NCBI GenBank assembly: GCA_043816185.1
Contig: JBDRIG010000050.1
Coordinates: 1 to 40,889 of the forward strand
Source of the DNA: Elusimicrobiota bacterium
Lineage (GTDB): Bacteria; Elusimicrobiota; UBA8919
Length of the DNA: 40,889 nt
Reading direction: 5' to 3'
A program made the position numbers and the translations under genes. Positions 1 to 40,889 of this stretch are shown in pieces. The notes under the pieces are model-generated. The model was not told the DNA's origin and did not search any database. It saw only the letters and a program-made list of their open reading frames with translations. Within the stretch, counting starts at the first letter, position 1. Every line of letters begins with the position of its first letter.

Positions 1-192
1 CTTTATTATTGGTGTCATTTACAAATTTATATTCGTTTATCTCCACCCGTTTAGCGGGAAGGAAGCGTGTCAAAAGATGCTGATTTTTGACAAAGGGGAT
101 GCTATTTTCTACTTGACATGCTTTTCCATAGATGATGACAAAAGCCCTTACAATAACAAGCTGAACTTAACGAAATAGTGCTACACAACTAT

Positions 193-969
193 CTATTTTT
201 CAATAACTTTGCCATCTTCATCTATCGAAAACTTTATTTTAGTTTCAACTTTTTTTTCATTCTTAGCTGGATCTGTGTAAAAAACTGTTGCAGTTGACTC
301 GTAATTTCCTTTTGCTAACCCTTCCTGCATCCAGCTCCGTAGAGCAAAACTTTCACCAGAACGGTAAAACCACGGATTTAATTCTAATGCCCTCGTAGTA
401 CCACCTTGAAGTTCTTTTAATATTATTTTGCCTCTTGTTGTTAAATGCACATTACCTGTATTTTTAAATAAAACTGCGAAACCATAATTGCCATTGTTAC
501 ACTCTACATTGAAGTTCGTTATTCCCCCAACAGACTTTTCAGTACCCTTAACTGTGATATAAATGCTTTGGGGTACTCTTGTGCCAATTTTGACTTCACC
601 AAGTTTTGAGCCAATTGAAGCGAAGAAAACTTGTGCCACAAGGTCGCCCTTAGCGTCCTTAGGCACAACGGCAACCCACTTTACTTCCTTCATTTTTTTT
701 GGCTTGACAACAAACTTTTCTTCAGGTTTTATCTTCAACCAATCAACACCATTTTTTCTACCCTTTGACCAATCTTCTGGCTGGATTTCCACTTCTAATT
801 CTGCATCTTCTGGACCTATCACCCAAACATTACCCTTAATTGTTTCGCCAGGTGGTGCGATTATTTCTTGCACTTCAGGATATACTTTCACCTGAGCGAA
901 TACTTCCATGGACGCAAAGGACGCAAAAATTAAAAATGAAAATATAGCCAGAACAATATTTTTTATCAT
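193..969 (-). CDS. Secreted two-domain beta-sandwich protein, pilus-chaperone-like / WxL-interacting (DUF916-DUF3324-like)
   Basis: 258-aa ORF with signal peptide (..EVFA/Q), 'VKVYP' start of mature domain and 'FKNTGNVH' motif typical of PapD-like/DUF3324 domains; lies downstream of a pilin-like gene. Confidence 0.55.
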   Translation of the reverse strand: MIKNIVLAIFSFLIFASFASMEVFAQVKVYPEVQEIIAPPGETIKGNVWVIGPEDAELEVEIQPEDWSKGRKNGVDWLKIKPEEKFVVKPKKMKEVKWVAVVPKDAKGDLVAQVFFASIGSKLGEVKIGTRVPQSIYITVKGTEKSVGGITNFNVECNNGNYGFAVLFKNTGNVHLTTRGKIILKELQGGTTRALELNPWFYRSGESFALRSWMQEGLAKGNYESTATVFYTDPAKNEKKVETKIKFSIDEDGKVIEK

Positions 970-1029
970 TATAACCTACAAGGAGTACATGCGACTTGCT
1001 TGTCATCGAAAGGGAGCGTGTTCAATGCT

Positions 1030-1092
1030 TGTCATCCCGAGAGATCTCTTCCAGTCGAAACAGAAAGATCTCTCCTTTCAGTCGAAATGACA
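1030..1092. repeat. REP-like palindromic element (TGTCAT...ATGACA)
   Basis: Terminal inverted TGTCAT/ATGACA, with an internal AGATCTCT..CAGTCGAAA segment present twice (1042-1060, 1066-1087); intergenic. Confidence 0.6.
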
Positions 1093-1108
1093 GATTAAGC
1101 TAAGTACG

Positions 1109-1861
1109 TTAGTAATACAGGTCAAACCAAATCTTGGTTTCATAACTCTTGCCACCAGCAGCAGGAGTAAAATCACCCTCTACATAGACATAGTTTGAAG
1201 CAGCGGTTGTGATCCCAATAGGAAGATTTCTGTAACCTGGTCCACCATAGAGGCATGTTGTATAACCGGTTGTTTTGCAACCTACCCACGATTGATCACC
1301 ATTAATGGCTGAATCCTCAAGATCTGCCTTGTCTTTCATATACATCCAACCCATATTTGCAGTTGTAGTGGAACCAGAAACCACATTTACTACACTCGGA
1401 CCACCAACATTAACAACACCTATAGGTGACCCTGAAACAATCCATAACACAGGTAGGCGAATGAAGTTTGTTGTGCCTGATAAAGCATCATTGTTGTATA
1501 ATCCGGCGGCTTGATAGACACCAGCGACAGAATTTACACTAACTCGTGGGGTATTATTGGTATAAACATCTACTGACCATGCGGATCTGTTTGAAGTAGA
1601 AGTTACAAGTATGTATGCCTGTGGCAGTTGATACGCAGAGCCAGCATTAACCATTCCCCATGAAATAGAACTTACATTAACATGTGTTGCTCTATCCTTT
1701 GCTTGAATGGTCATCACACTCAAAACCGAAACGGTTGCAGTTGATGGCACACCAGCAGTAACATCAATACCAGCAAACAATTGACCCACATTTGACAAAA
1801 ACAATCCAACCGTCAAAACACACAAACCAAACCCAAAAACTTTTCTACTAATCTTACTCAT
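1109..1861 (-). CDS. Secreted beta-rich protein, possible pilin/WxL-like surface subunit
   Basis: Start moved to ATG 1861 (MSKISRK) behind AGGAGG; signal peptide; V/S/T/G-rich; C-terminal GKSYETKIWFDLYY resembles the terminal strand of fimbrial/WxL subunits. Confidence 0.5.
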   Translation of the reverse strand: MSKISRKVFGFGLCVLTVGLFLSNVGQLFAGIDVTAGVPSTATVSVLSVMTIQAKDRATHVNVSSISWGMVNAGSAYQLPQAYILVTSTSNRSAWSVDVYTNNTPRVSVNSVAGVYQAAGLYNNDALSGTTNFIRLPVLWIVSGSPIGVVNVGGPSVVNVVSGSTTTANMGWMYMKDKADLEDSAINGDQSWVGCKTTGYTTCLYGGPGYRNLPIGITTAASNYVYVEGDFTPAAGGKSYETKIWFDLYY

Positions 1862-1938
1862 TTTTTTACCTCCTTTTTTAATTTTTACTACTCCATCTTT
1901 ATAAAATGACATACTTCTGGCAATATACTCCCAAGATG

Positions 1939-1980
1939 TGAAAAAATTATGAAATATTTGTGAATTATTTGTGAAATCGT
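1939..1980. repeat. Four 11-bp-period TGAA direct repeats
   Basis: TGAA at 1939, 1950, 1961, 1972, upstream of the pilin-like gene. Confidence 0.5.
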
Positions 1981-2103
1981 AAATTTTAAGGTCTGCAAAA
2001 ATTATTTCTTTGATATTTTTATGCTAACATCTCGCTTAATGCCTTAATATCTCTTCTTCAATATGTTTATTTTTCTAACTTTTGTCAAACCTGTGCAGAT
2101 ATT

Positions 2104-2120
2104 AGCATAATGTTTACCAA
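2104..2120 (-). promoter_or_regulatory. Candidate sigma-54 -24/-12 promoter
   Basis: Minus strand TTGG-TAAACATTAT-GCT has exact GG-N10-GC spacing but only partial consensus. Confidence 0.25.
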
Positions 2121-2138
2121 TTGTCAACTCTGTCGGAA

Positions 2139-2167
2139 ATCTCTAAATCCGTATTGAATTTAGAGAT
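2139..2167 (-). terminator. Hairpin directly after the sigma-54-like gene
   Basis: ATCTCTAAAT (2139-2148) / ATTTAGAGAT (2158-2167) perfect 10-bp stem; weak U tract. Confidence 0.3.
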
Positions 2168-3207
2168 CATTTTGCCTTGTTTAACTCAGATATATAATAT
2201 GCTATGCTCCTTCGTGGTATATTTATTTTATAATCATTTTTGAGAATCCATTTAATTTTTTCAGCACTTAGATATTTTTCATTTTTTTCAATAATTTTTT
2301 TGATAATTAATTTCTTTACATCTTTTTTATTGCAAAAAAAATCTTTCAAAAGAATTTCTTTTTTCGACGGTAATTCTATACTTTTATTTGTTATAATACG
2401 ACAAATAATACTTGGATCAACATCTATTTCTTTTGACAGCATTTTTTGCGTTAATAGTTTCAATTTTTCTGAATCGTTCGAATTTAAAAAATCTTTTTGA
2501 TGAGATACTAATTTTTCAAGTATTTGATGAATGTTGGTTTTTCTTAAGTTTATCAGTTCAAGTTTATGAATAAGTGATTTTTTATCTTTGTCTTTTACTT
2601 TTTCAAGTTTGTCATAATTTATCTCGTATTTTCCCCTCGCTAAATTTGGTGAAAAAAAGTTCACAATAAAATCATCTCCGTCACTATTTATAGACGCTAT
2701 CTTATGATGCCCAATTTGTGTGGTAGTATCAGTTTTTGATGGGTTATAAAATTCTGATTGGATAGATATTTCGTTTAATAGTTCAATAATTGCTTTAATT
2801 TTGTCAATTTCGATTCCACAATTTTCTGCTATTTCATCATTTGATATATTGTCTTCGTTGTACAAGAAATATTTTTTAAACTTTTCTATTCCAATTTCTT
2901 TGATTATTTTAATTGCTTCTTGTTTCGTTTCCAAAATTTGTACTACGCCAACAGATGTTTGATCGCTTGCTATGTTTTCATTCAATTCTAAAAAATTGGT
3001 TGAAAAATCCGTCTTAGAAAATCTTTTATGTCTTACAATTTTTTCTTTTCTTAAATTTTCAAACAATGGATCTGATTCTACGTCTATTACAAGTTGATTA
3101 AACTCTTTTTCAGTCAGCTTTATAATATTAGATAATCTCATACCTAATACCTGACGAGCACTGGTCTTCATTCTTACAAGATTAGATGTTCTTAATTGTT
3201 GATTCAT
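2167..3207 (-). CDS. Short divergent sigma-54 (RpoN)-like factor
   Basis: N-terminal segment like the activator-interacting domain (..ESDPLFE), HTH LTQKMLSKEIDVDPSIICRIITNKSI, degenerate RpoN box PRRSIAYY (canonical ARRTVAKY); only 346 aa. Confidence 0.7.
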   Translation of the reverse strand: MNQQLRTSNLVRMKTSARQVLGMRLSNIIKLTEKEFNQLVIDVESDPLFENLRKEKIVRHKRFSKTDFSTNFLELNENIASDQTSVGVVQILETKQEAIKIIKEIGIEKFKKYFLYNEDNISNDEIAENCGIEIDKIKAIIELLNEISIQSEFYNPSKTDTTTQIGHHKIASINSDGDDFIVNFFSPNLARGKYEINYDKLEKVKDKDKKSLIHKLELINLRKTNIHQILEKLVSHQKDFLNSNDSEKLKLLTQKMLSKEIDVDPSIICRIITNKSIELPSKKEILLKDFFCNKKDVKKLIIKKIIEKNEKYLSAEKIKWILKNDYKINIPRRSIAYYISELNKAK

Positions 3208-3276
3208 TATTTTAGTTTTAGCGTTTTAGCAAAATAAAGCGGTTGCCAGCTCATAATTCATAATTCTGTCTTATTA

Positions 3277-3352
3277 TGCCGCTAATGGGATTCGAACCCA
3301 TGATCTCCGCCTTGAGAGGGCGGCGTCCTAAACCAAGCTAGACGATAGCGGC
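3277..3352 (-). tRNA. tRNA-Glu (anticodon CTC), CCA not encoded
   Basis: Minus strand GCCGCTA...TAGCGGC-A acceptor stem, anticodon arm CCGCC-CTCTCAA-GGCGG, T arm GGTTCGAATCC. Confidence 0.96.
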
Positions 3353-3404
3353 AGTAAAACCAAAAATTAAAAAAACGAAGATTGGTAAGAAGATTGGCAA
3401 AAAA

Positions 3405-4487
3405 TTATTTATTTTCCACTGTTTTAATTTCTTGATGCTCAACAGACAAAAGCTTATCTTCAAATTTTTCTAATTTTTTCGATGTCTCGTCAAATTTACC
3501 AGCAACTTTTGAAATATGCCCGCCGAGTGTTTCAAAATCCTCTTTGAATTTACCAAAATCACCTGTCAAGCGAGAGAGGATTCCCATTATGTTTCGCGCA
3601 CTTTCCTCAATTTTCAAACCTCTAAGTCCCAAAACAATTGATTGCAAATAAGCGTAAAAAGAATTTGGAGAAACGGGAATAACACGCTTACCAAGAGCAT
3701 AGATTGAAATTGAATCGTCGGTAGCATCATTTTTTATTATTGTCTCATAATAAACATTTTCAGCAGGAATATACATTAACGCAAAATCAAAAGTTCCTTC
3801 ATCTGGCAAAATATATTTTGAAGAGATAGCATCTATATGTTTTTTTACATCACTTACAAATTTTTTCCGTGCTTGATTTTTCTCCTTTTCTTCAACCACT
3901 TCAATCATTTTTTTGAAATTTTCAAGCGGAAATTTTGAATCAACAGGAACAATACCCTGCCCAAGATGGATTGCAGCATCAACCCTTTCGCCTGACTTAA
4001 AGGTATGCTGGAGTGTATAAAATTTTGTAGGCAAAATTTGTGAAAGTAAATCACCAAGAAAAAATTCACCAATATTTCCACGCAATTTCGGTGCCCTTAA
4101 AATTTCTTGTAAAGATGCAATATCCCGTCCAACCTCGAAAACCCGCTTTGTTGCCTCTGAAAGTTGTCCTATACTTTTGTTAACATCGCTAACAACGCCT
4201 GCAGCATTATCAAGTCGTTCTCCGACAGTCTTTTGCGAATTTAATAGTTGCTCGGTAACTAATGAAAGTTGACCATTTACCTGCGAAGTTAAGGTTGCAA
4301 TTTGTTGATTTATAAGTCCCGTATTTCCTGTAAGTGTTTCACTAATTTGTTTTCTTAAAGCATCTATCTGTTGTTGCATTAACGATTGCGACTGTAAATC
4401 TTGCTGCGACAATAACGTTTTTTTTGTAATAAAAAATACGAGTATCAAAATTATTATTACTGCAATAATTAAAGCAACTATCATCAT
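3405..4487 (-). CDS. rmuC: DNA recombination protein RmuC
   Basis: N-terminal TM, coiled coil, PKLRGNIGE, VPVDSKFP and DFALMYIPAE motifs. Confidence 0.93.
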   Translation of the reverse strand: MMIVALIIAVIIILILVFFITKKTLLSQQDLQSQSLMQQQIDALRKQISETLTGNTGLINQQIATLTSQVNGQLSLVTEQLLNSQKTVGERLDNAAGVVSDVNKSIGQLSEATKRVFEVGRDIASLQEILRAPKLRGNIGEFFLGDLLSQILPTKFYTLQHTFKSGERVDAAIHLGQGIVPVDSKFPLENFKKMIEVVEEKEKNQARKKFVSDVKKHIDAISSKYILPDEGTFDFALMYIPAENVYYETIIKNDATDDSISIYALGKRVIPVSPNSFYAYLQSIVLGLRGLKIEESARNIMGILSRLTGDFGKFKEDFETLGGHISKVAGKFDETSKKLEKFEDKLLSVEHQEIKTVENK

Positions 4488-4531
4488 AGTTTGATTATAC
4501 TAAATTTAATTAAAAATTCAAGGAATCGTAT

Positions 4532-4636
4532 CAAGAATCGCCTCGCCAAGAATCGCCTCGCCAAGAATTGTCTTGTCAAGAATTGTTTCGCCAAGAATTA
4601 TCTCGCCAAGAATTATCTCGTCAAGAATTGTTTCGT
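4532..4636. repeat. Seven-unit degenerate 15-bp tandem repeat (CAAGAATYRYYTYGY)
   Basis: Units begin at 4532, 4547, 4562, 4577, 4592, 4607, 4622; the last overlaps the helicase 3' end. Confidence 0.9.
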
Positions 4637-7600
4637 TTTGCTGAACAAACATTGTTGAATGGGCAGTAATTACATGAGAGGTATCGTGGGACTGCTACAA
4701 AATTTTTGTTTTTAATTCCTTCTGAAACTTTTTCTATAGTTTTTTCCATTTTTTCAATCATCTTATCGTCGGGTACAATTGAACCAATAACGCCTGTATC
4801 AACAAAATGTAACTCCACTCTCAAAGGCATTTTTCCTGTAATTCTCTTCCATGCAAGTGCATACATAGCGAGTTGAGTGCTTTTTTGAGCCCTATCATCC
4901 GCTTCATCTTTATCGGAAATATCAGACGTTTTGAAATCAATTATCACCGCACCTTTTTCAACTAAAGAATTATTTACCCTGCCTAATAAATCAACCCTGT
5001 CAAACCTACCCGTAATAATATCGTCGCCAAATATAAATTTGAATTTTTTTTCGATATATTTAGGAATTATTTTGGATTTTTGTTCACGTTGAAAAAATTT
5101 TCTTAAAGTTTGTCTGCCATTTTCTAATCGCATTTCTTCATGCTCGCGTGATAAAAATCCAGACGATTGCCAATTTGTTTCAAATTTTTTTGAAAGTTCC
5201 GACAAATCAACGTGCTTACCATCCATCTTCCTTTTGTAATAAAATTGAATTGTTTCGTGCATCGCATTTCCATAAATTATGGAGTGATTTGCCATAACAG
5301 GAATTTTTAATATATGAATATATTTATATTTCAACGGGCAGGTAAGATAATCGTCAATCTGAAAATGGCTCAACATCAATTGTTTAGATATTGGTACTTT
5401 TAAGATATTTGAAGAACTTTCTGTAATTTCATTTTTTTTAATCACTTCTATCGGATGAAGTTTTTTTGCTACAATTTTCATCTGTATGGTCGACACTAAA
5501 TTAATTGCCTCATAAACAAACTGACTTATTTTTTTTTCTCTTTGCCCACCATAATCACAAGCAGATGTAAGATAAAGTTTATCTTTCGCTCTGGTCATAC
5601 CAACGTAAAAAAGTCGTCTTTCTTCCTGTATGTGAAAATTACCAAACGGCAAAATATCTTTTACAAGTGAATCTGGAATTTCTATGCATTCCTTTCTGCG
5701 TCTTGTTGGAAATTTATTTTGAATCAACGAAACCATAAACACAACAGGAAATTCAAGGCCTTTCGCTTTGTGAATCGTTAAAATATTTATAGCGTCGGTA
5801 TCTGAATCCACTTCCGCTGTCGCTGGATTACTTCCCGCTTCAATAATGGCAGAAAGATGGGATGTAAAAAATTGCAGTTTATCAGTTTTTCCAATTTCGG
5901 AATAATTTTTGACTATTTCAAAAAATAAAGCAATGTTTGAGACTGCCTCAACATTCTTTGAATCTTGTTTAATGGAGAGATTGGCAAGTTCTTTTAGCCA
6001 ACCTGTTTCACTAATAAATTTGTACAATATCTGACCTGTTGATAATTCTCGCGATAATTCGACATATTTTTTAATATCGTCGGTAATTCTTTTAATAATT
6101 TTTTTTCCATCTTCGGTTATTTGACCAACAATTGTCGGATAAATATCTTTCGTATCAAATTTATTGAACACATTATACAATGGAATTTTTTTGTTTGAGG
6201 ACTCGCTAAGAAGTATTGTTAAATCAACCATCGGCATTTTATAAATCTCGGATGATGAAAGATGAAACAACGAAATATTGTCTGATAAATTCGAAACGAT
6301 TTTAAGAAATGATATTAAAATCTTTATTTCTTCTCTCTCATAAAGTCCACTTCTGCCTGAAAAATGCCATGGAATATTTTTAATATTGAATGATTTAATA
6401 AATGGCATAGCATCATTGTTCGAACGAACAAGAATTGCAATATTTGAATATTTTCTTCCATTTTTTAATAAATCAATTATTTTTTCCGCTACGAAATCCG
6501 CCTCATTGGACACGGTATCAAAATGATGATGTTGAACTACAGGCAATTGCCGATCAGATTTATCGTGAGTAAGACAATCGGCAACTGGTAGTTTATCTAC
6601 GGCAACAAGTTTTTTGTTAATTCCATTTTTAACCTCTAAGCGATCAGGATTATTATATTTTATAAGCGTATAAGCACTATCTAATATTTGTTGATGCGAG
6701 CGGTAGTTCTTCGTGAGAACAACTTGTTTTGTTTTCGGATATGCTTTTTTAAAATTTAATATATTTGAAATCGCCGCACCTCGAAATTTATAAATTGAGT
6801 TGTGCACGACAACATTGTTAGCAATAAAATTGTGTGTTTTGTCAATTTCCAAATCATATACAACCATATCTTTCCAGCGTTCTTCGACTGCAACTACTTT
6901 TTCATAGAAAATTCTCCCATTTCTAATAACTGGAAGAAAATGTCCAAGCATAACATTGCCTGCTGGCATAATCAACGCAGATTTACGCTGAATATAACAG
7001 GTGCCGACGGCAAATTTGGTTTCTATTATTCCATTGGTGATTTTTTTTAATCTATCGGCAAACTCGCTGACTTTTTTTACGTCGCAACTTGCAAAACAAA
7101 TTCTAACACCTTTTTTTACTGGAAACAGATTTATTTTTGATTTTCGCAATTTTACAATTACATCTGGATTAGATGTTTGCATGCTGACCTGATGCAATAT
7201 TTGTGTATATTTATCGGCAATAAAACCCTTCTCCTTTGCCTTATATTTTCTGGAACACATTTGAATACTTATTTTAATACGACTACTATCTTCATTGGTT
7301 GTTGCGTCAAGATAGTGATGAAAATAATTTAAGTTGATTCTTAGATCTTGCGCCATTCGCATCGCATTTTTATTTGTATCAATTTGTTGACATAGTGCAA
7401 TCAACCATTTTTCTCGTATTGCAGTTTTTTGTCTAACTGAAAAACAAACCGTTGGTATTTGATATTTTAGAGATAACAATGTTTCATAAAGTTTTGCTTC
7501 TGTTTCTGAATTAAAACTTTTAATTCCTACGATAAAATTAGAAAATTTTTCTGTCCGTGAGCATGTAGATAGATCGTTTATAACGCCAATCCGCCATTCT

Positions 7601-8733
7601 AAATTTTTATGACACATACACATAAGATAAACATAATATATTTTACCATTTTTTACATACGATGGACTATGGCAAAACATTTTATGATTATCGGTGACGG
7701 TAATTCTTGAGTTTTTCTCGGTAGTAATTGTAAGAAAACGGGTTTTTTTTCTATTTTTGAAAACGCGCAAAACTTTAGAGGTAGATGTGTATCCTTTACC
7801 GACGGCAGTAATCACAGTAGTATCTGGCTTTATGTCTCTAATCTTTTTGTCACCATTTGGCGTTTTAATTAGAGCGTCTGATGGTAAACATTGGTCGTCG
7901 TCGCCAACGACAGTTATATTTTTCCCCCTGTTTAGTAAAATTTTAAGCAGTTGAAATTGAGAATAATTTGTGTCCTGAAATTCGTCCACGAGAATATATT
8001 TAAATTTTTCACGATATTTTTTTAGTATCGACGGATAACTTCTAAAAAGTTTTAACGCCAGCCATACCTGATCGCTAAAATCTATCAATCCATATTGCAT
8101 TTTTAAATCTTCATATTTTTTGTAAATTTGTGAAATTTCTTTCTGAATAATAAAATTATCCAACAGTTCACTATTCTTTGGTTCTTTTTTGATAGCGATA
8201 TTTAGTGATTGAACGTGGTCTGCATATTCTTGGCACGAAATATCTTCATCTTTAAGACGAGAAAATAAAAATAACAACGCTTCAATATGTTTTTGTGGAT
8301 TACCCAACGGTCTCAACTTTTCCATTTGAAACTCAAAAAGATGTTCTTTAAAAAAGACGATTTGTTGTGGCTGTGCCATAACCTTGAAATCACTCGTTAG
8401 TCCCAAAAAAATCGATTCATCGTCCAAAATTCTGTTACCAAACGAATGAAACGTAGAAATCCATACATCAGCAAAACCATATGGCACAAGCACATCAACA
8501 CGCTCCTGCATCTCAGCGGCTGCTTTTTCAGTAAAGGTGAGAGCCAGAATTTCCTCGGGTTTTGCTTTTTTTTTGGAAATAAGGTATGCGATGCGATTTG
8601 CTATAACCGTTGTTTTTCCAGTTCCCGCACCAGCAATGATTAAAAGCGGACCTTTTTCATGAGCAACTGCCTTTTTTTGTTCAGGATTTAATTGTAATAA
8701 AAGATTTTCAATTTTCATTCTGATAGTTTCCAA
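4621..8733 (-). CDS. UvrD/PcrA-family helicase with intein and C-terminal PD-(D/E)XK nuclease carrying Fe-S-type cysteines
   Basis: AGAGTGKT, VDEFQD, TIHKAKGLEF, EERRLFYVGMTRA; C-terminal GRFDRVD..IIDFKT with TCP..CNYCPFNNVC. Confidence 0.92.
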   Translation of the reverse strand: METIRMKIENLLLQLNPEQKKAVAHEKGPLLIIAGAGTGKTTVIANRIAYLISKKKAKPEEILALTFTEKAAAEMQERVDVLVPYGFADVWISTFHSFGNRILDDESIFLGLTSDFKVMAQPQQIVFFKEHLFEFQMEKLRPLGNPQKHIEALLFLFSRLKDEDISCQEYADHVQSLNIAIKKEPKNSELLDNFIIQKEISQIYKKYEDLKMQYGLIDFSDQVWLALKLFRSYPSILKKYREKFKYILVDEFQDTNYSQFQLLKILLNRGKNITVVGDDDQCLPSDALIKTPNGDKKIRDIKPDTTVITAVGKGYTSTSKVLRVFKNRKKTRFLTITTEKNSRITVTDNHKMFCHSPSYVKNGKIYYVYLMCMCHKNLEWRIGVINDLSTCSRTEKFSNFIVGIKSFNSETEAKLYETLLSLKYQIPTVCFSVRQKTAIREKWLIALCQQIDTNKNAMRMAQDLRINLNYFHHYLDATTNEDSSRIKISIQMCSRKYKAKEKGFIADKYTQILHQVSMQTSNPDVIVKLRKSKINLFPVKKGVRICFASCDVKKVSEFADRLKKITNGIIETKFAVGTCYIQRKSALIMPAGNVMLGHFLPVIRNGRIFYEKVVAVEERWKDMVVYDLEIDKTHNFIANNVVVHNSIYKFRGAAISNILNFKKAYPKTKQVVLTKNYRSHQQILDSAYTLIKYNNPDRLEVKNGINKKLVAVDKLPVADCLTHDKSDRQLPVVQHHHFDTVSNEADFVAEKIIDLLKNGRKYSNIAILVRSNNDAMPFIKSFNIKNIPWHFSGRSGLYEREEIKILISFLKIVSNLSDNISLFHLSSSEIYKMPMVDLTILLSESSNKKIPLYNVFNKFDTKDIYPTIVGQITEDGKKIIKRITDDIKKYVELSRELSTGQILYKFISETGWLKELANLSIKQDSKNVEAVSNIALFFEIVKNYSEIGKTDKLQFFTSHLSAIIEAGSNPATAEVDSDTDAINILTIHKAKGLEFPVVFMVSLIQNKFPTRRRKECIEIPDSLVKDILPFGNFHIQEERRLFYVGMTRAKDKLYLTSACDYGGQREKKISQFVYEAINLVSTIQMKIVAKKLHPIEVIKKNEITESSSNILKVPISKQLMLSHFQIDDYLTCPLKYKYIHILKIPVMANHSIIYGNAMHETIQFYYKRKMDGKHVDLSELSKKFETNWQSSGFLSREHEEMRLENGRQTLRKFFQREQKSKIIPKYIEKKFKFIFGDDIITGRFDRVDLLGRVNNSLVEKGAVIIDFKTSDISDKDEADDRAQKSTQLAMYALAWKRITGKMPLRVELHFVDTGVIGSIVPDDKMIEKMEKTIEKVSEGIKNKNFVAVPRYLSCNYCPFNNVCSAKRNNS
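6799..7890 (-). mobile_element. Intein (364 aa) in helicase motif III
   Basis: VGDDDQ|CLPSDALI...VTDNHKMF...VYDLEIDKTHNFIANNVVVHN|SIYKFRGA; removing it restores the conserved GDDDQSIYxFRGA motif. Confidence 0.96.
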
Positions 8734-9082
8734 ATTTAATATAAATAAAAATTACTATTAAAATACCAACCGCATCAACCAAAACATCTAACGGTGTGCC
8801 GCATCTGTCTTTGACAAATATTTGATGATATTCATCGCTACAGGCATATAAAAATGAAATTACCGATGGCCATAAAACTAAAAATGGAAATGATATTCTG
8901 AACGATTTTCTAAATGCTCTTATTAAAAGGATTGTCAAAATAAAATACTCGGTAATATGAGCACCTTTACGCAAAATTAAATCCCAAATTCCAAAAGGCG
9001 TCTTTAATCCTGGAATGCTGGAAAAATAATATATAATGTAACTCCAAATAAAAATGGGCAACCACAATTTAGCGAATTTCAT
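8708..9082 (-). CDS. VanZ family membrane protein
   Basis: IYYFSSIP, RKGAHITEY, SDEYHQIFVKDR..DVLVD motifs; start moved to MKFAKLW. Confidence 0.85.
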   Translation of the reverse strand: MKFAKLWLPIFIWSYIIYYFSSIPGLKTPFGIWDLILRKGAHITEYFILTILLIRAFRKSFRISFPFLVLWPSVISFLYACSDEYHQIFVKDRCGTPLDVLVDAVGILIVIFIYIKFGNYQNEN

Positions 9083-9112
9083 AAAAAGAATACCTATGTA
9101 TGCGATATCTGT

Positions 9113-9164
9113 GAGGTTATGTCGCAATAGCAAAACCCAAAAATACCTATTTTCACACAGTCTG
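9113..9164. mobile_element. Degenerate mini-MITE of the AGACTGTGTCGCAA TIR family
   Basis: Ends AGGTTATGTCGCAA and TTTCACACAGTCT resemble the TIRs of the 22903-23017 element. Confidence 0.45.
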
Positions 9165-9165
9165 A

Positions 9166-10008
9166 TTATCTATCTCTTAATTTTTTGTTCTGTTGTTTCG
9201 ACAGATAATTTTCGGAAGTGACAACACTGCGGCTGGTTTCCTGTTCCAGTTTTTTTCGCGCTACTCCCGCAACATTGCCACCACGGCAGGAGACATTCCG
9301 GTTTTCTTCAAAGCCGCTTGGATGTTCCACTTTGGTAATCTGCGTTGTGGATGCTTCACCGAGCATAGAAAAGATGAGTTCAAGGTCAGTCATATGGTCC
9401 CTGAGGTTCTGTCTTTCCAAGCCTTTGAGTTTTTTGTATTGGCTTGGTGTTAAGCCAAAAGCGGCTTTGGATATCTCCGCAGTCAGGATTTCGTATTCTT
9501 TGTTTTTTTCAACACCGTGTTTTTTCCATTCGTCTGTAAGTTCTTCTCGGATGGCAATCCCACGCATTCGTTTTTCAATCCATTCATCGCTGTACCCTTT
9601 TGCCTTGTATATTGCACGCGTCCTCTTGGTTGCCAATTCTGGGTCTTCAATCTCCTGAATCCGTTCATAACCAACCTTTGCCAGCCAGCGTTTAAACGGC
9701 TCAGCTTTTGGGGAGGGAATGGATTGAATTATGCGGAATATTCCTTCCGTATTAGCGCAATCGGTTTCTCGCATTTTTCCATCTGGAGCGGGTAATTTCA
9801 ACCCGTGACAAAATGTCACGACTTCACTTCCTTCCTCTTGAAGCCTTTGTTTCAACTTTCTCCAGTACGCCCCAGCATCAACGCTATCTGTTAATACCGC
9901 GCACACATCCACAACAGAAAACCACCACTCGTTTTTGTGAATGGTTTTTCGTATCTCCTTGTTTCTAAAAACCGCTATTTTTGTTGAAGAAATCAATTCA
10001 TTTCCCAT
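9166..10008 (-). CDS. BRO-N domain (phage antirepressor-like) DNA-binding protein
   Basis: EWWFSVVDV, YWRKLKQRL, RIIQSIPSPKAEPFKRWLA, NLRDHMTDLELIF; AGGAGG RBS; visibly GC-richer than its neighbours. Confidence 0.9.
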   Translation of the reverse strand: MGNELISSTKIAVFRNKEIRKTIHKNEWWFSVVDVCAVLTDSVDAGAYWRKLKQRLQEEGSEVVTFCHGLKLPAPDGKMRETDCANTEGIFRIIQSIPSPKAEPFKRWLAKVGYERIQEIEDPELATKRTRAIYKAKGYSDEWIEKRMRGIAIREELTDEWKKHGVEKNKEYEILTAEISKAAFGLTPSQYKKLKGLERQNLRDHMTDLELIFSMLGEASTTQITKVEHPSGFEENRNVSCRGGNVAGVARKKLEQETSRSVVTSENYLSKQQNKKLRDR

Positions 10009-10075
10009 ATCAATCCCTCCTGAAACTTAAATTTTCGCTCTTCGCCCAAGCATCTTTAAATTCAATGTGTTAGTG

Positions 10076-10185
10076 AGACTGTGTTACAACTCCACTTTTG
10101 GTCATTGCGAGAAGCGAATGAAATGAGCGACGAAGCAATCTCGTAACATCAACACAGAGATTGCCATGGGCTTCGCCCTCGCAAT
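10076..10185. repeat. REP-like GTCATTGCGAG element preceded by a lone MITE-like TIR
   Basis: GTCATTGCGAG(10101)...GCAATCTC...GAGATTGC...CTCGCAAT(10185) nested inverted repeats; AGACTGTGTTACAA at 10076. Confidence 0.75.
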
Positions 10186-10328
10186 AGATTCGCCTGCGAC
10201 GAAGAATATATAAACATTTAATAGAAATAGAGCGTGGTTTAGGATTCACTGAAAAACTAAATTTTTGAAATTTTTATGTTAATATCTAGTTTATCCTACT
10301 ACCATTTTTATCCTATTTTGTTATTACT

Positions 10329-10994
10329 TTATGCTTTTCTAACGGCTTTAACAAAGGCAATCATTTTGTCGTAGTCCTTACGAGTAGGTGTGCGTTCGAT
10401 TCCTGAGCAAACATCGACGGCAAAAGATTCAACTTTTTCTATTGCTTGTAATATGTTTTCCGATGTCAGCCCACCTGACAAAAATATAGGTTTCATTAAT
10501 TTCTTGATTTCAACAGCAATATTCCAATTGAATGTTTGCCCAGTGCCACCTAATAAATCCTCAACGAAAGTATCAAGCAGAAAATAATCTACGTCATTAT
10601 AATTAGAAATTTGCTCTATTTGGAAATCACTACCAATCCTGAACGCTTTTATTATTTGTGGTTTACCTCCCCATAGAGTATTTGCGGGAACAGAACTTGA
10701 AATTTTTTCTTTGAGTTGAGCACAGTACTCCTGTGTTTCATTTCCATGAAGTTGAACAGCATTAAGCCCTACCTTTTTTATAATTTTTAGTATGTTATCG
10801 ATGTCTTCGTTTACAAAAACACCAACAGATTTTACAAATTCTGGCAGCGATGTAACTATCTTTTTAGCCATACCAACAGAAATTTTACGTGGACTATTTT
10901 TATAAAAGTTAACACCAATGAAATCAACTCCTGCATTCGCAGCCCACAAAGCATCTTTTTCGTTTGTAATCCCACAAATTTTTATTTTTGTCAT
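10329..10994 (-). CDS. trpF: Phosphoribosylanthranilate isomerase
   Basis: KIKICGIT, VQLHGNE, GGTGQTFNW, LSGGL; start moved to MTKIKICG. Confidence 0.95.
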   Translation of the reverse strand: MTKIKICGITNEKDALWAANAGVDFIGVNFYKNSPRKISVGMAKKIVTSLPEFVKSVGVFVNEDIDNILKIIKKVGLNAVQLHGNETQEYCAQLKEKISSSVPANTLWGGKPQIIKAFRIGSDFQIEQISNYNDVDYFLLDTFVEDLLGGTGQTFNWNIAVEIKKLMKPIFLSGGLTSENILQAIEKVESFAVDVCSGIERTPTRKDYDKMIAFVKAVRKA

Positions 10995-11010
10995 CAAGTT
11001 TACCCCCGCC

Positions 11011-11787
11011 TCACGCAAAGAGTTTTGCAACTGCTTTTTTTATATTTTGCGATCTCATAAAATATTCACCGATAAGCACAGCATTTACTTCAATATTTTT
11101 TAATTTTTCAATATCCTGTCTTGTTTTTATTCCACTTTCTGAAATAACTACTTTACCATCGGGAATTTTTTCTTTAAGTTTCAGTGTAGTATTTATATCA
11201 ACTGTTAATGTGAAAAGATTCCTGTTATTTATTCCAATAATTTCAGCACCAGTTTTAAGAACAGCTTTTAATTCATCGTCGTTATGAACTTCAACTATTG
11301 CCGAAAGAGTCAACTCACTCGCTAATCTATAAAATTTTTTTATTTTTTCAACATCCAATATTGCAGCAATAAGAAGAACTGCGTCTGCACCAAAATATCT
11401 TGATTCATAAATCTGATATTCATCTATTATAAAATCCTTTCTTAAAATTGGAATCGATGATGCCTGTTTTACGAGATTAATATAAGAAATGTCTCCATGA
11501 AAATATTTTGTTTCTGTCAAAACAGAAATAGCATCAGCATCTGCTTCTTCATATTGTTTTGCAATTTTTTCAACATTAAGATTTTTAACGATTTCACCTG
11601 CGGATGGTGATGCTTTTTTTATTTCTGCAATTAGATTTATATGGTTTAATTTAGAAATTGCCAACTTAAAATCGCGCGGTGGTGGCATTTTTTCTACGTA
11701 AGATTTGATTTTTCCAATAGGTAACTGCGTTTTTCGATAGGCGAGTTCTAATTTTTTGTATTCAACGATTTTATTAAGTATATTCAT
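11011..11787 (-). CDS. trpC: Indole-3-glycerol phosphate synthase
   Basis: [31 protein letters not shown]; ATG overlaps the trpD stop (ATGA). Confidence 0.96.
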
Positions 11788-12839
11788 TGTTCCACACAAA
11801 ATTTCTTTAGTTGTTCTAATTTTTTAAGTGCCTTGCCAAGATCAATCGATCTCTCTGCAAGTTTAATCCCGTCAATTAAATTCTCTGATTTTCCTGCTGC
11901 TGTTAACGCCGCTGCAGCGTTTATTAAAATGATATCTCGTTTCGGACCCTTAAGTCCTGTGAATATATCCAAAATTATTTTTGCATTTTCTTTTGCATCA
12001 CCACCAGCGATGTCTTCAATTTTTGCTCTCTTAATTTTGAAATCTTCGGGTTTTATTGTGTATGTTTTTACCACATCGTTTTTTAATTCTGATATCTGGG
12101 TCTTACCAGTTATAGAAATTTCGTCAATTGCATCAATACCGTGTACTACAAATGCACTTTTTGACCCAAGATTTTTGAGCACAAATGCTAAAATTTCAGT
12201 TAAACTCTGAGAGTAAACACCCAAAACTTGTACATTTGCGCCCGCTGGATTTGTTAGTGGACCTAATATATTAAAAATCGTTCTAATGCCGATTTGTCTT
12301 CTCGGTCCAATTGCATACTTCATTGCAGAATGCAAAAGTGGTGCATACAAAAAACCAATTCCGATTTTGTTGATACATTCTTCGACTTTTTCCGACGGTA
12401 ATTCAAGATTTATTCCCAATTCTTCAAGAACATCTGCACTGCCGCATTTTGATGAAACGGCACGATTTCCGTGTTTTGCTACTACCACTCCTGCCCCAGC
12501 AACCACAAAAGCCGTCGCAGTTGAAACATTAAAAGTTTTCGCTTTGTCACCACCAGTCCCGCAGGTATCAACGATCGTTTCCCAATCAATATTTGTTTCA
12601 TCTCTCTCAGCGTCAGCTACATGTTTTTTTACAATTATTTTTGTAGCGTGTTCTTTCATCACTTTTGCACAACCAGTTATTTCATCTATCGTCTCACCCT
12701 TCATTCTTAAAGCAGTGATAAAAGATGCAATTTGCGGCTCTGTTGCTTTACCCGTCATAATTTCCGTCATAACATCGGTTGCTTCTTTTTCTGTTAGATT
12801 TTCTCTCTGAACAACTTTCGCAATCGCTTCTTTAATCAT
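11784..12839 (-). CDS. trpD: Anthranilate phosphoribosyltransferase
   Basis: [31 protein letters not shown]; start MIKEA behind AGGAG. Confidence 0.96.
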
Positions 12840-12859
12840 AAATTTCTCTCCTAACAACT

Positions 12860-13210
12860 TTAATGATATAAAAAACCCGTAATAAAGAATACGATAAAAG
12901 CAACAATAAATATGATTACTGAATTTTGTAAGAAGGAAAGGATAATATATAAAATTACACTTGGTTTAGTCTTCCCACCTCTGAGAATAAATTTCTGAAG
13001 AAAAGAAGAATCAAGTTTAATCTCTTTACCTTCGCAATTCGCAATGTAATTTTGATAATGCTCTGATTTTAGTAGAATATTAGCAATAGCAATTATAATG
13101 GCCCCCACCAGTGATTGCCAACCCCATCCCGGACCAGCAAAAAGACCAATACCCAAGCCAGTGCCTATACAAAGAAAAAATTCTGTTCCTGAACTCATTA
13201 TTTTTATCAT
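12860..13210 (-). CDS. Hypothetical membrane protein inside the trp operon
   Basis: 116-aa ORF with about three hydrophobic segments; ATG overlaps the TGA of the duplicated trpG tail. Confidence 0.6.
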
Positions 13211-13256
13211 TTTTGGTTTAACTCCAAAAAGTTTTTTAATAATTTTTTGCCGGGTT
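13206..13256 (-). repeat. Duplicate of the trpG 3' end (direct repeat of 14203-14253)
   Basis: 46/51 identical; reads [15 protein letters not shown] against [15 protein letters not shown] in trpG. Confidence 0.92.
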
Positions 13257-13259
13257 ATT

Positions 13260-14207
13260 TCACTCCATATTTGTAATACCTATACTTTCATTCCACCATT
13301 TTTCAAACGGCGGTTTATTCGGAGTTTTCTTTATCTCGCTATATTGCCCTCTTGCTAATGTGTCCGTTGACGGCACATTAAAACAAGAACCAGCAGAGAT
13401 TAACCATCTGTCGTGAATAACCGACTTAATTTTGTTATCAGATATTACCCTTAATTCACATTTTACATTATTATTTTGGAACTCCTGCTTAAAATCTCTG
13501 AATGAACTTTTTAATTTATCGTCAACTTTGTCATCGGACATCAAAATTTTTATAACTTTTACTTTTTCAATGTCCACCGAATCGGCTAATAATTCCAGTC
13601 CAATCTTTGAAAAATATTTATCAACCCAATAAATGTGTTTTCTGCAAGACCTTATAATATCCTTAAAGTTTTTCTTGTTCGTGAACGGCTTTTCAGGAGA
13701 AATCAATATTGCTTCGGGTGTTGCCGACGGAATGAAATGTATTGCCCTAAATATCGTTTTGATTTTCTTGTCATGCTTTTCAACTTTTTGCTCAATCGCA
13801 TCTATTCTGTTAGTGAATTTTTTATTGGCGGAAACTATTCTTCTTACATTCACAAATACGCGTATAATGCCGATATTTACCTGAATTGCTCTGGGACTGT
13901 TCAATACGCTTGACAACATTGCAACACCATGCTCTGTAAAGGCGTAAGGATTGGCACGACGTAACCCACCCCAACTTGAAATCACAAATTGTGATTTCAA
14001 GTTTTTGAACTCTTCATTACTCAATTGAAACATAAAATCATCGGGAAATCGTTCTATATTTCTCTTTACAGCCTGAACCAATACGCGTGGCTCTACTCCA
14101 TAAAGTTTTGCCAAATCAACACTTATTATTACTTTTTGCCCTCTGATTAAAAATATTTTATTTTCTATCTGCGACGATGGAACACTTATAATTATATTTT
14201 TCATCAT
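13260..14207 (-). CDS. ORF6N-domain DNA-binding protein with C-terminal PLD-like domain (copy 1)
   Basis: [50 protein letters not shown]; C-terminal [14 protein letters not shown]; start moved to ATG 14207 overlapping the trpG stop. Confidence 0.9.
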
Positions 14208-14803
14208 TTTTTGTTTAACTCCAAAAAATTTTTCAATATTTTTTTGCCTGGTTTTGTTAAAATTGACTCTGGATGAAATTGAATGCCTTCTACGCAACAG
14301 TTGAGAGTTGGAAACTGAGAGTTGAGAGTTTTAAGTCGAAATCCCATGATTTCGTTTTCTTTTGTCAGTGCGGAAATTTCAAAACATTTTGGGAGTGATT
14401 TTTTTTCAACCACAAGAGAATGGTATCTGGTTGCATCAAATGGATTTGGAAGTCCATTGAATATTGTTTTATTATCATGATAAATCATAGATGTTTTTCC
14501 GTGCATAAGTTTTTTTGCATGAATTATTTTTCCACCAAACGCAGCACCTATTGACTGATGACCAAGACATACGCCAAGAATTGGAATTTTTCCAGCAAAA
14601 TGTTTTGCGACTTCTACAGAAATACCCGCTTCTTTTGGAGTACAAGGACCCGGTGAAATTACAATGTGCGATGGCTTAAATTTTTCTATTTCTGAAATTG
14701 TAATTTTATTATTCCGAAAAACTTTTATATTCGGATTTAACTCGCCGAGATACTGAACCAAATTATAAACAAACGAATCGTAATTATCAATAACAAGAAT
14801 CAT
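14204..14803 (-). CDS. trpG: Anthranilate synthase component II (glutamine amidotransferase)
   Basis: [32 protein letters not shown]. Confidence 0.96.
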
Positions 14804-14826
14804 ATTTTCGCTCCGTATCTGTGTTT

Positions 14827-16302
14827 CTACAAGCCAGAAACAACTTTATTCGCGGCCATTTCTATCGCTTTAAGAGTACCTTTTGCCTTATTAAGTGTTT
14901 CTTCATATTCTTTTTCAGGAACAGAATCTGCAACAATTCCAGCTCCCGCCTGAATATATGCTTTTTTTCCTTTCATAATTATTGTTCTAATATTTATTGC
15001 AAAATCCATATTACCGTTAAAATCAAAATATCCAACAGCACCAGCGTAAAGCCCTCTTCCTGTCGGTTCAAGTTCTTCAATTATTTCCATCGCTCTGATT
15101 TTAGGTGCACCCGTTACCGTCCCAGCTGGAAATGTTGCTTTTAATAAGTCAAAAGCGTTCGCATCTATTTTTAATTTGCCTATAACATCGGATACCAAAT
15201 GCATAACATGTGAATATTTTTCTACTGCCATAAACTTTGTAAGTTTTACACTGTTGAATTGACAAACCCGTCCGAGATCGTTTCTCCCCAAATCAACAAG
15301 CATCAAGTGTTCTGCTTTTTCTTTTTCGTCATTCAAAAGTTCTTTTTCAAGTTTTTTATCTTCCGTCTCGTTTTTCCCTCGTGGTCTGGTTCCCGCTATG
15401 GGTCTTACATTAGCAATATTGTTTTCGAGACGCACAAGAATTTCTGGTGAAGCACCAATAATCTTCATATTTTTGAGATTGAAATAATACATATAAGGCG
15501 AAGGATTTAAAATACGAAGTGCCTTGTAAATTTCAAATGGTTCACCTGAAAACACTGTTTCGAGTCGTTGTGATATAACTGCTTGGATAATATCACCGTC
15601 TTTAATGTATTTTTTCGCCCTTTCTACTGCTTTTAAAAAATTTTCTTTTTTGATATTTGATTTAATTTTTCCCGATTTAGCACGAACAGTCTTTGCTAAA
15701 ATTGGTTCCGAAAGTTTTTTTGTAATTTCGTTAATTTCGGAACAGGCGATTTTATAATTGATTTTTTCTGACGGTTTCACGAGACGAATAATTTTAATTT
15801 TTTGTTTCAAATGATCAAAAACAACAATAATCTTTGGAAAAATAAAATATAATTCAGGAAGAGATAGTCCTTGTTTGTTTAGATCGGGAATTTTTTCTAT
15901 ATTTCTGATGTAATCATATGCAATGTATCCGATAGCACCACCAGAAAGACGAGGTAACGCTTTGTCATGTAAAATTTTATTTTTCGACAGAATGGATTTA
16001 AGATATTCGAGCGGGTCATCTACTTTTACGATTTTTTTTTTCAGTAGTGGATTTGTCGAACTTATTTTTACAAATTTATTTTTACTCTCGAAAATTGTGG
16101 AAGGCGATAAAACTAAAAAAGAATACCTTGCGAATTTTTTTTTACCCTCAATGCTTTCAAGTAAATAAGATGGAGCGTTTGCTCCTAATTTCAAATAAGC
16201 AAAAATTGGTGTAATACCAATGGCAGAAATTTCTTTCCAAAGTTGTACAGTATAATCATCTTCAATAAGTTCTTTAAATTTTTTTGCAGTTGGATAAAAC
16301 AT
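14827..16302 (-). CDS. trpE: Anthranilate synthase component I
   Basis: [47 protein letters not shown]. Confidence 0.95.
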
Positions 16303-16401
16303 AATAAATTTGATTGCAACGACAATGTCTAAACGATAACGTCCATAATATCAGCAATACATCGCTATTACTTGCTGTTTATTGTTGTAATCTATCTTTT
16401 G

Positions 16402-16908
16402 TTAAAATTTAATAATTTTTCCTTTTATAAAATTTTTGTGGACAAAATAAACATTCTCGCCTGTTTTAGAATCAATCCAATCACGTGAATCGTTTGACTC
16501 ATCACGATTATCGCCGAGGACAAAAAAACAATTTTGTGGAATTTTTAGTTTAGTAATCTTATCGCCTTTAAGTACATCATCTGGACGAGTATATTGTACA
16601 TATGTTTCTGTAAGCCTCTGTTCGTTGACAAAAACATCCTTGTTCTCTATACTTATTGTGTCACCATCTACAGCAATAACTCTTTTTATAAAATCTTTTT
16701 TATCTGCTACTGACGATTTAAAAACTATAATTTCATTTCTTCGCGGTAATCTAAAATTATATGTTATTTTGTCAACAAAAAAATGATCATTCTTTTGTAA
16801 CGTCGGAAGCATTGAGTCAGAAGCAATATAAATGCCTTCAAATACAAAGGTTCTTAAAGTTAGTGCAACAAACACGGCGATAAAAATAAGCCACAAAATT
16901 CGTTTCAT
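16402..16908 (-). CDS. lepB: Signal peptidase I
   Basis: N-terminal TM, SDSMLPTL, FIKRVI, GDNRDESNDSR. Confidence 0.93.
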   Translation of the reverse strand: MKRILWLIFIAVFVALTLRTFVFEGIYIASDSMLPTLQKNDHFFVDKITYNFRLPRRNEIIVFKSSVADKKDFIKRVIAVDGDTISIENKDVFVNEQRLTETYVQYTRPDDVLKGDKITKLKIPQNCFFVLGDNRDESNDSRDWIDSKTGENVYFVHKNFIKGKIIKF

Positions 16909-17041
16909 AAATACTAAACAGAATCACAGAGTTTTTCTCCGTTGATACGATGATACATTTACACAATAGTATGATTTTCAAGGATATTATTTCACAATCA
17001 TATCATCGCCTTTTACATTTTTTCTGCACGCTCTGTAATTT

Positions 17042-17410
17042 TTATTTTTTATAGACCTTTTTTGGATCAAATACTCTTTTTAAAACAATTTTTCCTTTCT
17101 CTGTTCGGTAAAAGCAAGAATTGTATCCGTTGTGACAAGCAGCTCCCTTTGGTTCAACAAGTATTAAAAGTGTATCTGCATCACAATCAACAAAAATTTT
17201 TTTAACATTTTGAATATTGCCAGATTCCTCGCCCTTCATCCAAAACTTTTTTCTACTTCGAGAATAAAACCATGTTTTTTTGGTTTTTATTGTTCGTCTT
17301 AAAGATTCCGCATTCATATATGCCAGCATAAGAATGTCTTTTGTTTTTATGTCCTGAATTACTGCTGGGATTAAACCGTTTTCGTCAAATTTTAATTTCA
17401 CCTTTAACAT
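17042..17410 (-). CDS. hisI: Phosphoribosyl-AMP cyclohydrolase (monofunctional)
   Basis: [33 protein letters not shown]. Confidence 0.95.
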
Positions 17411-18171
17411 AATCTTGTTTCAACTCCTTTTTTTGAGAGATAATTTTTTAATTTTTTTATTGATAATTCTCTGTAATGAAAAAGCGATGCAGCAAGTGCC
17501 GCATCTGCCTTGCCTTCTTCAAATGCTTTGTAAAAATGCTCTGTCGTCCCTGCACCACCTGATGCGATTATAGGAATTTTAACCACTTCGGAAATCGCTC
17601 TGGTTAATTCAATATCATAACCACTCTTTGTTCCATCTTTATCCATACTTGTCAAAAGGATTTCTCCTGCACCAAGTTCTTCAATTTTTTTTGCCCACTC
17701 GACCGCATCAAGCCCTGTAGATTTCCTCCCGCCATAAGTATAAACTTCCCATTTTTTTGTATGATTGTGCGATTGCTTGGCATCAATAGCGATAACAATA
17801 CATTGACTTCCAAATTTTTCCGCTGCCAATTTTACAAATTCTGGATTTTCGACTGCTGAGGTATTTATTGAAATCTTGTCGGCACCTGCTTTAAGCATCT
17901 GTCGTATATCGTCTAAATTTCTAATGCCACCTCCGACGGTCAAAGGTATAAAAACGCATTCAGCAGTTTTTTTTACAACATCAATTATCGTTTTTCTTTT
18001 TTCAAACGAAGCAGTTATATCAAGAAAAATAATCTCATCGGCACCTTCTGCGTCGTATCTTTTTGCAACCTCAACAGGGTCACCAGCATCGCGAAGATTT
18101 AAAAATTTTGTTCCTTTTACAACCCTTCCTTTATCAACATCTAAACAAGGTATTATTCTTTTTGTTAGCAT
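17404..18171 (-). CDS. hisF: Imidazole glycerol phosphate synthase cyclase subunit
   Basis: [29 protein letters not shown]. Confidence 0.97.
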
Positions 18172-18881
18172 ATACTTATGGCGTCTTCCAATTTTATTGA
18201 GTTAGTATAAATCGCTTTACCAATAATCATTCCTATCACACCATATCTTTCAAGCGTTACTATTTTTTTTACATCTTCAATTGTAGAAACACCACCCGAT
18301 GCAATCACTGACAATCCACTTTGACAAAGTTTTTTTATACTATCGATATTAGGCCCTTCCATCATACCATCTTTTTCTATATCGGTTGCTATAATTTCTT
18401 TAATCCCAATATCTGCCATGTTTTTTGCAAATTCCAAAGCATCATATTTTGTCGTCTCTTTCCAACCATCAATTGCAACTTTTTCATCGGTAACATCTAT
18501 GGCAAGCATAATTTTGTCTTTATATTTTTTAACGGCTTCCTTTACTATCTCTGCATCAACAACAGCAACTGTCCCGAGAATTATTTTGTCAATTCCAATA
18601 TTCGCAATTTTTTCTATCGTCTCAATTTTTCTAATACCACCACCAAATTCTAATTCAATAGAAACGGTTTCTCTAATTTTTTTAAGCACTGTGAAGTTTT
18701 GTGGTGTTCCTGTAAAAGCACCATCCAAATCAATTATGTGAATCCGCTTGGCACCTTGTGATTGAAACATTTTTGCAACGAAAACAGGATCTTTTGAATA
18801 AATTGTTTCTGCTTCAAATTTACCCTGAGTAAGTCTTACACAGTTTCCGTTTCTAATATCAATTGCCGGTATAATCAACAT
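18165..18881 (-). CDS. hisA: ProFAR isomerase
   Basis: [35 protein letters not shown]. Confidence 0.96.
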
Positions 18882-19500
18882 AATTTTTTAGAAGTTTAAG
18901 TCCGTTTTTCTGACTTTTTTCAGGATGAAATTGTGTAGCAAAAATATTTTTGTAAAAAACTGATGATGCAAATTTGATTCCATGCTCAGTAGTTGTTGCA
19001 ATTATTTTTTTGTCTTGTGGCTCAACATAATAGGAATGCACAAAATAAAAATAAGAATTATCTTTTATCTCTTTGAATATCTTGCATCTTGCATCTTGCA
19101 TCTTGCATTTAACATTATTCCACCCCATATGCGGAATTTTTAATAGTTGGGAGTTGGGAGTTGGGAGTTGGGAGAAATTAAATTTCTTCACTTTACCCTT
19201 AAGAATTCCAAACCCATTGCAATTTCCTTCTTCACTTCGCTCAAAAAGTAATTGTAATCCAAGGCATAATCCCAAAAACGGATTGCCACTATCAATCACT
19301 TTATATATCGTATCCACAAGATTCAGTTTTCCAAGATTTTTCATTGCTGCTGAAAATGAACCAACGCCTGGAAGTACAACCAACGACGAATCTAAAATTT
19401 TTTTTCTATCGTCCGTAATAATCGTTTTTTTGCCAATAAACTCAAACGCCTTCTGAACACTTCTTAAATTTCCCATCCCGTAGTCAATTATGGTTATCAT
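18859..19500 (-). CDS. hisH: Imidazole glycerol phosphate synthase glutaminase subunit
   Basis: IIDYGMGNL, LPGVG, GLCLGLQ, PHMGWN, YFVHSY, QFHPEKS. Confidence 0.96.
   Translation of the reverse strand: MITIIDYGMGNLRSVQKAFEFIGKKTIITDDRKKILDSSLVVLPGVGSFSAAMKNLGKLNLVDTIYKVIDSGNPFLGLCLGLQLLFERSEEGNCNGFGILKGKVKKFNFSQLPTPNSQLLKIPHMGWNNVKCKMQDARCKIFKEIKDNSYFYFVHSYYVEPQDKKIIATTTEHGIKFASSVFYKNIFATQFHPEKSQKNGLKLLKNYVDYTGN
19079..19174. repeat. Two heptamer arrays inside hisH: (ATCTTGC)x4 and (AGTTGGG)x4
   Basis: Perfect arrays at 19079-19106 and 19145-19172. Confidence 0.95.
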
Positions 19501-19568
19501 ATTTCGTATTCGTATACCAAATTAGAATTTTTCAAATCACATCATTTTTTGGAAAACGATATGCCATT

Positions 19569-19915
19569 CTAATTGCCGATATGTATCATCAATTTTTTTA
19601 AATCTTCTATTGTTGCAGGTCTATATGTTAATTCATCCATTGTTTTTTATTTCCTTTTATCTTTCATAATATGCTTTATTCGGGCAATATTTGTTTCCAT
19701 AATGCTCAGTATTATTTTATGTCGCTACTATTCTATTTTTCTGTCTCTAACCCTTTTAGAAACTTCATCTACAGAATTTTCTACTATTTTTTCAAATTCG
19801 GTCGCCAAGTTGTTACCGAAATTGTGAAGTATTACAGCAAGGACAAGTGTCGTTTCTGCCAATTTTAGGTTCTCTTCTTACAGGTTCAGTAATATATGAA
19901 GTATTTTCAGAATAT
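19569..19915 (-). pseudogene. Mosaic of gene fragments (SEC-C-like motif, orphan C-terminus, nucleotidyltransferase-like N-terminus)
   Basis: Minus-strand translations EPVRREPKIGRNDTCPCC (19887-19834), ..ATEFEKIVENSVDEVSKRVRDRKIE*, and RBS + MDELTYRPATIEDLKKLMIHIGN* (19640-19569). Confidence 0.5.
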
Positions 19916-19918
19916 TTT

Positions 19919-20854
19919 CTAAATATCTTTACTTTTGTTCCACCATTCATTAAATGGCGGAAAATTTGCCGTTCTTTTTACTTCACTGTATTGTCCCCTT
20001 GCAACAGTATCGGTTGATGGTATATTATAGCATAGATTTTCTGAAATAATCCATCTATCGTGAATACCTACCTTCAATTTGTTATCAAACATAATCCGTA
20101 ATTCACACTGGACACCGTCACTTTTGAGTTCTTTCTTTAAATCTTTATACAGTGATATGAACTTTTTATCCGCCTTTTCCGACGACATTAAAATTTTAAT
20201 ACTTTTTACCTTACTGGTATTAAGTGATTCTGACAACCAATCCAACCCTGTTCTTGAAAAATATTTATCTACCCAGTAAATATATTTTTCGCAAGAACCA
20301 ATAATATCCCTGATTGCTTTTTTATTTGAATATGGTTTATCCGGAGATAATAATCTTGTTTCTGATGGTCCATGTATAACTTCAAAAATCGTTCTTATCT
20401 TTTTATCGTGTAATTCAACCGCATATTCCAATTGACTTATCTTATTAAGAATTACCCTATTTGACACTACCAATTTCCTGATATTTACAAATACCCGCAT
20501 TATACCGATATTTACCTGAATAGCTCTTTTACTGTTAAGAATACTAGAAAGCATAGCAACGCCCTGTTCTGTGAAGACATATGGTAAATAACGGTGACCA
20601 CCCCATCTTGAGGTTTCAATTTGAAACCTCAAGTTTGAGGTAACAATTTGGCACCTCAAGTTATCAAATTCTTCTTTGGTTAACTGAAACATAAAATCAT
20701 ATGGAAATCTGTCTATATTTCTTTTTACTGCAAGATTAAGTGATTTTGTTGGTACTCCATAAAGTTCAGATAAATCCCTATCCAACATTACGTTCAGACC
20801 TCTAATCAAAAATATCTTCTTCTCAATACTGTCCTGTTTAACAATGTCTGTCAT
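19919..20854 (-). CDS. ORF6N-domain DNA-binding protein with C-terminal PLD-like domain (copy 2)
   Basis: Paralogue of 13260-14207 along its length (AVKRNIDRFP, FTEQGVAMLSS, WVDKYF, IHDRWIIS, PSTDTVARGQYSE); start moved to MTDIVK behind GGAAGG. Confidence 0.9.
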   Translation of the reverse strand: MTDIVKQDSIEKKIFLIRGLNVMLDRDLSELYGVPTKSLNLAVKRNIDRFPYDFMFQLTKEEFDNLRCQIVTSNLRFQIETSRWGGHRYLPYVFTEQGVAMLSSILNSKRAIQVNIGIMRVFVNIRKLVVSNRVILNKISQLEYAVELHDKKIRTIFEVIHGPSETRLLSPDKPYSNKKAIRDIIGSCEKYIYWVDKYFSRTGLDWLSESLNTSKVKSIKILMSSEKADKKFISLYKDLKKELKSDGVQCELRIMFDNKLKVGIHDRWIISENLCYNIPSTDTVARGQYSEVKRTANFPPFNEWWNKSKDI

Positions 20855-20904
20855 TTTTTCCTTCCATCCCAAAAGCGGCCTTTTCGGTTTAATTCCGCTG
20901 GAGT

Positions 20905-21005
20905 GGCTGTCCGACAATTAGCAAAAAATGTCAAAAGACGAATATACAAGTTTGTTGGAGCGATATATTCGTTTTTCATCTAAAAATGATGGTTGTCGGC
21001 CAGCC
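20905..21005. mobile_element. MITE-like palindromic element of about 100 bp
   Basis: Terminal GGCTGTCCGACAA / TTGTCGGCCAGCC (12/13) plus inner ACGAATATA / TATATTCGT inverted repeat. Confidence 0.6.
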
Positions 21006-21049
21006 TAAATATCAATGCGGAAAGCCACAGGGAATTGCAAGTTCAAATA

Positions 21050-21628
21050 TCATAACATCTTTTTTGTCGAAGGTATTCCTCTGATTTTTTTATTGATTTT
21101 TACTGCTTGCTGGAGTGCTTTTGCAAAACCCTTAAAGACGGATTCTGCAATGTGATGATTGTTTTTCCCAGTGTGATTTTTTATGTGCAGATTTATTTCA
21201 CAAGAGTTTGAGATTGCACGGAAAAATTCGGAAAGTAAAGAATAGTCAAAGTCAACGGATTTTTCGAATCGCACATCAAAGGAAAAATACGGTCTGCCTG
21301 ATAAATCAATTGCCACATAACTTAATGCTTCATCCATTGGCAATAAAAAATTGCCGTACCTTGAAATTCCAACTTTTTTACCAAGTGCTTTTTTTATTGC
21401 TAAACCGATAACAATTCCTAAATCTTCAACAAGATGATGATTATCAACATTAGTGTCACCATACGCTTTTACATCCAAATCAACCAAAGAATGCTTTGAG
21501 AAAAGTGAAAGCATATGATCAATAAAAGGAATCGTGGTTTTTATTCTGTATTTTCCATAACCGTCCAAATTAAGTGAAAGTTCTATGTCTGTTTCTGCTG
21601 TTTTTCTTTTTATTTTTGATTTTCTCAT
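21050..21628 (-). CDS. hisB: Imidazoleglycerol-phosphate dehydratase
   Basis: RKTAETDI, DHML, DNHHLVEDLGI, PMDEAL, NNHHIAESVFK; start moved to MRKSK behind GGAGG. Confidence 0.96.
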   Translation of the reverse strand: MRKSKIKRKTAETDIELSLNLDGYGKYRIKTTIPFIDHMLSLFSKHSLVDLDVKAYGDTNVDNHHLVEDLGIVIGLAIKKALGKKVGISRYGNFLLPMDEALSYVAIDLSGRPYFSFDVRFEKSVDFDYSLLSEFFRAISNSCEINLHIKNHTGKNNHHIAESVFKGFAKALQQAVKINKKIRGIPSTKKML

Positions 21629-21668
21629 CTTTTCCTCCGCCACCCTTTGTAAGGCAAACCTTTCCTGC

Positions 21669-22823
21669 TTACACATATCTGACTCTTGTTTTAATTGATT
21701 TTGCGTGTTCAAACAACCATTCGGTTTCAGACAATTTTATTATTGAGTTTGCCGATTTTTTTAATGCCGATTTTTCATATTGAATAACCGATGATGATTT
21801 AAGAAAATCATACACAGATAAACCCGACGAAAACCTTGATGTTCCATTTGTTGGAAGAACGTGACTTGGACCTGCAAAATAGTCACCGACGGTAACTGGT
21901 GAATAATTTCCCAAAAATATTGCCCCTGCATTTTTAATTTTTTCTGCAATTTTATCAGCATTTTTAGTCATAATTTCAAGATGTTCTGGTGCAATTTCAT
22001 TTGCGATTTTTACTGCCTCTTCTATGTTGTAAGCATTTATTATTTTTACTTGGCTATTACTTTTTATTTTTTTAGATAACTGTTTTGACAAAGAAATTAG
22101 CGTTGCTTTTGCATTTTTATCATGCTCACATTGCGCCAATAGATCGGCAACAACAAATTCGGAATTAGCAGTAGCATCAGCAATTATCAAAACCTCGCTT
22201 GGACCTGCGAGCATATCAATACCAACATCCCCAAAAACTCGTCTCTTTGCTTCAGTTACAAAACTATTTCCAGGTCCAACAATTTTATCAACTTTCGGAA
22301 TTGTTTTTGTTCCGTAGGCAAGTGCGGCAATCGCTTGAACTCCACCAACACGATAAATTTCATTAACACCACAAATTTTTGCCGTCGCAATGACTTCTTT
22401 TGTTAAATTCTTCGGTGGACTAATCATTACTATTTTTTCAACTCCTGCGATTTTTGCTGGGATTGTCGTCATCAAAACTGTAGAAGGATATGAGAATTTC
22501 CCACCAGGAACATAGATACCAACTTTTTCTATCGGCTTAAAAATGTGGTTGAGTATTACTCCGTTTTTTCTGATAACTGTAGATTTCGGAAGTATTTTTT
22601 TCTGAAAATCTTCTATATTTTTTTTCGCCTGTTTAACAGCAACTAAAAAATCTTTGTCCGTATTTTTAATAGCAGAAAAAATTTCTTTCTCAGAAATCTT
22701 GAAATTTTCTGGAGCAAGTTCAATACCATCATATTTTTTCGTAAAATATGAAACAGCAACATCCCCATTTTTTTTGACTTTCTCAATTATGTCTTTTACA
22801 ATATTTTTCATATGTTTCCTCAT
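21669..22823 (-). CDS. hisD: Histidinol dehydrogenase
   Basis: GIYVPGG, GGVQAIAALAYGT, DMLAGPSE, APEHL, GDYFAGPSHVLPT; start 22823 or 22811, since the ORF-track extension runs through repeats. Confidence 0.95.
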   Translation of the reverse strand: MRKHMKNIVKDIIEKVKKNGDVAVSYFTKKYDGIELAPENFKISEKEIFSAIKNTDKDFLVAVKQAKKNIEDFQKKILPKSTVIRKNGVILNHIFKPIEKVGIYVPGGKFSYPSTVLMTTIPAKIAGVEKIVMISPPKNLTKEVIATAKICGVNEIYRVGGVQAIAALAYGTKTIPKVDKIVGPGNSFVTEAKRRVFGDVGIDMLAGPSEVLIIADATANSEFVVADLLAQCEHDKNAKATLISLSKQLSKKIKSNSQVKIINAYNIEEAVKIANEIAPEHLEIMTKNADKIAEKIKNAGAIFLGNYSPVTVGDYFAGPSHVLPTNGTSRFSSGLSVYDFLKSSSVIQYEKSALKKSANSIIKLSETEWLFEHAKSIKTRVRYV

Positions 22824-22856
22824 CGTGGCAACCAAAGTAATCTTGTTTTTTACTAA

Positions 22857-22902
22857 CGAGATTGCTTCGTTGTCCCGACGTTCGTCGTGACTCCTCGCAA
22901 TC
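22857..22902. repeat. REP-like GAGATTGCTTCG...CTCCTCGCAAT element interrupted by a MITE
   Basis: Same family as 10101-10185; its terminal CAATGAC is displaced to 23018-23024. Confidence 0.7.
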
Positions 22903-23017
22903 AGACTGTGTCGCAATGAGCTAAAAAGTTGCATTTTTATAGAAGATAGCAACTAATAGTAAAATATGGTACCACAATCCAACACTAGATGATAAAAGAT
23001 GGATTGCGACACAGTCT
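22903..23017. mobile_element. MITE, 115 bp, perfect 15-bp TIRs
   Basis: AGACTGTGTCGCAAT (22903-22917) / ATTGCGACACAGTCT (23003-23017); (C)AAT on both flanks as a probable target duplication. Confidence 0.85.
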
Positions 23018-23042
23018 CAATGACGACACGATATACTATTCC

Positions 23043-24287
23043 CTATCTTTTTATATCGGCGCCGAGTTTTTTTAGTTTGCTCACGATATTTTCATATCCA
23101 CGATCAAGATATTCGAGACCAGTTATTTTCGTCGTTTCTTTGCTTACAAGACCAGCAATTATTAGTGATGCAGCAGAACGTAAATCAGAAGCAACAACAT
23201 TTGCTCCAACAAGATTTTTCACACCTTTAATAATTGCTGAATTTCCCTTGATTTTTATATTGGCTCCCATTTTTATAAGCTCTTGCGATGTTTGAAAACG
23301 GTTTTCAAAAATTGTCTCGGTAATAATTGATTCACCAAATGCAACTGTCATCAAAGACATCCACATCGGTTGCATGTCTGTTGCAAAACCTGGATAAACC
23401 ATTGTGTCAATATCTACTGCTCTTATTTTTTTTGCACCTCTAACTATTAAACATTCATTATCTAAACACACCTTACTACCAGAAAGTTTAATTTTTTTTA
23501 TCAATGCTTCGTTATGTTCCGCAGTTGCCCCAACAATTTTTACATCACCCTCTGTTATCGCAGACGCAATTATAAATGTTCCTGTTTCAATTCTATCAGA
23601 AGTGATTTTATACTCACAGCCATGAAGTTTTTTTACTCCTGTAATTCTTAAAACTTTTGTCCCTATACCAGAAATTTTTGCTCCCATCTTTACTAAAAAA
23701 TTTGCTAAATCGGTAATTTCTGGTTCAATTGCACAGTTTTCAATAATTGTTTCACCATCTATAAGCACGGATGCCATTAGAATATTTTCAGTTGCACCAA
23801 CTGACGGAAAATCGAAAATTACTTTACCAGAAAACATTTTTTTTGACTTTATGGAAACATTTCCATGTAAAATTTTGTGTTCTGCACCAAGTTTGGAAAA
23901 TCCGTCAAGATGTATGTTTATCGGTCTTAAACCAATTGCACAGCCGCCTGGAAGCGAAATTTCCGCTTTTTTATATCTTACTAAAAGTGGACCTGCAACA
24001 AGTACCGAAGCACGCATTTTGCTTACAAGTTCATATGGCGCATCTGTACAAGTTATCCCATTTGACAAGATAGTTATTTCATTTTTTTCCCTTTTTATTT
24101 TTTTTCCAAGATGCCCTAAAAGTGCAACTGCTGTGCTAATATCTTCAAGTTGCGGGACATTCTTTATAACGCATTTATCGTCGGTTAAAAGTGTAGCAAT
24201 AAGAATGGGAAGCGCAGCATTTTTTGAGCCACTAATTTCGACAATACCAGATAATTTTCTGCCACCATTAATTACAATTTTGTCCAT
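23043..24287 (-). CDS. murA: UDP-N-acetylglucosamine 1-carboxyvinyltransferase
   Basis: SGSKNAALP, MRASV, LPGGCAIGLRP, SVGATEN, YPGFATDMQ, DRGYE. Confidence 0.97.
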   Translation of the reverse strand: MDKIVINGGRKLSGIVEISGSKNAALPILIATLLTDDKCVIKNVPQLEDISTAVALLGHLGKKIKREKNEITILSNGITCTDAPYELVSKMRASVLVAGPLLVRYKKAEISLPGGCAIGLRPINIHLDGFSKLGAEHKILHGNVSIKSKKMFSGKVIFDFPSVGATENILMASVLIDGETIIENCAIEPEITDLANFLVKMGAKISGIGTKVLRITGVKKLHGCEYKITSDRIETGTFIIASAITEGDVKIVGATAEHNEALIKKIKLSGSKVCLDNECLIVRGAKKIRAVDIDTMVYPGFATDMQPMWMSLMTVAFGESIITETIFENRFQTSQELIKMGANIKIKGNSAIIKGVKNLVGANVVASDLRSAASLIIAGLVSKETTKITGLEYLDRGYENIVSKLKKLGADIKR

Positions 24288-25137
24288 AAATTACTCTTTC
24301 TTCATTCGAATAGTCATTTTTTATTTCTACATCTTTGAAATTATTTTCTATCATATATTTTTTTACTTTTTGTGAGTGATGATAACCAATTTCAAACATA
24401 AGAAATCCATTTTTTTTTAAAAGTTTTTTGCTTAGTGGAATAATTTTTCTGTAAAAGTTCAGTCCGTCTTTTCCGCCATCTAATGCCATTTTTGGCTCAT
24501 ATTGAATTTCTTTTTGTAGTTTTTTTATTTCTGAACTTTTTATGTAAGGTGGGTTGGATATAATTAAATCGTAAGCCGTAAATTGTAATCTGTGAGTCGG
24601 ATTAAGTATGTCGCTTTGTAAAAATGTAATTCTGTCGGAAACACCGTTCATCTTTGCATTTTTTTTGGCAATCATTAGAGCATCTTTGGAAATATCGATA
24701 GCAACTATTTTTGCATTAGGAACATATTTTGCGAGAGAAACTGCTATATTTCCTGAACCTGTACCGATATCAAGAATAAAAAATGGTAGGTGGGTTCGAC
24801 GAATTCCCTGTGGAGAACATGGAAGTGAAAAACGTTTTATCGCTTCTTCAACTAAATTTTCGGTTTCTTGACGAGGAATTAGAACATTTTTATTGACATA
24901 AAATTTAAGTCCCATAAACTCTGTTTCACCAGTAATGTAAAATGTTGGTAAGCCCGATTTTTTTTTAAGCAACAATTTTTTATATAGTTCCTTTTCGTAA
25001 TTTTTGATTGTTTTATTAGATAGATAAAAGTTGGCCGATTTTAATTTCAAACAATGTTCCAATAATACTTTTGCATCACTAAAATTTTTTTTGCCCAATT
25101 GAGCCATTCCGTAATTAAAAAGTTCCAAGGTCGTCAT
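24268..25137 (-). CDS. prmC: Release factor glutamine methyltransferase
   Basis: VLIPRQETE, LDIGTGSG, SNPPY, ALDGGKDGL; follows prfA. Confidence 0.95.
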   Translation of the reverse strand: MTTLELFNYGMAQLGKKNFSDAKVLLEHCLKLKSANFYLSNKTIKNYEKELYKKLLLKKKSGLPTFYITGETEFMGLKFYVNKNVLIPRQETENLVEEAIKRFSLPCSPQGIRRTHLPFFILDIGTGSGNIAVSLAKYVPNAKIVAIDISKDALMIAKKNAKMNGVSDRITFLQSDILNPTHRLQFTAYDLIISNPPYIKSSEIKKLQKEIQYEPKMALDGGKDGLNFYRKIIPLSKKLLKKNGFLMFEIGYHHSQKVKKYMIENNFKDVEIKNDYSNEERVIYGQNCN

Positions 25138-26180
25138 AAAGATTCAATTTTTTTGAATTTTTCGACTATACCATCTAAATCGCCTTCCATTATCGCCACT
25201 ATGTTGTGAAAGTTTTCGTTAATACGATGATCAGTAATTCTATCCTGTGGAAAATTATACGTTCTAATTTTTTCACTCCTATCACCAGTTCCAACTTGTT
25301 TTTTTCTGTCATCGGCAACCTTTTGATGTTGCTGTTGTTTTATTACAGCATATATTCTGGCTTTAAGTATTTTTATCGCCTTTAATTTATTTTTTAGCTG
25401 CGATCGCTCGTCTTGGCATGCGACAACAGTGCTTGTAGGAATATGTGTAATTCTAACCGCTGAATCTGTTTTCTGAAGATATTGACCACCGTGTCCACCT
25501 GCACGATAAGTATCTATGCGCAAATCATTTGGGCTTATTTCAATATCCATATCTTCTGGCTCAACAAGTACTGCGACGGTAACAGTTGAAGTATGAACTC
25601 TGCCAGATGCCTCTGTTTCAGGAACCCTTTGAACTCTGTGAGTACCGCTTTCATACTTAAAAAATCCGTAAGCACCAACACCCTCAACAGTAAAAATAAT
25701 TTCTTTTACGCCGCCTATGCCTGTTGAGTTTAATTCCAAAACTTCTGTCTTAAAATTTTTTAGTTGTGCATAACGGGTATACATTCGATATAATTCGGAC
25801 ACAAAAAGTGCCGCCTCGTCACCACCTGCAGCCGCTCTTATTTCAATAATGATATTTTTTTTATCAATGGGATCTTTTGGTTTTAAGAGTTCTTCGAGTT
25901 CGGAAGTTAATATCTTTTTTTTACCTTCGAGTTCTGAAAGTTCCAGTTTGGCAAGTTCCATTAAGTCCAAATCATTAGTTTCTAAGATTTCGGAAAGATG
26001 GGATATTTCTTGTTCAATTTTTTTGTAATTTCTAAATTTTTCTATAAACGGAAGTAACTCTTTTCTTTTTTTTGATAGTTCGCGAACTTTCACTAGATCT
26101 GAAGTCACTAAAGGGTCGAAAAGTGATTTTTCTATTTCATTATATTCTATCTCAATAATTTTTAATTTCTCAATCATCAT
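25134..26180 (-). CDS. prfA: Peptide chain release factor 1
   Basis: EIRAAAGGDEA, HRVQRVPETE (PxT), GGQ, RTYNFPQ; start moved to MMIEKL. Confidence 0.96.
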   Translation of the reverse strand: MMIEKLKIIEIEYNEIEKSLFDPLVTSDLVKVRELSKKRKELLPFIEKFRNYKKIEQEISHLSEILETNDLDLMELAKLELSELEGKKKILTSELEELLKPKDPIDKKNIIIEIRAAAGGDEAALFVSELYRMYTRYAQLKNFKTEVLELNSTGIGGVKEIIFTVEGVGAYGFFKYESGTHRVQRVPETEASGRVHTSTVTVAVLVEPEDMDIEISPNDLRIDTYRAGGHGGQYLQKTDSAVRITHIPTSTVVACQDERSQLKNKLKAIKILKARIYAVIKQQQHQKVADDRKKQVGTGDRSEKIRTYNFPQDRITDHRINENFHNIVAIMEGDLDGIVEKFKKIESL

Positions 26181-26627
26181 AAGATATTTCTCACTATACT
26201 CGGGATACGACGACAGTGACAAGGACAAAAACAGCGATAAATTCTGCACCTTGTCGCCATAATTGGTGTTTTTATCGTCGCAATCAAATAAATTGAAAAG
26301 GCAAAGAATTCTTGATAAGAATAACTTTGCCATTACAAAAATTTTCTATAAACTTCTATGAACTATTATTCGAAGAGGTAAATAAACAATACTTTGGTCG
26401 ACCATATTTTGAGGTAATTTTAGGACGTGATGGCGAAGATATGCCTCCCGTTGTAGTATATCAAGGAGGATACGCGCAGACGGTTATCCGAGAAGGGACG
26501 GGCAATTTTAGACTACAACAACTATGAAACTCGTCGTTTGCGTATCGCAGCGGACACACCACATTCCTCGTTTTGCACCAAGATTCACTCCATCAAAATA
26601 ATGCCTATTTATCGCTTCGAATAGTAA

Positions 26628-26999
26628 CTATTTCTCTGTTGTATCTTTTGGTTTTACTTCCTTTTTGACATTTTGTCCCACATCTGATTTTTTAGCAAAA
26701 CCTTTTTTAGGTATATCCTTTGGAACTGCTTTCTTGATTTTTTTAAGCGGTTTTATTTTCATTACTACCTCTTTAGGTTTGCGTTTGATGGCTTTACCGC
26801 CAGTTGTTGAATATTTTGATAAAAATTTATCCACTCGTCCTGCTGTATCAACCAATTTTTGTTTGCCTGTAAAAAATGGATGACATTTTGAGCAAATATC
26901 AAGTTTTATTTCTGATTTTGTCGACCTTGTCGTAAAGCTGTTTCCGCATACACAAGTTACTGCACAACTCACATAATCTGGATGAATACCTTCTTTCAT
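26628..26999 (-). CDS. rpmE: 50S ribosomal protein L31 (zinc-binding type) with Lys-rich C-terminal extension
   Basis: [32 protein letters not shown], then about 55 extra residues; GAGG RBS. Confidence 0.95.
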
Positions 27000-27116
27000 T
27001 TTATACCTCACTTATATACGAGCAAAGATCGAATTTAAAATCCAAATTACACGAATATTGCTCGTAATATTTACGGATTTCATTATATAAAAATAAATAA
27101 AAAAGTCAACGTAAAA

Positions 27117-27980
27117 TTATTTCCCCAAATATTTTAAGGGATCAACTAATCTGCCGTATTTTCTCACCTCAAAATGGAGATGCGGCCCAGTTGAATATCC
27201 TGTTGAGCCCATCAATCCTATGGATTGCCCTGCTTTTACATATTGTCCTTTTCTTACAAGATATCGTTGGAGATGACCATATTTTGTTGAAAATTCTCTT
27301 CCATGTTTTATTACTATCGTTTTACCATAGCCTGCTTTTCTACCAACAAACATAATTTTACCATCGCAAGATGTTCTTATTGGAGCACCATTTTTTTTTG
27401 CAAGATCCAGTCCTTCGTGAAATCTCACCTCTCCAAAAATCGGATGTTTTCTTAAACCAAATTTACTAGTAATGCGAAAATTAATAACGGGCCATAAAAA
27501 ATTTGCAAAATGAATTTTCACACCAGGAATAAAAATTTTATCTCCTTTGACAATTTCTTCAAAATCTTCAAAATCATTTGCCAATAAAATTGTTTCACAA
27601 CTAACTTTATATTTTTTTGCAATTGTTTCGATTGTTTCGCCAAATTTTACCATATGAATATGCCCTTTTTTATTTATCACAAAAATTTTCTGCTTGGGCT
27701 TAACAACCACGGATTCGAGATTATTTATTCCTCTGATAGTAGAAACATCCATGCCATATTCTTTCGCAATTGATTTTATAGACTCACCCTCTCCAATAAT
27801 ATGAGTTAAAATTATTGGCTCATCAAGCTGTCTAAAATATTTACAATCCAATGGTTGTGATTTTAGGTTAGTAAGTAAAAGATCATCGTGAGAAGGTTTT
27901 TTTAGCAATGCTGTAAGATTAAACGCAATAACACTATTTAATAAAGTAGCGTTGCATAAAATTTTATAAAAAGTTTTCAT
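27117..27980 (-). CDS. LysM x2 - M23 family peptidase
   Basis: Two LysM repeats, HEGLD, YGHL, STGPHLHFE. Confidence 0.93.
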   Translation of the reverse strand: MKTFYKILCNATLLNSVIAFNLTALLKKPSHDDLLLTNLKSQPLDCKYFRQLDEPIILTHIIGEGESIKSIAKEYGMDVSTIRGINNLESVVVKPKQKIFVINKKGHIHMVKFGETIETIAKKYKVSCETILLANDFEDFEEIVKGDKIFIPGVKIHFANFLWPVINFRITSKFGLRKHPIFGEVRFHEGLDLAKKNGAPIRTSCDGKIMFVGRKAGYGKTIVIKHGREFSTKYGHLQRYLVRKGQYVKAGQSIGLMGSTGYSTGPHLHFEVRKYGRLVDPLKYLGK

Positions 27981-27984
27981 TTTT

Positions 27985-29256
27985 CTATTGTGAGAATTCC
28001 ATTGATTTCAAAAAATCCTTGTTTGATTTTGTAGCAGATAATTTTTCCATCAAAAACTCCATTACCTCAACAGAAGAAAGCGAAGACAAAACCTTTCTTA
28101 AAATCCAGACTTTGTTTAATTCCTCGGTATTTAGCAAAAGTTCCTCTTTTCGAGTTCCCGATTTATTTACATCAATTGCTGGAAAAATTCTTCTGTCTGC
28201 AAGTTTTCTATCCAAATGAATTTCCATATTTCCTGTTCCCTTAAATTCCTCGAAAATAACATCATCCATTTTACTTCCTGTATCAACAAGTGCAGTTGCA
28301 ATAATTGTAAGCGAACCACCTTCCTCAATGTTTCTTGCTGCTCCAAAAAATCTTTTTGGTCTCTGAAGTGCGTTTGAATCAAGCCCGCCTGAAAGTACCC
28401 TTCCAGAAGATGGTTGGATTGTATTATAAGCTCGTGCCAAACGAGTAATAGAATCAAGTAGAATTACAACATTTTTTTTATGCTCAACAAGTCGTTTCGC
28501 CTTTTCGATAACCATTTCTGCAACTTGAATATGTCTGTCCTGTGGTTCATCAAATGTTGATGCGATTACTTCTGCCTTAACAGAACGCTGCATATCGGTA
28601 ACTTCTTCTGGTCTTTCGTCGATGAGAAGAACAATTAAATGAATCTCGGGATGATTGGTTGTTATTGAGTTTGCAATTTTTTGAAGAATCATTGTTTTTC
28701 CTGCTCGTGGAGGAGAAACAATGAGCCCTCTTTGACCCTTCCCAATGGGTGAAAGTAGGTTCATTATTCTAGTTGTAAATTCATCCTTCCTTGTCTCAAG
28801 ATTTATTTTTTCCTGAGGATAAAGTGGAGTCAAGTTGTCAAACAAAACACGTTCTCTGATTTTTTCCGGATCCTCTTCGTTTACCGCTTGAACTTTTAGT
28901 AATGCTAAAAATCTTTCATTCTCTTTTGGTGGCCTTACTTCACCAGAAACAGTGTCACCTTTTCTTAATGCAAACTTTTTTATCTGCGATGGCGAAATAT
29001 AAATATCCTCTGGGCCTGGCAAATAATTTGAGTTGGGCGATCGCAAAAATCCGAACCCATCTGGTAAAATTTCAAGAACACCCTCATTAAACATAAGTCC
29101 ATTTTGAGTAATTTGTCCTTGTAAAATCTTAAATACCAATTCTTGCTTTTTTAGCCCTGCAATGTCTTCAATCTTTAACTGTTTCGCCAATTCTGTCAAT
29201 TCTACCGCACTTTTTTTTGACAAGGCAGAAATATCTGTTTTGTTTGTCTGTTCCAT
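27985..29256 (-). CDS. rho: Transcription termination factor Rho
   Basis: [37 protein letters not shown]. Confidence 0.98.
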
Positions 29257-29290
29257 TTTCCCTCCGGAAAAATCACGAATATCTAATATT

Positions 29291-29340
29291 CGAAATGCAA
29301 CTGAAACACCGTTGAAACATAGCTGAAACGCGGTGAAAAC
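29291..29340. repeat. 11-bp-period (Y)GAAA direct repeats upstream of rho
   Basis: Units at 29291, 29302, 29313, 29324, 29334. Confidence 0.5.
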
Positions 29341-29490
29341 ACAAAAAAAATACGGTTAAAATACAATTATATTTTTATTATATTTTACATTTCAAAACAT
29401 TGTATTTGTGATTTACTGATTTTCGTTAATGATAGGATTTTTTGGTTTGTAACGAGATGAGTTGCTTCAACTTTCGTCATTCTATGAAAT

Positions 29491-30099
29491 TTAAATTATT
29501 TTGTCAAGCACTTTTTTAATTTGTTTTTTTATACACCAAAAAGTTGTAGAATTATCTATAACAAAATCAGCAAATTTTATTTTTTTTGAAAGCGGCATTT
29601 GAGAAGACATTCTCTTTTCTGCCTCTGTCTTTGTAATTTTACTTCGTTTCATTAACCGATTTATTTGCTCATTTTTTCTACAATAAACAACTATAATTTT
29701 ATCAAATAAATGTTCAAGATGTGCTTCAAATAAAAGAGGAATATCAATAATGACAAATGGGAATTGGGAATTGGGAATTGTCCGAAGAACTTCTCGTGAA
29801 GAAAGTTGTTTTCTAAGATCTTTAATTATTTCAGGATGCAAGATTTTTTCAAGTTGTCGACGCTTTTTAGTATCCGAAAAAATTATTTCCGCTATTTTTT
29901 TTCTATTTAATATCCCAAAAAGTTTTTCAATTTTTTTTGAAACACTTGCTTCATAAAAAACTTTTTTTGCAATTTCATCACAGGAAATTGTTCTTATTCC
30001 AAATTTTTTGAACTGATTCAATATGGTCGTTTTTCCCGACGCAATCCCACCTGTCAGTCCAATAATTTTTAATTTTGAATTCTTAGTTCTAAATTTCAT
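29491..30099 (-). CDS. coaE: Dephospho-CoA kinase
   Basis: IGLTGGIASGKT, ILHP, DIPLLFE, ADFVIDN. Confidence 0.95.
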   Translation of the reverse strand: MKFRTKNSKLKIIGLTGGIASGKTTILNQFKKFGIRTISCDEIAKKVFYEASVSKKIEKLFGILNRKKIAEIIFSDTKKRRQLEKILHPEIIKDLRKQLSSREVLRTIPNSQFPFVIIDIPLLFEAHLEHLFDKIIVVYCRKNEQINRLMKRSKITKTEAEKRMSSQMPLSKKIKFADFVIDNSTTFWCIKKQIKKVLDKII

Positions 30100-32770
30100 T
30101 GAAATCAGCCCAGTTTTTTCCGATTTTTACATCCACAACAACAGGTATATCAAGTTTAATTGCATTTTCCATTTCTGATTTTATCATCGGAATATATTTA
30201 TCGGTTTCGTCTTTCCTAATTTCAAACAAAAGATCATCGTGAATCTGTAACAACATCGCACATTTTTCATTTTTAATTTTTAATTTTAGCGAAGCGTCAT
30301 TTATGTTTATCATTGCAACTTTTATTATATCTGCGGAAGTTCCTTGAATAGGTGTATTTATTGCCGTTCTCTCGGCAAATGCACGCATTTGCATATTTTT
30401 ATTTCTTATTTCAGGTAAATATCTTATTCTTCCTAAAAGCGTTTTTACATAGCCAGTTTCTCTTGCATTAGTGATGGTTTCATCAATCCACAATTTTACG
30501 CCACTATATTTTTCAAAATAGGTGTCAATATATTTTTGAGCCTCATCTGGTGTGATGCCAAGTTGTTGTGAAAGCCCCCATGCTTGCTGCCCATAGACAA
30601 TTCCAAAATTTATTCCTTTTGCTTTTTTTCTCATATCCGTCGTAATTTCTTCTTTTTTTAAATCAAAAATTTCCGATGCTGTTGAAATATGAACATCTTC
30701 ATTATTTTCAAACGCAGTACATAAATTTTTATCTCTGGTGATGTGTGCCAAAACCCGTAGGTCGATTTGTGAATAATCAAAAGATACAAAAATAAAATTA
30801 TCTTCTGGAACAAAACCTCGTCGAATTTTTCTGCCAAGATCTGTTTTTATTGGAATGTTTTGCAGATTAGGTTCCGACGATGAAAGCCGTCCTGTTGATG
30901 TAACTGTTTGATTAAACTGTGTGTGGAGACGATTTGTTTTTGTGTCTATTTTAGAAATAAGAGCATCAACAAATGTTGATTTAAGCTTTGATATTTCCCT
31001 ATATTCTAAAATAATTTTTGGCAATTCAGATGTTTGTGCAAGTATGTTTAACACCTTTTCCCCTGTAGAAAAACCTGTTTTAATTTTTTTGACTGGCGTA
31101 AGTCCTAATTTACCAAAAAGTATATTTGCAAGTTGTTTTGGCGAGTTGATATTAAATTGTTCGCCTGCTATTGAAAAAATAATTTTTTCTAATCTTTTGA
31201 GTTCTTCACTAAATTCATCAGACAATTTTCTAAAATATGCTACATCTATTTTTATGCCCATGTTTTCCATTTTATATAAAATTTTAGATAACGGTATTTC
31301 AACATCATAAAAAAGTGAAAACAATTTTTCTTTTCTAAGTTTTTCTTCTAAAATTTCATAACATTTGAAGATAACATCGACAACTTTGCAAAATTTGTTC
31401 TTTGCTTGTTCAGATTCCATACTCTCAAAATTATTATCGGAAATACTTTCTATTTTTATTCCAAGATATTCAATTGCTATATCTTCTAATAAATAGTTTT
31501 TACTCGAAGGATTAACCAGATACGAGGCAATTTTAATATCGAATACTTTGGATATACAAATATCGTATTTTTCAAAAATAGAAAATTGTGACTTTATATC
31601 GTATGTAATTTTGATTATTTTTTCATTTTCAAAAACTGGTTTCAAAAATTTAAAAACTACATCCGACGATAGTTGCCCAAAAGATGTTAATGTCAGATGT
31701 TCAATTGGTATATAAAAATGTTTATTTTTTTCCGCAGTTAGAGCCAATCCAAGTGGTCTATTGTTAATATCGGTCACGATAAGAAATGAAAGTTCTTTTT
31801 TACTAATAAAATAATTCACCAAGGATGCAAGTTCAGAATTACTCAGTATTATTTTATAATCGTTTTCTACATTACAAGTATCGTCTTTTTTTATGAGTAG
31901 TTTTATCAACGAATAAAACTCCAGTCGTCTTAAAATAGATATGAATTTTTCATTATCTACATTTTGAGGTTTTAGCTTTTCAAAATCCACTTCGATAAGA
32001 ATATCTTTTACAAGCGTTACAAGTTTTTTTGAAAGGAGTGCAGTTGTCAGATTCTCTGCAATCAATTTACCCGTTTTTCCACCAATGTTGTCTTGATTTT
32101 TTATAATATTTTCTAATGTCCCAAATTCACGAATAAGTTTTACTGTTGTTTTAGCACCTATACCAAAAATACCAGGAACATTATCGGACGAATCACCAGA
32201 TATCGCCAAATAATCGACGATATTTTCCGGTGGTACTTCAAAATCTTTTAAAACCCCTTCTTCGTCATAGATAATATTTTTTTGTTCATTAAGAACTTTT
32301 ACACAACCCTTTTTCAAAAGGTTTTCAGAAAGAATTGGGTTTACATTTTTACTTACAAGTTGCAGGGCATCTTTATCACCAGTTACAACAACCACATCTA
32401 TTCCATTATTTATTGCTTTTTCAGAAAGGGTTGCAATTAAATCGTCCGCCTCAAATCCCTCTTTTTCATAAATCGTAATATTTAGTGCAATTATCACTTC
32501 TTTTATCAACGGAAATTGATTTTTTAATTCGTCTGCGGTTTTTTTACGATGTGCTTTATACTCGGCAAACTCTTTGTGTCTGAAGGTTGGTGCAGGATAA
32601 TCCAAACACACAGCAATGTAGTCGGGTTTGTAAATGCGTAAAATTTTAAGAAGCATTTTTATAAAACCAAAAACTGCATTAACCTGCTCCCCTTTTGAAG
32701 TTGTCAGATTTTGTATAGCATGATACGCTCTGTGTATATAGGCGTTACCGTCAATAATATAAAATGTCAT
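30089..32770 (-). CDS. polA: DNA polymerase I
   Basis: IDGNAYIHRAYHA, EADD, TGRLSSSEPNLQNIP, DYSQIDLR, AKGINFGIVYG, QIHDDL. Confidence 0.97.
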   Translation of the reverse strand: MTFYIIDGNAYIHRAYHAIQNLTTSKGEQVNAVFGFIKMLLKILRIYKPDYIAVCLDYPAPTFRHKEFAEYKAHRKKTADELKNQFPLIKEVIIALNITIYEKEGFEADDLIATLSEKAINNGIDVVVVTGDKDALQLVSKNVNPILSENLLKKGCVKVLNEQKNIIYDEEGVLKDFEVPPENIVDYLAISGDSSDNVPGIFGIGAKTTVKLIREFGTLENIIKNQDNIGGKTGKLIAENLTTALLSKKLVTLVKDILIEVDFEKLKPQNVDNEKFISILRRLEFYSLIKLLIKKDDTCNVENDYKIILSNSELASLVNYFISKKELSFLIVTDINNRPLGLALTAEKNKHFYIPIEHLTLTSFGQLSSDVVFKFLKPVFENEKIIKITYDIKSQFSIFEKYDICISKVFDIKIASYLVNPSSKNYLLEDIAIEYLGIKIESISDNNFESMESEQAKNKFCKVVDVIFKCYEILEEKLRKEKLFSLFYDVEIPLSKILYKMENMGIKIDVAYFRKLSDEFSEELKRLEKIIFSIAGEQFNINSPKQLANILFGKLGLTPVKKIKTGFSTGEKVLNILAQTSELPKIILEYREISKLKSTFVDALISKIDTKTNRLHTQFNQTVTSTGRLSSSEPNLQNIPIKTDLGRKIRRGFVPEDNFIFVSFDYSQIDLRVLAHITRDKNLCTAFENNEDVHISTASEIFDLKKEEITTDMRKKAKGINFGIVYGQQAWGLSQQLGITPDEAQKYIDTYFEKYSGVKLWIDETITNARETGYVKTLLGRIRYLPEIRNKNMQMRAFAERTAINTPIQGTSADIIKVAMININDASLKLKIKNEKCAMLLQIHDDLLFEIRKDETDKYIPMIKSEMENAIKLDIPVVVDVKIGKNWADFNEI

Positions 32771-32850
32771 ATAGGTAGTGTGGTAGTAATTTTTTGTGCT
32801 CCATTGGTATGAAGAGATTAGAGGTTGTTAGATAAACGACTTCCTTTGAA

Positions 32851-32883
32851 TTGACACTCTCCGCGACTAAAGTCGGGGGCTTT
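32851..32883. mobile_element. Isolated IS200/IS605-type end hairpin
   Basis: TTGAC followed by CTCCGCGACT-AA-AGTCGGGGG-CTT, resembling subterminal hairpins of this family; no tnpA/tnpB nearby. Confidence 0.55.
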
Positions 32884-32922
32884 CTTACCCAGAGGTCTGT
32901 AAACTATACTATAATCTTTTTT

Positions 32923-33987
32923 CTACAAAGGTAGGGGATTAAATAAAACGGCTACGGATATTTTATGAGTTCCATATGTATCGCTTATTCCAACCAAAGG
33001 ATAAACAAATGCATAGTCAATCTTATAATTATTTCGACTATGGCCAACCCCTAAAGACAATTGTCTTAAACTATTGCTTCCAAAAACCATAGCCCCGCGA
33101 AATACAAAAACTTTTTTCGACCGACCGAGTAAACTCATCATGAATGAAGCAGGTGTGGTGTGTGCAAGCCCTTTGATGAAAAAATATTTTTCAAATCCCG
33201 ATATTATACTGGTATCGTTACTGATATCATTAGATTTTGAAAGTACCTCGACCAACATATTTGATGCCTTCGAAGTGTGGGCAAATCCTAATCTAAATAC
33301 CTTTGGCACCATATCTGCTTCATATAATCCGATATTTGGCGAACCAATATTTTGTATGACGAATGCAAGATTGTAGTTTGATCTGTAGCGGTAAAAAATA
33401 CCGAAATCGGACGAGAGTTTTGATTTGCTTTTTCCATTAATAAAAACAGGATCTGCTATACCAAGTGAATTTCCATAATTGTCAATTGCATTTTCCATAT
33501 AATCATCGGAACCATATTTATGCAAGAGTGACTTCATCGTTAAACCAACTCCAAGTTTAGGTGTAGCCTTAATACCATAAGAAAAAGAAATTACTTTTTC
33601 TGAATATAACCCTGATACAGATAAAGAATAAATTCCCAAACCTGCCACCCCATATTTTCCAAAAGAATTAACATATGAAATTATGGAATTACTTATATTT
33701 GAGTTGTCACTAAGACCAGGATGGAGTTGTCCGTAGGAAGCGAGAATCTCGTTTTTTTTAATCCTTGAAAGTCCTGCGGGATTATAAAAGACGGTGTTTG
33801 CATCGTCGGCAATTGCAACAAAGGCTCCACCCAATGCCGCAGGCCTTGCGCCTGGTAAAAATTCGTCAAAAGCAGCAAAAAGATGATGAACAACAAATAA
33901 CAAATGACAAACAAAGATTAAACAAAATACTATTTTTTTGGCTCTCAATTTGTCGTCTGTAATTCGTAATTCGTAATTATTTTTCAT
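32923..33987 (-). CDS. PorV/PorP-like (UPF0164-like) outer-membrane beta-barrel protein
   Basis: Signal peptide, GARPAALGGAFVAIADDANTVFYNPAGL, C-terminal IDYAF..THKIS. Confidence 0.8.
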   Translation of the reverse strand: MKNNYELRITDDKLRAKKIVFCLIFVCHLLFVVHHLFAAFDEFLPGARPAALGGAFVAIADDANTVFYNPAGLSRIKKNEILASYGQLHPGLSDNSNISNSIISYVNSFGKYGVAGLGIYSLSVSGLYSEKVISFSYGIKATPKLGVGLTMKSLLHKYGSDDYMENAIDNYGNSLGIADPVFINGKSKSKLSSDFGIFYRYRSNYNLAFVIQNIGSPNIGLYEADMVPKVFRLGFAHTSKASNMLVEVLSKSNDISNDTSIISGFEKYFFIKGLAHTTPASFMMSLLGRSKKVFVFRGAMVFGSNSLRQLSLGVGHSRNNYKIDYAFVYPLVGISDTYGTHKISVAVLFNPLPL

Positions 33988-34400
33988 TTCGCAACCACTA
34001 CTGTTCCGTGAAATACTTGACCTTCAACTTCTATCTGATAGATGTAAATTCCTGATGGAACAATACTGTCGTCTGCATTTTTACCTTCCCATGTAATTTT
34101 GTTTGAGTTACCATTAAGCATATCTGAGATATAGGAGCCACTAAGCGTTAAAATTCTTCCACTTACATTTGAATCGTTCGGATTTTTATATGAAATAATT
34201 AGCATATCGTTTTTGCCATCGTTGTTTGGAGTAATAACTTTAGGCCTAACATTTACTATCTTAAATTCGGCGGAAAAAAGACAGGTACAAACTAACAAAT
34301 TGTAAAAAATGGTAGATAAAATTAAAAAACATACAATAATAAATACATTTTTATAATGCCATTTTATCTGAAATTCCGTCCAAAATCCTGATTTTTTCAT
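33984..34400 (-). CDS. Small secreted protein made up of a gliding-motility/FlgD-Ig-like C-terminal domain
   Basis: PKVITPNNDGKND..WEGKN..VPSGIYIYQI..GTVVVAK. Confidence 0.8.
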   Translation of the reverse strand: MKKSGFWTEFQIKWHYKNVFIIVCFLILSTIFYNLLVCTCLFSAEFKIVNVRPKVITPNNDGKNDMLIISYKNPNDSNVSGRILTLSGSYISDMLNGNSNKITWEGKNADDSIVPSGIYIYQIEVEGQVFHGTVVVAK

Positions 34401-34402
34401 TT

Positions 34403-35944
34403 TTATTCCCCAACCGGTAATCTTATCGTAATTGTCGCTCCTTTCCCCTTACCGAACGACGAAGCTATTATTTCTCCACCATGTTTTTGAATGATTCCAT
34501 GTGAAATTGCGAGGCCCAATCCGGTACCTTTCCCAGGATCTTTCGTTGTGAAAAATGGAGTAAACATTTTTTTGAGATTCTCACTTGTTATTCCATCGCC
34601 CGTATCTTCGAAAGAAATCTGAACAAATGATGGTTTTTTCGCCGTGACCACAGTACCATCGGTAGATAATTTGTTATCTAAACCGTCCTGAAATAGCATC
34701 CCAGTTATCACGGTTGTTGTTATACTTAGTGCTCCACCAACTTTCATTGAATGTATTGCATTTGTAATGATATTCAAAAATACCTGCTGTAAGTGTGAAA
34801 TGGAAATATTTATTTTTGGAAAATCTCCAACGATACCCTGATAATAATTTCTTGTCACGATTATTTTTGCAACAACTATATCGGATGCAGATATCTCCAC
34901 CGATGAATCGATAACTTTTGTAATGTCAAGAAGTTCAAAATGATAATCTCTTTGCCTGGAAAAGTCCAATAGACCCTTAGTAATTTTTCTGCATCTTTCT
35001 GCGGCTTTTATAATTTTTTCAACTATTTCTCTTAAAGGATCAGTCATAGAAATTTTTTCAAGTATTATCTGGGACTGTCCCAAAACACCCGTTAAAGGAT
35101 TATTGAGTTCGTGGGCAATACCCACAGCAAGTTGTCCGAGTGAAGTCATTCTATCTAATTGCAATATTTGTGTTTCCGAACTTTTTAGATTTTTTGCCAT
35201 TTTATTAAACGATTCTGCAAGCATTGTTAATTCGTTGTGTCCTGTGATAATTATTTCATAATTAAAATTGCCAGCACCTATTTTTTCCGCACCTTCTTCA
35301 AGTTTTGATAACGGATTAGATATTGATCTAAATATAACTATACAAAGAACTATTGCAAGCATAACTGCAATAATTGAAAACCCGATGGAAATAAAAAAAT
35401 TTGTTTTTTCAAGCGTAATAGAACGTTTTTCCACCTTATTAAACTCTACATTTTTTGAAAGATATATTTCGCTAGTTTTATTTTTTAATTTATTTAGGTA
35501 AGGCAGAATGTCTTTATCAACCAATGTAATCGCTTTTTTCTTAGAATCACTATCGCAAATTGTAATGATATTTTTCCACCCTGATATAAGTCTATCACAT
35601 AAACCTACTACCTCACTACAATTATCATACTCGCTTTTATCAGCCTTAAAATCGGCAACTTGTTGAATATAACTATTTGCTTTTTGCTTCAATCCTTTTG
35701 AATATTCGTTGAACCTGTTCTTTTCCAAAGTATCGCCTAAAACAAGATAAAAATCAAAAGCATTAGCGGATTTTTCAAGAAAGTACTGCATTTCACGAAC
35801 CACAGCCATTATGGAATAATTTTTAACCGATTGTTGAAGGTAATATCTTTGTACATTGCTTTGAAAAAACAAGACACTCGCTATTACTACTATGATTCCT
35901 ATCATTAAACAAAACGATAAGACAAGACGATTTTTTATTGTCAT
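34403..35944 (-). CDS. Membrane sensor histidine kinase (two TMs, HAMP, HisKA, HATPase; NtrB-like)
   Basis: GIAHELNNPL, QVFLNIITNA, DTGDGI, PFFTTK, GTGLGL; no response regulator in window. Confidence 0.95.
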   Translation of the reverse strand: MTIKNRLVLSFCLMIGIIVVIASVLFFQSNVQRYYLQQSVKNYSIMAVVREMQYFLEKSANAFDFYLVLGDTLEKNRFNEYSKGLKQKANSYIQQVADFKADKSEYDNCSEVVGLCDRLISGWKNIITICDSDSKKKAITLVDKDILPYLNKLKNKTSEIYLSKNVEFNKVEKRSITLEKTNFFISIGFSIIAVMLAIVLCIVIFRSISNPLSKLEEGAEKIGAGNFNYEIIITGHNELTMLAESFNKMAKNLKSSETQILQLDRMTSLGQLAVGIAHELNNPLTGVLGQSQIILEKISMTDPLREIVEKIIKAAERCRKITKGLLDFSRQRDYHFELLDITKVIDSSVEISASDIVVAKIIVTRNYYQGIVGDFPKINISISHLQQVFLNIITNAIHSMKVGGALSITTTVITGMLFQDGLDNKLSTDGTVVTAKKPSFVQISFEDTGDGITSENLKKMFTPFFTTKDPGKGTGLGLAISHGIIQKHGGEIIASSFGKGKGATITIRLPVGE

Positions 35945-36033
35945 AATAACACCAGTTTTGTGTATGGTGCTCAGAGAAGATAATATCTTACCAACTCACG
36001 ATTTTTTATTGTCATAATAACACCATTTTTGTG
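35927..36033. repeat. 36-bp direct repeat duplicating the kinase start region
   Basis: 35927-35962 and 35998-36033 are 35/36 identical. Confidence 0.92.
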
Positions 36034-36103
36034 GACACGAATTTATTCGTGCGCTATTCTGCACGGTCACACAGACTATGCTTTTCCATGGATGACAACT
36101 AAT

Positions 36104-36159
36104 CGAGATCACCGCGACTTCGTTGTCCCGATAAATCGTGGCTTCGTCCCTGCAATGGC
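36104..36159. repeat. Degenerate REP-like element
   Basis: Shares CGAGAT, CTTCGTTGTCCCGA and GCAAT with the 22857 element. Confidence 0.5.
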
Positions 36160-36198
36160 TTTTCACGATTCACGCCTTCTGTCTTCTTCTACATTTCA

Positions 36199-37845
36199 CT
36201 ACTTCAACAGTTCTAACTCGCTTTCCAACTCCGAAACATCCACCCCTTTGACTTTATATTTCTCTACGATTCTACCTAAAAGCGACTTTATTTCTTCCTT
36301 TGTTGCTCCCCTTGCTTTCAATTGTTTGTAATATAAAACTGAATAATCATATTCATCTATTGCACCTTGCCGAATTTTCAACACCTCTTTTTTTTCTCTT
36401 AAAATATCGGAAATGTCAACGCCCTTATTATTGTAATTTTTTATAATTTTGTCAAGTAATAAAAGTCGCTCTCTGATTCCAATGCCAAAAAAAACCTGTT
36501 TCTGATACTGAAACATCGAATCCCTAAACGATTTTTCAAGTTCACTTTTTCTTTTTGCTTCTCTAATTTTTGCATCCTGTTCATTCGATATTTTCTGAAG
36601 TCGAAGTTTTCTTGCTTGCTCTTCGACCCTTTGCGCTTCTTTTTGTTTTTCAATTAGTTCAAGTCTTATTCTCTCTGTCTCTTGTTGAAGTTTTTCTGCC
36701 TCAGAAGGAACTTTTTCTTTTTCAACTTCCAGCTCATACTCTATTTGTTTTTTCGGCAATACCTCTTTTTTCTTCACTGGCTTCAGCAACACATTTTTTT
36801 TCTTCGGTGGCTCCGGCAACACCTCTTTTTTCTTTGTAATTTTTCGTTTTTCAAATTTTATATTAAGCGCAATTTTATGAACTCCAATCGTATCTTTTAT
36901 TCCTGATAACGACCACAAAAACGCGTAATCAAACGAAAGATTATCAAATTTATATGAAAAACCACAAGATATTGTTCGCAAGCGACGACTTCCCAATAAC
37001 AACCCACTTCTTACGGTAATATTTTTTTGAGGGAACCATTTTTCTGCGCCCGTTAGAATGTTTATATCGGTATCTTTGTTCATCATCTCAAAAGAAAGCA
37101 GATAATCATTAGTTTTGTAACAGACCCCACTACGGTAAACAGCTGAAATTTTGTCTTTACTTGTTAGTCCAATATTCGGTTGTGTAATATTTTTTACTGA
37201 AACACCAAGTGATATATTTTTTGAATACGAGTAAAGCAAACCCATATCTGCGGTAATTACCGACGATTTTTTAGTTTTATCAAATACCGGATCTCCAGCA
37301 ATACCTTCTTTTTCCAATCTTGTTTCATCACCTGTTTGATTTACAGCGTATTCTATATATGGGTCGGAACCAAATTTTTTCGAAAGATTTTTCACAGTTA
37401 TACCTGCTGATAAATATTCATCAAATTGATAAGCGTGAGAAAGTCCAATTGTTGTTTCGCTATATAAATTAGAAAGCGACAAATTGTATAACGAAATTCC
37501 TGATGTACCATATTTTAAAGTCGGACGAGCATACCCAATAAAAGATGAGCCGACGGCGGAATTATCGTCGAGCCCAATAAACAACCGCCCATAACTTGAT
37601 GTAATTTCGGATTTTTTCAAATTGGATATTCCAGCGGGATTATAAAATAAAGCATTGACATCGTCGGCAATTGCTGTAAAAGCACCACCTAAACCCTGAG
37701 GCCTTGCTCCGATATTAAGTTCGTCAAAAGCAGCAAAAAGATGACAGGCGATGAATGACAAATAACAAATTAAGCCCAAACAAAATACCATTTTTTTGGT
37801 TTTTAATTTGTTATTCATAATTCGTAATTCGTAATTATTTTTCAT
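36199..37845 (-). CDS. PorV/PorP-like beta-barrel protein with Lys/Pro-rich linker and C-terminal helical/coiled-coil domain
   Basis: Paralogue of 32923-33987 (GARPQGLGGAFTAIADDVNALFYNPAG), then three KKKxVL 10-aa repeats and an E/K/R-rich tail. Confidence 0.8.
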   Translation of the reverse strand: MKNNYELRIMNNKLKTKKMVFCLGLICYLSFIACHLFAAFDELNIGARPQGLGGAFTAIADDVNALFYNPAGISNLKKSEITSSYGRLFIGLDDNSAVGSSFIGYARPTLKYGTSGISLYNLSLSNLYSETTIGLSHAYQFDEYLSAGITVKNLSKKFGSDPYIEYAVNQTGDETRLEKEGIAGDPVFDKTKKSSVITADMGLLYSYSKNISLGVSVKNITQPNIGLTSKDKISAVYRSGVCYKTNDYLLSFEMMNKDTDINILTGAEKWFPQKNITVRSGLLLGSRRLRTISCGFSYKFDNLSFDYAFLWSLSGIKDTIGVHKIALNIKFEKRKITKKKEVLPEPPKKKNVLLKPVKKKEVLPKKQIEYELEVEKEKVPSEAEKLQQETERIRLELIEKQKEAQRVEEQARKLRLQKISNEQDAKIREAKRKSELEKSFRDSMFQYQKQVFFGIGIRERLLLLDKIIKNYNNKGVDISDILREKKEVLKIRQGAIDEYDYSVLYYKQLKARGATKEEIKSLLGRIVEKYKVKGVDVSELESELELLK

Positions 37846-40616
37846 TTCGCCACCACAATCGTTCCGTTGAACACTTTTTTATCTGCTTCAATTTGATAGA
37901 TATAAATTCCAGATGTTACAACATTTCCATTGGCATTTTTACCGTTCCATTTGAGACTTCCTCCACTAAAATCACCATTTGCCATATCACAAACAAATGC
38001 ACCGTTGATATCAAAAATTTTACCACTTATACCTGCATCATTACCTTCATACATAAAGTTGACAACATCATTCCACCCGTCGCCATTAGGGGTAAATATT
38101 CTCGGATAAACTTTTGTCAACGAGAATTTAACTGCTTTCAAGGATTGACGCAACTGGTATTTTCCGCCTTTTTTTGACTTAACGGAAATAGATCGCTGAT
38201 TGGTATCAACATCGCCACCAACTTTCACCCATTCAATCCCGTTGAACCAGAACAATGAAAGATTAGTAGCCGCTTGATTCTCAGGAACCGACATAAAACC
38301 AGGTGCACTTATATATCCATTAGAAACATCGTAAGAAATTTTTATATCCGCAACCGCCCGTGAAAATGATAGCCCAGTTACTATCTCCCCAGTTAACATT
38401 TTCTTCGGCAAAAATGCGAATGATTTTATTGTTTTATCTGTTTCCTCGGAGGTCAGGCGAACTACATCAAAATAGATATTGTCACCAAACGAGTTTGTTT
38501 CCCTGTAAAGTATGCTCGAAATTTCTGATGGAATTACAATTGCTGTTTTTGGATTATCATATCTATAGAACGCAATGTTTGTATCGATAGATGAATCAAC
38601 CCGTGCAGATGGTAGCGACACATTGGCGGATAAATCGTGTGTCGTAAGCAGATAGTGGTATGTCGATCCACCAGTGTAAGTTGTTGTTGATGTGGCTATT
38701 ACTGGGAGTGCAAAAGCAGTAGTGGTACCTTCAATTGCCGTCGAGCGATAAAGCATATAATGCGATAAATCAGTTGCTGTTGTATTGTCTACTGATTTTG
38801 TTACTGGCTCCCACGAAATCGTTAAATAATTTTTGTCTTGCGACATTGCAACTTTTAATCCTCTCGGTTCACACGGTGAAACTCTATCTGTTGCTGGCGG
38901 TGCAATAGCCAAAGTTGTTGCGAGATTGGAATAGTTAGGTCTTGCATCGTAAGCATAAGCGGTATAAAAATATTGTACAGAAGATACAAGATTAGGATGT
39001 ACATAATTTGTTCCCATTCCTTTATATATGATGTGACCATCAAAATCACCAATATTGTAATTCGTACCTGCCACAGGATTAAACGATGAGTAAGTTTCAG
39101 TTGAATAAATAATCAACACACCTGAAAGATCACTATCAGATGGATTTGTCCATGTAAACTGAATCTCCTTACCGTTGGGCACATAAAGTGGTGTTGCAAC
39201 AAAATTTGAAACCGCTGCTGGCTGTGTTTGATCTTGCGTCAACACTTGTAGTGAATTTGACCAATTTGAAGATAATCCAGCATCGTCGATTGAAACCAAG
39301 CAGAACCACCAAGTTGTTTTATCTAATAATCCTGTAACCGTATATGACTGTGGACTACTTATAACAGTTGAGGTAGAGATAGATCGACGATTAGAAGTTG
39401 GTACTGAGTTCCACGCCACCTCCGCTGGTATAGCACCTATCGACGAAAATCTGATATCATAAAAACCAGGTGCAAGATCGTCGGTTGGACTTTGTGACCT
39501 ACCAATATTTTCAGTTGGTGCGTTCCATTTTAGTTCAATAGATGTAAATCCAATAGAACCAACAGAAAGCGTAACGGCATCAGGTAGTTTATTGTCGACG
39601 GCAACTGGACAAAATGCGTTTATATTCACGGTTGGATTGTCAGCAGTTGACTGCCATATAGACCAATTATCGATATCATCTCTTGCCTTTATTGCAAAAT
39701 AATATGTTGCGCCTTCTGGCAATCCCGAAACAAGATATGACTGCTGTGTGCCTGGTGTAATATTGTTTGCGACAATAGTTATCGTCTGACCAATTAAATC
39801 ATAATTTGATGTTGTAATTATTTGCTGTGCGTATTTTATTTTGAATAAACCTATTAATGCTCCAGAAGTTTCATCATCTCCAGGCGATGTCCATTGAAGT
39901 TGAATTTCTCCCTCGTAATTTCCCGTGAGTGCAGTTAAATCTGTAATAGGACTTGGTGCAACGATATCGTTTCTCACGGTAGTAGATGAGACATTAAAAT
40001 CTGTCGCTAAATAATGCCCTGAATCTTCCGCTCGTATCGCGAAATAAACAATCTTGCTATAATAATCGGCTGAAAGTGTTGTGATTTCCGAGCGAGAATA
40101 TCCATAGCCATTGCCGATTTCCGACCAGCCCTGTGCATATTCTGATGCTTGGTTCCACCATTCGGTTTTATCATCACCAAATACAGCAAGCGAGTTTGTA
40201 GAATATCTCAGATGATAAGGCCAATTAAGAATGAGTTCGCCTAATTGAGGCGACGGGTCTTCCGCTGGAACCGTCCAGTTAATATCGACTTCACCAAGAC
40301 CTGTACCCATTGTCGTAACTAAATTTGTCACCGACGTTGGAGGTCCGAAATTAGGTCGGACAGTCATCAGTGTTGTATCAGGATTGGCGGCGTAGAGGGC
40401 AGTGTAAAGTACAAAATGTAAGACGTAAAGTAAAAAAGCAATAGCAGTAATACGACGATATGGCAATATGGTGATATGCAGGGCGATGTGTAGAAGACAG
40501 ACAATACGATGATATGATGATGTAGCAATATACAAAATCTGTATATGCATATTAGCACATAAGCATATCAGCGATTTTATTAATATCTTCAATATCTGGT
40601 AATTTTTCCTGTTCAT
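37842..40616 (-). CDS. Large secreted fibronectin-III-repeat protein with gliding-motility/FlgD-Ig-like C-terminal domain
   Basis: Repeated P..ITDL..L.W..P..YYFAI.A.D..N.S units; C-terminal FTPNGDGWND..SGIYIYQI..GTIVVAK; start uncertain because the N-terminus is repeat-derived. Confidence 0.8.
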   Translation of the reverse strand: MNRKNYQILKILIKSLICLCANMHIQILYIATSSYHRIVCLLHIALHITILPYRRITAIAFLLYVLHFVLYTALYAANPDTTLMTVRPNFGPPTSVTNLVTTMGTGLGEVDINWTVPAEDPSPQLGELILNWPYHLRYSTNSLAVFGDDKTEWWNQASEYAQGWSEIGNGYGYSRSEITTLSADYYSKIVYFAIRAEDSGHYLATDFNVSSTTVRNDIVAPSPITDLTALTGNYEGEIQLQWTSPGDDETSGALIGLFKIKYAQQIITTSNYDLIGQTITIVANNITPGTQQSYLVSGLPEGATYYFAIKARDDIDNWSIWQSTADNPTVNINAFCPVAVDNKLPDAVTLSVGSIGFTSIELKWNAPTENIGRSQSPTDDLAPGFYDIRFSSIGAIPAEVAWNSVPTSNRRSISTSTVISSPQSYTVTGLLDKTTWWFCLVSIDDAGLSSNWSNSLQVLTQDQTQPAAVSNFVATPLYVPNGKEIQFTWTNPSDSDLSGVLIIYSTETYSSFNPVAGTNYNIGDFDGHIIYKGMGTNYVHPNLVSSVQYFYTAYAYDARPNYSNLATTLAIAPPATDRVSPCEPRGLKVAMSQDKNYLTISWEPVTKSVDNTTATDLSHYMLYRSTAIEGTTTAFALPVIATSTTTYTGGSTYHYLLTTHDLSANVSLPSARVDSSIDTNIAFYRYDNPKTAIVIPSEISSILYRETNSFGDNIYFDVVRLTSEETDKTIKSFAFLPKKMLTGEIVTGLSFSRAVADIKISYDVSNGYISAPGFMSVPENQAATNLSLFWFNGIEWVKVGGDVDTNQRSISVKSKKGGKYQLRQSLKAVKFSLTKVYPRIFTPNGDGWNDVVNFMYEGNDAGISGKIFDINGAFVCDMANGDFSGGSLKWNGKNANGNVVTSGIYIYQIEADKKVFNGTIVVAK

Positions 40617-40656
40617 TTTATTTTGTACTATTTTATTTTGTACTATTTTATTTTGT
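40615..40656. repeat. 15-bp tandem repeat (ATTTTATTTTGTACT) x2.8
   Basis: Direct reading; abuts the putative start codon. Confidence 0.85.
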
Positions 40657-40732
40657 CCCCCGTTTTAGAGGATGTTTTTTTCAACTTTCAAACAAAGTAA
40701 ATTTTTAATCAACTGAAGTCGAGCGTAATTTA

Positions 40733-40885
40733 TAAATGGGCAGGACGTAAATGGGCGGGACGGAGTTGCCAAAATTTCTTCCCCCGAAGTCCCGATTTTC
40801 ATCGAGAACCCAACAAAAGTTGGGAAATTTTTGGAGAACTTCCGTACCCGCCCAAAACTGAAAAATTGCCGTACCCGCCCAAAAA
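40733..40885. repeat. Long GC-rich palindromic element with doubled arms
   Basis: TGGGCGGGACGGAGTTGCCAAAATTTC (40752) pairs imperfectly with GAAATTTTTGGAGAACTTCCGTACCCGCCCA (to 40854); both outer arms are locally duplicated. Confidence 0.7.
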
Positions 40886-40889
40886 AATT

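Follow-up and report, generated by a model that had tools for sequence, protein, structure and literature searches.

Palindromic DNA that lies in frame within genes and adds a tolerated peptide, as it does in the ORF6N genes considered here, has been described in Rickettsia, where the Rickettsia palindromic elements (RPEs) are MITE-like sequences of about 150 bp that are scattered in unrelated genes (PMC10969869). The ORF6N palindrome shares this general design, but is 27-31 nt long and, across phyla, keeps to a single homologous position in one domain family; it is not dispersed over many unrelated genes in the manner of an RPE, 103 of the 116 copies in our census lying inside ORF6N-like ORFs. 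The ORF6N units also recall the PARCELs: tandem coding repeats of variable number, with dyad-symmetric DNA and a link to mobile elements, which consist of 25-residue amphipathic repeats in long tracts within membrane-targeted proteins (PMC2996958). In contrast, ORF6N units encode 9 residues, are present in 1-4 copies and lie inside a DNA-binding domain. A third point of comparison is parS within spo0J/parB, a binding site inside the gene of its own binder: there too, a palindromic cis site lies inside the gene of a DNA-binding protein, the two travel together, and further copies exist elsewhere. However, the arms of the ORF6N palindrome covary, which is not required of a plain duplex site, and binding by the ORF6N protein is putative here.

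A further known process bears on how such a palindrome could be kept. Quasipalindrome template-switch mutagenesis is reported to copy one arm onto the other, homogenising the arms of inverted repeats, and can keep stems perfect and produce paired changes (PMC7202029, PMC8604942, PMC8794818). This explains the upkeep of pairing, but not the family-wide retention of the palindrome at one ORF6N site with rare codons. The ORF6N palindrome is different from RPEs, PARCELs and parS-type sites in being short, restricted to one position, independent of the reading frame and covarying, and we found no description of it in the literature on ORF6N.

The palindrome is present as a doubled unit in one of the two ORF6N genes of the window, i.e. 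the whole 40,889-base stretch of DNA that was analysed. The features referred to below are as follows.

19919..20854, minus strand: ORF6N copy 2 gene (311 aa), encoding an ORF6N domain, a helical linker and a C-terminal domain of PLD-like fold; between hisB and hisH
20607..20633, minus strand: unit B, a perfect 13+1+13 palindrome; codons (N)LRFQIETS(R); adjoins the conserved WGG
20634..20660, minus strand: unit A, an imperfect copy (10/13 pairs); codons (N)LRCQIVTS(N); the unit that the nearest one-unit homologues lack
13260..14207, minus strand: ORF6N copy 1 gene (315 aa), with 56% identity to copy 2; between trpG and trpD
13973..14003, minus strand: the only palindrome of ORF6N copy 1; its 15+1+15 arms are perfect and show compensatory changes when compared with copy 2

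A conserved DNA palindrome in ORF6N genes

Both window genes match the ORF6N profile in full (Pfam PF10543, profile positions 1-86), with 119.3 bits for copy 2 and 116.9 bits for copy 1 at a gathering cut-off of 27.8; the ATG of copy 2 is codon 22 of the ORF 19919-20917. Within copy 2, a repeat search found a direct repeat of 27-nt copies at 20608-20634 and 20635-20661, 85% alike, and an inverted repeat in each unit: the arms of unit B (20607-19 and 20621-33) are 13 nt long, 100% complementary and 1 nt apart, and those of unit A (20635-46 and 20648-59) are 83% complementary, with a script count of 10/13 pairs. On the minus, coding strand, unit A lies upstream in the gene and reads NLRCQIVTS, followed by unit B as NLRFQIETS, both in frame. 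The repeat search and the pair count bear out, coordinates included, the description of two 27-bp units, one perfect and one with 10/13 pairs, that a sequence-only reading of this DNA had given. Matches to TTGAGG-N3-CAAATTG-N2-ACCTCAA are confined within the window to the two unit sites, with 4 matches over both strands where 0.01 are expected, a number reached in 0 of 100 shuffles.

Units A and B differ at 5 of 27 bases: four are arm positions (-5, -4, +4 and +5), and the fifth is the outermost base. Between the copy 1 palindrome and unit B, the changes are paired (AGG/CCT to AAA/TTT, and TTT/AAA to TCA/TGA), and positions ±4 and ±5 differ in both comparisons, in agreement with the earlier claim that the units vary mainly at those inner arm positions that also vary between paralogues. 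A BLASTP alignment of copy 1 with copy 2 has a lone 9-residue gap, exactly at one unit. Under synonymous recoding, 7.3 pairs are expected for unit B, compared with the 13/13 observed (p=0.0004), and 6.4 for unit A, compared with 10/13 (p=0.02).

In ORF6N-domain genes, the palindrome is conserved as a nucleotide element at one homologous position, and it is the DNA that is conserved rather than the peptide. A scan of species-representative genomes confirmed 592 relatives, from which the best 80 loci, belonging to many phyla, were kept; because the search was seeded on two conserved peptides, these loci sample one broad subfamily. The conserved anchor was found in 74 of the 80 loci, and in those the best 27-nt palindrome upstream of the anchor is the same motif. 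When the same residues were recoded with each locus's own codon usage, the natural palindrome beat the recoded versions at p<=0.01 in 79 of 79 genes, and at p<=0.001 in 74 of them, with a mean pairing of 12.08/13 against an expectation of 5.21. All 13 pairs are formed in 28 units, 12 in 31 units, 11 in 18 units, and 10 or fewer in 2 units. The motif Arg is encoded by AGA or AGG in 65 of 65 codons, compared with a background of 15-53% (15% in GC-rich loci), and the motif Leu by TTG in 55 of 72.

The same picture emerges from covariation. In an alignment of 88 units, both sides change in 11 of the 15 pairs, and compensated cells number 193 as opposed to 72±7.5 after shuffling, the observed value being reached in 0 of 500 shuffles; 88.5% of cells are paired, as opposed to 24-45% when the partners are slid, and since the units were selected as best palindromes, such pairing percentages are inflated, whereas the compensated changes are not. 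Even the core can change: CAAATTG becomes GAAAATTTC in some distant members with pairing retained, at 13/13 in Treponema and 12/13 in L. geestiana. Among 10 more distant plasmid genes, 8 have at least 11 pairs at the site, the Alistipes gene has 9/13, and the Haliovirga gene has no palindrome of at least 10/13 there. One locus (L019:2370-4739) carries four ORF6N-like genes in a row, with its own palindrome variant in each. In a phage collection, 5 records match the ORF6N domain, all of them unannotated, and a megablast search of E. coli genomes with the commonest palindrome variant gave no match.

Would such an element act as DNA or as RNA? A hairpin in the ORF6N mRNA could control translation, processing or stability, and the second unit would then lengthen or double its stem. 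The 74-nt two-unit stretch does fold as RNA, at -27.6 kcal/mol (z -4.8), and some extragenic copies lie in transcribed places, in 5' leaders or just past stop codons; the DNA of the same stretch folds at -16.9 kcal/mol (z -5.9), and the copy 1 palindrome as a DNA hairpin at -13.3 kcal/mol (z -5.9). An RNA stem would, however, be expected to tolerate G·U pairs on the sense strand, and the mismatches in 85 units show no excess of the compatible class (G·T 16, A·C 27, other 42). Furthermore, A and T are about equally frequent at the centre (42 and 41 times), which leaves the element without strand polarity. The lack of a G·U bias and the strand-neutral centre favour a DNA element over an RNA hairpin. 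Nor did an Rfam 15 scan of the gene rise above chance level (best E 0.31, below its gathering score), the three weak matches that overlap the palindrome (E 2-8.4) being likewise below their gathering scores; a scan of 19400-21200 placed no terminator-like site at 20607-20660, and its promoter and terminator counts are at shuffle level. All in all, the evidence argues for a palindrome that acts at the DNA level and not as an RNA hairpin, and we regard the latter as unlikely.

Free copies, reading frames and the encoded peptide

A census of 478 kb counted 116 palindromes, 95 of them in phase 0 of ORF6N ORFs, 8 in other phases and 13 outside. The 8 in other phases were assigned on stop-to-stop ORFs, and 5 of these are really in 5' leaders; nearly all of the 13 outside copies are no more than 230 nt from an ORF6N ORF. 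In about 10 genes a copy precedes the start codon, at a distance of roughly 26-170 nt. In Butyrivibrio, a perfect copy 29 nt before the start has the same unusual arms as the in-gene copy, and in B. finegoldii a copy lies 72 nt before the start. In L. oakridgensis, a copy is found 3 nt after the stop. One perfect copy is solitary, in the spacer between a Sir2 gene and dinB on the Sulfurospirillum diekertiae plasmid pSDCE1 (L091:1499-1527); it is common to two near-identical Sulfurospirillum plasmids, and there is no ORF6N similarity within 1.5 kb of it. Neither ORF6N gene of the window has a copy outside the gene, and the same is true of most others. Where upstream and in-gene copies are both present, they have the variable core in common in only about 5 of 11 genes, so that the variable bases, although they must pair, do not seem to mark specificity.

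Free and solitary copies are what one might expect of a selfish or mutational element, a MITE-like in-frame passenger without a role in the gene, kept perfect by template switching and forming arrays as it proliferates. The arrays stand in frame, in a loop of low model confidence, and their second units decay; in-frame palindromic elements are moreover known from Rickettsia (PMC10969869). Against this, the palindrome holds one homologous position in 79 of 79 genes, drawn from many phyla, which fits ancestry with the domain and does not fit sporadic insertion. Its rare codons are retained even in GC-rich genomes, and among window palindromes of at least 10/13 pairs there are none of the ORF6N type in unrelated genes. 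We consider it improbable that the palindrome is simply a passenger.

The reading frame tells us more about the constraint. The centre of the palindrome is the first base of the Ile/Phe codon (codon position 1); first codon positions pair with first positions, which hardly vary, and the second positions of one arm pair with the third positions of the other. Because centring on codon position 1 pairs second with third positions across the arms, the residues of the two arms vary together, F being matched by E, S by V or A, C, F or Y by G, R by T, and K by I. The variable position ahead of Gln is always filled by a residue whose codon begins with T (F, S, C, Y), and its partner is E, V/A or G; this restricted choice, the partners, and the R-T and K-I pairing all follow from the pairing of codon positions. 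Covariation between these loop residues is due to DNA pairing, not to protein contacts, a warning for readers of such alignments. Some relatives read the site in a different frame altogether. At the homologous domain position, the ORFs of L012 (390-1061) and L030 (5084-5629) read the palindrome in phase 1, yielding the peptides ELVPNWHQF and EVVANCDHL, as opposed to LRSQIVTS elsewhere; phase 1 is also used on two plasmids of Segatella copri and on one of Legionella geestiana, with 34-37% identity to the query, and in 3 of 149 representatives. This is a clean case of a nucleic-acid constraint that overrides codon choice, and even residues, across phyla.

In the structure model of copy 2, residues 72-87 (unit B and WGG) have a pLDDT below 50 and unit A is the continuation of a helix, and in the model of copy 1 the motif is placed at a helix end, running into coil, with a block mean pLDDT of 57. 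Judging from these models, the peptide encoded by the palindrome looks like a change-tolerant loop of low model confidence, in line with its readings in other frames and its varying unit numbers. One could also suppose that selection acts on the protein, the duplicated peptide extending a DNA-contacting wing and the palindrome being a by-product of its residues, and indeed most members conserve the peptide motif L-R-x-Q-[IF]-x-T-S. Yet the same residues recoded give only 5.2/13 pairs, where the site is read in a different phase the residues are unrelated, and the models give the segment low confidence, which makes selection on the peptide a very unlikely cause of the palindrome.

Gain and loss of units

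Unit numbers in close homologues of the window protein were scored on protein sequences. Of the 120 homologues listed, 115 were scorable, 96 having one unit and 18 two adjoining units; P0035 is a long variant and doubtful. Among those with two units, 13 go from 30 to 39 residues and 3 from 28 to 37, with P0108 and P0121 in addition, and the length difference in the window subfamily is always exactly 9 residues, i.e. one palindrome. On a tree built without the motif columns, there are 13 changes of unit state, at least 8 of which are forced by branches with SH-aLRT >=95, in a count whose two-unit label includes P0035 and which recombination could inflate. The window protein is the sole two-unit member of a well-supported clade with P0003 and P0004, its nearest relatives, each of which has one unit.

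More distant members extend this range. The best 149 diverse representatives provided 116 scorable domain instances, in which a strict pattern found one unit in 81, two in 12 and three in 1. Such members have 1-4 units, adjoining or separated by spacers, with two-unit spacings of 9 to 23 residues: there are four tandem 9-residue units in P0130, three units in P0133, and two identical units in P0185. Modules containing the whole palindrome have been repeatedly gained and lost, forming arrays of 1-4 units, and these changes in copy number lengthen the protein in nine-residue steps. The lability on the tree and the arrays support the earlier proposal that the palindrome is a modular unit, added in frame to give an array of variants; the count across ORF6N homologues that had been put forward as its check is the one given above. 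It had also been proposed that the duplication unit coincides with the palindrome, so that indels should end where the palindrome ends. The window subfamily agrees with this in length, with its steps of exactly 9 residues, but it is not so throughout: among 10 arrays at the DNA level, the centre-to-centre distance is 27 nt in 4 (the window, L004, L012 and L050), and 36, 39, 42, 45, 54 and 75 nt in the other 6. From these spacings, the repeated module always takes in a complete palindrome, though its ends are not in every case those of the palindrome. Within the arrays, one unit is usually near-perfect, and the other may decay, as unit A has done; in roughly half of the arrays this second unit exceeds its recoded expectation only slightly.

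Where does the second unit of the window come from? The two units are not a fresh duplicate, as their 5/27 differences attest. The unit A residues LRCQIVTS are the sole unit of another homologue group, and unit B and its tail match the nearest relatives. On sequence comparison, variant exchange or an old duplication would be as likely a source as local slippage, and the differences between the units, together with the occurrence of the unit A residues as the other group's sole unit, suggest an old duplication or a variant exchange rather than a recent slip. To look for a recombination hotspot at the palindrome, every pair among the 120 homologues was put through a maximum chi-square scan; strong breakpoints numbered no more than 44, with 15 in motif-side bins and 14 at residues 121-130. 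The idea of a one-off replication slip or an assembly error in this contig, with no wider meaning, is scarcely credible: the exact protein does come from a single contig (P0002: 1 member, 1 contig), but 17 other close homologues in separate records have two adjoining units, and the window's own units have diverged at 5 of their 27 bases.

In a number of representatives of 250-470 residues (P0127, P0129, P0132, P0134, P0135 and others), two stretches match the ORF6N query, which suggests that some of these proteins have two ORF6N domains.

A putative self-pairing site and the genes that carry it

Taken as a whole, the observations are best explained by a conserved, labile coding palindrome that serves as a cis-acting, self-pairing DNA site, a reading which we consider fairly probable. 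Such a site would have to pair with itself, and several forms could satisfy this: perhaps a hairpin, perhaps a cruciform, or a symmetric site for a dimer. The simplest putative binder would be the ORF6N protein itself, in which case gene and site would travel together. Complementarity of the arms would be kept by selection, aided by template-switch copying between them, and extra units could arise via slippage or unequal exchange between palindromes. The free copies at the starts and ends of genes suggest a part in gene control, or else marks of a cassette.

A more specific proposal is that the ORF6N gene carries, within its own CDS, the very hairpin or symmetric site that its product recognises, as a self-contained module of protein and site; this we advance tentatively, as possible but rather doubtful. 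If it were true, the module would spread via defence islands and conjugative elements, via small plasmids and even via biosynthetic operons, its own control or its action on DNA might be tuned by how many sites there are (1-4 inside the gene, together with free copies close by), and the residues of the loop would be dictated by DNA structure, not by the protein. The ORF6N family, whose members occur in defence islands and mobile elements, is very large (31,534 cluster representatives at E<=0.001, and 17,068 at E<=1e-10), and the palindrome offers a concrete handle on it; the self-pairing reading predicts a cis site that is open to binding assays and to synonymous recoding.

As for the proteins themselves, both ORF6N copies match a protein model (PDLC04869) of PDC-S05, which PADLOC lists as a candidate defence system; the E-value is 5.7e-66 with copy 2 and 5.1e-66 with copy 1. 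A PDC-S05 representative with a RhuM domain, which is another protein, cut the plating of T7 and T5 ~1000-fold (bioRxiv 10.1101/2024.09.26.614923). The C-terminal half of copy 2 is modelled as a confident PLD-like fold, with Foldseek matches to MITD1, TrmBL2, PLD4, PLD3, Nuc, Zucchini, SauUSI and NgoAVII (E 3e-5 to 9e-3), and there is a weak match to MIT_C (E about 0.09). The best fold matches, MITD1 and TrmBL2, are PLD-like domains that are not known to be catalytic. H-x-K is the catalytic motif of the phospholipase D superfamily nucleases, and the homologue alignment did not show it in the window ORF6N protein, whose invariant C-terminal motif is H265, D266, R267, i.e. H-D-R, with Arg at the expected Lys position. 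An HUH transposase was considered and rejected: in a profile search against solved structures, ISHp608 TnpA reached only E 0.26, the HUH motif is lost in the alignment, and the fold search leads to PLD-like domains instead.

The surroundings of these genes are varied. No convincing direct repeats flank ORF6N copy 2. Copy 1 is flanked by a direct repeat of ~52 nt (window 14196-14251 / 13200-13254), most aligned bases of which are identical, and which contains the last 15 trpG codons, the trpG stop and the start that follows; apparently the 3' end of trpG was duplicated either along with the arrival of the copy 1 gene or because of it. Elsewhere, an ORF6N gene on the Treponema saccharophilum plasmid pTS1 (L086) lies inside a type I restriction-modification operon, with a methyltransferase gene and a wHTH gene on one side and the S subunit on the other, and the Alistipes ORF6N gene has a KilA-N gene as one neighbour and an abortive-infection gene as the other. 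The Segatella copri plasmids L081 and L082 (2955 and 4140 bp) have a replication initiator and an ORF6N protein as their sole annotated genes. On a Bacteroides ovatus plasmid (L083:3331-3357), a 12/13-pair palindrome with the same core and GAAC/GTTC outer arms sits between two integrase genes, ~640 nt before a two-unit ORF6N gene, which is followed by a JAB-domain gene and then ardA.

Three KilA-N-type genes lie within amino-acid operons between positions 9166 and 21712 of the window: the two ORF6N genes and a Bro-N gene (PADLOC PDC-S13, E 1.6e-126), which follows trpF. At 4621-8733, the window also encodes a 1370-aa protein with a UvrD-type helicase and a PD-(D/E)XK nuclease domain, in which residues 309-645 match an intein-splicing domain.
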